DNA of 54,640 bases, taken from assembly GCA_035388785.1 (NCBI GenBank), contig DAOOQN010000005.1, forward strand, positions 1 to 54,640, read 5' to 3'. Below the pieces are notes generated by a model. That model was not told the DNA's origin and did not search any database. It was given only the letters and a program-made list of their open reading frames with translations. Origin of the DNA: a bacterium. Its GTDB lineage: Bacteria > Patescibacteriota > Patescibacteriia > UBA2196. This document shows positions 1 to 54,640 of the stretch, one piece after another. Each line of letters begins with the position of its first letter. Positions within the stretch are counted from its first letter, which is position 1. The position numbers and the translations under genes are program-made.

Positions 1-64
1 CGCCAACTCGGCCATACGTTGGCATTTGTGCATCAGGATAAATTTTTTTAATTTTAAGATTCAT
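1..64 (-). CDS. dut: dUTP diphosphatase, N-terminal fragment (gene runs off the window start)
   Basis: The reverse complement from the ATG at 64-62 reads MNLKIKKIYPDAQMPTYGRVG. This resembles the usual dUTPase N-terminus (K-x-hydrophobic-x-x-DA-x-x-P-x-Y). Only 21 codons are visible. Confidence 0.45.
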   Translation of the reverse strand, partial: MNLKIKKIYPDAQMPTYGRVG

Positions 65-69
65 GATGC

Positions 70-627
70 TTAAAAATTAAGATGCATTTTACTGGCCTGC
101 GGTTCTGTGTCACCATAATATTTACTATTTAATCTTTTGTCACCATAAGGTATATCTGCGCCAGATGAAATTTCTTCAAAGGCCATCTGTGCAATTGGCA
201 TTTTATAATAAAGTTTAATTGGTAACTTGCCCATATTACTTAATTCAAGGGTCATTTTTAAATTATTACCCGGATCAAGAAAGCCAGCTGTGGCATGAAT
301 GATTAATCCTAATCTACCCAAGGAACTCTTGCCTTCCAGACGAGCAACCATATCACTGGCCACACCTGTTTTTTCAAAAATATTTCCCAACACAAATTCA
401 CCTGGATGAATAATAAAATAATCATCCTCCATTTCAACTTTTTTCATTAAATTATCAACTGGTTTTTTGACATCAATACAGGTGTGTCTTGACACATCAA
501 AAACCAAAAAAAGTTTGTCTAGATGTAAATCCACAGAGGCCGGCTGAATAGAATTATCAAACAACGGCTCAATTGTGATACGTCCATCAGCTAAAGCCTT
601 TTTTATACCTCGATCAGATAAAATCAT
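70..627 (-). CDS. dcd: dCTP deaminase
   Basis: 185 aa. It has the typical Dcd N-terminus MILSDRGIKKAL..GRITIEP and the SVDLHL motif. Length fits the Dcd/dUTPase-fold family. Confidence 0.9.
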   Translation of the reverse strand: MILSDRGIKKALADGRITIEPLFDNSIQPASVDLHLDKLFLVFDVSRHTCIDVKKPVDNLMKKVEMEDDYFIIHPGEFVLGNIFEKTGVASDMVARLEGKSSLGRLGLIIHATAGFLDPGNNLKMTLELSNMGKLPIKLYYKMPIAQMAFEEISSGADIPYGDKRLNSKYYGDTEPQASKMHLNF

Positions 628-645
628 AGGATTATTTTAAAAAAA

Positions 646-1215
646 TTATTTTCTTAAACTTAATTCATAATTAATCTGTTCAATTTTACGCAAGTTAGTT
701 TTGGCCTGATCATATTTAGTGCGCAAATAGCCGGTCAAGTCAAAACCGACCAGTTCAGCCAGAACAACAACAATGGTGGCTTTGATTTTTTTAGCTTCCA
801 TAATTTTGCCATCAGCTGCCAAATTGGTGGCCAAACGAACTAATTCACCAGTTAGGTCACAAATGCCTCCCAGATAGCCTTCCAGGCTCAAATCCAGGCC
901 CTTAATAGCATCAATCTTAGCACCAGTCATAAATAAATAAAACATTTTGGCTTCTACATATTCTTCCACTCCGGCTTTGTAGGAACCCTCAACATTTAGC
1001 CTTTCCATACCAAACTTCTTTTTTAAAGCCAAAAAGGTTTTTTCTATATTTTTTAGACTCTCTAAAGCCGGCTCTATTTCAAAACGATGTAAAGAAAAAA
1101 TAACTCTTTTTGAAGCATGCAAAACGTCGTTGGACAAAGCGATTATCTGACGTCGCTCGCCTTCTTGTTTTTCATAATCTTTTTTTAATTTCTGGATAAA
1201 TTTTTTGTTTAACAT
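646..1215 (-). CDS. Translin-family protein (COG2178-like predicted nucleic-acid-binding protein)
   Basis: 189 aa, all-helical. The segment YLGGICDLTGELVR followed by LR.KYD resembles the translin/TRAX signature (YL.G..D..GEL.R). Confidence 0.5.
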   Translation of the reverse strand: MLNKKFIQKLKKDYEKQEGERRQIIALSNDVLHASKRVIFSLHRFEIEPALESLKNIEKTFLALKKKFGMERLNVEGSYKAGVEEYVEAKMFYLFMTGAKIDAIKGLDLSLEGYLGGICDLTGELVRLATNLAADGKIMEAKKIKATIVVVLAELVGFDLTGYLRTKYDQAKTNLRKIEQINYELSLRK

Positions 1216-1226
1216 ATTTTAATAAT

Positions 1227-2633
1227 TTATTTATGAACAAAAACTTTGGTTTTATTAATTTCCAACCAGTCATAAACTTCTCTGGCGCGGCCGATACCCA
1301 AACGCACACAACCATGTGAAACCGCAACACCCAAACTGCGTTCGCCTTCGCGTCGTCCATCAAGAAAGGGTAATTCATGAATACCATTTTCTAAACCACC
1401 TGATTTATAAAAACCAATAAAATATGGCATGCCCCATCTTTGCCCATCGGCGCCACCATAAGCCATTTCATATTTTGAAAAAGCTGTAAACTCTCCCAAC
1501 CTGGTGGGTGTAGACGGCTTGCCGGTGGAAGTCAGCAAGTCATCAACCAGATAACCATTTTGGTAATAAAGAAATTTTTGTCCGCTGACATCAATGTCAA
1601 TATATTTATAAAGATTTTTTTTACCAATTGGTAAACTTTTGGGTACAGCGATAAATTCTAATTCCGAATCACTATCCAAATTACCGACTGCCACTTTTAG
1701 ACCACCCAAAAAATTATCTGCAAAAACAATGTTTAAATTGTTGTTTTTTAAATTACCATAACCATCAAAAATTTCAATTTGTGGTTTACCACCAATACCT
1801 GGAGTGACTACGATTTCTCCCTTGCCATCATTGTCAACATCAGCACCAAAAATTGATAACCCCATCTTAAAATTTTTATCTGCATAACCTAAAAATTCAT
1901 TCACCAAGCTTAAGTCGCCACGCAATATTTTTATTAACGGTTGATCACCACGTCCACCAGCAATCAATATTTCTTCAATACCATCACCACCCAAATCAAG
2001 GCTGGACAAACTAATATCATTACCAACAAAAGCTATTTTATTTTTACTTAACAACTTACCATTAACATCAAAAATTCTTATTTCGCGAATATTTTTTTCA
2101 GTCCCCACCACGACAATCTCATCAATTTTGTCACCATTTATATCAGCACAAACACTTTGGGCACCGGTCAATTCTTTTTTATCAAAAGCAAAAAAACCAG
2201 CGTTAATTTTTGGATGACCATAACCATCAAAAATTCTGATGTGCGCCGAACCGTTACGAAATGGGCTGGTCAAAATTTCATCCAAATTGTCATTGTCAAA
2301 ATTACAGGCCGAAACATTTACCCCGCCTTTAAAATCTGGGCCATAAGCTAAAAAACTATTAATCAGTGAACCGTCGAAGCGATAAATTTTTACAAGCGGT
2401 TCAACATCGGTACCAGCGCCAATTAATATTTCTTTTTGTCCATCACCACCCAGATCAACCAAAGCAAAAGAATAGTTGGGACGAATATCTTTAATTGCAG
2501 TAACCTTTTCTAATTCGCCCGTTGTGCTGTTAAAAATTTTTATAGTTGAAAAATCATCTTGGGCTTGGATTGAAAAAATAAAAAAAGAAGCACCCAGCAG
2601 CAAAAAAATAAAAATAAATATTTTCTTTTTCAT
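1227..2633 (-). CDS. Secreted FG-GAP/VCBS beta-propeller repeat protein fused to a C-terminal L,D-transpeptidase (YkuD) domain
   Basis: N-terminal signal peptide MKKKIFIFIFLLLGASFF. Repeated D-x-D/N-x-D-G-x-x-E-I motifs are present (DLGGDGQKEILIGAG, DINGDKIDEIVVVG, DLGGDGIEEILIAGG, DVDNDGKGEIVVTPG). The C-terminus carries the catalytic SHGCVRL motif. Confidence 0.8.
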   Translation of the reverse strand: MKKKIFIFIFLLLGASFFIFSIQAQDDFSTIKIFNSTTGELEKVTAIKDIRPNYSFALVDLGGDGQKEILIGAGTDVEPLVKIYRFDGSLINSFLAYGPDFKGGVNVSACNFDNDNLDEILTSPFRNGSAHIRIFDGYGHPKINAGFFAFDKKELTGAQSVCADINGDKIDEIVVVGTEKNIREIRIFDVNGKLLSKNKIAFVGNDISLSSLDLGGDGIEEILIAGGRGDQPLIKILRGDLSLVNEFLGYADKNFKMGLSIFGADVDNDGKGEIVVTPGIGGKPQIEIFDGYGNLKNNNLNIVFADNFLGGLKVAVGNLDSDSELEFIAVPKSLPIGKKNLYKYIDIDVSGQKFLYYQNGYLVDDLLTSTGKPSTPTRLGEFTAFSKYEMAYGGADGQRWGMPYFIGFYKSGGLENGIHELPFLDGRREGERSLGVAVSHGCVRLGIGRAREVYDWLEINKTKVFVHK

Positions 2634-2703
2634 GGCTTAATTATAGCAAATAAAAAACCGCTCCGCAATTTTGACGAAACAGTTTTTTAATAAAATATAT
2701 ATA

Positions 2704-3390
2704 TTATCTGATGTCAAGCTTGATGGCGGGTCCCATGGTAGAACACAAAACCACATTTTTGATATAATCACCTTTGACACCGGCCGGCTTGGCCTTTTTT
2801 ACAGCCTCTGCAAAAAATTGAATATTTTCCTTAATTTTATCTTCGGGCCAAGAAACCTTGCCAATAATTTGATGAATATTTGATGTTTCATCACTTTTAA
2901 AAGCCACCTTACCGCCTTTTAATTCTGTAACTACTTTTTTAATGTTAGTTGTAACGGTTTCATTTTTTGGACTAGGCATTAAACCTCTGGGGCCTAAAAT
3001 TTTTGCAATTTGCGCCAACTCTTTCATCATGACTGGTGTAGATACAGCCACATCAAAATCAATTGTGCCAGTAGCTTTAATTTTATCAATCAATTCTTTG
3101 CCGCCTACTAAATCAGCGCCAGCTTCCAAAGCTTCTTTGTCGTTTTCAGTAAAAACAGCTATTCTTTTGGTTTTGCCAGTGCCGTGCGGCAGGGCCACGG
3201 TGGAACGAACTTGTTGTTCACCCTTGGCTGAATTGGTACCTAAATGTAAATGTAATTCCGCGGATTCATCAAACTTGGCTTTGGCACTTTCTTTTAAGAG
3301 CTTGACGCCCTCTTCAATTGAATAAGCTTTACCTTTTTCAATTTTTGAATCAACTTTTTTTTCTTTCTTCTTTACAATTTGCTTTTTCAT
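2704..3390 (-). CDS. rplA: 50S ribosomal protein L1
   Basis: 228 aa with full-length L1-like sequence (FDESAELHLHLG, LPHGTGK, GPRGLMP). It sits directly downstream of rplK. Confidence 0.95.
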   Translation of the reverse strand: MKKQIVKKKEKKVDSKIEKGKAYSIEEGVKLLKESAKAKFDESAELHLHLGTNSAKGEQQVRSTVALPHGTGKTKRIAVFTENDKEALEAGADLVGGKELIDKIKATGTIDFDVAVSTPVMMKELAQIAKILGPRGLMPSPKNETVTTNIKKVVTELKGGKVAFKSDETSNIHQIIGKVSWPEDKIKENIQFFAEAVKKAKPAGVKGDYIKNVVLCSTMGPAIKLDIR

Positions 3391-3405
3391 AATGTTAAAT
3401 GTTGT

Positions 3406-3439
3406 GTGGTCAACGATTCGTGACTAACGAATCTCCCAC
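3406..3439 (-). promoter_or_regulatory. Structured rplK-rplA intergenic RNA, candidate L1 autoregulatory binding site
   Basis: The minus-strand RNA is GUGGGAGAUUCGUUAGUCACGAAUCGUUGACCAC. It folds as an outer stem GUGG/CCAC, an asymmetric internal loop (GA / GUUGA), and an inner 7-bp stem GAUUCGU/ACGAAUC. It ends 17 nt before the rplA AUG. The helix-asymmetric loop-helix layout with GGGAG...GACC is reminiscent of L1 rRNA/mRNA sites. Confidence 0.3.
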
Positions 3440-3456
3440 AAAAAATTAATAAAAAA

Positions 3457-3879
3457 TTATTCAACTGTAATTCCCATTTGTCTGGCTGTGCCTTCAATAA
3501 TGCGCATGGCTGCTTCAATATTTTCAGTGTTTAAATCCACCATCTTAACTTCAGCAATTTCACGTATCTGAGCTTTGGTTACCTTGCCAACTTTTTCAAC
3601 CAAAGGCTTACCAGAACCTTTTTCAACTTTGGCAGCTTTTTTTAATAATTCAGCGGCGGGCGGAGTTTTGAGTTTGAAAGTGAAAGTGCGATCGGTATAA
3701 ACAGTAATTTCGGCTGGAATAACATCACCGGCTTTATCTTTGGTGGCTTCATTAAACTTGGTACAAAATTCCTGAATATTTAAACCGTGCTGACCCAAAG
3801 CTGGACCAATGGGTGGCGCTGGATTAGCAGCTCCAGCTTTAATTTGTAATTTTAATATTGTTTTTATCTCTTTGGCCAT
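3457..3879 (-). CDS. rplK: 50S ribosomal protein L11
   Basis: 140 aa. It contains the classic [13 protein letters not shown] motif. Confidence 0.95.
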
Positions 3880-3974
3880 ATTATTTATTTATTATTTTAT
3901 CAACTTTATATTTCCAACGAGTAAAGCCAAACCCAGAAGCGAGGCACAGCTAGTCGTAGGATAAAATATATATA

Positions 3975-4520
3975 TTAAATCTTTTTAATCTGTAAAAAAT
4001 CCAAATCAACTGGTGTTTCGCGACCAAACATAGAAACCAAAACTTTTACGCGGCCACGACCTTCATCAATCTCAGAAATCTTGCCTTCCATTTCTTTAAA
4101 TGGACCATCCACCATACGAACTGCCGAACCAACACTAATATCAATTTTATATTTTGGTTCTTCCACTCCCATGCGTTTCTGTAGTTCTTCAACTTCTTTG
4201 TCCGACATGGGGGTTGGCGTGGTACCAGTACCAATAAAACCAGTTACATTGGGTGTGTTGCGCACCACATACCACGAAGCATCGGTGACTGACATCTCTA
4301 CCAAAACATAACCTGGATAAATTTTTTCTTCAATTGTGGAACGTTTGCCATTTTTTATTTTTATTTTCTTTTCTTTGGGCACCAAAACCTGATAAATTTT
4401 ATCTTGCATGTCCAAGGAATCAATTCTTTGTTTTAAATTATGGGCCACGCTTTCTTCATACCCCGAATAAGTATGAATGGCATACCAACGCCGGCCTTGA
4501 TTTTCATTTTGTCTGGGCAT
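3975..4520 (-). CDS. nusG: Transcription termination/antitermination factor NusG
   Basis: RWYAIHTYSGYEE (NGN domain) and a C-terminal KOW domain (GPFKEMEGKISEID). I use the internal Met MPRQNENQ at 4520 because the longer ORF start at 4592 would overlap secE. Confidence 0.9.
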   Translation of the reverse strand: MPRQNENQGRRWYAIHTYSGYEESVAHNLKQRIDSLDMQDKIYQVLVPKEKKIKIKNGKRSTIEEKIYPGYVLVEMSVTDASWYVVRNTPNVTGFIGTGTTPTPMSDKEVEELQKRMGVEEPKYKIDISVGSAVRMVDGPFKEMEGKISEIDEGRGRVKVLVSMFGRETPVDLDFLQIKKI

Positions 4521-4539
4521 AAAAAATAAATTATTAAAT

Positions 4540-4728
4540 TTACCAAGCGATGATTTTTTCCACCAACTTGATGAGTCCAAGGTCAACTGCACCTAAAAAA
4601 ATAGCCACGCCCAAAGAAAAACCAATCACTAACAAAGTGTGATTTAAAACCTGTTTTTTGGTGGGCCAAACTACTTTTTTTAGTTCAACTTTAGAATCCT
4701 TGAAGTATTGAATCAGTTTATTAGACAT
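4540..4728 (-). CDS. secE: Preprotein translocase subunit SecE
   Basis: 62 aa with the pattern KVELKKVVWPTKKQ followed by one TM helix. It lies in the conserved secE-nusG-rplK-rplA order. Confidence 0.85.
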   Translation of the reverse strand: MSNKLIQYFKDSKVELKKVVWPTKKQVLNHTLLVIGFSLGVAIFLGAVDLGLIKLVEKIIAW

Positions 4729-4740
4729 AATAATCGCTTG

Positions 4741-4784
4741 TCATCCCGAGCGGCCTTGAAGGCCGTTAGGAGTCGAGGGATCTC
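4741..4784. repeat. GC-rich palindromic mini-element (copy A)
   Basis: The sequence is tcATCCCgagCGGCCttgaaGGCCGttaggagtcgaGGGATctc, with nested stems ATCCC/GGGAT and CGGCC/GGCCG. It matches the reverse complement of the element at 15391-15429 at both termini (atcccgagcggc ... cgagggat). It is a sharp GC island in AT-rich intergenic DNA. Confidence 0.6.
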
Positions 4785-4809
4785 TTTGACTAATTTAGTA
4801 TTAGTATAA

Positions 4810-4866
4810 GGGATTCCTCCACTTCGCTCTCCGCCAGCTGGCGGATCGCTTCGGTCGGAATGACAC
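4810..4866. repeat. GC-rich palindromic mini-element (copy B, gtcattccga...ggaatccc type)
   Basis: The reverse complement reads gtcattccgaccgaagcgatCCGCCAGCTGGCGGagagcgaagtggaggaatccc. The core ccgccagNNggcggatc is shared with the 34-bp palindrome at 18601-18634. Confidence 0.6.
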
Positions 4867-4879
4867 TTTATTTAGTTTG

Positions 4880-4914
4880 AATAATTTTATTTTAAAAAGC
4901 CCTTTTGGGCTTAT
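4880..4914 (-). terminator. Rho-independent terminator downstream of the gyrB region
   Basis: The minus-strand RNA has the stem AAGCCC-AAAA-GGGCUU followed by UUUAAAAUAAAAUU. Confidence 0.5.
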
Positions 4915-5128
4915 GTAAACATAATAACATAAACCACGTTTTATTGTCAAATATTTGTTATTTAAAAAATTTATTAAATGCAGGACCAAATACTTGTTCT
5001 GTTTGAAAGTCGAGGACCAAATCTATCGCGGCTCTTAAGTCGTGTAATGCCACATCCTTATTTTCTTTTAAAACCTTAATCAACTCTTTTCTTTCTTTTT
5101 CGTCTAGTTGAAAAAACAGACATATCCA

Positions 5129-5302
5129 TTATTTCTTTTCGTCATTCAATCTTTTTTTAGCGTGCCACCACTTGGTTCCAAATTCTGACAATGCGGCTTC
5201 AAAATTTTTTTGAGCCGTGACATGATCTAGGTTAACAAACCTTAAGTAAAGATCGTCCATAAAATCAGTATAACTTAAATTTTTCTCGGGCTTAAAAATC
5301 AT
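5129..5302 (-). CDS. Small hypothetical ORF (57 aa) not in the supplied ORF track
   Basis: The ATG is 5 nt after the gyrB stop. Translation is MIFKPEKNLSYTDFMDDLYLRFVNLDHVTAQKNFEAALSEFGTKWWHAKKRLNDEKK, ending in TAA. The same frame stays open for about 46 more codons after the TAA (see findings). I recognise no family. Confidence 0.3.
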   Translation of the reverse strand: MIFKPEKNLSYTDFMDDLYLRFVNLDHVTAQKNFEAALSEFGTKWWHAKKRLNDEKK

Positions 5303-5306
5303 AATT

Positions 5307-7475
<2,169 letters not shown>

Positions 7476-7496
7476 TTACTTTTTTATTTTTTATAT

Positions 7497-9908
7497 TTAA
7501 ACTCTTAACTTTCCATTAAATTTTTCTTGTATTAATTTTATTATTTTATTTTGAATAACTTCAACCTCTTCATCTTTTAATGTCCGATTGGCCTGATAAA
7601 CAACACGCAGAGCAATAGATTTTTTTTCACCCACATCAAATTCTGATAAAAATTCTATTGTTTGTATTAATTTATCCTGAGCGAGCGGAGCCGTAAGAAT
7701 CTCATTTTTTATATTTTCCCATTTTATTTGCCAATCCAATTCAAAGGCTAAATCTCTAACCACTTCTGGAAATTGCGGTAAAGGCACATATTTTTTTTCT
7801 GGCGCTAAAAGGCCAGCTGCTATCAGTTCTTCCAAATCTATTTCGACCAAACAAACTTCTCTGTTTTTAAAATTAAATTTTTGATAAATACTTTTTTCCA
7901 GCATTCCTAGCCACCCAACATTCTTTTCTTTCAAAAAAACATGCAAGCTTTTTTCTTTATTAACATAAGCCGGTATGTCTGCATTTTTAAAAGCATAATT
8001 TTCTACCCTTAAATCTTTAAACAAGCTTGCCAAAATACCCTTAGTTACTAAAAAAGCATCACTGTTTTTTTCTGTTACCACAGCGCAAGTTAACATTTTT
8101 TTCTCGCCACCATTGGTCGGAAAAACCTTAGCCACTTCAAAAATTTTAAATTCACCAAAATAGCGTAAATTGTCTTCAGTGGCTTTTAAAAGATTGGGAA
8201 TTAAACTGATTTCAAGACAACTACTGTCACCAGTACCCGCACTTTCTGTCTCTCTAATTTTACCATGAAAACCCAATGCGTTCAAGGTTTTTGTGTCGGC
8301 CCATGGATAGCAAAATACCTCCTGCATACCTGCATTATTAGCCAAAAAAAACTTAACTTGACGTTCCATTTCTTTGTCTGGTTGCCAAACGGCTTTATGC
8401 ATTGCAACGGTTTGTATTTGTGCTGGTAAATTATCATAACCATAAATTCTGGCTATTTCTTCCACGATATCTTCTGGATATTTTATATCGCCAGTAGAAC
8501 GCCAGGTGGGCACCTCTAAAGTATATATAATTTCTTTTGATTTTATTTTTTTACTAACCATAAATCCCAGACATTCTAAAATCTTGACTATTTCTTGTGA
8601 TTCAAATTTTTGACCGATTTTTTTTTCTAAATATGCGTGTTCGGTGGTAATAATTATTTTTTCTTTTTTTACATAATTAACATCCACCAACGCTTCAATT
8701 TCAGCAGTTGGGATTATTGTTTTAATTAAAACTAGAGCTCTTTGCATACCAATTTCAGCCAAATGTGGATCTAAACTTTTTTCAAAACGATTGGAGGCAT
8801 CAGTTCTTAGGCCAAGTTTTTGTGTCACGCGACGTACAGTCACAGCATCAAAATGTGCTGCTTCTAAAATTATGGCTGTAGTTTTTTCATCTACTGCAGA
8901 CTCACTTCCACCCATCACGCCGGCAATGGCAATAGGATTTTTGGTGTCCGCAATGACCAAAACTGATTCATCCAACTTTCTTTCCACACCATCCAAAGTT
9001 AAAATTTTTTCATTTTTTTGAGCTTGGCGAATAATAATTTGCGGCTGATTTAATTTAGCCATATCAAATGCGTGCATGGGTTCGCCCACATCCAACATAA
9101 CATAATTAGTTATATCGACGATATTGTTAATTGAACGCAAACCCACTGCTTCCAAACTCTTGACCAACCATTCTGGTGAAGACGCAATTTTGATATTTTT
9201 TATTACACAACCCATATAACGGTCACAGGATTTTTTGTCTTCGATACTAATCTTAATTTTTTTATTATTATTTTGTTTAATTTTATTTGGGGCCAGTGAT
9301 TGAAGATTGGTTTTGTAAATAACTGCCAATTCTCTGGCCACGCCATAATGATTCCACAAATCAGGCCGGTGCGTAATGGATTTATTATCCAATTCAATAA
9401 TGGTGTCATCTAAACCCAAAGCTTCAGCCATATTTTGGCCGGGTTTAATATTTTTTAACGCTGATAAATCTACAATTTCTTTTTCTCCACAGGGTAATAT
9501 TTTTTCCAAACCAATTTCATTAGCCGAACACAGCATACCAAAAGATTTTTCACCACGAATTTCTGTGGCTTGCAGTTCGACTAAATCCCCTTCTCCGTGC
9601 CAACGTACTTTGGCGCCAGGTAGAGCCACAGCCACCAACATATTGACTGTTAAATTTGTACCGCCGCAGACAATGCGCACTAAATCTTTTTTACCAATAT
9701 CAAGCATGGTAATTTTTAATTTATCAGCGTGGGGATGATTTTTTATTTCCGCAATTTTTCCAATTACAATATTCTCAAACTTTTCAGCTTGATTTTCCAC
9801 GCCCTCCACCTCCACAGTTGACATGGTTAAATCATGTGCCAGTTGTTTGACTGTTAAACCCTTTGGTAAGGTAACATATTTTTTAAGCCAATTAAGTGAT
9901 AGATACAT
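7497..9908 (-). CDS. pheT: Phenylalanine--tRNA ligase beta subunit
   Basis: 803 aa. The N-terminus MYLSLNWLKKYV is followed by a tRNA-binding OB domain, then B3/4, B5 and C-terminal anticodon-binding-like regions. Confidence 0.95.
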   Translation of the reverse strand: MYLSLNWLKKYVTLPKGLTVKQLAHDLTMSTVEVEGVENQAEKFENIVIGKIAEIKNHPHADKLKITMLDIGKKDLVRIVCGGTNLTVNMLVAVALPGAKVRWHGEGDLVELQATEIRGEKSFGMLCSANEIGLEKILPCGEKEIVDLSALKNIKPGQNMAEALGLDDTIIELDNKSITHRPDLWNHYGVARELAVIYKTNLQSLAPNKIKQNNNKKIKISIEDKKSCDRYMGCVIKNIKIASSPEWLVKSLEAVGLRSINNIVDITNYVMLDVGEPMHAFDMAKLNQPQIIIRQAQKNEKILTLDGVERKLDESVLVIADTKNPIAIAGVMGGSESAVDEKTTAIILEAAHFDAVTVRRVTQKLGLRTDASNRFEKSLDPHLAEIGMQRALVLIKTIIPTAEIEALVDVNYVKKEKIIITTEHAYLEKKIGQKFESQEIVKILECLGFMVSKKIKSKEIIYTLEVPTWRSTGDIKYPEDIVEEIARIYGYDNLPAQIQTVAMHKAVWQPDKEMERQVKFFLANNAGMQEVFCYPWADTKTLNALGFHGKIRETESAGTGDSSCLEISLIPNLLKATEDNLRYFGEFKIFEVAKVFPTNGGEKKMLTCAVVTEKNSDAFLVTKGILASLFKDLRVENYAFKNADIPAYVNKEKSLHVFLKEKNVGWLGMLEKSIYQKFNFKNREVCLVEIDLEELIAAGLLAPEKKYVPLPQFPEVVRDLAFELDWQIKWENIKNEILTAPLAQDKLIQTIEFLSEFDVGEKKSIALRVVYQANRTLKDEEVEVIQNKIIKLIQEKFNGKLRV

Positions 9909-9995
9909 ATAGTTAAATAATTATTTATTTTACAATTTATCCACAGCTTATGTTTGACATTTTTTACGTGCCATGTTATCCTGAATATAGTATAC

Positions 9996-10041
9996 ATACG
10001 AAAAACACCTCTAAGCGGTTTTGTCCCTTAGCGGTGTTTTT
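9996..10041 (-). terminator. Rho-independent terminator closing the methyltransferase-NYN unit
   Basis: The minus-strand RNA is AAAACACCGCUAAG-loop-CUUAGAGGUGUUUUU, a stem of about 13 bp with one mismatch followed by a U-run. It overlaps the last codons of the NYN gene. Confidence 0.5.
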
Positions 10042-10571
10042 CTTTTGTATTCTAATTTTTGCCTTAAATTATTCATAAAAACAATCTTTTCCCGAGCAGT
10101 TCTTTTTAATAAAACGGAACAGGTTTTAACATAGGGACTCATAACACATTTAAGTTTATTTTGTTTATATAAATATTTAACCAAAGAATAAAAATCTCCG
10201 TCACTTGAAACAATAATTGCTTGGTCAAACTTATCATAATCAAGCATTGTTTGTAAAACTAAATCCGCATCAACGTTGCCCTTTATTTCTCCGTCTTTAT
10301 CCGGCAGAGTGGGTTTAAAAACCAAATAATAACCAGCTCTTTGAAGAGATGAATACAAATCTTGATTTTCTGGCAAATAACCAATAAACAAATAAGCAAC
10401 CAAAACACCATACTTATCTTTTAGATAAACCCTGAATCTTTTATAATCCAATTTCCAACCTAAATTTTGTACGCCTAAATTCAAATTTTGGCTGTCAATG
10501 AAAGCATAATTATTTTCTTTTTCGCGCATAAATATTTTGTGTTGTTTTCTTGTTCTAACGAATCCGCCCAT
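10011..10571 (-). CDS. NYN-domain (LabA/DUF88-like, PIN-fold) predicted nuclease
   Basis: YAFIDSQNLNLG near the N-terminus, GNVDADLVL, and IIVSSDGDF are the acidic motifs of NYN/LabA proteins. The real start may be the Met at 10529 (MREKENNYAFID). Confidence 0.75.
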   Translation of the reverse strand: MGGFVRTRKQHKIFMREKENNYAFIDSQNLNLGVQNLGWKLDYKRFRVYLKDKYGVLVAYLFIGYLPENQDLYSSLQRAGYYLVFKPTLPDKDGEIKGNVDADLVLQTMLDYDKFDQAIIVSSDGDFYSLVKYLYKQNKLKCVMSPYVKTCSVLLKRTAREKIVFMNNLRQKLEYKRKTPLRDKTA

Positions 10572-10599
10572 AATGATTGGAATTCGGAGAAATTATTTA

Positions 10600-12243
10600 T
10601 TATAAACCCAAATCTGTTTGAAATTTATTTTTTTCAATTTCTACTTTTTTTGCTTTTTTATGATATTCTTTTGACCAAAGTGGTAAATTTAACTTTTGGC
10701 CATGAAGCAATTCTTCAATGGTGATAATCTGAACTTTTGGAAATTCGCCAGCATAAAAATCAACTTTGTAATTTCCCGCCAAAACAGCTTCTTCCAACAT
10801 TGGTTTTGTTGGTTCTTCCAAAGTAATAAATACACCACCGGTGGCTTTTTCTCTTTCAATATCACCCTTTAGAGTGGCAATATCATTTCGTTTTACCCCG
10901 CCACTTTTGACTTGAACTATAATTCTGCCATATTGATTATCGCCTTTTTTAAATCCGATAATCGGCGCCAAAGTGCCGTCAATACCTTTGTCTGCACCAT
11001 GCATATTTTCTTGACTTTTGCTTTTGGCCGGCATGGCATCAATTAGACTCAAAGCCCAATATTCAAATTCAAATCTGTCCTTTTCTGCCAGAGCTTTGGC
11101 GGCTTTCAAATCTTTGGGCAAGCCATCCAAATTAATTTTAATATTTTTGTCCGCAAATTGTTCTTTTAATCTTTTATTGATTAAGTTTATCGCCAGCATG
11201 GTAATATCGATGCCAATCCAATTTCTATCCAATTTCTCTGCCGCTGACACAGTTGTGCCACAACCGCAAAACGGATCCAAAACCCAATCTCCACCTTTTG
11301 ATGATGCTTTAATAATTCTCTCTAAAAGTGCTTCGGGTTTTTGAGTGGGATAACCAAGAGATTCACTACTTATTCCTTGAAGTGGTTTTACATCCTCATC
11401 AAACCACATATCGGAAACTAATTTTCCTTCAGTATCTTTTAAATACATCTTTTTTCTAAATAATCCACCTTTGGTTTTTATCAGCAAATCATTTTTATAC
11501 ATCTCTTCCAATTTTTCTTTTGAGTAAAGCCACATCGCATTTACTCCTTGAAATTCAAAAACTTTTCTACCAGCATATTTTTGTACTCCACCAGCAACAA
11601 TCGCAACCGTTTGATATTGACCTTTTCCGTCTTTATCATCATAATTAAATGATTTTGCGTATTCTTCGTCGGCAGAAGAATAAATTTTATTAAAAACAAA
11701 ATTATCTGATTTGCTATAAAATAAAATTGTATCATGTTGACTTCCAAATTGTTTAGTTTGAGCTTTTGAACTATTTGTTCTTTTCCAGACAATTTCATTT
11801 CTAAAATTTTCTTTTCTAAAAATCACATCTAAAATAAGTTTTAAATAATGGCTGGCAGTTGGGTCGCAATGGAGATATAAACTGCCGGTCTTTTTCAAAA
11901 CGCGATGCAATTCAATCAACCGCACAGTCATCATGGTTAAATACGCCAGCATGTCGTTATTGCCAATCATTTTTTCAAAAGCCAACATTAAATTGGAAAT
12001 ACTATCGTTGGTTTTGCTTACCAAATAATCAAAAGCTTGTTTGGTTTCTTGCGTCCATTGCCAAGAATCCTCAAACGCCTGAATTTGCGCCTCGCTGTCT
12101 TTCAACCCTTCTTTAAAAAGCACATTATAGTTGCGATTGGAATTGAATGGCGGATCAAGATAAATCAAATCAAAAACTTCATCCTGAATTTTCTTCTGCA
12201 AAATTTCTAAATTATCGCCAAAATAAAGTGTTCTATTTTCCAT
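10600..12243 (-). CDS. Site-specific DNA methyltransferase (beta-class N6A/N4C) fused to a C-terminal Mrr-type restriction-endonuclease domain
   Basis: Motif [15 protein letters not shown] lies near the N-terminus. Motif [12 protein letters not shown] lies around aa 320, giving the IV-before-I order of the beta class. The C-terminal roughly 150 aa carry ADKGIDG ... IIVQVKSGG, which matches the D...(Q/E)xK core of Mrr_cat nucleases. Confidence 0.85.
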
Positions 12244-12311
12244 ATCTTATTAGTTAATGATTATTTTAAACTTCCGAATTTCCACTGACGTGGAAATAAT
12301 AATAGTAATAT

Positions 12312-13130
12312 TTAAATTAAAGTTAAAATTTCCTCAATGGCTTTATGTTGCTGACGCCAATCACTTCCCCAACGTGAACTACCTTCTACAGTTAAATAAT
12401 GAATATTGTTTTCTTTGGCCCAACTGGACAAACTACCGGACAAGTTGACATTATATCTGATTTTAAATTTGGCTTTTTTAAAATAAATCTGGGCCCAAGT
12501 TTCTGCTACTGCATCACCAGGAACAGGCATAACATCACTGCCCATATTATGAAAAGCAATCACGTTTTTAATATTTTCATTCTTAATTAAATCCATAACT
12601 ATTTTTGTTTCTGCTTCAGAGCCGCCAAATTCACCTCCAAAAACAACGATAGTTTCATCCTGATAATCGCGACCAGTTTTCCAGGTTGTCTGACTTATAA
12701 AATCAGCCGTAGGAAAATTACGATTTAAATCCACGTCGCGCGCATTGAGACGACCAATTCGACCGCGATGCTTGTAATCTGGAAACTGTCTGGCAACTTC
12801 GGCACCATCTGGATTTAAGCACGGTATGACAAAAACTGTCAGATTAAAAAATTTTTCTTGATTATTATACAACCAATTAACTAAATAATGCGCCAACTTT
12901 ACTGTGCCAACTTCATTACCATGAATTCCACCTATTAGTAATACTTTTTTTTCACCGTGTCCAAATTTATAACACCGAATATTGTGACCCTGGGTTGAAG
13001 TACCCAAAGAATACCATTCGGCCCCACTTTTAATTTGTGGCGCTTTGTCAAAAAAATTATGATAGCGGCCAATTAATCCGCGATAGATTGTGCCGAAAAA
13101 ATATTTAATTTTATAAAATAAATTTTGCAT
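12312..13130 (-). CDS. M14-family zinc carboxypeptidase (gamma-D-glutamyl-diamino-acid peptidase-like)
   Basis: GGIHGNEVGT (HxxE zinc ligands), NPDG, and DLNRNFP motifs are present. Confidence 0.8.
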   Translation of the reverse strand: MQNLFYKIKYFFGTIYRGLIGRYHNFFDKAPQIKSGAEWYSLGTSTQGHNIRCYKFGHGEKKVLLIGGIHGNEVGTVKLAHYLVNWLYNNQEKFFNLTVFVIPCLNPDGAEVARQFPDYKHRGRIGRLNARDVDLNRNFPTADFISQTTWKTGRDYQDETIVVFGGEFGGSEAETKIVMDLIKNENIKNVIAFHNMGSDVMPVPGDAVAETWAQIYFKKAKFKIRYNVNLSGSLSSWAKENNIHYLTVEGSSRWGSDWRQQHKAIEEILTLI

Positions 13131-13134
13131 AATT

Positions 13135-13884
13135 TTATTTCATTCCAACAATTAACATATTTCTACCTTTCTTTTGCAAACCTTTATTTTGTTTTTCTTT
13201 TGAATAAAAATTATTCTTATTGTCACACACCGAACAAAAATTACTTACCACAACCTCACTGACACCTCCATCTTTTAAATCATCCAATATCCACTTTAAA
13301 AGATCAAGATGATAATAACCATGTCGTTTATAAATATGCTCGATGGCCTTTTTTGTCTGTAAAACTGGCTTAAAAACTTTTTTATATTTTAAACAACAAT
13401 CCTGTGCTCCCGGAGTTACCACACAAAATAAATCTTCTGCATTTATTTTAAAATCCTTTTTCAGTTTAGATAATGTCTTGGCAATAATACCAGCGCCGAT
13501 TGGAACATAACCAGCATGAACTAGGGCTAAAACCTTTTTTTTAGGTGCATAAAAAATAATTCCAAAACAATCAGCAAAACTGATGGCTAAATAATACTTT
13601 TTTCTATTCGTTATTAAAGCATCGCCCCAAACTGGTTCAATTTTTTGATCTAAAGAATTCAAACCATCTTTGTTTCTTACAAAAACTACCTTATTTGCGT
13701 TATCAACCACGGGTCCCATATCAATAACATCTCCCGAATTTATTTTTATTTTTTTAAAAAATTTTTTTCTATTATTAAAGACTGTTTTTTCATCGTCAAA
13801 CTTAAAACTCATATTTCCATCTTCCACGGTGGAAATAGCATGTTGCAAATTTTTATGTTTCAATAATTCTTTAATTTGATACAT
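13135..13884 (-). CDS. pgeF: YfiH/PgeF-family (laccase-domain) peptidoglycan editing factor
   Basis: GDALITN, FADCFGI and LVHAGYV motifs match the DUF152/PgeF family. Confidence 0.75.
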   Translation of the reverse strand: MYQIKELLKHKNLQHAISTVEDGNMSFKFDDEKTVFNNRKKFFKKIKINSGDVIDMGPVVDNANKVVFVRNKDGLNSLDQKIEPVWGDALITNRKKYYLAISFADCFGIIFYAPKKKVLALVHAGYVPIGAGIIAKTLSKLKKDFKINAEDLFCVVTPGAQDCCLKYKKVFKPVLQTKKAIEHIYKRHGYYHLDLLKWILDDLKDGGVSEVVVSNFCSVCDNKNNFYSKEKQNKGLQKKGRNMLIVGMK

Positions 13885-13886
13885 AA

Positions 13887-14936
13887 TTACAATCCTTTAT
13901 CCAACAAATAAACCATGATGGCGGTAATGCAAGCCATACCAGAAATAATCCAGTAACGCATAACAATAGTTTCATCTTTTATGCCTTGGAGTTGAAAAGT
14001 GTGATGAATGGGTGCGGCAGGAAACAGTTTATGACCTTTTATTTTGCGGTGCGTGAGTTGAATAATATCCGAGGCAGTGGTGATAACCAACATAATACCA
14101 GCCAACGGCAATAACAAAACAGCGTTGGTCATAAAAGCAACCACAGTTAAAGTGGTGGTCAAAGCCAAAATACCAGTTTCGCCAATATAAAAACGCGCTG
14201 GTGGCGCATTAAACCATAAAAATACCGCCAACGTGCTGGCAATCATGGCGCAAAAAGCCGCCAAATCTGTTTGGCCACGTAAAAAAGCAATCACGCCATA
14301 AGTGGCAAAAAGCGGGGCAAAAACTCCACCCGACAGACCATCGATGCCATCAATAACACCCGAAGAAAAAACTGCCACCATTGTTATAGCAAACAAAGGA
14401 ATGTAAAAACCATTTATATAAAAATCACCAAAAAATGGCAAATGAATGGTATCCCAACCAAGTTTAAAATGAAACCACAAGGCACCGACCAAACCAATTA
14501 CAAAAACCATAACAATACGGCGTTTTAAGCTCATACCGCCACCTAAATATTTACCCTTATTCTTGGCGGTCAAAATATCATCAGCAAAACCAAGCACACC
14601 GGCCAAAACCAAAATTCCAAGTGGCAACCATGTTTCAGAACGCGACAAAAATTCTAAATTACTGAAAACTCCAGGAAAAATATTATCTAACACCGGAATC
14701 AAAAGTGCCAAAAACAAAATCGTAACCCAAATTAAAAGTCCACCCCCGCGAGGAGTTTTAATTTTATGATCTTTTTCTATTTTTTGAAATGTCACCAATA
14801 CGCGGCCATCGGTGGTAAGCTGGCGCGCTTCTTTCCACATTTTGTGTTTAGTTAGAAAACGTGCCAAAATTGGCGCCCACCAAAAGGCGCCCACAAAAGC
14901 CAAAACTGTTAAAATAAAAATTTTTGCAACGGACAT
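13887..14936 (-). CDS. mraY: Phospho-N-acetylmuramoyl-pentapeptide transferase
   Basis: 349 aa polytopic membrane protein. Motifs include TPRGGG, GFADDIL, NGIDGLSGG, and the HHTFQ (HHH-like) motif near the C-terminus. Confidence 0.95.
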   Translation of the reverse strand: MSVAKIFILTVLAFVGAFWWAPILARFLTKHKMWKEARQLTTDGRVLVTFQKIEKDHKIKTPRGGGLLIWVTILFLALLIPVLDNIFPGVFSNLEFLSRSETWLPLGILVLAGVLGFADDILTAKNKGKYLGGGMSLKRRIVMVFVIGLVGALWFHFKLGWDTIHLPFFGDFYINGFYIPLFAITMVAVFSSGVIDGIDGLSGGVFAPLFATYGVIAFLRGQTDLAAFCAMIASTLAVFLWFNAPPARFYIGETGILALTTTLTVVAFMTNAVLLLPLAGIMLVITTASDIIQLTHRKIKGHKLFPAAPIHHTFQLQGIKDETIVMRYWIISGMACITAIMVYLLDKGL

Positions 14937-14951
14937 AATTTAGATAAAAAA

Positions 14952-15359
14952 TTATTTAATTACCAAATAGACCAAACTCCATTCCTTAAACCACTTAAAA
15001 TTTTTATGAAATCTATAATGCTCTATAGTGTCTAATAAAATATGGATTAAATTACTTAAAAATAATAAAAAAAATATTTGGTTAAAAAAAGATAAAATTA
15101 ATAAAATAAAATTAAATTCTGGCGAGTGAAAAATGTATAAGTTGGCTTGCATTTCCTGACGATAATAATTGCCAGCCTGAATTAATTTTTTTGGGCTTAA
15201 GGTTTTATATTTAATTATTAAAAATAAAATGTGATCTAAATCTATTAAAATTCCTAGGACTATAAATAATAAATAAATTTTTAAAGACTTAATAAATTCA
15301 ATTTTATAAAAAATTGCGCCTATAACTGTGTTAGTGATTAAATGTGTCGGCAGGTTCAT
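14952..15359 (-). CDS. Membrane-bound metal-dependent hydrolase family protein (DUF457/YdjM-like)
   Basis: THLITNTVIG at the N-terminus, LIDLDH, and a C-terminal HILLDTIEH are spread over about 4 TM helices. I chose the start at Met19 because the upstream 18 codons read through the GC-rich repeat. Confidence 0.55.
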   Translation of the reverse strand: MNLPTHLITNTVIGAIFYKIEFIKSLKIYLLFIVLGILIDLDHILFLIIKYKTLSPKKLIQAGNYYRQEMQANLYIFHSPEFNFILLILSFFNQIFFLLFLSNLIHILLDTIEHYRFHKNFKWFKEWSLVYLVIK

Positions 15360-15390
15360 TGGTTTATTTATTACCTGATTGCTCCATGTG

Positions 15391-15429
15391 ATCCCTCGGC
15401 TCAAAGCGACCAAAAAAGCCGCTCGGGAT
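15391..15429. repeat. GC-rich palindromic mini-element (copy C, inverted relative to copy A)
   Basis: The sequence is ATCCCtcggctcaaagcgaccaaaaaagccgctcGGGAT. Its reverse complement shares atcccgagcggc...cgagggat with 4741-4784. It lies in the pheS/DUF457 intergenic gap. Confidence 0.55.
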
Positions 15430-15443
15430 AAACTACAAAAAAA

Positions 15444-16481
15444 TCAAAATTGGTGCAGAAACCTTAAATCCCCACTGTGCATTAAACGCACATCATCAAT
15501 ACCATATTTCATCATAGCCAGACGATCAAGCCCTACATTGATATAAAAACCTTGCCAAATTTTTGGATCCAAACCACCAGCCTTTAAAACATTGGGGTGC
15601 GGTGCGCCGCCAGGCATAACCTCCAACCAACCATTATGTTTACACACACCACAACCCTTACCTTGACATACCTGACATTGCATATCAATTTCAAAACCAG
15701 GTTCCACAAAAGGAAAAAAACCGGCGCGCATACGTGTTTTTATAGGATGACCAAAGACGCGCTCCAAAATGGTATTAATCATAATTTTACCAGCTGAAAA
15801 AGCAAAATCATTATTAATAATTAAAGCTTCATACTGATAAAAACAACGTTCGTGTCCGGCATCGGTGGCCTCCATTCGAAAAACGCGGCCGGGATAGACA
15901 AATTGGAACGGCGGCTGATGGGTGCGCATATATTGGACGCTGGCACCGGTCAAATGCGGACGCAAACACAATCTGTCAACACCACTGTTTTTTGCTGACT
16001 GTTTCAGCCAAAAGGTGTCCATAGATTCTCTGGCTGGATGATCAGGTGGAAAATTTAAATCATCAAAAACTTCTTTTTCGTTTGACAACTCATTGCTTTC
16101 ATAAATTTCAAAATTTAAAGAACGAAAAACATCATTCAAATCATAAATAATTTTTGTAATGGGATGCAACCCAGACAGCACCACAGGACGGCCCGGTAAA
16201 CTAGCATCGTAAATTTTATCCTTTTGTTCTTGATTAGCGCCAGCTAAAATATTTTTGGTTTCGCTAAAAATATGTTCAATTTCTAATTTAATTTCATTGG
16301 CCAGTTTACCCACCAATGGTTTTTCTGCGGCTTGCAAATTTTTAATGCTTTTCAAAGCCTCTGTAAACTTACCTCTACGACCCAGATACTCCACACGTAA
16401 ATTTTCTAAAACAGCATCATTTTTAACAGCCTTTATTTTAATTTCAATTTCATCTTTTAAATTTTTTAGTAAATCTTGCAT
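15444..16481 (-). CDS. pheS: Phenylalanine--tRNA ligase alpha subunit
   Basis: Class II motifs are present (FPPDHPARESMDTFW, GRVFRMEATDAGH, FFPFVEPGFE, GLDRLAMMKYGIDDVR). The start is set at MQDLLKNL to avoid overlap with the upstream gene. Confidence 0.95.
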   Translation of the reverse strand: MQDLLKNLKDEIEIKIKAVKNDAVLENLRVEYLGRRGKFTEALKSIKNLQAAEKPLVGKLANEIKLEIEHIFSETKNILAGANQEQKDKIYDASLPGRPVVLSGLHPITKIIYDLNDVFRSLNFEIYESNELSNEKEVFDDLNFPPDHPARESMDTFWLKQSAKNSGVDRLCLRPHLTGASVQYMRTHQPPFQFVYPGRVFRMEATDAGHERCFYQYEALIINNDFAFSAGKIMINTILERVFGHPIKTRMRAGFFPFVEPGFEIDMQCQVCQGKGCGVCKHNGWLEVMPGGAPHPNVLKAGGLDPKIWQGFYINVGLDRLAMMKYGIDDVRLMHSGDLRFLHQF

Positions 16482-16491
16482 AAATAAAAAA

Positions 16492-16971
16492 TTATTGCTT
16501 TTTAAGAGATAGAACAAACATTTCCATAACAGTTAAAATCAAAACTAGAATTAATAAAATCCACCAGGTGACTAAATTTAGGCTTTGTAAAATTAAAGCA
16601 CCAGTTATTAAAAAACCCAACCAAACCGCCTGACGAAAAGAATTTCTGACCTGAATATGCGAGAATTCTTTGGGCTGAAAATAATAACGACACAAAAAAC
16701 CAATCAAAGAAGCTGTACCAACGACAGCAAAAAATTCGGCTGCATAGAAAATTCCGATACCAATTAAGCCAGACTCGTTTGGGTCAACAAAAAATACGAC
16801 TAGTGCCAGCGCTCCCCAACACAACAAAGTCGCCACGGTCATAAAAAATAAATAGCGGGCTAAAGTCATGGCTTTTGGGTTGTTTTTAACCTTAAAGTAA
16901 GCACTTTTATTATACCAAAAAATAAAAATAACGGCAAATACAAATAAGCGCTTTTTTGAGCTAATTTTCAC
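16492..16971 (-). CDS. Hypothetical integral membrane protein
   Basis: 159 aa with four predicted hydrophobic helices and a GTG start. I recognise no family. Confidence 0.45.
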   Translation of the reverse strand: MKISSKKRLFVFAVIFIFWYNKSAYFKVKNNPKAMTLARYLFFMTVATLLCWGALALVVFFVDPNESGLIGIGIFYAAEFFAVVGTASLIGFLCRYYFQPKEFSHIQVRNSFRQAVWLGFLITGALILQSLNLVTWWILLILVLILTVMEMFVLSLKKQ

Positions 16972-17267
16972 TATAAAACATATCTAATTTTTTCCACTAC
17001 CAAAGAGTTAAATTTTTTATTTAAAGCATCCAAAATCTGGCCTTCATTTAACTTTATTTCCTGCGCCATGGTGGATGACAGACAAGCCACAGTCAAAATT
17101 TTATCTTTACAATACAGAGCCTTAGCTTTATTTTTCATTTCTATACCCCATTTTTCAATCACAATTTTATCAAATTCTTCACATAAAAGAGCAGCAGTAA
17201 TTTGATGAGCCAAGCCCTTGCTAGCCACCTGTTTATTTAAAATGTTGTAAATTTGGGTAAAAGACAT
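16971..17267 (-). CDS. DUF721/DciA-like protein
   Basis: 98 aa. The pattern of a C-terminal (A/S)QE(I/L) helix (STMAQEIKLNEGQILDALNKKF) after LTVACLSS matches DUF721 proteins. Confidence 0.55.
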   Translation of the reverse strand: MSFTQIYNILNKQVASKGLAHQITAALLCEEFDKIVIEKWGIEMKNKAKALYCKDKILTVACLSSTMAQEIKLNEGQILDALNKKFNSLVVEKIRYVL

Positions 17268-17279
17268 ACAAAATTATAA

Positions 17280-20200
17280 TTATAATTCGCGATATTGGCA
17301 GATTTCCTTAAAATCACAATAATGACAATTAAAGACTGACGGCGTAGCGGAAAAATCAGCCTGCATAATTTTATCAGTAATAACCATAATTTTTTCTTTC
17401 ATCTTATCAATTTCCTTGTCCGTACCTAAAAACGAAACAGCTGTGCCATCGTCAAGATAATAAAAAGTTAATTTTTCTAGTGGCCAATGTAAATTTTCAC
17501 TGGCCGCAATTTGATAAATTAACAATTGATCTTTTTCGACAGTTTTTTCATTTTTAGAGACACCGGTTTTATAATCTATTATTTCAAATCCACCAGTAGC
17601 CAGCTTATCGACTCGATCAATAAAACCTTTAATAGTACGAGTTGCTAGCTTAAAAGTAAAACCAATTTCTAAAAATTGTACCTGGGGAACACCAAATTCT
17701 TGCAGTTGAGCATATATCTTTTTGAGAGATTTTTCACCCAGTTGTCTATATTCCTCTTTTTGTTTTTTATCAACATACCAATCATCCACCCATGATTCAT
17801 TATAAAAATTTAACAAGTGTTCCCAACTTGGTAATTTTTTTGATTTAGTATCATCTACACCATTGATTGATTTTTCAGTACCAGAAAAAAGTTCACTTTG
17901 TATAGAAGCGTTGTTATCTTTTATTAGCGCAAAAAACTTTTGCAAAGTAGAATGCATGGTCTTGCCATAACTAAAACTGGCTTTGCCCATGACCGGTACC
18001 TTAACTACAAAACTTAAATAATATTGATAGGGACACGTAGCAAAAGCCTTAAGCTGTGAAAAAGAAAAATGACCTTTTTCAGCTGGCAGCGTTGATGTCG
18101 CAAATAAATTTTTATGAACTGATTCAGCTGGCGCTAAACTCAGGTCATGACCTAAATTATTTTTCTTGCTTTTTGTCTGTATAGCTTCAGGCACAGCTAA
18201 ACCAACTTCAAATAAAAAACGCGATAACTTTTTGCGTTCTTTACCGCCATAATTTTCAGCTGCAGTAAAAAATAAACCCTGCTTGGCACGCGTTATGGCG
18301 ACATAAAAAAGTCGTCTTTCTTCCTGCAAATGAACATCGCCGGTTGGAACTTTTTCTTTAATTAATTCAACCGGCAATTCAATGGATTCTTTTCTTTCCA
18401 GTGAAGGAAATCTTTTATCAACTAGACCAGCCACAAAAACATATTTGAACTCCAAACCCTTGGCCGCGTGTACGGTCATCACTTTTATTGCCTCCGGGCC
18501 TTCGTCAGATTCAGGAATTAAACTTCCCTCTTCACCAGCCTCTAGCTCTAAACTAATTAAATTGATAAAATTTTTAACTGAATTATTACCAAGTGTGTGG
18601 TTTCCGCCAGAGGCGGATCCGCCTCTGGCGGAAAAATCATCAATCTTCTTGCCCAACTGATTTAGATAGCTAAAGGCTTGTACATCATTTTTTTTGAGCA
18701 AATATTGGCTATAATTAAAATCTTGCAAAAAAGCCAGGATCACATGCCGCACACTTTTTTCTTGAACTAAGGTGGTGTGTTTATTTAGCAATCCCAAAAT
18801 TTTTGCAACCTTTCTTTTGGTGTCCTCGGAAATATGACTAAGTAAGTTAATTTGTTTTAAACATTCAAATAGTGACCAGGCTTTGCGGGTGGCAAAACGA
18901 CTGAACTCCATTAAATCTTCGGTGGCAATATTGAGTGTCGGTAAATTTAACACACGCCACAAAGCCAATGATTCGTGATAATTATCCAACAATTTTAAAT
19001 AGGCCAACACATCCATTATGATTTCTTTTTGATACAAGCCTTTGGATGCCACAAAAGTATGTGGCAAGTCTTGCGTGCGCAAGGCTAATAAAAACGCTTC
19101 AGCTTGTGAATTGGCACGCACCAAAATAGCAAAATCATTCCAAGTGAGAGCTGTTTCACTCTCCTTTAAAGTGATAATCTTTTCCACCACCATGGCAGCC
19201 TCAGCGCCGGCATCTTCAGCACGTAGAAGTTCAATGCTACCTAAATCAGCTGATTGTGCTACAAGTTTTTTACTTAAAGTTGCGACATTATTAGAAATTT
19301 TTTTAAGCTTAACTTCCAAACGTTCGGGGTTGTTAAGTTGAATAAAATTATATGCCAAATCCAGAATATTTTGGCAAGAACGATAGTTATGTGTTAAATA
19401 AATTTCATGAGCATTTTTAAAATCATCTTTAAACTGTAAAATATTGGCTACCGAAGCACCACGAAATTTATAAATTGACTGGTCGTCATCTCCCACAACA
19501 GTTAAGTTGCCGTGACCCCCAGCCAAAAGCTTGATCAATTCATACTGAGCAAAATTTGTATCCTGAAATTCATCCACCAAAATATATTTAAATTTTTCTT
19601 GATAGAGTTCTAAGATATGCGGCCGGGCGCGCAAAAGTTTTAAAGTATAATTAATCAGATCCCCAAAATCTAAACTACTGTTTTCTAACAATAATTGTTG
19701 ATAAACATGATAAGCGTTAGCAATTTCTTCCAATCTTTTAATTTCAAATATATCTGTTTCATCATTACCTACCCCTACCCCCTCCTTATAAAGGAGGGGG
19801 GCTTCGGTCATCTCCCCCTTGATAAGGGGGAGTCGCCCCACAGGGCAGAGGGGGTCTTGTTTTAATATTTTAATATTTTCATTTTTTAATATAACTCCGC
19901 CACTCGCCTCCATACTGTCTAAATTAATTTTTAAATCCTCAACGTGTTTTAAATAATCCTCTGGCCAAATTTCCTCATCTTTACAGCGAGAAAAATGTTT
20001 TATTAATGCATGGATAAACTTGGTCGGATTGCCCAAGGGCTGGTAATAATCTAGATTAAAACAATCTAAATTTTGACGCACCAAAAGCCATTGTTCGGTT
20101 TGATTTAAGAGTTTAAAGTCAGATGACAAACCAATATCCAAGCCATGCTGTTGCAATAAACGTTCAGCAAAAGCGTGAAAAGTCATAATCCATAAATCCA

Positions 20201-20435
20201 CATAGCCATATGGTAACAAACGATCCACCCGTTCTTCCATCTCGTTCGCAGCTTTATCAGTAAAAGTCAGGGCTAAAATTTCATCAGCTTGAGCCAGGCC
20301 TTGTTCAATTAGCCAAGCCACGCGTTCGGTAATCACAGTGGTTTTACCAGTCCCAGCGCCAGCCACAATTAAAAGCGGACCAGCACCATAAGTCACTGCT
20401 TGCTTTTGTTGTTCGTTTAAATCATTAAGTGGCAT
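17280..20435 (-). CDS. UvrD/PcrA-family SF1 helicase fused to a C-terminal Cas4/AddB-type Fe-S PD-(D/E)xK nuclease
   Basis: Walker A AGAGTGKT, DEFQDTN, and VHAAKGLEF/VAITRAK helicase motifs are present. The C-terminus has C-x..(FATCPYQYY), GFIDRVD...EIIDYKTG (D..ExK core), and CHYCDFKEIC (C-x2-C-x5-C). Confidence 0.85.
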   Translation of the reverse strand: MPLNDLNEQQKQAVTYGAGPLLIVAGAGTGKTTVITERVAWLIEQGLAQADEILALTFTDKAANEMEERVDRLLPYGYVDLWIMTFHAFAERLLQQHGLDIGLSSDFKLLNQTEQWLLVRQNLDCFNLDYYQPLGNPTKFIHALIKHFSRCKDEEIWPEDYLKHVEDLKINLDSMEASGGVILKNENIKILKQDPLCPVGRLPLIKGEMTEAPLLYKEGVGVGNDETDIFEIKRLEEIANAYHVYQQLLLENSSLDFGDLINYTLKLLRARPHILELYQEKFKYILVDEFQDTNFAQYELIKLLAGGHGNLTVVGDDDQSIYKFRGASVANILQFKDDFKNAHEIYLTHNYRSCQNILDLAYNFIQLNNPERLEVKLKKISNNVATLSKKLVAQSADLGSIELLRAEDAGAEAAMVVEKIITLKESETALTWNDFAILVRANSQAEAFLLALRTQDLPHTFVASKGLYQKEIIMDVLAYLKLLDNYHESLALWRVLNLPTLNIATEDLMEFSRFATRKAWSLFECLKQINLLSHISEDTKRKVAKILGLLNKHTTLVQEKSVRHVILAFLQDFNYSQYLLKKNDVQAFSYLNQLGKKIDDFSARGGSASGGNHTLGNNSVKNFINLISLELEAGEEGSLIPESDEGPEAIKVMTVHAAKGLEFKYVFVAGLVDKRFPSLERKESIELPVELIKEKVPTGDVHLQEERRLFYVAITRAKQGLFFTAAENYGGKERKKLSRFLFEVGLAVPEAIQTKSKKNNLGHDLSLAPAESVHKNLFATSTLPAEKGHFSFSQLKAFATCPYQYYLSFVVKVPVMGKASFSYGKTMHSTLQKFFALIKDNNASIQSELFSGTEKSINGVDDTKSKKLPSWEHLLNFYNESWVDDWYVDKKQKEEYRQLGEKSLKKIYAQLQEFGVPQVQFLEIGFTFKLATRTIKGFIDRVDKLATGGFEIIDYKTGVSKNEKTVEKDQLLIYQIAASENLHWPLEKLTFYYLDDGTAVSFLGTDKEIDKMKEKIMVITDKIMQADFSATPSVFNCHYCDFKEICQYREL
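18601..18634. repeat. Perfect 34-bp palindrome inside the helicase ORF
   Basis: TTTCCGCCAGAGGCGGATCCGCCTCTGGCGGAAA equals its own reverse complement and is centred on GGATCC. In frame it encodes SARGGSASGGN. Confidence 0.9.
19768..19857. repeat. GC-rich multi-hairpin mini-element inserted in-frame in the helicase ORF
   Basis: Hairpins CCCCCTCC-ttataaa-GGAGGGGG (19778-19800) and CTCCCCCTT-gat-AAGGGGGAG (19812-19832) sit within a roughly 90-bp GC island. It encodes DPLCPVGRLPLIKGEMTEAPLLYKEGVGVG. Confidence 0.75.
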
Positions 20436-20468
20436 ATTAATTAAACTTTAGCATAAAATAAAGAAATA

Positions 20469-20497
20469 AAAAAACCGTGTTCAACAGAACACGGCGC
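20469..20497 (-). terminator. Rho-independent terminator of the atp operon
   Basis: The minus-strand RNA has the stem CCGUGUUC-UGUU-GAACACGG followed by UUUUUUU, about 45 nt after the atpC stop. Confidence 0.7.
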
Positions 20498-20541
20498 CTA
20501 AGTATGACAAAGTTATTTTTTATTATTAAAATATTTCTAAA

Positions 20542-20979
20542 CTAATCATCCAAATTTATTTTTTTACTGTGATGTTTTTTGGCTACTTTTAAACGAACTA
20601 ATTCCTTTTGGAGTTTGGCACTTAATAAAGCATAGTCCTCTGCATCTTCTTTTTTTTCTTGCAACATTTCTTGAGCGCGTAACCGTGCTTCTTCAGCCCT
20701 TTGTAAATCAATTTCTAAAGCGTGTTCGGCTGTGTCGGCTAAGACCAAAACTTCTGAAGCTGCATTAACCTGGACCAAACCACCAGACACAGCTAAGCTT
20801 ATTTTTTCCATATCTTTTTTAATAATAATTTCGCCTGGTACAAGGTTGGTCACCAGAGGTATGTGATGCGCTAAAATAGTTATCTCACCATTTTCTGTGG
20901 GCAAGCTAACTGCTTCAACCTCATCTTGAAAGGCTATTTTTTCAGGCGTAGTAATTTGAAATTTTATTTTTGGCAACAT
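20542..20979 (-). CDS. atpC: F1 ATP synthase epsilon subunit
   Basis: 145 aa with a beta-sandwich N-terminus (ITTPEKIAFQDEV..V.LPT..GE..IL..H.P) and a helical C-terminus. It is the last gene of the atp operon. Confidence 0.9.
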   Translation of the reverse strand: MLPKIKFQITTPEKIAFQDEVEAVSLPTENGEITILAHHIPLVTNLVPGEIIIKKDMEKISLAVSGGLVQVNAASEVLVLADTAEHALEIDLQRAEEARLRAQEMLQEKKEDAEDYALLSAKLQKELVRLKVAKKHHSKKINLDD

Positions 20980-20994
20980 ATTTTAAAAATAAAA

Positions 20995-23341
<2,347 letters not shown>

Positions 23342-23351
23342 AATTTTAAAT

Positions 23352-24872
23352 TTAAGATTTAAAACTCTGACTATACTCAATCACGGTTTGTTTTAGTTTT
23401 GCTTCCAGTTCTGGTGTTAAGCCGTTTGGTTCAATTAAATCAATTAAAATTTGTTGGCCATGAATTTTTAAATAATTAATAAAACCTTTTTCCCAAAGTT
23501 TAATTTTTTCAAGCGGCACTTCATTTAACAAACCATTAACTGCCGCATACAAAACCGCCACCTGTTCTGTGACCGGCATAGGTTCATATTGATCCTGTTT
23601 TAATAATTCTGACAGACGTTTGCCAAGCTCCAATCTTTTTTTTGTTTCTGCATCCAGATCAGAACTAAATTGAGCAAAAGCTTCCAATTCTCTAAACTGT
23701 GCCAAATCAATGCGTAATTTACCAGCTACTTTTTTCATGGCTTTAATTTGTGCGGCTGAACCAACACGGGAAACCGATAAACCAACATTTAAAGCTGGTC
23801 GGACGCCTTGATAAAATAAATCTGCCTCTAAATAGATCTGACCGTCAGTAATGGAAATAACATTAGTCGGAATATAAGCTGAGACATCGCCAGCCTGAGT
23901 TTCAATGATCGGTAGGGCTGTAATGGAACCACCCCCAAAATCTGCACTAAGTTTGGCTGATCTTTCCAACAGCCTTGAGTGTAAATAAAAAATGTCACCC
24001 GGATAAGCTTCGCGACCCGGTGGACGACGCAAAAGCAAAGATATTTCACGGTAAGCCCAGGCATGTTTAGATAAATCATCATAAATAATTAAAACATCCT
24101 TACCCTGATCCATAAAATATTCTGCCATAGCACAACCAGCATAGGGCGCAATATAAGACAAAGCAGCTGGATCAGAAGCACCAGCTAACACCACAATAGT
24201 TTTATCCATCACTTTGTGTTTCTTTAATTCAACAATAATTTTGGCCACCTTTGATTCTTTTTGACCAATGGCCACATAAATTGGGATGACATCAGTATCT
24301 TTTTGATTAATAATAGTATCAATAGCAATTGCAGTCTTGCCGGTTTGACGATCACCAATAATTAACTCGCGTTGACCACGACCGATGGGAATAACTGAAT
24401 CAATGGCCTTAATACCAGTTTGTAATGGGTTTTTGACTGATTCACGAGTAATTACTCCCGGTGCAATTTTTTCCACTGGATAATTGGCTGCTGCTTTTAT
24501 TGATCCTTGACCATCAAGCGGTTCGCCTAAAGAATTAACCACACGACCCAAAAGTTCATTACCAACCGGTACAGACAAAATTTTTCCTGTCGCATAAGCC
24601 AAATCGCCTTCTTTAATTAAATTACTATCACCTAAAACAATAACTCCCACGCCATCGGTTAATAAATTCAAAGCCACCCCTGAAACAATAACTTGTTCGT
24701 CTTTTTTAAACTCCACCATTTCTGACATCTTTATAGCATCCAAACCAACAATTTTGACTATACCGTCACCAACTTCTGCCACACGCCCAACATGTTCTTG
24801 TTTGAAAGTATTTTGAAAAACGTCAATTTGCGCTTTCAGTTCTGCCAAAATTTCTTCTTTATTTATTTTCAT
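23352..24872 (-). CDS. atpA: F1 ATP synthase alpha subunit
   Basis: 506 aa with GDRQTGKT (Walker A), [11 protein letters not shown], and ITDGQI motifs. Confidence 0.97.
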
Positions 24873-25267
24873 ATATTTAACAAACTATTTTTTAAATTAG
24901 TTAATTGTTTTTTAACTGTTAAATCCAATAAAGTATCACCATATAAAATTTTTACTCCACCCAAAAGACCGCTATCTATTTCTGATTGCAAAGTTATATC
25001 TTTAGCGTCTGGCACTACCTGATGTAAATATTTTTTAACATAAGTCATGGTTTCTTTATCTAATTTACTGGCCGATACCACCCGCACTTCTGCCACACCG
25101 GAAAGTGCTTGATAGTTATGTTCAAAAAAATTAACAATACCAGCCAAACGATTTTCATCATTATTGACTTTTAAAAATAAGAGAAACTTTTCAATTGCAA
25201 TTTTAGCACTGAATTCATGTTGAGATAACCAATAAAGCAGTTGGGCGTAAGCCAATTGACTATACAT
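24869..25267 (-). CDS. atpH: F1 ATP synthase delta (OSCP) subunit, short form
   Basis: It sits between atpF and atpA, and its stop overlaps the atpA start in ATGA. The C-terminal D..LLGGVKI..GD...D.T motif is typical of delta. At 132 aa it is shorter than usual. Confidence 0.7.
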
Positions 25268-25275
25268 AAAATTAA

Positions 25276-25836
25276 CTAACTTATATCTAAATTATTTCTG
25301 ATTATTTTTTTATCAGCCTTGATGTTAATTTTTTCAGCTAAAATTTTAGCCACCCCAGCTTCAATCAAATCGGCAGCAACTTTTTTTATATCCAATAAAA
25401 CCTGCTCTTTTTCTTGTTTTAATTTATCTTTAGCCACAGTCAACTGCTTTTCAATCTGCTCTTTAGTTTCAACCGCGATTTTTTGCTGCTCAATTATTGC
25501 ATTTTTTTGTGCCTCTTCAATAATAATAACGGCTTCTTGCCTGGCGGCGATTAAAATTTTTTCTTGTTCAACCTTAACCTGCGTTAAACGAGTTTCAATT
25601 TCACCAGCATTTTTTAAGCTGGCATCTATTTTTTTTGTCCGTTCTGATAAAACCTTAATCAAAGGCTTATAAACCCACCGCCATAAAACCAACAACACAA
25701 TAGTAAAGTTTATAATTTGAGCAATTAAAAGTTTCCAATCAATACCCAAAACACTTAGCAAACCCTGCTGAGTAACTGGGTTTTCTGCGACAGCTTCTGT
25801 GGCTGCCCAAACTGTATTGATAAAAAATAAAGACAT
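25276..25836 (-). CDS. atpF: Fo ATP synthase subunit b
   Basis: One N-terminal TM helix is followed by a long charged coiled coil. It sits between atpE and atpH. Confidence 0.8.
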   Translation of the reverse strand: MSLFFINTVWAATEAVAENPVTQQGLLSVLGIDWKLLIAQIINFTIVLLVLWRWVYKPLIKVLSERTKKIDASLKNAGEIETRLTQVKVEQEKILIAARQEAVIIIEEAQKNAIIEQQKIAVETKEQIEKQLTVAKDKLKQEKEQVLLDIKKVAADLIEAGVAKILAEKINIKADKKIIRNNLDIS

Positions 25837-25919
25837 GGTTTTAAAATTTAATAAACAAACAAAGAATCATAAAATATTTTTATAACTCCTTGCCTGCCTA
25901 AAAAGCAGGTTTTAAAAAA

Positions 25920-26138
25920 TTATAAAGTAAACACCACCACCAAAGCATAAATAGCAATGGCTTCAGAAAAAGCAGCTCCCAAAAGCATGGGCACAAAAAG
26001 TTTATCCCCAGCCTCTGGGTTACGCCCGATGGCTTCCATGGCCTTAGAAACAATCTTACCAATAGCTAGAGCTGGGAAAATACCACCCAAAGCCATGGTT
26101 AAACTTTTAGCCACAATTTTTATCATTTCTGCATCCAT
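25920..26138 (-). CDS. atpE: Fo ATP synthase subunit c
   Basis: 72-aa helical hairpin with the loop AIGRNPE and a conserved carboxylate (FSEAIAIYALV). Confidence 0.9.
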   Translation of the reverse strand: MDAEMIKIVAKSLTMALGGIFPALAIGKIVSKAMEAIGRNPEAGDKLFVPMLLGAAFSEAIAIYALVVVFTL

Positions 26139-26226
26139 AATTAACCTTCTTTAGGACAGGCCGAGGCGAAACGGCCAATAACGCCAAAAATATTTTATGT
26201 CCTATTAATAATTTAATAAAAAAAAA

Positions 26227-27015
26227 TTAGTGTGCTTCCACGGTAGCTACCTGCATAAAAACCAACGTCAACATAGCAAAAATAGTCGCCTGAACCAAAC
26301 CAACCAAAAGCTCCAAAAACATAAAAGGTAAAGGAATTACGTAAGCAACCAAAGAAGCCATAACTGTCAACAATACCTCACCAGCAAAAACATTACCAAA
26401 CAACCTCAAAGATAAAGAAACTGTTTTAGCAACCTCTGAAAATAATTCGATAATTCCAATAAAAAAATTAATGATAGCGGTAAAAATTTTTAGAGGATTC
26501 AATGTTTTGATAGCTTTAAAAAGACCACCAAAATGTAAATATTTATTAAAGTGCTTTAAAAACCCAATAGAAATGATACCAAAAATATGTGTACTTATCA
26601 CAGCAAAAATTGCTAGAGCCAAAGTAGTGTTAAGATCGCTGGTACCTGGTCGCAAGAAAGGCACTAAAATTTTTATCCCCTCTTTGTGTTCCCACCAACC
26701 AACAGAACCGGTACCGGGAAGTTGCCCCATCCAGTTTAAAATTAAAATGAATAAAAACAAGCTTGCAACAATGGGCAAAAATTTTTCTGACTTTTTACGA
26801 TCATGCGTTACACTATCAACATATTTTAAGATAGCCTCTAAAACAAACTCTAAAAAATTTTGCAGACCAGAAGGTATCTTTTTTATACCTTTAATTTTTA
26901 AGGTTAGACCAACACCAAAGAAAAAAATAAGTGCCAACCATGTATTAATAATAGAATTAGTGATCGGAAAACCGATAAGATAAAAAATTGGTTCAGCGGC
27001 TAAACTTAAATGCAT
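26227..27015 (-). CDS. atpB: Fo ATP synthase subunit a
   Basis: 262-aa polytopic protein with the SLSLRLFGN essential-arginine motif. Confidence 0.9.
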   Translation of the reverse strand: MHLSLAAEPIFYLIGFPITNSIINTWLALIFFFGVGLTLKIKGIKKIPSGLQNFLEFVLEAILKYVDSVTHDRKKSEKFLPIVASLFLFILILNWMGQLPGTGSVGWWEHKEGIKILVPFLRPGTSDLNTTLALAIFAVISTHIFGIISIGFLKHFNKYLHFGGLFKAIKTLNPLKIFTAIINFFIGIIELFSEVAKTVSLSLRLFGNVFAGEVLLTVMASLVAYVIPLPFMFLELLVGLVQATIFAMLTLVFMQVATVEAH

Positions 27016-27024
27016 AAAATTAAA

Positions 27025-27261
27025 TTATTTTCCTTTGGGATAAAAACGCTTTTTTAAACTAGCTGATTTTTTATAGACAATAAAAATGGCCAGTCCGATA
27101 CCCAAAACACCACCAATCAAAATAAATAAAAAACTATAGCCCAGTTTTTTGTCTAAATAATTACCTACAAGCGTAAAAACCACTACAGGTATGGCCAAAT
27201 TGTAAAGTAACTCCCAGACCAGACCCAAAGCAGCAATATTTTTTTGATAATTATTTGGCAT
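27025..27261 (-). CDS. AtpI/AtpZ-like small membrane protein
   Basis: 78 aa with two TM helices. It is the first gene of the atp operon, immediately upstream of atpB. Confidence 0.55.
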   Translation of the reverse strand: MPNNYQKNIAALGLVWELLYNLAIPVVVFTLVGNYLDKKLGYSFLFILIGGVLGIGLAIFIVYKKSASLKKRFYPKGK

Positions 27262-27343
27262 GTTTTTTTATTTTATGCAAAAAATAAAAGCTCCAAAAAA
27301 GAAGTTTTTATAAAAATATAATAACTTTAGGTGCTTCTTTTAT

Positions 27344-27372
27344 ATTTTATACTAATTTTGTGTTGGCGTCAA
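27344..27372 (-). promoter_or_regulatory. Candidate sigma70-type promoter of the atp operon
   Basis: The minus strand reads TTGACG, then a 17-nt spacer, then TAAAAT. It lies about 80 nt upstream of the atpI-like start, inside the 122-bp gap after rmuC. Confidence 0.35.
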
Positions 27373-27383
27373 ATATATAATTT

Positions 27384-28454
27384 TTATTCGTTGTGTGGTT
27401 TATCCAACACCAGTGGTTCAATTTTTTTCTCCCCTTCTGTTATTTTCACCACATCTTTGTCAATTTTATTTAGTTCTTTATAGGCACTGTTGTACATATT
27501 GACAGTGGTACCCAAATTATTACCCAGTTTTTTCATAAAATCATCAAAGTTTATAAGATGTTTACCTAAATCTTCCACGCGTTTACGAATTTCTTTGGCT
27601 GATTCTTCAATTTGTAAAGCTCGTAACCCCTGCAAAACTGTCTGCAAATAGGCTGCAAAGGTGGTAGGCGAAACAATAATGACTTTCTTTTCCCGAAAAG
27701 CATAATCAATCAATCCCCCAGTATCAACCTTGACCGCCCCAACCTCGTTAATCAACAAATCATAATAAATACCTTCAGCTGGGATAAACATAAAAGCAAA
27801 ATCTAATGTATTTTCGCTCGGCCGAATATACTTAGATGTTTCATCAATTCTCTTTTTTAAATCATTGCGAAAAACCAGTTCTAACCTTTTCTTTTCATCC
27901 GCGTCCTTTTCGGACATAATGCGTCGATAATTTTCTAAAGAAAATTTAGCATCCACTGATAATATTTTATCTTTAATCTTGATTACAGCATCAACCACTT
28001 CACCATTTTCAAAACGATACTGCATTGTATAGGTCTGAGGCGGTAAAATATTACTTAAAATTAATTCCAAACTCGCCTCACCCAAAGAACCACGATTTTT
28101 TGAGTTAGTCAAAACCTTTTCTAAATTCTGCAATTGACCAGTAAAATCAACAACTTGTTTGTTGGTGGCTTCTAATTTTTCTAATTTAGAAGTTACATCT
28201 TGCACTATTTTGGCTGTTTCACTGGACTGCTTTTGCATCATATCAGCAGTAGCAAAAGATTGTTTTTGCAAAAAACTTAGATTATTCTCTAAACTACTTT
28301 TCATTTCATCTTTAATTTTTACCATTTCATCATTAACTGATCTGAGTTGCTGCTCTTGTAAAATATCACGTCCACTCTTACGTGATATTAACCACAACAC
28401 AGCACTAAAACCGCCTAAACAAACAATAATTAAAATTATTTCAAAAGTAGTCAT
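27384..28454 (-). CDS. rmuC: DNA recombination protein RmuC
   Basis: 356 aa with an N-terminal TM anchor, a long coiled coil, and a C-terminal RmuC nuclease-like region (DFAFMFIPAEGIYY, VIIVSPTTF). Confidence 0.85.
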   Translation of the reverse strand: MTTFEIILIIVCLGGFSAVLWLISRKSGRDILQEQQLRSVNDEMVKIKDEMKSSLENNLSFLQKQSFATADMMQKQSSETAKIVQDVTSKLEKLEATNKQVVDFTGQLQNLEKVLTNSKNRGSLGEASLELILSNILPPQTYTMQYRFENGEVVDAVIKIKDKILSVDAKFSLENYRRIMSEKDADEKKRLELVFRNDLKKRIDETSKYIRPSENTLDFAFMFIPAEGIYYDLLINEVGAVKVDTGGLIDYAFREKKVIIVSPTTFAAYLQTVLQGLRALQIEESAKEIRKRVEDLGKHLINFDDFMKKLGNNLGTTVNMYNSAYKELNKIDKDVVKITEGEKKIEPLVLDKPHNE

Positions 28455-28471
28455 AAAAAAATAATAAAGAT

Positions 28472-29749
28472 TTATTTTATTTTACCAAATTTGGTTTCTT
28501 TTTTCAACCAAGCCATTAAAAGGCTAACATCCGGTAATAACTCATTGCGGTGAGACAAAAAGTTGTCACCGGTTTGTATTTTTAAAATTTCTTCACCCAC
28601 GGCTATTGACCTACTGATAGGTTTAGTAAAAATTAAAAATTCATGTGAATTTTTTAAAATTATACGTTTTTCTTGATAAATTACTCTGTGGTCTTTAATT
28701 ACATAAATTCCAGTGGCTGGAATTTGATGTAAAATGCCCCAACAGTCTTGGCTGGCACGCCAAACAATTTGACCACCAGAAATTTTGGTAAAATTTTCCG
28801 CTGATCGATCCAGAATTTTTCCTTGCCAATAATTAATTAGAACATCAAATATTGGTCGACCTCCGGCTAATTTAACCAACCAGTTTTCTAAATTAAAAGA
28901 AGCCGTCTGACGCGCATTGACCTCTATCAAATAAAGCTGGCGAGTATTTTTATCATAAACAAAATCGAGACCAGCCGAGCCAAAAAAATTATTTTCTCGT
29001 AAGATACCTCCCACCTCAGTGCCTATAAACTTAGCCTGTTGCAAAATTTCACTATCAAAATCAATCCATGAATTTCCGACAGTGGCAAATTTTTGATCAG
29101 TTAGACTTTCTAAACCAGTGAGTTGTAAGCTTAGTTGTCCACTCAAAACACCCTGAGGTAAAACTAATAAATTGAGGGTTAGATTTTCGCCTTGGATAAA
29201 ACGACTTAAACGAATTGGACGTTTAGGAAACTTCTGACACCAAACTTGCCACAAAGTTGAATCTAAAAGAAAAGTACCCTCGCCAGAATGACTGGTGTTA
29301 AATTGAGCAACAATCTTATTGCCTAATATCTTAACTAAATCTTCAAAAGTGCAACTTTCTGGCGTAAAAATAATAAACTGAGGAAAATAGTTTTTTAATT
29401 TTTCAAAAAAGAATACCTGGGAAATTTTACCTTCAATCTTCTCAATTAAAAAACTGGGTGGATTTAAAAGCTTAAGGTTGTTTTTTTGGGCTATCAATTC
29501 TATTAAATAACTATTTTTAAAAACCGATAAAAAAAAGAGACTATTTTCAAAAATAAAATCTTTAAAACGTGGATTAGTTAACAAACCAAGTGTGTTAAAA
29601 TTTTTATGGATGTGAAAAAAAGTAACTGACCATTTTTTAGGCCATGATTTATCTTTTTGGTCAGTAGAAGTTAACAGTCTGGCACCAGCGATAGATTCCA
29701 TGCAGTAAGATACTTTTTCCAAATCATTACTAACAAAAGCTATCTTCAT
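28472..29749 (-). CDS. ATP-grasp superfamily ligase, unknown substrate
   Basis: 425 aa. The central fold has KIVAQFNTSHSGEGTF (the phosphate-binding Lys/Gly-rich region) and the signature AGLDFVYD....LYLIEVNARQTAS (Mg-ATP binding E-x-N). It is not recognisable as Ddl, PurK or CarB. Confidence 0.65.
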   Translation of the reverse strand: MKIAFVSNDLEKVSYCMESIAGARLLTSTDQKDKSWPKKWSVTFFHIHKNFNTLGLLTNPRFKDFIFENSLFFLSVFKNSYLIELIAQKNNLKLLNPPSFLIEKIEGKISQVFFFEKLKNYFPQFIIFTPESCTFEDLVKILGNKIVAQFNTSHSGEGTFLLDSTLWQVWCQKFPKRPIRLSRFIQGENLTLNLLVLPQGVLSGQLSLQLTGLESLTDQKFATVGNSWIDFDSEILQQAKFIGTEVGGILRENNFFGSAGLDFVYDKNTRQLYLIEVNARQTASFNLENWLVKLAGGRPIFDVLINYWQGKILDRSAENFTKISGGQIVWRASQDCWGILHQIPATGIYVIKDHRVIYQEKRIILKNSHEFLIFTKPISRSIAVGEEILKIQTGDNFLSHRNELLPDVSLLMAWLKKETKFGKIK

Positions 29750-29756
29750 AAAAAAA

Positions 29757-30638
29757 TTAAGTGATAATAATCAGTATCGGCTCTTGTGTTTTAAATTTTT
29801 TCTGTTTTGCTTTCAACAAGCCGGCCAGACCCAAAGCAGAAGTAGCAGAGCAATTGATGTTCATTGGCTTTAACTCATCTTGAGCTAATTTTAACTCTTG
29901 ATTAGAAATTGTCCAACCAAACCCATGACTGTTTTTAATTATCTCAACCACCTCTGGTTTGCGATGTCCCACCACATCCACAACAGCATCAGCTGTGGAC
30001 ATACTCTCCAAAGTATAGTTTTGATCAAAATCTTTGACTAAAGTATTAACCATGGTCGTCTGAACTACATGAAATTGTGGCTTAGATTTGAGATATTGAT
30101 AAAGACCAACCACTAAAGTACCGGATGAGGCCGGAATAAAAATTGAGCCCAAATTGGGTATGGTAATATCTATTTCTTCGGCTAAAGATTGATAACCCAC
30201 AAGTGCTTGGGGTGAGATTGAAGCTCGTAAAAAAACAAAACCACTTTTTTTGGCTAACTGAAAAGCTTCAAAAATTGGTTTTTTTACTAAATGAATTTTT
30301 ATAATACCCAAATTTTGATGCGTCTGTTTAACTGACTGATGAATCCTCGGGTGACAGAAAGATACGATTTTACGCAATTTTTCTTTTTTAATTTTTTCAG
30401 AAACAAAAATTTCCAACGGCCGCTTAAATTTATTACACCAATAAGCAGCAGCAGCAGCGGCATTACCGGAGGAAGAAATGACAAAACCCTCAGCCCCACT
30501 GGCCACCTCTTTATTAATCCAAACCGAAAATGATCTATCTTTATGTGAACCAGTCGGATTTATGGTTTCATTGGCCAAATAAATTTCTTGATTAATTTTT
30601 TTTGACAATGACAATGGTTTAAAAATATGATTTGACAT
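29757..30638 (-). CDS. PLP-dependent enzyme of the tryptophan-synthase-beta/threonine-synthase (PALP) fold
   Basis: NPTGSHKDR contains the PLP lysine; compare the canonical NPTGSFKDR. SSGNAAAAAA follows. I prefer the ATG at 30638, since the track's start at 30653 is a TTG. Confidence 0.75.
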   Translation of the reverse strand: MSNHIFKPLSLSKKINQEIYLANETINPTGSHKDRSFSVWINKEVASGAEGFVISSSGNAAAAAAYWCNKFKRPLEIFVSEKIKKEKLRKIVSFCHPRIHQSVKQTHQNLGIIKIHLVKKPIFEAFQLAKKSGFVFLRASISPQALVGYQSLAEEIDITIPNLGSIFIPASSGTLVVGLYQYLKSKPQFHVVQTTMVNTLVKDFDQNYTLESMSTADAVVDVVGHRKPEVVEIIKNSHGFGWTISNQELKLAQDELKPMNINCSATSALGLAGLLKAKQKKFKTQEPILIIIT

Positions 30639-30697
30639 GTTTAAAGTAAACAATTAAAATTAAAATGTAAAAAATATTTATCATTAAAAAAACATCT

Positions 30698-30853
30698 ATG
30701 CATTATTCTTGCCCCGAATGCAACACATCAAATGAGTTGGAAGAAACGTCTGTGGGTACCTTTTTAGATTGCCCAGAATGTGGTATGACCGTAATGGTAA
30801 CCGAAATTGATGGTGACACTGCCAACGTTAAGTTAGTAGAAAACGACAAATAA
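30698..30853 (+). CDS. 51-aa zinc-ribbon mini-protein, LysW-like (unannotated; the only plus-strand gene)
   Basis: My own translation is MHYSCPECNTSNELEETSVGTFLDCPECGMTVMVTEIDGDTANVKLVENDK, ending in TAA. Two CPEC knuckles are spaced 17 residues apart and are followed by an acidic tail. It fills an otherwise empty 200-bp gap and has an in-frame stop 30 nt upstream of the ATG. Confidence 0.6.
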   Translation: MHYSCPECNTSNELEETSVGTFLDCPECGMTVMVTEIDGDTANVKLVENDK

Positions 30854-30856
30854 CTC

Positions 30857-31504
30857 TCAAAATTTTAGATTTTTTGTCGTCTGCCAAGATTCACCATCAA
30901 AAAAATAAGCTGGTTGAAGCTGTAGTTTATATTTGGCTTTTTCGTCCCAGATTGAACCCAAATAAAACTGGCTGATGTTTTTATCTCTGGCCCACAAAGC
31001 TGTTTTTAACAGCATGGTCATACCAGTACCTTGTTGAAAATATTCCAGATCGTAAAAAGGATAACTATAATGAAACAAATCCGCGGCTTCAAAACCAATG
31101 CACCAACCGATTGAATGGTTGTTTTTTTTATCTTGCAAAACAACCAGACGATTAAAATTTGATCTTAATGGATCAGTAATAAGTTCTTTAATTTTATTAG
31201 CACTAAAGATGTGAGCACCAAAACGGGTGCGATAAAATTCTGAGCCGACAGCATGAATGTGCCAATCGTATTTTTTCATATCAAACGGTAATTCTAGTAC
31301 TTTTATCTGAAGATCTTCACTTTTTCGTAAAATACGCCGGTTTTCAGAGGATAAAGAAAATTGTTTTAAATCAAGACGCAAACTTTTAATTTGATGCATT
31401 TCATTTTTAATTCTGGTTAACACAAAACCAGCATTATATTTTTCTATAATATTTTTGGTGTCTGAGTTCTCTAAGTTTGTTTTCTGCCAATATTTATAGC
31501 TCAT
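30857..31504 (-). CDS. Arginyl/leucyl-tRNA--protein transferase family (ATE_C/Bpt-like) protein
   Basis: LRLDLKQFSLSSENRRILRK matches the R.dv..F..s.s.RR.lr. pattern. SIGWCIGFEAADLFHYSYPFYD, GTGMTMLL and YLGSIWDEKAKYKLQLQP.YFFDGESW match YLGY.....KM.YK..f.P.e....W. The N-terminal Cys-rich ATE_N region is absent. The start is set at MSYKYWQ (31504), next to the tatD stop. Confidence 0.55.
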   Translation of the reverse strand: MSYKYWQKTNLENSDTKNIIEKYNAGFVLTRIKNEMHQIKSLRLDLKQFSLSSENRRILRKSEDLQIKVLELPFDMKKYDWHIHAVGSEFYRTRFGAHIFSANKIKELITDPLRSNFNRLVVLQDKKNNHSIGWCIGFEAADLFHYSYPFYDLEYFQQGTGMTMLLKTALWARDKNISQFYLGSIWDEKAKYKLQLQPAYFFDGESWQTTKNLKF

Positions 31505-31505
31505 A

Positions 31506-32291
31506 TTATTTTTTAAATAGTTGCTGCCAATTTTCAACGCTTGTTTGATAGACTTCTTCCGTGGTCAGACCCTTTAATGCAGCAACTTTTTGCGCTATCA
31601 ATTCTACATATTGCGGCAAATTTTGTTCCCCACGATGCGGCTCGGGCGTGAGCCATGGTGCATCGGTTTCCACCAAAATTTTATTTGAAGGGCAAAATTT
31701 TACGACTTCTCTTAAACTTTCCACTGATTTGTTTTTAAAGGTAATGATGCCGGTAAAACCAAGATAAAAATCCAAGTCTAAAAATTTTTGCGCAATTTCT
31801 AAATTAGCACCAAAGCAATGCACAACACCATTGATTCGTAACTGACTGATGATGGCCAAAATATCTAAATAAGCATCATCGGGATTATCTTTGCTGCCAC
31901 GCGCGTGCAAAATTACTGGCAAATTGTTTTCTATAGCAAATTCTAATTGTTGCTTAAATAATTCTTTCTGCTTTTCTTTTAGCTTTTGGTCATTATTAAA
32001 AAAATATTCTAAACCAATCTCGCCCACTGCCACCACCTTATTATTAATCAAATTTTTAAATTTTTCAGCAACAAACTTTTCATTCATACTTTCGGGATGC
32101 ATACCAATAGAAGCATATATGGATTGAGTAAAATATTCATTAGCAATATCTACCGCTCTTTTAGAGCTTTCAAAATCGGCACCAATGTTAACAATGCCGA
32201 TTCCTTTTTTTAAGCAATCGGCGATAATTTCCTGATAATTATCTTTAAAATCTGGAAAATTTAAATGAGTGTGTGAATCAATTAATTTCAT
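31506..32291 (-). CDS. tatD: TatD-family metal-dependent hydrolase
   Basis: MKLIDSHTHLNF, EIGLEYF, ILHARG, HCF and ETDAPWL motifs are present. Confidence 0.9.
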   Translation of the reverse strand: MKLIDSHTHLNFPDFKDNYQEIIADCLKKGIGIVNIGADFESSKRAVDIANEYFTQSIYASIGMHPESMNEKFVAEKFKNLINNKVVAVGEIGLEYFFNNDQKLKEKQKELFKQQLEFAIENNLPVILHARGSKDNPDDAYLDILAIISQLRINGVVHCFGANLEIAQKFLDLDFYLGFTGIITFKNKSVESLREVVKFCPSNKILVETDAPWLTPEPHRGEQNLPQYVELIAQKVAALKGLTTEEVYQTSVENWQQLFKK

Positions 32292-32812
32292 ATTTTAATA
32301 ATATCCTTAGCCTGTCTAAAAAAGTCTGGCAACAATGGCAAGAGCGTTTGCCCACAAGTATATAAAAATTTAGCAACATTTGAAGAAGAAATTATGTGCT
32401 CCAAAAAGCCAGCAAATGGAAACTTAACTGCAAAAACTAGCAAAACACCTAATACTAAACCACCCTCAATTAAACCCAAAACTGCTCCACTTAAACGATT
32501 AATAGTTTTTAAAAACGGGATGATGGTTAAAACATTAAAAAATTTATTTAACAGATAGAAAACCAAACCCACCAAACGACTGACAACAATAAAAATTAAA
32601 ACAAAACTAACAACTTTCACCAGATTTGGATTCATCCCAAAGGGTAAACCAATCATGCCAGAAATGAGTTCAAAATAATTAGTCGCTGCCACCGCACCTA
32701 CAACTGTGCCAACCAAAGCCCCCAGGGCATGGATTAAACCAAAAGCAAATCCACCCGCGCCAAAAGCGACTAAAATTATTACTAAAACAAAATCTAAAAT
32801 AGTGAGGGTCAT
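32288..32812 (-). CDS. cvpA: CvpA-family membrane protein
   Basis: 174 aa with 4 TM helices. The N-terminus LDFVLVIILVAFGAGGFAFG is typical of colicin V production protein family members. Confidence 0.7.
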   Translation of the reverse strand: MTLTILDFVLVIILVAFGAGGFAFGLIHALGALVGTVVGAVAATNYFELISGMIGLPFGMNPNLVKVVSFVLIFIVVSRLVGLVFYLLNKFFNVLTIIPFLKTINRLSGAVLGLIEGGLVLGVLLVFAVKFPFAGFLEHIISSSNVAKFLYTCGQTLLPLLPDFFRQAKDIIKI

Positions 32813-32831
32813 ATTTTAAAAAATTATAAAA

Positions 32832-34319
32832 TTATGGGGCTACTTCTATTTTTTCTAAATCAGCATCAGTAATACCTAAAGCTAACTTAGTAAAAATGTC
32901 GACTAAACTGTTCCAACGAATATTATGTCTAACACCTTTAAAATCAACATACCAAATTGCTCCACCTTGATTAACTTGCAATAAAAATTTTCCTTTAAAT
33001 TTATTGGCGAAAATTTTATTAGTTTTAAATTTATCAATACCTGGGCCAGATGTGTAGGGACTATATCCATTTTTTAGTTCTGTAATATCATTAAATCCGT
33101 CCCAATCAGTATCCAAGAGAGGATTAATACTGGAAATATCGGCCGGAATCTTTAATAAATTTTCATCACTAATACCCACAGCAAACTTTTGAAATAACGA
33201 AAGGGCATTTTGCCAAGTTACAGAATGTCTTTGATAATTTTTAGTATCTATATACCAGATAGCTCCGCCTTTTTGTACCTGAAGCAAAAGTCGACCAGCT
33301 AATCTTTTAGCAAATATTTTATCAATATTATATTGTGTAAAATCTACTTGCTTAATAAGACAATTATTATTTTCATTGCTTTCTGTAATTATGTTATTGG
33401 CATCGATACAAATTTCTATATTATTTATGCCATAAATAAATTCCTGACCAATTCTTCCTTCAAAATAATAACCAGGCGAAGAAAGTAAAAAGTTTGACTT
33501 GAACTCTCCAGAATCTGGGGTTGTTTCACCCAAAATTTGTCCATTGGTTAAATTTTTACCAATTATTTTAAAAGATGTTCCGGGTGTTGCTTCACCCAAA
33601 TTAATGGCTGAAAACTTAACCTGCCAGTCAAATTGACCACCAGTTTTTCTCAAATCTATTGACTGTATATTTTGAATAGCAAGATCAGTTTCTTTATTCT
33701 TATCAAGACAAACGCCGTTAGAGCAACCATTTGGACAATCATAACTTTCTTGGTAGACATATTTGTCTGTGCCGCAAAAAAATTCATTTAATTTGATACC
33801 GGAGAGACAACTATCATTAAAATTTGATACGGGTAAATCCTTGCCCCATTCAGCAACTCCGTTGGCACTGCCAGCTTGACTATAATTTCTACCACTATCG
33901 TCTTCAGTGCAAACAGGCACTGGTTTATAAAATTTTTTTATTACTGAATTATTATTTTCATTAGATTCGCTAAAAAAATTATGCGGGTCTATTATAGCTT
34001 GCAAGCGATAACTACTGCGATTGCTGTTTTTAAGAACTCCAAGATAAAATTTATAAGCTGTATTAGTCCAATACATTTGTTCGTTTTCTTGATAATATGA
34101 TTCATTAGTGTCTAGATCAATTATTTCGATTGACAGTTTGCCAAAGGCGGTGTTACTGCCAGTATTTTGAAAATAGACCCAAAGCTCATCGGCTCCTTCT
34201 AGGGTGATATCTGTGATAACAAAATCATATAAATTGTCAGCTTTAACAATAATCGGCGTAATCAAAAAACAAATTAATAAAAATAAAAAAAATATTTTTT
34301 TCATAAATTTTGTTTCCAT
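32832..34319 (-). CDS. Secreted multi-domain surface protein (two CARDB-like modules, a Cys-rich module, and two C-terminal about 55-aa repeats)
   Basis: Signal peptide MKKIFFLFLLICFLITPIIVKA. The motif ESNENNN ends two CARDB-like domains. A tandem C-terminal repeat is present (GRLLLQVQKGGAIWYIDTKNYQRHSV.. and GKFLLQVNQGGAIWYVDFKGVRHNI..). The upstream 68 codons of the track ORF overlap metG and are rejected. Confidence 0.7.
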   Translation of the reverse strand: METKFMKKIFFLFLLICFLITPIIVKADNLYDFVITDITLEGADELWVYFQNTGSNTAFGKLSIEIIDLDTNESYYQENEQMYWTNTAYKFYLGVLKNSNRSSYRLQAIIDPHNFFSESNENNNSVIKKFYKPVPVCTEDDSGRNYSQAGSANGVAEWGKDLPVSNFNDSCLSGIKLNEFFCGTDKYVYQESYDCPNGCSNGVCLDKNKETDLAIQNIQSIDLRKTGGQFDWQVKFSAINLGEATPGTSFKIIGKNLTNGQILGETTPDSGEFKSNFLLSSPGYYFEGRIGQEFIYGINNIEICIDANNIITESNENNNCLIKQVDFTQYNIDKIFAKRLAGRLLLQVQKGGAIWYIDTKNYQRHSVTWQNALSLFQKFAVGISDENLLKIPADISSINPLLDTDWDGFNDITELKNGYSPYTSGPGIDKFKTNKIFANKFKGKFLLQVNQGGAIWYVDFKGVRHNIRWNSLVDIFTKLALGITDADLEKIEVAP

Positions 34320-34348
34320 AAAAATGGAAAATATTTTTAAAAATAAAT

Positions 34349-35773
34349 TTATACTCTTGGAAATAATGGTTCGCTTTTGATAATTTTCTCGGCAGTAAAG
34401 GTTTTGATTATTTTTTCCGCAGTTGTTGGCATAAAAGGTCCGAGTAGGATTGCCACATTGAGAATATCTTGGGCAATTGGTTCTAGAATTTTCTTTAATT
34501 CTGACGTATCTTTGATTTTCCATGGCTCGGTTCTAGTGATAGTTTCGTCACAGGCGCGGAGTTTGGCCCAAAGAATTTCTAAGGCTTCATTGAATTTATA
34601 TTCTGATAATTTTTGATCAAATTTATTTTTTAACTCTCCGTCACTATTGGCATCCAATTTGAGTGATAAATTGTTTTTATCAATCAAATTAGAAACGCGG
34701 GAGACAAGATTGCCAAGACCATTACACAAATCAGCAGTATAAGCTTCTTTAAATTTCTCTTCAGTATAATCACCATCTTCGACTGGGGAAATTTTAGCCA
34801 GCAAATAATAACGCAGTGCATCAGTACCAAATTTTTTTAATAATTCAAAAGGATTAACCACATTGCCAAGAGATTTACTCATTTTTTCACCACCCGCAGT
34901 TATAAAACCATGAATAAAAATTTGTTTGGAATTTGCTAAACCCGCCGACATCAACATAGCCTGCCACATAGCAGTTTGCTGGCGCAAATTATCTTTACCA
35001 GCTACCTGTACCCCTGGCCAAAAATTATTAAAATTATCTAGATTCTCTGGCCAACCCAAACAAGAAATATAATTAACTAAAGCATCAAACCAAACATACA
35101 TGACTTGAGTCTCGTCACCAGGCACACTTACACCCCAAGGCATTTTTTCTTTCAGACGAGAAATACTAAAATCTTCTAAACCGCTCATCACAAAATTTTT
35201 TATTTCATGCAAACGATGAGCAGGCACAACAAATTCTGAATTTTTTTCATATAATTCTAAGAGGGCTTGTTGATATTTAGAAAAACGAAAAAAATAATTT
35301 TCTTCAGCAATTAATTCTAATTCTAAGTTGGGATGCACCGGGCATTTATTATCAACTAATTCTGATTCTGTTTTTTCTAGCTCACAACCCACACAATATT
35401 TCACACTATAATTTTTTTTATAAATATCACCATTTTTCTCGCAACGCTGCCAAAATTCTTGGACTGCTTTTATGTGTTCGGCATCTGTAGTGCGCACAAA
35501 ATTGTTATAACTTAAATTTAAAGCTGATTTTAAGCTGTCAAATTTAGCTGCATATTCATCGCAATATTTTTGAGGATCAATTCCAAGTTCCAATGCTTTT
35601 CTATAAATTTTTAAGCCATGTTCATCTGTGCCAGTATTAAAAAATACTTTATCGCCTTGTAGGCGATGCCAACGTGCTAAAGCATCAGCTTGAATAATTT
35701 CTAAAGCAAAACCAATATGCGGTTCGGCATTGACATAGGGCAGAGTTGTAGTGATGTAATATTTATTTCTCAT
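34349..35773 (-). CDS. metG: Methionine--tRNA ligase
   Basis: TTTLPYVNAEPHIGF (HIGH region), the CxxC knuckle YCVGCE...CPVH, and KMSKSLGN are present. Confidence 0.95.
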   Translation of the reverse strand: MRNKYYITTTLPYVNAEPHIGFALEIIQADALARWHRLQGDKVFFNTGTDEHGLKIYRKALELGIDPQKYCDEYAAKFDSLKSALNLSYNNFVRTTDAEHIKAVQEFWQRCEKNGDIYKKNYSVKYCVGCELEKTESELVDNKCPVHPNLELELIAEENYFFRFSKYQQALLELYEKNSEFVVPAHRLHEIKNFVMSGLEDFSISRLKEKMPWGVSVPGDETQVMYVWFDALVNYISCLGWPENLDNFNNFWPGVQVAGKDNLRQQTAMWQAMLMSAGLANSKQIFIHGFITAGGEKMSKSLGNVVNPFELLKKFGTDALRYYLLAKISPVEDGDYTEEKFKEAYTADLCNGLGNLVSRVSNLIDKNNLSLKLDANSDGELKNKFDQKLSEYKFNEALEILWAKLRACDETITRTEPWKIKDTSELKKILEPIAQDILNVAILLGPFMPTTAEKIIKTFTAEKIIKSEPLFPRV

Positions 35774-35776
35774 AAT

Positions 35777-36460
35777 TTAATTTATAACAATCACGAATTC
35801 ACCTTTGGGTTGATTATTTTTAAATTCCTTTTTTATTTGTTCTAAAACTTCATTAGCTTGCCCTCGATAAATGGTTTCAAATTTTTTTGTTAGTTCGCGA
35901 CAGACAACCAAACGAATTGGTTTAATTGTATCACGACCCAATACTTCAATTTGTTCTAAACATTTTAAAATTCTATGACACGACTCATAAAATACAATTG
36001 TTTCTTTTGATTCTAAGACCTGACGCATAAAAGTTTCTCTACCCTTTTTATGCGGCACAAAACCTTTAAAAATAAACTTATCAGTTGGCAAGCCGGAAAT
36101 GGATAAAGCCGCAATGACAGCGCTAGCGCCTGGAATGGGTACAATGGGCAGATTATAATCTGTTTGCACAATTTTATTAATCAATATATTGCCCGGATCA
36201 GAAATGCCGGGTGTGCCAGCATCAGTAATTAAAGCCACCTCATTATTTTTTATTAACTCAATAATTTCCTGAATTTTTTGCTCAGTACTATGGTGATGAT
36301 AACTGATTAATTTTTTATTGGTTATTTCATAATGATCCAGAAGTTTTTTGGAAACGCGTGTATCTTCACATAAAATATAATCAACTTCTTTTAAAATACG
36401 CAAAGCGCGCAGGGTAATGTCTTCTAAGTTTCCAATGGGTGTGGCAACGATATATAACAT
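35777..36460 (-). CDS. rsmI: 16S rRNA (cytidine1402-2'-O)-methyltransferase
   Basis: LYIVATPIGNLEDITLRALRIL....ILCEDTR and TDAGTPGISDPG are canonical RsmI motifs. Confidence 0.9.
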   Translation of the reverse strand: MLYIVATPIGNLEDITLRALRILKEVDYILCEDTRVSKKLLDHYEITNKKLISYHHHSTEQKIQEIIELIKNNEVALITDAGTPGISDPGNILINKIVQTDYNLPIVPIPGASAVIAALSISGLPTDKFIFKGFVPHKKGRETFMRQVLESKETIVFYESCHRILKCLEQIEVLGRDTIKPIRLVVCRELTKKFETIYRGQANEVLEQIKKEFKNNQPKGEFVIVIN

Positions 36461-36475
36461 AATTTTTGCGCTTTA

Positions 36476-37537
36476 TTATTCTTCATTTTTGTTTTCACCT
36501 GTAGTATCCTCCAAAATGTCTTTATAGCGTGGAAAATTATCTTCAACCACCACATCAATAATGGCAGCAACCGGCACAGCCAAAAGCGCACCGACCACAC
36601 CACCCAACGAACCACCCACTAAAATGGCCACCATTACCACCACTGGATTTAAACCAACTGATTTTTGCATAATTTTTGGCACCAACAAACTATTTTCAAC
36701 TTGTTGAACAATTAAATAAACCAGAGCCACCATCAAAACTTTGGTAAATGAATCAGAAAAAGCAATAAAAATACCTGGCACAGCACCAATAATTGGACCG
36801 ACATAAGGTATAATCTCAGTAATGGCAGCAATCAAACCCAACAACAAAGCGTACTTGACACCCATGATCAATAATAAAAGATAAACCATTAACCCCACTA
36901 AAAGACAAAGTATTAATTGTCCTCTTAACCAAAAACCTAATTTAGTCTGAATTTTATCAATTAAATGCATAATCTCCGCGCGTTTTTTTAAAGGAACTAA
37001 AAACTGTAAAAAATATTTAACCCCATTTTCTTGAACCATAAGATAAAAAACAATCACCAAAAAAGAAACCAAGGAAACCAATCCACCAAAAATACCAGTA
37101 ATGGTGGAAAAAACACCGCTGGTGGCTCCAGCCAAATTAGAACTTAAGCCCGAGAGAGCCTGCGGCAGGGTGGCTGGCACATTTTGTTGGCCATCACCTA
37201 AGCGATTAAAACCCAATGCAATGCGTTCATAATAATCCGGTAAATTACTGGCTAGCTGCCCGGCCTGTTCAGAAACTGCTGGCACCAAAGAAACAATCAT
37301 TAAACTAACTATACCAAATAAAATTAAATAGATTGCCAAAATGGAAACCGCGCGAGGAATCTTTTTTTTATGTAAATAATCTACAAAAGGATCCAAAGCC
37401 GCAGCCACCACCACAGCCACAAATAATAAACCAACCACGTCACGAATGACGTATAAAAATGCCAAGCCTAAAATTACTATAACGACCTTAAAAATTGAAG
37501 CGTAAGAAATTGAATTTGTGTTTTTAGTTGCAAGCAT
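36476..37537 (-). CDS. AI-2E family transporter (PerM/UPF0118)
   Basis: 353 aa with about 8 TM helices. The family-typical segment IPYVGPIIGAVP is present. Confidence 0.8.
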   Translation of the reverse strand: MLATKNTNSISYASIFKVVIVILGLAFLYVIRDVVGLLFVAVVVAAALDPFVDYLHKKKIPRAVSILAIYLILFGIVSLMIVSLVPAVSEQAGQLASNLPDYYERIALGFNRLGDGQQNVPATLPQALSGLSSNLAGATSGVFSTITGIFGGLVSLVSFLVIVFYLMVQENGVKYFLQFLVPLKKRAEIMHLIDKIQTKLGFWLRGQLILCLLVGLMVYLLLLIMGVKYALLLGLIAAITEIIPYVGPIIGAVPGIFIAFSDSFTKVLMVALVYLIVQQVENSLLVPKIMQKSVGLNPVVVMVAILVGGSLGGVVGALLAVPVAAIIDVVVEDNFPRYKDILEDTTGENKNEE

Positions 37538-37556
37538 AAAATTATTTTTATGTAAA

Positions 37557-38822
37557 TTAAATTTTAATTATTTTTAAAAATTCTTGTGCATTTTTAAATG
37601 GACCAATTAAAGCCAAATTTAATTTATTGGTTTGAAAAATTTTCTTAGCCACAGCGTCAAGAGCGGTTTTTTTAACAGACATAATTAATTTGATTTTTTC
37701 TGTTGGCGTTTTGATTTTACCCAACATTAATTCCTGCCGGCCATACCAATCCGCCACGCTGGAGGAATCTTCCATTCCCAAAATTAAATGGCCTTTTAAA
37801 AATTCTTGGGCTTTTTTTAATTCCTCAATAGTGATACCTTGATTTTTAATTTTTCTTACTTCTTCTAAAATTAACTCGATGGCTTTAAAAATTCTTTTTT
37901 TATCCAAACCAGCTGAAATATTAAACATACCAGTGTCTTGCGTAGCATCATGGCTAGCACGGATATAATAACAAAGTCCATGGCGTTCGCGAATATTAAT
38001 AAATAACCTAGAACTCATGGAACCACCTAAAATAACTCCTAAAAGCTGCACAGCCATTAAATCCTTATCAGCTAATTTTGGCCCAGTGAAACCAAATGAC
38101 AAATGCACTTGTTCTGTTTTCTTGTATTGCAATTTGATTTGTGGTTGAGTTTGAAACTCTTTAAATTTTTCAAAACTATTCTTTTTATTATTAAAAACTT
38201 CATCTCCAAATTTTTTTTCTATGTCTTTTTTAACCTGATTAATATTTATTTTACCAGCAATGCTAATAACACAATTTTTTGGTGTATAGTTTTTTTGCCA
38301 ATATTTTAGCATGTTTTCACGAGTGGTTTTAGAAACTGTTTTTTTAGAACCAGCTACATTTCTAGCCAGACTATTGCCTTTGAATAGAATTTCCATGATT
38401 AAATTTTCAATGTTCATCTTGGGAGTATCTTCGTACATATTTATCTCTTCAATAATAGTGCCCTTTTCTCGGTCTATTTCCTCTTTATCCAGTTTAGAAT
38501 TATGTAGCATATCAGAAAGCATGTCCAAACCCAAGTTTATGTGTTCGCTATTAACTTTAATCCAATAACCGGTATTATCCATTGAAGTATAAGCATTAAA
38601 CTGCGCACCAACTTGATCCAATTCTTTGGACAGGGCCAAGGTGTCAGGTCTTTTAGTGGTCCCCTTAAACATCATATGCTCCAAAAAATGCGATATACCG
38701 GCAATGTCTTCAGTTTCATGGCGTGAACCCACACTGTATAAAACCAAAATCGTCACCGCCTCTGTACCTCTAAGCGGAGTTAATATAATTCGTGTACCAT
38801 TTTTTAAAGTATATTTTTGCAT
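37557..38822 (-). CDS. M16-family (pitrilysin/insulinase) zinc peptidase
   Basis: The inverted zinc motif HFLEHMMFKGT (HxxEH) is present, and the length of 421 aa fits. Confidence 0.85.
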   Translation of the reverse strand: MQKYTLKNGTRIILTPLRGTEAVTILVLYSVGSRHETEDIAGISHFLEHMMFKGTTKRPDTLALSKELDQVGAQFNAYTSMDNTGYWIKVNSEHINLGLDMLSDMLHNSKLDKEEIDREKGTIIEEINMYEDTPKMNIENLIMEILFKGNSLARNVAGSKKTVSKTTRENMLKYWQKNYTPKNCVISIAGKININQVKKDIEKKFGDEVFNNKKNSFEKFKEFQTQPQIKLQYKKTEQVHLSFGFTGPKLADKDLMAVQLLGVILGGSMSSRLFINIRERHGLCYYIRASHDATQDTGMFNISAGLDKKRIFKAIELILEEVRKIKNQGITIEELKKAQEFLKGHLILGMEDSSSVADWYGRQELMLGKIKTPTEKIKLIMSVKKTALDAVAKKIFQTNKLNLALIGPFKNAQEFLKIIKI

Positions 38823-38827
38823 AAAAT

Positions 38828-39550
38828 TTATTGTTTTCTAAACACACAAACCAATGCTTGACCATAATTTTTTAAACCCGACAATTGGCAGAAAAAACTA
38901 TCAATCTCGTGGATAAAATTATTACTGTACCAAAACCTGGGGATACCATACAGATGCAAAGGAGGAAACAGTGTGCTGGCGCGTGATTTACTCAATTTAA
39001 AACCACAGCCCTCAACAATAGCAATCCATTCTTTGGGCGAATGAAATTGATTGTGTTCGTCTGGATTCCAGGTGGTAGATTTAATTGTTTTACTTTTTCT
39101 CCCCAAAATATGCCCAATCTTAGAAACAAAATCGGTAAATTTATCGTGCATAGTTGGAAAAGTAATTAAGAATTCGCCAGTTGGTTTTAATAATCGATTG
39201 GCTTCCAAACAAAGTTTTTGCGGATTTTGTACATGTTCCACAATATCTATGGCAATAGCTTTATCAAAACTTTGATCGGACAAAGGTATGGCTTCCACAT
39301 TACTACAAACTGTTTTATAATTATTCACCCCATACATACGCATGGCTTCGTGTGATTTTTCTAGCCTTTTTTCATCCAGATCAACTCCTACCATTTCTTT
39401 ATATTGGCCAGCATAAGCAATGGCCTGCGGGCCCTGGCCACAACCAATATTAACCACCCGATCTTCTTTATTGAAAGGAAAAAATTCTGGATAAATACGA
39501 CTGGACACAAGTTTGCCTTTTAAAAAACCAAAAGCATCGGGCTGGTGCAT
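38828..39550 (-). CDS. Class I SAM-dependent methyltransferase
   Basis: VVNIGCGQGPQA (motif I), the acidic loop VGVDLD, and AIDIVEHV (post II/III) are present. Confidence 0.75.
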   Translation of the reverse strand: MHQPDAFGFLKGKLVSSRIYPEFFPFNKEDRVVNIGCGQGPQAIAYAGQYKEMVGVDLDEKRLEKSHEAMRMYGVNNYKTVCSNVEAIPLSDQSFDKAIAIDIVEHVQNPQKLCLEANRLLKPTGEFLITFPTMHDKFTDFVSKIGHILGRKSKTIKSTTWNPDEHNQFHSPKEWIAIVEGCGFKLSKSRASTLFPPLHLYGIPRFWYSNNFIHEIDSFFCQLSGLKNYGQALVCVFRKQ

Positions 39551-39552
39551 AA

Positions 39553-40863
39553 TTAAGATTTTAAACTATTAAATAAGTAGTTTTTTAATTCATCAATTTC
39601 AATTCTTTCCTGCTGCATAGTGTCACGATTGCGAATAGTGACCATCTTGTCTTCTAAGCTTTCAAAATCCACAGTCACACAAAATGGTGTGCCAATTTCA
39701 TCTTGAGAATAGTATCTTTTACCAATGTTGCCACGTTCGTCCCAGGCGACACTAAATTCTTTTTTTAAGTTGTTATATATTTCTTTGGCCAAAGCAACCA
39801 ACTGTGGTTTATTGGCTAATAAAGGAAAGACAGCAGCTTTATGGGGCGCAATCTGTGGATTTAATTTTAAAACAACTCTGTCAGGTTCTTCAATATAAGC
39901 ATCCAGCATTAAAAAAAGAAAGGTTCGATCAACACCACCCGAAGTTTCTATGATATTGGGAATAAATTTTTCATTTGTTTCTGCATCAAGATAATTTAAA
40001 TCTTGACCAGAAAATTTTGCATGATTAGAAAGATCCCAATCCCCTCTCCAATGAATACCTTCCATTTCTTTGCCAATTGGTGAAGCTGTATATTCTATAT
40101 CAAAAGCCTTTTTAGCATAGTGCGCTAATTTTTCATGCTGATAAAAACCTAAATTTTCTGGATGAGTAAAAATTGATTTATACCAATTCATTCTCTCATT
40201 TTTCCAATACTCAAACCATTTTTCCAGATCATTGGGGTGACAAAACCATTGCAAATCCCATTGCTCAAATTCTCTTTGGCGAAAAAGAAAATTGCCTGGA
40301 GTAACTTCATTGCGGAAAGCCTTACCAATTTGACAAATGCCAAAAGGAATTTTTAAGCCACGTGTAGAATCCAAGACGTTTTTAAAATCTAAATAAATTG
40401 TCTGGCAGGCTTCACCCCTAAGATAGGCTTTGGTTTTTTCACCCTCAATCACTCCCAGTTCGGTTGGCACTAAAGTGTTATACATCCGTGGCGCGGTTAG
40501 CTCTCCAGAACAATCTGGACATTTTTCTACTTCAAAATCATCAGCTTTAAAACGATGATGACACTTTTTACATTCCACCAAAGGATCGGTAAAACTTTTT
40601 AGATGTCCCGAGGCTTCCCAAATTTTTGGATTAGTAATTATCGCGCCATCAATACCAACAATATTTTCATGCTCGCGCGTCATTTGGTGCCACCAGAGTT
40701 TTTTTAAATTATTTTTCATTTCTACACCCAAGGGGCCAAAATCATAAAAACCTTGCAAACCACCGTAGATTTCCGAGCCAGGAAAAACAAAACCGCGTCT
40801 TTTGCAAAGAGACATTATTTTTTCCATTTTATCTGATGAAGGCATTACTTTTTGGGGTTTCAT
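39553..40863 (-). CDS. glyQS: Glycine--tRNA ligase (dimeric GlyQS type)
   Basis: CKRRGFVFPGSEIYGG, FRNE..P....FR.REFEQ, and GGVDR motifs are present. Length is 436 aa. Confidence 0.95.
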   Translation of the reverse strand: MKPQKVMPSSDKMEKIMSLCKRRGFVFPGSEIYGGLQGFYDFGPLGVEMKNNLKKLWWHQMTREHENIVGIDGAIITNPKIWEASGHLKSFTDPLVECKKCHHRFKADDFEVEKCPDCSGELTAPRMYNTLVPTELGVIEGEKTKAYLRGEACQTIYLDFKNVLDSTRGLKIPFGICQIGKAFRNEVTPGNFLFRQREFEQWDLQWFCHPNDLEKWFEYWKNERMNWYKSIFTHPENLGFYQHEKLAHYAKKAFDIEYTASPIGKEMEGIHWRGDWDLSNHAKFSGQDLNYLDAETNEKFIPNIIETSGGVDRTFLFLMLDAYIEEPDRVVLKLNPQIAPHKAAVFPLLANKPQLVALAKEIYNNLKKEFSVAWDERGNIGKRYYSQDEIGTPFCVTVDFESLEDKMVTIRNRDTMQQERIEIDELKNYLFNSLKS

Positions 40864-40900
40864 AATGCTTTAATTTTATAATAAAAGCTAAAATAAGGCA

Positions 40901-40929
40901 AATTTAAAAACCACCCAATAAATGAGTGG
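40901..40929 (-). terminator. Candidate rho-independent terminator after the Clp-type ATPase gene
   Basis: The minus-strand RNA is CCACUC-AUUUAUU-GGGUGG followed by UUUUUAAAUUU. The stem is 6 bp including one G-U pair. Confidence 0.35.
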
Positions 40930-40964
40930 CTAAATACGTTTAATCAATAATTAAGACTATTTTT

Positions 40965-43667
40965 TTAGCCCAGTATGGGTGGTGCCTTTTCAACTTGAAT
41001 ATCAGTCAGACTATTTAAAATAATTTTATCACGCCGTGCAACTGTTTTAGCTAAAATTAAATTAGCAATTTTATTTTCCACTTGATCCTGAATTACTCGT
41101 CTTAAGGGACGGGCACCCAAAGTTTGGTCAAAACCAGCTTGTGAAATTTCTTGGACTGCGGTTTCTTTATACAACAAAGCAATGCCCTGAGTGGCCAAAA
41201 GTTCAGTCAAATTATTAAGTAACAATTTAGTAATAGCCAAGACTTCCGGCATTGACAGGGGTTTAAAAATAATAATGCCATCAAAACGGTTTAAAAGTTC
41301 GGCTCGAAAATATTGATTTAATTTATTTTCTATCAATTCCTGCTTAATGGCTGGCAAGGTATGACCGGCGCGTAAGCCCTGCTGAATTAAATCTGTACCC
41401 GCATTAGAAGTGGCAATAATAATGGTGTTGGTAAAGTCAATTGTTTCACCACCAGAATCAGTTAAACGACCATCTTCTATTACCTGCAAAAAAAGATTAT
41501 GCACTTCAGTAGTGGCTTTTTCAAATTCATCCAATAACAACAAAGCAAAGGGTTTCTCAGCCACCTGCTCGGTTAAATAACCGCCAGCAGTTGATCCAGC
41601 AAAACCAATCAACATAGCCACCCCGTCAACCGTGCTATATTCAGACATATCAAGACGAATAAAATGCTCCACGCCACCAAAATATATTTCTGATAAAACA
41701 CGAGCAACCTCTGTTTTACCAACACCGGTTGGACCCAAAAATAAAAAAGAAGCAATCGGTCGTTTGCCTGGGTGCAACTCAGCGCGTGAACGCCGTAAAG
41801 CTTCGGCCACTGCCACCACCGCTTCAGTTTGTCCCACAATTTTGTGCTGAATTTCTGCTTCCAAATTAAGTAATTTCCCCGCCTCTTTAACTGAAGTTTT
41901 TTCTAAAGGTATTTTGGTTATTTCAGACACGACAGCTGTTACATCTTCATTAGCAACAACGCATCCTGCACCTTTATTTTGTCTGGCTAAAGCAGCCGCG
42001 CGTTCAATAACTGTAATGGCTTTGACTGGTAAAAATTGACGGTGAATATATTGAGTGGCTAAATCCACGGCCGCTTCCAAAGCTTGGTAAGAAAAAACAA
42101 CTTTATATTTATTTTCCAAAAGAGGCGCCTTGGTTTCTAAAATACGAATGGCAGCATTACGATCCGGCTCTTTAACTTCAACCATAGCTAACAACCCACC
42201 CAGCAAAGAATCACGTAAATGTTGATTATATTTTTCACGATCGGAAACAGCGATTAATAAAAAAAAGCCTTTTTCTAGCTCTTCAGCCAAAACCTGCGCC
42301 AAATCCAAACTGGCTGATGATTCAGTGCCCAAACCAACCAGGGCTTCAATATTATCAATAACTAAAATTATATTACCAGCCCGTGCCACTTCTTTTAAAA
42401 TAGCGATGAGACGAAATTCAATGGCCCCCGATTCGTTGGCACCCGCAATTAAAGCCGGCACTGATAAACGCACCAATCTTTTATCCTGAAAAAGAGCTGG
42501 CACATTTTCAGCTGCCATCAACTCAGCTAAACTATCAACCACAAAAGACTTACCAGTTCCCCGTTCACCAACCAAAATCACCCCATCGCGACCAGCATTA
42601 AAATAACTGAGCAACTCAGCTAATTCCTTTTCTTTACCAACTGTTGGCTCAATGGCTCCTGCACGTGCCAATTGAGTTAAATCTTCAGAAAACTGATCCA
42701 AAAAAGGCGAGGCCACGGCAGTATAGGAACGATTAATTTCGTGCTTTGGTTTCTGGGAAGCACGCGCTTGTAAGACACTCCAGTGACGCGCTATTTGGTT
42801 TTGAATACGCGCCCATTCTACAACATTACGTAATTTATCAACATCAATTTCCAGAGTATTTAATAATTCTTTAATTAATCCCTCTTCACTGGCGCAAGCA
42901 ATTAATAGTTCATCTGTGGTGACAGTTGGCTGATTATTAAAAAACGCTTCCATGTAAGCCCGTAAAAATATTTTAACCACCGACAAAGACAAACCACTAC
43001 CTTTTTCTAAACCAGTTAAATTTTTTTCTAATCTTTCTTTTAGTTCACTTGCATTAATACCTAAGCGCGCCAAATAGCCATCTACCGCACCATCTTTTAA
43101 TAATTCATAAAAAACATGCACTGGCGTTAAAGTTTGTCCAAAGTTTTCAGCATTCAAATAAGCTCGTTCAATTAAAACTAGAGTTTGATATTGAAAAGCT
43201 TGACCCACATTTATTTTAGGTAATAAATTTTCTGTCTGCCAAATTTCAGAACTTTCAAAATCAGATTCTAATTTTAAATCAATATATTTTTTAATCACCA
43301 ATTCGTCAGCCACTTTTTCACTGGACATACGATAAAAAATATATAAACCAGCCAAGAAGGCTGGCCAAAAAATTCGCATTAGCATATTTTGTTGAGTAAA
43401 AAACACCCACACCTCACCACCGACAGAAATAAACTGGTAAAAAAAATAAAAAGTTACCGCTAGAACAACCAGAATAAAAACATAAATTAAACCATCAATT
43501 ATTTTTCTGGTTAAATTTAAGAGACGCTGGTTGTAGATATAAAGACGAGATAATTTTTTTTGCCAATAAAAAACACGGCCATCAAAAACTAAAGCTGCCA
43601 GCCAGCCGTGACAAAGCGGACAATCCGGTTTCTTCCCTTGACACAAATTACAAACAATAAAAGCCAT
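40965..43667 (-). CDS. Membrane-anchored double-AAA+ Clp/Hsp100-family ATPase (ClpC/ClpB-like) with an N-terminal zinc knuckle
   Basis: The N-terminus CNLCQGKKPDCPLCHG is followed by 2-3 TM helices. AAA-1 has GERGTGKS and IILVIDNIE. AAA-2 has GPTGVGKTE, LLLDEFEKA, and the sensor-2 GARPLRR. Confidence 0.85.
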   Translation of the reverse strand: MAFIVCNLCQGKKPDCPLCHGWLAALVFDGRVFYWQKKLSRLYIYNQRLLNLTRKIIDGLIYVFILVVLAVTFYFFYQFISVGGEVWVFFTQQNMLMRIFWPAFLAGLYIFYRMSSEKVADELVIKKYIDLKLESDFESSEIWQTENLLPKINVGQAFQYQTLVLIERAYLNAENFGQTLTPVHVFYELLKDGAVDGYLARLGINASELKERLEKNLTGLEKGSGLSLSVVKIFLRAYMEAFFNNQPTVTTDELLIACASEEGLIKELLNTLEIDVDKLRNVVEWARIQNQIARHWSVLQARASQKPKHEINRSYTAVASPFLDQFSEDLTQLARAGAIEPTVGKEKELAELLSYFNAGRDGVILVGERGTGKSFVVDSLAELMAAENVPALFQDKRLVRLSVPALIAGANESGAIEFRLIAILKEVARAGNIILVIDNIEALVGLGTESSASLDLAQVLAEELEKGFFLLIAVSDREKYNQHLRDSLLGGLLAMVEVKEPDRNAAIRILETKAPLLENKYKVVFSYQALEAAVDLATQYIHRQFLPVKAITVIERAAALARQNKGAGCVVANEDVTAVVSEITKIPLEKTSVKEAGKLLNLEAEIQHKIVGQTEAVVAVAEALRRSRAELHPGKRPIASFLFLGPTGVGKTEVARVLSEIYFGGVEHFIRLDMSEYSTVDGVAMLIGFAGSTAGGYLTEQVAEKPFALLLLDEFEKATTEVHNLFLQVIEDGRLTDSGGETIDFTNTIIIATSNAGTDLIQQGLRAGHTLPAIKQELIENKLNQYFRAELLNRFDGIIIFKPLSMPEVLAITKLLLNNLTELLATQGIALLYKETAVQEISQAGFDQTLGARPLRRVIQDQVENKIANLILAKTVARRDKIILNSLTDIQVEKAPPILG

Positions 43668-43670
43668 AAA

Positions 43671-44054
43671 TTAAAAACTCCGAGTAATCATAAAAATAAT
43701 TGCTGGAGGTAATAAAAAATAGATAAAAAAGACAGACAAGTGAAAAACAAACCAAATTAAAAAAACGGCCATTTTGAAAACCAACAACACCAAGCGCATC
43801 ACCAGACTGATGGCGCGACTGGTCAGGTCATAATAGCCGTACATAGGCACAAACATGTTTTTTAACCACAACAAAAGAGCTGAACGACGGTTAGCCGCCC
43901 GTATTTGTTTTACTAAAAATTTAAACCTGGCTTGTAAACCAACTGAATACCACCAAATTGGAAAATATAAAAAATCCCCCACCACATTAAAGGTTACGAA
44001 TTTAAAAGTGTTGGTAACAATATTTTCACGCATCATAAAAATATTATACCACAA
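43671..44054 (-). CDS. Hypothetical membrane protein
   Basis: 127 aa with 3 hydrophobic helices. Its stop lies 3 nt upstream of the Clp-type ATPase start, which suggests co-translation. Confidence 0.4.
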   Translation of the reverse strand: MWYNIFMMRENIVTNTFKFVTFNVVGDFLYFPIWWYSVGLQARFKFLVKQIRAANRRSALLLWLKNMFVPMYGYYDLTSRAISLVMRLVLLVFKMAVFLIWFVFHLSVFFIYFLLPPAIIFMITRSF

Positions 44055-44077
44055 ACTGTGTAAGAAATAAAAAAAGA

Positions 44078-45211
44078 CTAAATTTTTGAACTGCGGATAT
44101 TGGTTTTAATTTGCTGTAGCAAATTAGTGTAAAATTCCAAATTGTTTAAAGTGGCCAGACGTTGTGCTAATGGTTCTTTAATTTTAAATAAATGATGCAA
44201 ATAAGCTTTAGAATAAATCTGTAATTCCGGAAGGGCACTTTTTTTATTGATGGGTTCTAGATTGTTTTTAAACTGGGCACCGTTAATATTTAAAACATTA
44301 TAAAAATCTTTACTACTTAGACGATCTGAAAATTGATACAGACGTCCGTGCCGTCCCTCACGAGTCGGAATAACACAATCAAACATGTCCCAACCCAATT
44401 TAACACAACGCAGAATATCTTCTGGAGTACCCACACCCAAAGCAAATTTAAGATAATTATCTGGAATATTAGCAGCCGTGGTGCGTAAAATATCAGCTAA
44501 AAAAATACCTTTTTCATCAACTGGTCGCGCGCCATAACCCAAGCCATCAAAACCAATAGCGGCCAAACTGGTGGCACATTCTTGTCTCAAAGTTGGAAAA
44601 ATTCCACCCTGCACCACACCAAATAACAAAGGCCTGAACTTACCTTTTAAGTGACGTTTTTTTATTTGCCGATCGTATTCTTGTTTACACAACTTGGCCC
44701 ACGCCACTGTGCGTTTGACTGCTGCACTGGCCTGTTGTTGATCAACATCATTCGGCCGACAGTCATCCAGACACACAACCATGTCGGTACCTAAGTCAAA
44801 CTGAATCTGAATGGATTTTTCTGGTGTTAATTCATGCCGTGAACCGTCAAGAGGCGAACTAAAAATAACCTTATCAGCTAAAATTTTTCCACTTTTAAAA
44901 TTGTTTTTATGAATTAAAGAAAAAACTTGAAAACCACCACTATCAGACAAAAGTGGTTTTTTATAAGCCATTAGTTTATGTATACCCCCTATTTTTTTTA
45001 TTCTGTCAACACCGGGATTTAAATAAAGATGATAAGTGTTGACCACCATAGCCGGCACACTAATTTTCTCCAATTCCTCCACACTTAAATGTTTTACCAC
45101 ACCATAAGTCGCATCAGGCATAAAAAATGGTGTTTCAAGAGTACCGTGGGCAGTTTCAACCATACAAATTCTGGCAAGTGATTTTTTGGATTGAATAATT
45201 TTCTTTAACAT
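44078..45211 (-). CDS. tgt: tRNA-guanine transglycosylase (queuine tRNA-ribosyltransferase family)
   Basis: TPFFMPDAT, LLSDSGGFQVFSL, GLGVGTPED-type (ALGVGTPEDIL), CVIPTR, and HNL.FY-type (LNNLEFYTNLL) motifs are present. Confidence 0.9.
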   Translation of the reverse strand: MLKKIIQSKKSLARICMVETAHGTLETPFFMPDATYGVVKHLSVEELEKISVPAMVVNTYHLYLNPGVDRIKKIGGIHKLMAYKKPLLSDSGGFQVFSLIHKNNFKSGKILADKVIFSSPLDGSRHELTPEKSIQIQFDLGTDMVVCLDDCRPNDVDQQQASAAVKRTVAWAKLCKQEYDRQIKKRHLKGKFRPLLFGVVQGGIFPTLRQECATSLAAIGFDGLGYGARPVDEKGIFLADILRTTAANIPDNYLKFALGVGTPEDILRCVKLGWDMFDCVIPTREGRHGRLYQFSDRLSSKDFYNVLNINGAQFKNNLEPINKKSALPELQIYSKAYLHHLFKIKEPLAQRLATLNNLEFYTNLLQQIKTNIRSSKI

Positions 45212-45228
45212 ACTTATTAAACAAAGTT

Positions 45229-45816
45229 TTAACTAACGTTTTCAATTTCAAACTTTAAAATATTATTTATTTTATCAAAATTGAAACTATCTTTAAATTT
45301 TATAATTTTTTCCATCTTGTTTTTGACAATAAATTCTAATTGCTGTTTTAAATTTGTCTCCTGTTTTTGAGCTGGGTTTAAACCCAACAGATGCAAAAGT
45401 TTAACCGATGCCGCAGTTTGTACTATTGCATAATCTGTTTTTGTGTATTCCAGAAAATCCAAGTATTTTTCAACTAATTTAAAAATATTTTTATCTTGAT
45501 GATTTTCTAAGGTCAAACTATCCAATAAATTTAAAAACCAACCAGCTGATTTGACTTTAATTAAATTATTTTTTATCGACATGTAACTTTTAACCATCTG
45601 CGCACCAGTTAACTGATCAATACTTTTGCCAGAAACAACGTTGAGATAAGATAAACTGACCGGCTCCAAATGGCCGGCTAGTTTACTTAAAAGTTTTTTA
45701 CCACCACGCGCCGCCAGCACCAACTTACCTTTTTCTGCTGAATAAACTGTCACCAACAGATCATCTTCACGAAAAGCTTGACGCTTCAAAATTATGGTAT
45801 GCAAATTATAATACAT
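45229..45816 (-). CDS. recO: DNA repair protein RecO
   Basis: 195 aa. The N-terminal OB fold HTIILKRQAFREDDLLVTVYSAEKGKL is typical of RecO. Confidence 0.75.
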   Translation of the reverse strand: MYYNLHTIILKRQAFREDDLLVTVYSAEKGKLVLAARGGKKLLSKLAGHLEPVSLSYLNVVSGKSIDQLTGAQMVKSYMSIKNNLIKVKSAGWFLNLLDSLTLENHQDKNIFKLVEKYLDFLEYTKTDYAIVQTAASVKLLHLLGLNPAQKQETNLKQQLEFIVKNKMEKIIKFKDSFNFDKINNILKFEIENVS

Positions 45817-45825
45817 TGCTAATTT

Positions 45826-48800
45826 TTATAATTGGACAATTTTAATTTTAATTTCGGCCGTGTTGATTTTAATTTTATCCGCAGCTTCAGTTGATAAAGT
45901 TAAATTGTCTGCCAAGGTTTGTTTTTGCAACTCCGTCGTATATTTAACAAAAACAGATTTTAAAATTTCATCATCAGTGTGGTATAAAATTTGTATTCTA
46001 TCTTGAATGGTCAACTTCATTTCCTTGCGTAAATTATTAATGGCACGCACCAACTCACGTAACAATCCCTCTGCTTTGAGTTCATCAGTCAAGGTAGTAT
46101 CCAGTTCTACTTTTAGTTCCCCACTATCATCTTTTTCAAAGCTGATGCTTTTAATATTTAACTCGTCTTTTATCAACTCAATATATTCATTTGAAAATTG
46201 AAAATTTAAAATTGACAGTTGCTGCAACGGTTGCCGAATCCTTATACCAGCTTCAGCGCGTTTTGCCAAACCCAATTCAACAATTTTACGCACAGTATTC
46301 ATTTCATCCAAAATTTTCTGATTGATTAATTCTTCATGACAAATCGGCCAATCTTCTAAATGGACTGATTCTTTTAGCACACCACAATTTTTACCTAGTT
46401 CTTGATAAATGTATTCAGCAGAAAATGGGATAAAGGGCGCTAATAATTTTGATAATTCAAACAAAACTTTGCCCAAAGTATAAATGGACTGTAATTTATC
46501 AACTTGGTTGTCGCCTTTAAACCTGTCGCGTGAACGACGCACATACCAAATTGATAATTCATTGATAAATTCTTCAATTTTTCTAGCCGCCGTAGTAATA
46601 TCATAATTTTCCAAACTTTGCGAAACTTCTTTAATTAATAAATTAAGTTGAGCGGCGATCCATTGATCCAGAATGTTGGTGGGTTGTAATGCTGTAAATT
46701 CAATTGAGGCAACTTCATTTACATAAGTTTGATAAAAAGTTAAGGTGTTAAAAAGAGTGTTAAACATGCGTGCTGACTCTTTCAAAAAAGATTCATCAAA
46801 TCTTTTGGGTTCACCCGGCTGATTAACTGTATATAAATACCATCTGACGACATCGGCACCATATTTTTCAAACATTTCCCAAGGATTGATGACATTGCCA
46901 ACATGCTTTGACATTTTTTGACCCTTTTTGTCCAATAAATGCCCCAGACAAATAACATTTTTATAAGGTGATTCCTTGCCCAATAAGGTAGCAATGGCCA
47001 ACAAGGTATAAAACCAACCACGCGTTTGATCAATGGCTTCGGAAATATATTCAGCCGGATATTGCTCTCCAGAATCAATTTTCTGCCTATTCTCAAAAGG
47101 ATAATGAATCTGAGCCAAGGGCATGGCACCTGAATCAAACCAACAGTCCATGACTTCGGGTGTACGTTTCATGACACCAGCGCACTTTTCACACTGAAAA
47201 GTAATTTCATCAATAAACGGACGGTGCGGATCAAAATATGGCTGCTCATGATTTTGAAACATTTTATCAAAAGAACCTATTAACTGACCTTTGGCTGGAT
47301 AATTATTTTTCCAAGTTTCTAAATCTGTTTTTCCATTAAATAAACTAATAAAAGAACATAGGGTGTCACCATGACTAACAACTAAGATTTTTTTACCCAC
47401 ATATTTTTCTTCCATTTCTATCACAAATTGACGCACGCGCGCTTTTAACTGCTCCATATTTTCACCTTGCGGCCAGCCAATTTCCAAACGCTTTTTTGAA
47501 GGACCAATATTTTTTTCTACCCACTCATCACTTTTGCCTTCAGCTTCGCCCATGCGTACTTCCCACAACAAATCACTTTTTTCTGGTGGCAAATTTAAAC
47601 TGGTGGCAACAAGAGCGGCGGTTTCTGTGGTCCGTAAAAATGGCGAATGCACAATTACATCTATACCACTTTGTTTTAAAGCTGGTACTAAAGATTCAAT
47701 AGTTTGTTTGCCATTTTCAGTTAAATGATAATGATCGTTTTCCAAACGACCACACAGAATATCTTGCACATTATTTTCGGCCTCGCCATGACGAAGCAAA
47801 TAATAATGATTATTAAGTGGTTTAAAAACATTTAATTCCTGATAACTACCCACCACTTTTTGTGTTCTGCAACCATTACATATCCAAACCGGAAGTGGTG
47901 TACCCCAATAACGCTCACGCGAAATAGCCCAATCTTTGGCTTCTTTAAGCCACTCGCCAAAACGACCTTCTTTGATATGTTCAGGAAACCAATTTATGGT
48001 TGAATTATTTTTAATTAACTGTTCTCTTAATTCACTCATCTTAAAAAACCAAGAATCTTTGGCATAATAAATCAATGGCGAATCACAGCGCCAGCAAAAA
48101 GGATAATCATGGGCGTGCGGTGCGCTAGCAAACAAAATTCCGCGTTCCTCTAAATCTTTAATAATTTCAACTTGCACATCTTTTACAAATTTTCCTTGCC
48201 ACTTGGATACCAATTCATTAAAAGTACCGTCAAGATTGACTGTGTGCACTTTTGGTAAACCGATTTTCTCACCCAACTCATAATCATCAACGCCATACAT
48301 AACGGCTGTGTGCACCACACCCGTGCCATCTTCGGTGGAAACAAAATCAGCTGCATAAACCTTGAAAGCATTTTGATAATTGTCTGTTTTTTCCGTAATT
48401 ACTCCCGGAAACAATGGTTCATATTCCAGCCCAACCAAATCTTTACCTTTAAACTCTTCTACTATTTTATACTCCTCATCTCCAAAAATTTCTTCAACTT
48501 TAGCCTTAGCTAAAATAAATCTTACCAACTCGCCTGCCCCTGCGTCTTTTTTTTCTATTTTTACATAGTCAATATTTTCACCGACAGCCAACGCTACATT
48601 ACCAGGCAGTGTCCACGGTGTGGTTGTCCAGGCTAAAATTGAAGTATTTTTATCTTTAATTAAATGAAACTCAATTACGACCGACTCTTCTTTTATGTTT
48701 TTATAGCCTTGTGCCACTTCATGAGAAGACAAAGCTGTGCCGCATCTTGGGCACTGAGGCACAACCTTGTAACCTTTATACATCAAACCTCTGTCTGAAA

Positions 48801-49275
48801 TTTGTTTAATAATCCACCACAACGTTTCAACATAATCATTATCATAAGTCACATAAGCTGCTTGCATATCCACCCAAAAACCAATCCGTTCAGTAATTTT
48901 TTCCCATTCTTCCACATACTGCCAAACACTTTCCCTACACTGTTGATTAAACTCTTGGATACCATATTCTTCAACTTCTTTTTTGTTTTTTAAACCCAGC
49001 TTTTTTTCCACTTCCAATTCGACTGGCAAGCCATGAGTATCCCAACCGGCCTTTCTTTGCACCTTAAAACCACGCATGGTTTTAAAACGCGGAATCAAAT
49101 CTTTAAACGCCCGAGCTTCTACGTGATGAATGCCAGGCTTACCATTGGCAGTCGGCGGACCTTCATAAAAAACAAAACTGCCCTGACTAGATTGCTTGGA
49201 TAAAGTTTTTTTGAAAATATTTTTTTCCTGCCAAAATTTCAAAATCTCTAATTCTTTGTCTGGTAAATTAAACAT
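45826..49275 (-). CDS. ileS: Isoleucine--tRNA ligase (type 2-like) carrying an internal histidine-phosphatase domain
   Basis: PPTANGKPGIHH (HIGH region), the TTTPWTLPGN editing domain, WAISRERYWGTPLPVW, and KMSKHVGN (KMSKS) are present. At 1149 aa it is about 190 aa longer than expected because of the insertion annotated separately. Confidence 0.95.
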   Translation of the reverse strand: MFNLPDKELEILKFWQEKNIFKKTLSKQSSQGSFVFYEGPPTANGKPGIHHVEARAFKDLIPRFKTMRGFKVQRKAGWDTHGLPVELEVEKKLGLKNKKEVEEYGIQEFNQQCRESVWQYVEEWEKITERIGFWVDMQAAYVTYDNDYVETLWWIIKQISDRGLMYKGYKVVPQCPRCGTALSSHEVAQGYKNIKEESVVIEFHLIKDKNTSILAWTTTPWTLPGNVALAVGENIDYVKIEKKDAGAGELVRFILAKAKVEEIFGDEEYKIVEEFKGKDLVGLEYEPLFPGVITEKTDNYQNAFKVYAADFVSTEDGTGVVHTAVMYGVDDYELGEKIGLPKVHTVNLDGTFNELVSKWQGKFVKDVQVEIIKDLEERGILFASAPHAHDYPFCWRCDSPLIYYAKDSWFFKMSELREQLIKNNSTINWFPEHIKEGRFGEWLKEAKDWAISRERYWGTPLPVWICNGCRTQKVVGSYQELNVFKPLNNHYYLLRHGEAENNVQDILCGRLENDHYHLTENGKQTIESLVPALKQSGIDVIVHSPFLRTTETAALVATSLNLPPEKSDLLWEVRMGEAEGKSDEWVEKNIGPSKKRLEIGWPQGENMEQLKARVRQFVIEMEEKYVGKKILVVSHGDTLCSFISLFNGKTDLETWKNNYPAKGQLIGSFDKMFQNHEQPYFDPHRPFIDEITFQCEKCAGVMKRTPEVMDCWFDSGAMPLAQIHYPFENRQKIDSGEQYPAEYISEAIDQTRGWFYTLLAIATLLGKESPYKNVICLGHLLDKKGQKMSKHVGNVINPWEMFEKYGADVVRWYLYTVNQPGEPKRFDESFLKESARMFNTLFNTLTFYQTYVNEVASIEFTALQPTNILDQWIAAQLNLLIKEVSQSLENYDITTAARKIEEFINELSIWYVRRSRDRFKGDNQVDKLQSIYTLGKVLFELSKLLAPFIPFSAEYIYQELGKNCGVLKESVHLEDWPICHEELINQKILDEMNTVRKIVELGLAKRAEAGIRIRQPLQQLSILNFQFSNEYIELIKDELNIKSISFEKDDSGELKVELDTTLTDELKAEGLLRELVRAINNLRKEMKLTIQDRIQILYHTDDEILKSVFVKYTTELQKQTLADNLTLSTEAADKIKINTAEIKIKIVQL
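47236..47814 (-). other. Histidine-phosphatase (PGAM/branch-1) domain inserted within ileS
   Basis: IleRS residues about 488-680 carry YYLLRHGEAENN (RHG catalytic His), HSPFLRTTETA, MGEAEG, and LVVSHGDTL (second His). It sits between the conserved ...VVGSYQEL and DPHRPFIDE... segments, which are normally only about 15 aa apart. Confidence 0.7.
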
Positions 49276-49330
49276 AAAAAAATATTTTTGTTAGTGCCTT
49301 TATCTTACAAAATTTTACTGTTTTTGGCAA

Positions 49331-49363
49331 GTAAAAACACAAAGATGCCAACTTTGGGCATCT
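49331..49363 (-). terminator. Candidate rho-independent terminator after scpB
   Basis: The minus-strand RNA has the stem AGAUGCC-loop-GGCAUCU followed by UUGUGUUUUU. Confidence 0.45.
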
Positions 49364-49389
49364 CTTGGGACGATAACTATTATTAATTT

Positions 49390-49983
49390 CTACACATTTT
49401 CAAATTCATCTTGGTCGTTGATATCACTTGCCTGCGAGGCAGGTTCTTTTTCGTTTCGATTAAGCAGGTCCAACAATGTCTCACTTTGTGATAGACGCTC
49501 AAAATCTGGCAACTCAGTGGTGGAAGTTAAACCCAAATGACGAACAAAATCTAAGGTGACCTGATAAACCATGGTTTTTATTTTTTTATTAATTGCTTCT
49601 GCTACCAAACCACGGATCATTAAATTACGTAAAATTAAACTACAATTGACACCACGAATTTGTTCCAATTCCATTTTAGTAATTGGTCCGCGGTAAGCAA
49701 TAATAGTCAGGGTTTCCAATTGTGGACGAGTCATCTCACCGGTTTGTTCTTCTTTTAAAAATTTTTCAACCGTGGCAGCCGCTTCGGGCGCGGTGGCCAT
49801 TTGTACTTCATCAGCATTAAAAATAAGTTTTAAACCACGACTATCAATATTATATTCTTGTTTTAAAACCTCCAAAACAGTTTCCACTTCTGTTTTGGAG
49901 CGCTCAACCAAATCGGCTATTTTTTTTATAGTTAAGGGTTTGTTGGATAAAAACAACAGCGCTTCAATTTGTTTTTTTAGCAT
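49390..49983 (-). CDS. scpB: Segregation and condensation protein B
   Basis: IEALLFLSNKPLTIKKIA, and tandem winged-helix regions with LETLTIIAYRGPITKMELEQIRGV, are present. Confidence 0.9.
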   Translation of the reverse strand: MLKKQIEALLFLSNKPLTIKKIADLVERSKTEVETVLEVLKQEYNIDSRGLKLIFNADEVQMATAPEAAATVEKFLKEEQTGEMTRPQLETLTIIAYRGPITKMELEQIRGVNCSLILRNLMIRGLVAEAINKKIKTMVYQVTLDFVRHLGLTSTTELPDFERLSQSETLLDLLNRNEKEPASQASDINDQDEFENV

Positions 49984-50678
49984 ATTTTTTCAATAATAAT
50001 TTCTTCAAACATTTCTTCTTGTGTGACTGTAACAGTCTTTTGTTTAACTAACTCCAAAACACTCAAAAATGTAACAATGATTTCTGTTTTACTTTTTGAA
50101 TCACCAACCAATTCTTTAAAACGCAAACTGAGGCCGGCTAAGATTTTGGTACGAATATTTTCTATTTTTTCTTTAATCGAAATTGCTCGCAAAAGTGCGC
50201 GTCTTGGTAACCTGACAATGGGTTCTATTTCTTTTAAAACAGCTAAAAACATTTCTTTAAGTTTTTGGGTGGTGATGTTTTTGGGTGGATTAAAAATAAT
50301 TTTTAAATCTAACGGAATTTTATCACGAAAAAACATCGTTTGTTGGGTGGCTAAAATAGCGGCCATTTTTTGCGATGCTTCATAATATTCACGATAAATT
50401 TTAAGTTGTTGCGCTAGATCAATACCATCATCTACAGATTCCAGATCCACATTCGGCAAGAGGGCTTTAGATTTGATTAACAACAGTTTGGCTGCCACCA
50501 CTAAAAAATCCGCGAGTTCTTCAGAATTCTTTTCCTCCACCTGAGATAAATAATTCATAAACTGTTCGGCCACAGTGGAAATTGATAATTCGGTAATATC
50601 TAAATCTGCTTGCTCAATAAGTTGAAGCAATAGATCCAACGGACCTTCAAATTTTTCTAGTTTAACATTATAACCCAT
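49977..50678 (-). CDS. scpA: Segregation and condensation protein A
   Basis: KLEKFEGPLDLLLQLIEQ..LDITELSI matches the kleisin N-terminus. The gene overlaps the scpB start. Confidence 0.9.
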   Translation of the reverse strand: MGYNVKLEKFEGPLDLLLQLIEQADLDITELSISTVAEQFMNYLSQVEEKNSEELADFLVVAAKLLLIKSKALLPNVDLESVDDGIDLAQQLKIYREYYEASQKMAAILATQQTMFFRDKIPLDLKIIFNPPKNITTQKLKEMFLAVLKEIEPIVRLPRRALLRAISIKEKIENIRTKILAGLSLRFKELVGDSKSKTEIIVTFLSVLELVKQKTVTVTQEEMFEEIIIEKIC

Positions 50679-50679
50679 A

Positions 50680-51210
50680 CTATTTTTTCTTTTTCACTAC
50701 TGATTTTTTAATTTTCTTTGCCACACTAAAATTACCTGTCTTGGCACTTTCTAATTTTATAAAATCAGCTACGCCCATTTTTATACTTTCAGTAAATTCG
50801 CCGCTGGTAAAAATTATTGTGCCTTTTAAAGATTTATCTACAAAAACATTTAATTTGTACAAAGATCCAAAAGCGCCCATAGTACCGGGTTTAACTTTAA
50901 AGTGTACTTTCATGACCGCTTCTTTGGGAATTTCAACTTTGGTAATACGCGTGTCTTTGGTGGTCATAACCTGGGCCAACTTTTTTAAATCAATATTTTT
51001 ATCCGCCGGCACCATGGCAATGGCGTAGGGTTTTTGACCGTGCTCCAAAGACTTGTTCATTTTAACCAATAAACTTTTGGCAATTGTATTGAGCTTAACT
51101 TTTAGGGTTGCTGCCGCATCATAAGCGGTAAAAACTTTTTTATGTTTGATTATTTCATATTTAACCTTGTTTTCGGTTAAAGTTTTAAGAAGTTTTTTAG
51201 CAATAGGCAT
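50680..51210 (-). CDS. YbaK/EbsC/ProX-type aminoacyl-tRNA editing (deacylase) domain protein
   Basis: 176 aa. It shows the YbaK-fold pattern (IAKSLLVK near the conserved Lys, and G..G...P..) and has a basic C-terminal tail. Confidence 0.7.
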   Translation of the reverse strand: MPIAKKLLKTLTENKVKYEIIKHKKVFTAYDAAATLKVKLNTIAKSLLVKMNKSLEHGQKPYAIAMVPADKNIDLKKLAQVMTTKDTRITKVEIPKEAVMKVHFKVKPGTMGAFGSLYKLNVFVDKSLKGTIIFTSGEFTESIKMGVADFIKLESAKTGNFSVAKKIKKSVVKKKK

Positions 51211-51231
51211 ATATTTATATAAAAATAAAAT

Positions 51232-51552
51232 TTATTTTTTATGTCGAAAAGGTAATTTCATTTGTTGCCCCATCAATTTTTGAGTTTCTCTTTTGCCTTG
51301 ACGGGTCAGTTTAATTTCTTTAATAAACCACTTATACTTGGTGCGCTCACCAAAACCAATTAAAAGATCTTTTTCTATTAAGCGTTCAATGCTTTGAGTG
51401 ACAATTTTGGTCATCATTTCCACCTGGGGTTTTTTGTCTACATTATCATAAAATTTATTTAAGCGCCCACGCGAAATCTTGCCTCCACCAGCTGATGAAT
51501 TGGCATTTAAACATTCCAAAAGAATAAATTTTTGGAGCGAAGATAGCCGCAT
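51232..51552 (-). CDS. Small hypothetical protein, possible winged-helix DNA binder
   Basis: 106 aa and basic. LQKFILLECL ... SIERLIEKDLLIGFG resembles an HTH followed by a wing. I recognise no family. Confidence 0.35.
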   Translation of the reverse strand: MRLSSLQKFILLECLNANSSAGGGKISRGRLNKFYDNVDKKPQVEMMTKIVTQSIERLIEKDLLIGFGERTKYKWFIKEIKLTRQGKRETQKLMGQQMKLPFRHKK

Positions 51553-51627
51553 ATTTACAAATTTAAAAAGAAAATATAAAAAATTATCACACTCATAAAA
51601 TTAATTATAGCACAGATTTAAAGGCAA

Positions 51628-51666
51628 TAAAAACCAAAAAACACCCCTATCAAAGACAGGAGTGTT
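51628..51666 (-). terminator. Rho-independent terminator
   Basis: The minus-strand RNA is AACACUCCU-GUCUUUGAU-AGGGGUGUU followed by UUUUUGGUUUUU. The stem is 9 bp including one G-U pair. Confidence 0.55.
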
Positions 51667-51691
51667 TTGGGCAAACAAAAGCTATGAATTC

Positions 51692-52135
51692 TTAATGAAA
51701 TCCACGCGCATAATCGCCCAGCGTGTTTCCATAGACATAACCCCAGACATCCACATTAATAAATTTATTTTCTTTAGTTTTGATTTGCAAATACTGATGC
51801 GGGGAAACATACCACACCAAAGAATATTTTAATTTGATATCATCATCGCTGAACCAACCACTTTTCACCAGCAAAATACGCAATAAATAATTTAACACAT
51901 GACAATGCAAAAAACCATTTTTATTCCACAACTTTTCTACATCAGTTTCAAAAATTTCATAAATTCTGCTATAAGTTTTAAGCCGCGAACCATAATACTT
52001 ATCGATCAGTGTTTCATAGGCTAATCTTAAACATGCATCTTGGCTGGCTGTTCTTCTTAACTCCTCAATGACTTTTTCCATTTCCACTGGCAGTTTTTCT
52101 GGTATGGGTTGTTTTTTAAAAAAATTGGGAATCAT
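51692..52135 (-). CDS. Hypothetical protein with a possible transglutaminase-like Cys-His-Asp core
   Basis: 147 aa. GFLHCHVLNYLLRILL (Cys), SPHQYLQI (His) and NVDVW (Asp) occur with the order and spacing of transglutaminase-like peptidase cores. Confidence 0.35.
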   Translation of the reverse strand: MIPNFFKKQPIPEKLPVEMEKVIEELRRTASQDACLRLAYETLIDKYYGSRLKTYSRIYEIFETDVEKLWNKNGFLHCHVLNYLLRILLVKSGWFSDDDIKLKYSLVWYVSPHQYLQIKTKENKFINVDVWGYVYGNTLGDYARGFH

Positions 52136-52160
52136 TTTTATTTTTTAAAACTTACTAAAA

Positions 52161-52442
52161 CTATTCTGCCTGCTGCGCCTCATCCCACAATTTTTTATAA
52201 TGCTCTTGCAAAAAAGCCTCAATTTTTTCCGGATCATTGCTGGCCAAAACTTCTTTTTTGGCTTGAAAAAATTCATTAATTTTTTCCAAATTTTCTGATT
52301 TTTCCTGCACCAAAGGCAAAATAAAATCCAATTGTTCTTCACTTAAACTCTCAACTCTGTTGACTAACTCTTCTTTATCTACCATTGATAGAGTTGGGTG
52401 ATTTAAAATTAAATCTTTTAATGCATTTATTTTATCTGACAT
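52161..52442 (-). CDS. Hypothetical acidic coiled-coil protein
   Basis: 93-aa ORF with coding-like composition and no recognisable motif. The overlapping alternative-frame ORF at 52145-52342 is rejected. Confidence 0.35.
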   Translation of the reverse strand: MSDKINALKDLILNHPTLSMVDKEELVNRVESLSEEQLDFILPLVQEKSENLEKINEFFQAKKEVLASNDPEKIEAFLQEHYKKLWDEAQQAE

Positions 52443-52486
52443 ATTTTTTAAATTAAATTTTTAAAATATTTTTATAAATTCTTTAT

Positions 52487-52921
52487 CTATTTTATTATTG
52501 GAATATCGGGTCCAGCTGGTATATAACCACTTTCATACGAACCATATCCCAACAATGCTCTTTCTCTCTGAAAATCTCTAAATATTTGTTCCAAGTGGTT
52601 GTCTTCATCTTGGGGCAAACTTCTTGACATTTCTTTCATCTCCGCCAATATTCCAAACGGATCTTCATTTTCGGTATTAATTGGTTTTCCGCTTTCATCC
52701 ACAAATTGTTTGGTGATTTCTGGCTTATGTGATTGAGTTGGTTCCATTGGTTTGATCGGTTTCATTTCTGATGTATTTTCTAAACCAAAAGCTGGCATAA
52801 CAGCACATAGAAACATGGTTGCAATTAAAGACAGGTTGGTATATTTTCTCATATTATCCAAAACTTTTTTTGGATCTTTTTCTTTTTCTCCCCGTTCTGT
52901 TGTCCTAAAATTTAATTTCAT
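52487..52921 (-). CDS. Hypothetical secreted or membrane-anchored protein
   Basis: The hydrophobic segment LSLIATMFLCAVMPAFG follows a charged N-terminus. The rest is low-complexity and Pro/Glu-rich. Confidence 0.35.
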   Translation of the reverse strand: MKLNFRTTERGEKEKDPKKVLDNMRKYTNLSLIATMFLCAVMPAFGLENTSEMKPIKPMEPTQSHKPEITKQFVDESGKPINTENEDPFGILAEMKEMSRSLPQDEDNHLEQIFRDFQRERALLGYGSYESGYIPAGPDIPIIK

Positions 52922-52931
52922 ATGTTTTTTG

Positions 52932-54347
52932 TTAATTATTAATATTAATATTTAATTCTTTCAATTGTTTCTCGCTTACCTCGCTTGGCGCGTCCATCAA
53001 AGGATCATGCGCGTCAGCAAGTAACGGAAAAGCGATCACTTCCCGAATCGATTTTTCACCCTGCAGAATTGAAAGCAAGCGGTCAAAGCCCGGCGCAATT
53101 CCACCGTGTGGTGGCACACCAAATTCAAAGGCTTTAAGCAAATGGGCAAACGATTCTTTATCTTTAGCTGTAAAACCGATCAAATCAAAAATTTTCCTTT
53201 GCAGATTGGCATCGTGAATTCTGATACTGCCGCCACCAACCTCCCAACCGTTTAAAACCAGATCATGCTGATAAGATTTCACCTTGCCTGGATCACTATC
53301 CAACAAAGGAATATCTTCCTCTTTAGGCGCGGTAAACATATGATGTGATGGTGCCCACTTATCCCCTGCTCCTTGAAAAAAATCTTCTGCAGTTTGTTCG
53401 GTAAAAAGTGGGAAATCAATTACCCAAGCAAAAGCCAATTCGTCTTTATCTTCTTTGTTTTTTCGAAGATCTGGCTTATCAACCCCATACTTTTCCATCA
53501 CTTCTTTATGTTTCAATCGTGGCCAAGGCTCAAAAGTAAAATGTTTCTCGGGCCACAATTCTTTGACCATTTTTGTGAACATCTCTTCAGCCAGCTGTAA
53601 AATATCATCTTGTTTTACAAAAGACATCTCCATGTCAATCTGATAAAATTCTCCCGGGGAACGATCAGCTCTGGCATCTTCATCGCGAAAACATGGCGCA
53701 ATCTGAAAATATTTCTCCATACCAGCCACCATGAGCATCTGTTTATATTGCTGTGGACTTTGTGGCAAAGCAAAAAACTTACCCAGATATTTTCTGGATG
53801 GCACCAAATAATCCCGCGCGCCCTCTGGCGTAGACTTGGAAAGAATTGGCGTTTGAATTTCCACAAATTCTTTATCATGTAGATAGTTACGCACAAAGTG
53901 CATCATCTTGGAACGCATCAACATATTGTTTTTCATACGTTCATGGCGTAAATCCAAATAGCGATATTTCAGGCGTAATTCTTCGCCTGCCTGCAGAGTT
54001 TCGTTTTCAATTTCAAATGGCGGCGTTTCCGCTTTGGATAAAACCGCAATCTTTTTGGCCAAGACTTCCACTGTGCCAGTCGGCGAATTGGCATTAATTT
54101 GTTTTTCACCACGCGCTTGCACCACGCCTTCAATTTCCAAAACAAATTCCGACCTGACTTCACTCAAAGCCGCTTGCGATGTTTCATCTAGTTCACTCGG
54201 CACACAAACCACCTGCACAATTCCCCAACGGTCGCGCACATCCAAAAACACAATCTTTCCCATATTACGGCGATTATTCACCCAGCCGTTGAGTTTGACT
54301 GTTTCTCCGACTTTTTTGGTTGTTTCGGTTGATATTGTTCTAAACAT
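52932..54347 (-). CDS. aspS: Aspartate--tRNA ligase, bacterial type but lacking the GAD insertion domain
   Basis: An OB N-domain is present. Motif 2 is FRDEDARADRSPGEFYQIDMEMSF and motif 3 is GIAPGFDRL. At 471 aa, DKPDLR is joined almost directly to WVIDFPLF. Confidence 0.93.
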   Translation of the reverse strand: MFRTISTETTKKVGETVKLNGWVNNRRNMGKIVFLDVRDRWGIVQVVCVPSELDETSQAALSEVRSEFVLEIEGVVQARGEKQINANSPTGTVEVLAKKIAVLSKAETPPFEIENETLQAGEELRLKYRYLDLRHERMKNNMLMRSKMMHFVRNYLHDKEFVEIQTPILSKSTPEGARDYLVPSRKYLGKFFALPQSPQQYKQMLMVAGMEKYFQIAPCFRDEDARADRSPGEFYQIDMEMSFVKQDDILQLAEEMFTKMVKELWPEKHFTFEPWPRLKHKEVMEKYGVDKPDLRKNKEDKDELAFAWVIDFPLFTEQTAEDFFQGAGDKWAPSHHMFTAPKEEDIPLLDSDPGKVKSYQHDLVLNGWEVGGGSIRIHDANLQRKIFDLIGFTAKDKESFAHLLKAFEFGVPPHGGIAPGFDRLLSILQGEKSIREVIAFPLLADAHDPLMDAPSEVSEKQLKELNININN

Positions 54348-54371
54348 ATGATTAAAAAATATGATCTCTAA

Positions 54372-54638
54372 TTAGCCTCTCCACAATCCATGAATATTAC
54401 AGTATGCGCGCGCCGACACACCCTCTGCCTCGACGCAAAATTCCGCCTCCGGCGCCATACCCGGCGCTAGATATTCACGGTAAACTTTTTCACCGACCAA
54501 AAGCTCAATCCATTCAATATAATGCGCGCTTTCCATCGGATGTGGCACAGAACCTATTTTCACTTTATAACCACCATTAATTTTCTCAATCACCGGTGTG
54601 TGTTTTTCCATACCCTCATCAATATTTTTTTCTATCAA
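54372..54638 (-). CDS. Superoxide reductase (neelaredoxin/desulfoferrodoxin centre II domain); the N-terminus may be cut by the window edge
   Basis: [23 protein letters not shown] and YCNIHGLW are the iron ligands and motifs of 1Fe-SOR. Confidence 0.8.
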
Positions 54639-54640
54639 AA

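Follow-up and report, generated by a model that had tools for sequence, protein, structure and literature searches.

A histidine phosphatase domain nested in a patescibacterial isoleucyl-tRNA synthetase, with relatives genomically tied to class Ia synthetases

The isoleucyl-tRNA synthetase (IleRS) encoded in a 54,640-nt stretch of patescibacterial DNA (here, the window) contains a histidine phosphatase (HP) domain nested within its catalytic fold. It is a domain within a domain, and both enzymes retain all of their signature residues. The HP subfamily is Patescibacteria-wide and genomically tied to class Ia synthetases. The nested architecture and its evolutionary part, taken alone, can be regarded as close to certain. 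The whole proposal, in which the architecture is combined with phosphatase activity, a coupling to amino acid activation, and a model for the substrate, is one toward which we lean modestly.

The ileS gene and its product

All features described are on the reverse strand. The window ileS (45826..49275, including the stop codon) is a single entry in the window's list of open reading frames, encoding 1149 amino acids with no internal stop or frameshift; an earlier note on this DNA, which had described the reading frame as continuous, was correct. Two stretches make up the synthetase. Residues 1–482 (47830..49275) contain the CP1/editing domain together with the opening halves of the catalytic fold and of the second zinc knuckle; residues 674–1149 (45826..47256) complete the catalytic fold and continue with the anticodon-binding and type-2 C-terminal domains. 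In Pfam scans, tRNA-synt_1 spans aa 11–477, and Anticodon_1 (870–1018) is followed by DUF5915 (1017–1147) with no C-terminal zinc-binding domain, which is the type-2 layout. The NCBIfam ileS model TIGR00392 matches with 904 bits (cut-off 621) in two pieces, aa 2–482 and the remainder, split only at the insert.

Both class I signatures are present. The HIGH-type motif is a GIHH variant (aa 48–51; 49123..49134), and the KMSKS motif, in the second stretch, reads KMSKH (aa 787–791; 46903–46917), with K787, M788, S789, and K790 invariant in an alignment of 80 relatives. The editing-site residues WTTTPWT (216–222), H322, and D331 are invariant or nearly so in the same relatives. At least 90% conservation in this alignment was found for the cysteine pairs of the zinc knuckle, Cys466-x-x-Cys469 directly N-terminal of the insert (47869..47880) and Cys695-x-x-Cys698 C-terminal of it (47182..47193). 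The [A/G]xHH form of the HIGH motif is said to make IleRS2 hyper-resistant to mupirocin (preprint 10.64898/2026.02.03.703510). The MupA/MupB mupirocin-resistance IleRS were considered and rejected as an identity for the window protein, which reaches 858 bits where both models require 1900 and is a general type-2 relative only.

An AlphaFold2 (AF2) model of the full-length protein (pLDDT 90.5, pTM 0.84) was compared with solved structures by Foldseek. IleRS2 and the yeast IleRS are the best matches and IleRS1 enzymes are poorer; TM scores normalized to the target are 0.79–0.88 for IleRS2 structures, and the best solved relative is Priestia megaterium IleRS2 (8c8w, E = 7.9e-265). As modeled, the IleRS fold is intact despite the insert. 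P. megaterium IleRS2 (8c8u, 8c8v, and 8c8w; TM 0.79–0.81) has the same catalytic fold, CP1/editing domain, zinc knuckles, anticodon-binding domain, and type-2 C-terminal domain, as well as a GIHH-type HIGH variant, but in the window protein some 190 further residues, a whole enzyme domain, stand where the P. megaterium enzyme has residue 475, a place at which no solved or described IleRS carries anything.

The gene is the organism's housekeeping type-2 ileS. It is followed immediately by recO (45229..45816; Pfam RecO_N/RecO_C) and then by tgt, for queuine tRNA-ribosyltransferase (44078..45211; Pfam TGT, E = 1.2e-102), and this order, ileS-recO(-tgt), recurs in relatives whether or not they carry the insert, as expected of orthologs. 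Between the window gene and its homolog in Patescibacteria bacterium UBA2196 (L009), dN/dS for the synthetase core is 0.089; such purifying selection is consistent with an aminoacylation function.

The nested phosphatase domain

The HP domain occupies aa 483–673 (47257..47829). The earlier note had placed it at 47236–47814, or aa 488–680, which differs from these boundaries by a few codons. Pfam His_Phos_1 (PF00300) matches aa 492–656 with E = 5.7e-33 and 114.7 bits (cut-off 21.7), covering profile positions 2–168 of 194, so that the profile search proposed as a check recovered the family strongly; tRNA-synt_1 flanks the match, and Anticodon_1 and DUF5915 follow downstream. Query residues 482 and 674 both align to residue 475 of 8c8w, bearing out the claim that about 190 residues are inserted, and at one point. 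In an alignment with 120 homologs, the distance from Cys469 to Asp682 is 17–31 aa in 64 IleRS without the insert, for which the "about 15 residues" given previously is roughly right, and 203–222 aa in 56 insert-bearing homologs; in the window protein it is 212 aa. Within the latter half of the catalytic fold, the domain projects from the tip of the second zinc knuckle, which has four cysteines.

The peptides on which the earlier note relied are all present: on the synthetase side VVGSYQEL (474–481), DPHRPFIDEITFQCEKCAG (682–700), MDCWFDSG (709–716), and a further one at 449–469, and within the insert LLRHGEAENN (493–502), HSPFLRTTETA (543–553), MGEAEG (575–580), and VVSHGD (632–637). Its reading of a genuine in-frame insertion of an intact HP domain stands, as does its assignment of both catalytic histidines and the arginines, to which the acid Glu572 can be added. 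Arg495-His496 (47788..47793) forms the RHG motif, with His496 the predicted phospho-accepting nucleophile, and is found in every one of the 166 related HP domains that cover the position. Arg548 (47632..47634), the second phosphate-binding arginine, and His635 (47371..47373), the second catalytic histidine, in the SHGD motif, are invariant. Glu572 (47560..47562), the predicted general acid, is Glu or Asp in all but two of the 166. In 25 diverse inserts R495, H496, R548, E572, and H635 are invariant, while the remainder of the domain is about 25% identical; together with G497 they align with their counterparts in PspA (4ij5). The full eight-residue signature is complete in 142 of the 166 related domains, including every copy in multi-copy proteins.

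Modeled alone, the insert has the alpha/beta fold of the family (AF2, pLDDT 96.7; Foldseek). The best structural matches, with TM about 0.8, are PspA, PhoE, a riboflavin-pathway HFP, GpgP, and CobC, including 4ij6 (PspA), 1h2e and 1ebb (PhoE), and 6e4b (CobC) at TM 0.76–0.83 and probability 1.00. The modeled fold thus points to a PhoE/PspA/CobC-like small-substrate phosphatase rather than a mutase. Phosphoglycerate mutase (dPGM/GpmA) was rejected on profile scores as well: 76 against a cut-off of 225 for dPGM_arch, 34 against 81.7 for pgm_1, and 16–36 against 305–421 for the GpmA models. The dPGMs carry E-R-H-Y-G and H-G-N where the insert reads E-V-R-M-G and S-H-G-D. The insert has the pattern E-x-x-x-G-x-x-E-G-K with S-H-G-D, as do the PhoE/YhfR, PspA (iPSP), CobC, and GpmB-type phosphatases with which it shares the RHG/Arg/Glu/His set; this pattern fits the phosphatase type and not the mutase type. 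Scores and motifs together therefore make the insert a phosphatase-type member, and the former label "PGAM-family" is right as to branch-1 histidine phosphatases but not as to phosphoglycerate mutase. The insert falls below every NCBIfam equivalog cut-off, the best being dPGM_arch and CobC (69–74 against 163), so that a substrate is not transferable by homology. PhoE, PspA, and CobC-type enzymes are also free-standing, with known metabolic substrates, whereas the window HP is nested in a synthetase.

The conserved catalytic set suggests that the domain is an active phosphohydrolase. It might instead be a pseudo-enzyme with a structural, regulatory, or ligand-sensing role, for example binding a phosphorylated metabolite to tune IleRS. 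The appended domains of eukaryotic synthetases are mostly non-catalytic, and several copies per protein, as found in some relatives, would be unusual for a catalytic add-on. A pseudo-enzyme would normally lack the nucleophile or the acid, however, and here the complete set is invariant across inserts with 25% identity and in all copies. The dN/dS of the insert is 0.112 (window vs. L009), which indicates purifying selection about as strong as on the synthetase core. A non-catalytic module is accordingly very unlikely.

Distribution of the subfamily

The insert occurs at exactly the same IleRS site in at least 56 other protein clusters (90% identity). Independent assemblies share the architecture: P0001 is 94% identical to the window protein, and the L009 insert is 86% identical to that of the window. 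GTDB species-representative genomes were scanned with an alignment of six insert sequences, and of 403 confirmed relatives the 80 best were sorted by context. Nearly all of these 80 loci are in Patescibacteria: 51 have the HP domain inside IleRS, three inside ValRS, and 26 as a separate gene, and none is in an unrelated context. In IleRS relatives it is nested at three different sites, sometimes in two or three copies, and in ValRS at two homologous sites, with up to four tandem copies. It is also fused to TsaC in some relatives; IleRS, ValRS, and TsaC are the only fusion hosts among the best 150 representatives.

Distances among inserts are correlated with those among synthetase cores (Mantel r 0.77; 0 of 999 permutations). 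On the IleRS tree (neighbor-joining, with no support values and the direction of change not polarized) there are at least five switches between free-standing and embedded forms, suggesting that the state changed several times between neighbor gene and nested domain. Among IleRS without the insert, the one nearest to the window protein (P0008) also has no free-standing HP gene within 8 kb of ileS. The module is either simply absent from that genome or elsewhere in it, and on this evidence is dispensable in some lineages.

These data also bear on whether the insert could be an assembly chimera, or an intein or mobile element that the mature protein no longer contains. Its distribution on the IleRS tree is patchy, and it is bracketed by an imperfect 19–20-nt direct repeat (47249–47268 and 47818–47837, 75–79% identity). 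Repeats of such size and identity are, however, expected by chance in 35% GC DNA, and chance is the most likely origin of this one. An assembly join, which the earlier note had asked to have checked, is excluded: the same junctions recur in dozens of independent assemblies and species, and base composition is even across both. An intein was likewise rejected, in agreement with that note. No Hint, intein, or endonuclease families were detected in Pfam and NCBIfam scans, a complete phosphatase fold accounts for the whole insert, and its junction residues are not conserved as Cys, Ser, or Thr. The correlation of insert and host distances also argues against a selfish element. Such readings are effectively refuted already, and we give them almost no credence.

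Gene neighborhood

The free-standing HP genes have argS upstream on the same strand in 24 of 26 cases, in 23 of them immediately so, with gaps of −108 to +236 bp. In all 19 loci with enough downstream flank, ileS follows on the same strand, abutting in four; HP is nearer to argS than to ileS, with variable intervening genes and gaps to ileS of up to 8.4 kb. Among the embedded loci, 31 of 51 have argS no more than 4.2 kb upstream of ileS. The free-standing HP is a translationally coupled gene in a conserved argS-HP-ileS order, although common descent of the gene order, and not selection, could account for part of this conservation. An RNA leader such as a T-box, had it lain between argS and the free HP gene, would have tied the latter to tRNA-Ile sensing; Rfam scans of this interval gave nothing at threshold, and upstream only tmRNA was detected. 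In the window itself, Rfam and tRNA scans gave no matches, and there is no second HP gene and no valS, the only other class I synthetase being MetRS.

A NUDIX gene overlaps the ileS stop codon in six loci (L001–L003, L022, L073, and L080), and NUDIX domains are nested in two IleRS, at aa 328–442 in P0020 and aa 226–343 in P0215, the latter carrying NUDIX and HP together. A lead from P0020, that NUDIX might use the same insertion point as HP, was not borne out: both NUDIX domains are within the CP1/editing region. There is no NUDIX in the window ileS. Mycobacterial MutT1 combines a NUDIX domain with a C-terminal histidine phosphatase domain and acts on nucleotides (PMC11784022), which recalls the NUDIX genes and domains that accompany ileS in several lineages. 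MutT1 is an end-to-end fusion without any synthetase connection, however, and the ileS-linked NUDIX proteins resemble ADP-ribose pyrophosphatase or NudE rather than MutT.

Possible functions

Nucleotide by-products, phosphorylated tRNA ends, and a tolerated capture, all suggested in the earlier note, are still live as functional hypotheses. In the predicted reaction His496 would attack the terminal phosphate of the substrate, which Arg495, Arg548, and His635 would hold, and Glu572 would protonate the leaving group. The reading preferred here is that selection favors an HP kept physically or stoichiometrically coupled to amino acid activation. As a tentative suggestion, the likeliest substrate class would be a small phosphorylated product or by-product of adenylate formation common to IleRS, ValRS, ArgRS, and TsaC. 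Pyrophosphate is one candidate; nucleotides (ADP, AMP, or a piece of degraded ApnA, for example) are another. Their hydrolysis by HP would then pull activation forward or clear by-products. An ADP-ribose-pyrophosphatase-like NUDIX, directly after ileS or nested in it, may cooperate in some lineages.

Several observations sit poorly with this model. Rather than pyrophosphatases, the nearest structures are phosphomonoesterases whose substrates are organic phosphates such as phosphoserine and ribazole phosphate. A general pyrophosphatase would be expected in many more pyrophosphate-forming fusion hosts than the three found among the best 150 representatives. ArgRS needs tRNA for arginine activation and makes no ApnA, and yet is the tightest neighbor of the free-standing HP. 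Finally, some lineages can manage without the module, as P0008 suggests.

At the level of RNA or protein, the phosphatase might clear phosphate from the 3' CCA end of tRNA, or an inhibitory phosphate from the synthetase itself. The tRNA target could be a 3'-phosphate or 2',3'-cyclic phosphate left by nuclease damage, or a pyrophosphate added by toxSAS toxins, in which case NUDIX might make the first cut. The HipA toxin kinase, which phosphorylates GltX, illustrates the synthetase case, and the superfamily includes protein phosphatases (SixA, PGAM5, Sts-1). IleRS, ValRS, and ArgRS, as hosts or neighbors, all bind tRNA 3' ends, and the neighborhood is rich in genes for tRNA functions and translation rescue, namely tgt, smpB, tmRNA, and one for a YbaK-like editing protein. 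Several copies per synthetase would suit capture of a macromolecular substrate. The toxSAS toxins do attach pyrophosphate to the CCA end, blocking aminoacylation (bioRxiv 10.1101/2021.04.30.441581; PMC11559606), and NUDIX and HP could strip the pyrophosphate in two steps. The insert nonetheless has the capped fold of PhoE, PspA, and CobC, not the open one of SixA, and scores 33 bits against a cut-off of 74.5 for sixA (TIGR00249); TsaC, another fusion partner, does not bind tRNA; and toxSAS and kinase toxins were not seen in the vicinity of these loci. We know of no histidine phosphatase that acts on RNA ends. Repair of tRNA ends or of the synthetase is thus improbable.

A less specific alternative is that HP serves housekeeping metabolism, dephosphorylating some small molecule, and is mechanistically unconnected with aminoacylation. 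An ancestral HP gene would have chanced to sit in an argS-ileS operon, and streamlined patescibacterial (CPR) genomes would have captured it repeatedly into permissive surface loops of the adjacent or related synthetases, the fusion yielding co-expression only, or nothing. The structural neighbors are indeed metabolic phosphatases, the module is missing from some close relatives, and the insertion sites are length-tolerant loops or hairpin tips: the segment used in the window protein already ranges from 17 to 31 aa without an insert. The proximity of the genes would favor local recombination into ileS, and the position of the free HP, closer to argS and separated from ileS by variable genes, suits an incidental neighbor. 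Set against this are independent insertions at no fewer than three IleRS and two ValRS sites, where valS as an HP neighbor lacks support, though argS is near valS in two loci (L079 and L085); the catalytic residues retained in all multi-copy and tandem nested copies; the repeated switches between neighboring and nested forms; and the lack of unrelated contexts among the best 80 relatives. Nesting within the catalytic fold of an essential enzyme should also be costly unless beneficial. Capture without a mechanistic link is rather unlikely on balance, if less so than tRNA-end repair.

Precedents and implications

Bacterial aminoacyl-tRNA synthetases are architecturally among the most conservative of enzymes, and new catalytic domains in them are rare. 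Some partial precedents exist. In the Rv2228c-type RNase H/acid phosphatase (NF005567), a CobC-like histidine phosphatase is likewise fused to a nucleic-acid enzyme, and the insert matches its phosphatase half (63.8–68.4 bits over profile positions 180–326, cut-off 326), but there the fusion is C-terminal and the partner enzyme different, while the window HP is nested. An IleRS with a GNAT acetyltransferase domain (NF040702, ileS_w_GNAT) is a precedent for an extra enzymatic domain, but the domain and its location differ, and the window protein falls short of the 1999 cut-off with a score of 302. The appended domains of eukaryotic synthetases also differ in kind and location.

In the literature, no account was found of any synthetase, CPR synthetases included, that carries a histidine phosphatase or a PGAM domain, and a 2026 survey of 96,219 IleRS architectures makes no mention of an HP insert. 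An intact second enzyme nested in a synthetase catalytic fold therefore appears undescribed, and the link between HP and synthetases seems never to have been described or explained. The earlier statement that no such IleRS was known agrees with this as far as papers go, but the window protein is not alone in its architecture, which is widespread among Patescibacteria and already sits unremarked in public databases, where automated annotation hides HP-bearing synthetases behind labels like "class I tRNA ligase family protein."

At the scale of the phylum, HP takes four forms: an operon partner, a domain nested at several sites, a domain in two synthetases, and one in multiple copies. This is the classic signature of a functional partnership. 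It is possible, though still doubtful, that Patescibacteria have an unrecognized synthetase-coupled phosphohydrolase system, consisting of HP with NUDIX in some lineages, that acts in cis on a molecule made or bound by the synthetase. Forming part of class Ia synthetases or translationally coupled with them, it might remove pyrophosphate or ApnA-type by-products at their source, or restore (pyro)phosphorylated tRNA 3' ends for charging. The insertions themselves offer a natural example, for protein engineering, of permissive sites for domain insertion in IleRS and ValRS. A synthetase-coupled phosphohydrolase, if real, would be a new kind of synthetase-associated activity beside editing, and knowing its substrate would bring to light a new step that assists aminoacylation or tRNA maintenance in organisms whose metabolism is minimal.

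Structure of the composite protein

The window ileS is a single uninterrupted ORF of 1149 codons on the minus strand (45826..49275). Its Pfam domain order is part of tRNA-synt_1, then His_Phos_1, a further part of tRNA-synt_1, Anticodon_1 and DUF5915, with the branch-1 histidine phosphatase domain (HP; PF00300) matched at aa 492-656 (E 5.7e-33; 114.7 bits against a cut-off of 21.7). The NCBIfam ileS equivalog model scores 904 bits (cut-off 621), split into two stretches. When the protein is aligned to its nearest relative of known structure, P. megaterium IleRS2 8c8w (E 7.9e-265), residues 482 and 674 fall opposite one and the same position, 475, so some 190 residues have been added at one point. 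An earlier note, made before any database search, had placed a PGAM-family phosphatase inside IleRS at 47236-47814 (aa 488-680); the single ORF, both profile libraries (including the His_Phos_1 search it proposed) and the 8c8w alignment bear this out, and all eight peptide strings it quoted are found in the protein.

The insert (aa 483-673) is flanked by Cys466-x-x-Cys469 and Cys695-x-x-Cys698, four cysteines at least 90% conserved in relatives. Because it lies between the two pairs, the phosphatase projects from the catalytic domain's second zinc knuckle, at the tip. The IleRS part retains, all on the minus strand, KMSKH (aa 787-791) and the editing-site residues WTTTPWT (216-222), H322 and D331. 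By every computational criterion, the protein is a type-2 IleRS (IleRS2) containing a phosphatase-type PF00300 domain.

Its HIGH-type signature, read from the sequence, is GIHH (aa 48-51; window 49123-49134, minus strand), a non-canonical form of the class I HIGH signature; among 80 aligned relatives from the Patescibacteria (CPR), H51 never varies and conservation of H50 is at least 90%. According to a 2026 preprint (10.64898/2026.02.03.703510), IleRS2 becomes hyper-resistant to mupirocin through the [A/G]xHH variant. By the criteria for the MupA/MupB family, the window IleRS is not a member.

A whole-protein AlphaFold2 model built on an 80-sequence alignment has a mean pLDDT of 90.5 and a pTM of 0.84, with block means of 82 to 97, mostly above 90, in the insert region. 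Its TM scores to IleRS2 and yeast IleRS structures are 0.79-0.88 (Foldseek, normalised to target), so the synthetase fold is undisrupted by the insert. The first HP strand is unusually long in the model (484-495) and the last spans 665-673; judging by secondary structure only, the two look like a two-stranded stalk off the knuckle.

Modeled separately (pLDDT 96.7), the insert has its best structural matches, at TM ~0.8 (Foldseek), in H. thermophilus PspA (a phosphoserine phosphatase), 9mmh (a riboflavin-pathway phosphatase of the histidine family), PhoE/YhfR, Rv2419c, Rv3214 and CobC, and is of the capped, small-substrate phosphatase type. NCBIfam mutase models fall far under their cut-offs on the window protein, and the motifs E-V-R-M-G-E-A-E-G-K and S-H-G-D are, by what is known of the family, of phosphatase rather than mutase type. 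Profile scores and motif type together rule out phosphoglycerate mutase (dPGM); of the original PGAM-family label, histidine phosphatase membership stands and the mutase part does not.

Recurrence in Patescibacteria

A search of ~5.8 billion proteins for IleRS homologues showed that the architecture recurs in Patescibacteria and is not unique to the window. Among the best 120 relatives, 56 clusters (90% identity; 1115-1262 aa) contain PF00300, with source names including Komeilibacteria, Zambryskibacteria, Pacebacteria, Paceibacterota and “Patescibacteria group.” In a joint alignment, the segment from Cys469 to Asp682 is 17-31 aa long in 64 insert-less proteins and 203-222 aa in 56 insert-bearing ones (212 aa in the window protein), with the insert at an identical position in all 56. 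An assembly error inside ileS, raised earlier as an alternative, conflicts with these 56 other clusters and with GC content and skews that run smoothly across both junctions; an artefact is very unlikely. The nearest genome, Patescibacteria group bacterium UBA2196 (L009), has an insert 86% identical to the window's and the same ileS-recO-tgt gene order.

In agreement with the earlier note, the insert is not an intein: Pfam and NCBIfam find no intein, Hint or endonuclease domain in the window IleRS. An imperfect direct repeat of 19-20 nt (window 47249-47268 and 47818-47837; 75-79% identity; spacing 569 nt) nearly exactly brackets the insert, but is probably due to chance, because the insertion is old and the sequence AT-rich.

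On a neighbour-joining tree of synthetase cores, insert-bearing and insert-less IleRS are interleaved. Insert distances follow core distances (Mantel r 0.77, matched by 0 of 999 permutations), so the insert is old and has descended for the most part vertically along with its host, evolving at ~1.5-2 times the core rate.

Alternative placements

An exhaustive representative search with the insert only gave 7262 matches at E <=1e-3 and 474 at E <=1e-10, of which the best 150 were mapped by local phmmer/hmmsearch, Pfam and NCBIfam. The majority of these are IleRS with HP at the window's position (site A). Others carry it at site B, ~window aa 727-741, between WFDSG and the DQTRGWF helix (P0187, P0138, P0142, P0123), or at site C, ~aa 852-866, directly before the anticodon-binding domain (P0124, P0138, P0142, P0212), often with two domains per protein; three have tandem copies at site A (P0190, P0196, P0242). 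Where a protein has several copies, these share only 20-36% identity, which marks them as duplications of old date or as acquired separately. Stand-alone double-HP proteins also occur among the best 150, as do TsaC/Sua5 fusions with a C-terminal HP of the same subfamily (P0163, 387 aa; P0166, 392 aa). TsaC/Sua5 is the threonylcarbamoyl-AMP synthase of the t6A pathway, an adenylate-forming, tRNA-related enzyme.

Some patescibacterial ValRS hold the same HP at positions homologous to IleRS sites A (P0206, P0213) and B (P0222), with further examples in P0181 and at loci L056, L079 and L085; P0121, a 1161 aa ValRS fragment, has four tandem HP domains with intact catalytic residues. At two of these loci, L079 and L085, valS is followed by argS 1.3-1.5 kb further downstream.

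Conservation and selection

Across 57 inserts, with overall identity to the window's down to ~25%, conservation is at least 90% at R495, H496, N502, R548, E572, H635 and some general positions of the family; a set of 25 inserts chosen for diversity shows no variation at all at R495, H496, R548, E572, E605, R613 and H635. The catalytic histidines and arginines (R495, H496, R548, H635) are thus intact, as the earlier note had claimed. The same holds for 166 HP domains from the best 150 representatives in a library of 1.84 billion proteins: the Arg-His, Arg and His are present in every domain covering those positions, the acid position is Glu or Asp in all but two, and the complete eight-residue signature is found in 142. 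A comparison of the window with L009 (dS ~0.65) gives a dN/dS of 0.112 over the 191 codons of the insert and of 0.089 over the 958 codons of the synthetase core; purifying selection on the insert is thus about equal to that on the essential enzyme. The domain is intact and under selection. That it is dead or merely tolerated is very unlikely, as is a non-catalytic role.

Free-standing phosphatase genes and gene neighborhood

Some 50 of the best 150 matches are free-standing HP proteins of ~190 aa, 33-44% identical to the insert, which begin with their own Met and end directly after the last strand. Their sources are Moranbacteria, Minisyncoccota and other Patescibacteria, and annotation calls them no more than “histidine phosphatase family protein” or “PhoE.” Their genes lie in the order argS, small ORFs, HP, zero to two variable genes and insert-less ileS. 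After ileS, in some cases with a NUDIX gene that overlaps its stop codon, come recO and tgt; the ileS-recO-tgt tail of the window matches.

A scan of GTDB species representatives yielded 403 confirmed relatives, and the best 80 loci were classified from six-frame ORFs and phmmer: HP is inside IleRS in 51, inside ValRS in three, and a free-standing gene in 26. Upstream of the free-standing genes, argS is on the same strand in 24 of 26 (gaps of -108 to +236 bp in 23 loci, 2351 bp in one); downstream, ileS is on the same strand in all 19 loci with more than 1.3 kb of flank (gaps of -34 to 8411 bp). HP and ileS abut or overlap in four loci, where HP has a real stop codon and ileS its own Met, one or two codons past that stop (L030, L077) or within a short overlap with the HP end (L065, L073). 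Among IleRS-embedded loci, 31 of 51 have argS at most 4.2 kb upstream of ileS. The same phosphatase is therefore either a gene before ileS or a domain within IleRS. Fitch parsimony on the core tree gives at least five switches between these states, a number which, like their direction, is approximate, the core and HP trees being neighbour-joining trees without support values. The HP tree broadly parallels that of the hosts, with ValRS-embedded domains nested among IleRS-embedded ones.

The phosphatase is thus tied to class Ia synthetases. A conserved operon with repeated fusion is the standard comparative-genomic signature of functional partnership, although part of the argS-HP-ileS order may be inherited synteny. 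That HP is a mechanistically unrelated metabolic enzyme captured from the neighboring gene is a main rival reading, somewhat less probable than the role favored below.

One locus, L041, has a second, free-standing HP gene (18235-18885) ~6 kb downstream of its IleRS-nested one, branching apart from all others on the HP tree. In free-standing-HP genomes, the opposite strand carries tmRNA and smpB some kb upstream of argS-HP-ileS (tmRNA in L022 at 3075-3478, L065 at 4858-5207, L073 at 5685-6085, L029, L024 and L088; smpB in L001-L004), so that genes for translation maintenance form a conserved cluster here. Several loci with clear CPR gene content (L015, L022, L032, L034, L079, L085 and others) have submitter labels such as “uncultured Bdellovibrionales,” “Gammaproteobacteria” or “Saccharibacteria,” and P0075 and P0088 are labeled “Baltobacteraceae” and L044 “Binatia”; these labels are probably binning or taxonomic-labeling errors.

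In the window (GC content 35%), nearly all ORFs of at least 110 aa run in the minus direction; those on the plus strand are few and overlap minus-strand genes. GC skew is negative throughout the profiled part (44.0-50.9 kb). Three more translation genes, all minus-strand, encode an aminoacyl-tRNA editing protein of YbaK type, free-standing and located upstream of scpA-scpB-ileS (50680-51210; also at the equivalent position in L006), a class II Asp/Asn/Lys-type synthetase (52932-54347) and a short MetRS of 474 aa (34349-35773). No tRNA genes, or Rfam families at gathering threshold, were found in the 54.6-kb window.

Possible functions

In several lineages, a NUDIX hydrolase of ADP-ribose-pyrophosphatase/NudE-like type (2yvm, E 1.1e-13; NudE model 40.8 bits, under its cut-off) also accompanies CPR ileS, either as a gene overlapping its stop codon (L001 12918-13457, L003 11712-12251, L022 15867-16436, L073 12089-12658, L080 9269-9829) or nested in the CP1/editing region (P0020 aa 328-442, at locus L008; P0215 aa 226-343). 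P0215 has both NUDIX and HP nested in one IleRS.

IleRS, ValRS, ArgRS (a partner as neighboring gene) and TsaC have in common an ATP-dependent chemistry releasing PPi and AMP, and histidine phosphatases are able to hydrolyse terminal phosphoanhydrides. HP might, as a tentative suggestion, clear away some small phosphorylated compound that activation yields, as product or by-product, right where it arises: PPi, or nucleotides from ApnA or ADP-X, would be candidate substrates. This role is favored because of the shared partner chemistry, the phosphoanhydride activity, the NUDIX company, and the precedent of mycobacterial MutT1, a NUDIX-HP enzyme pairing the two on nucleotides (PMC11784022). Against it, the structural neighbors of HP are phosphomonoesterases, the partner range is narrow, and some close relatives are entirely without the module. 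The other main rival, which appears improbable, is that HP takes phosphate off tRNA 3' ends that are damaged or modified by a toxin (toxSAS being the precedent; 10.1101/2021.04.30.441581, PMC11559606), or off a synthetase that has been phosphorylated.

Relation to known systems

Ordinary IleRS2 is the same type of synthetase but without the insert, while PhoE/PspA/CobC-type phosphatases are free-standing. MutT1 and Rv2228c are end-to-end fusions of HP with nucleotide or nucleic-acid enzymes, whereas the window HP is nested; IleRS with a GNAT domain is among the closest known architectures. Public databases already list HP-bearing IleRS by generic names, for example “class I tRNA ligase family protein,” but full-text literature searches found no description of HP within a synthetase, and a 2026 preprint that annotated domain architectures for 96,219 IleRS sequences is silent on phosphatases and on Patescibacteria. 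For synthetase specialists, the nesting of a phosphatase in IleRS is a real surprise, and the comparative pattern makes its function directly testable.
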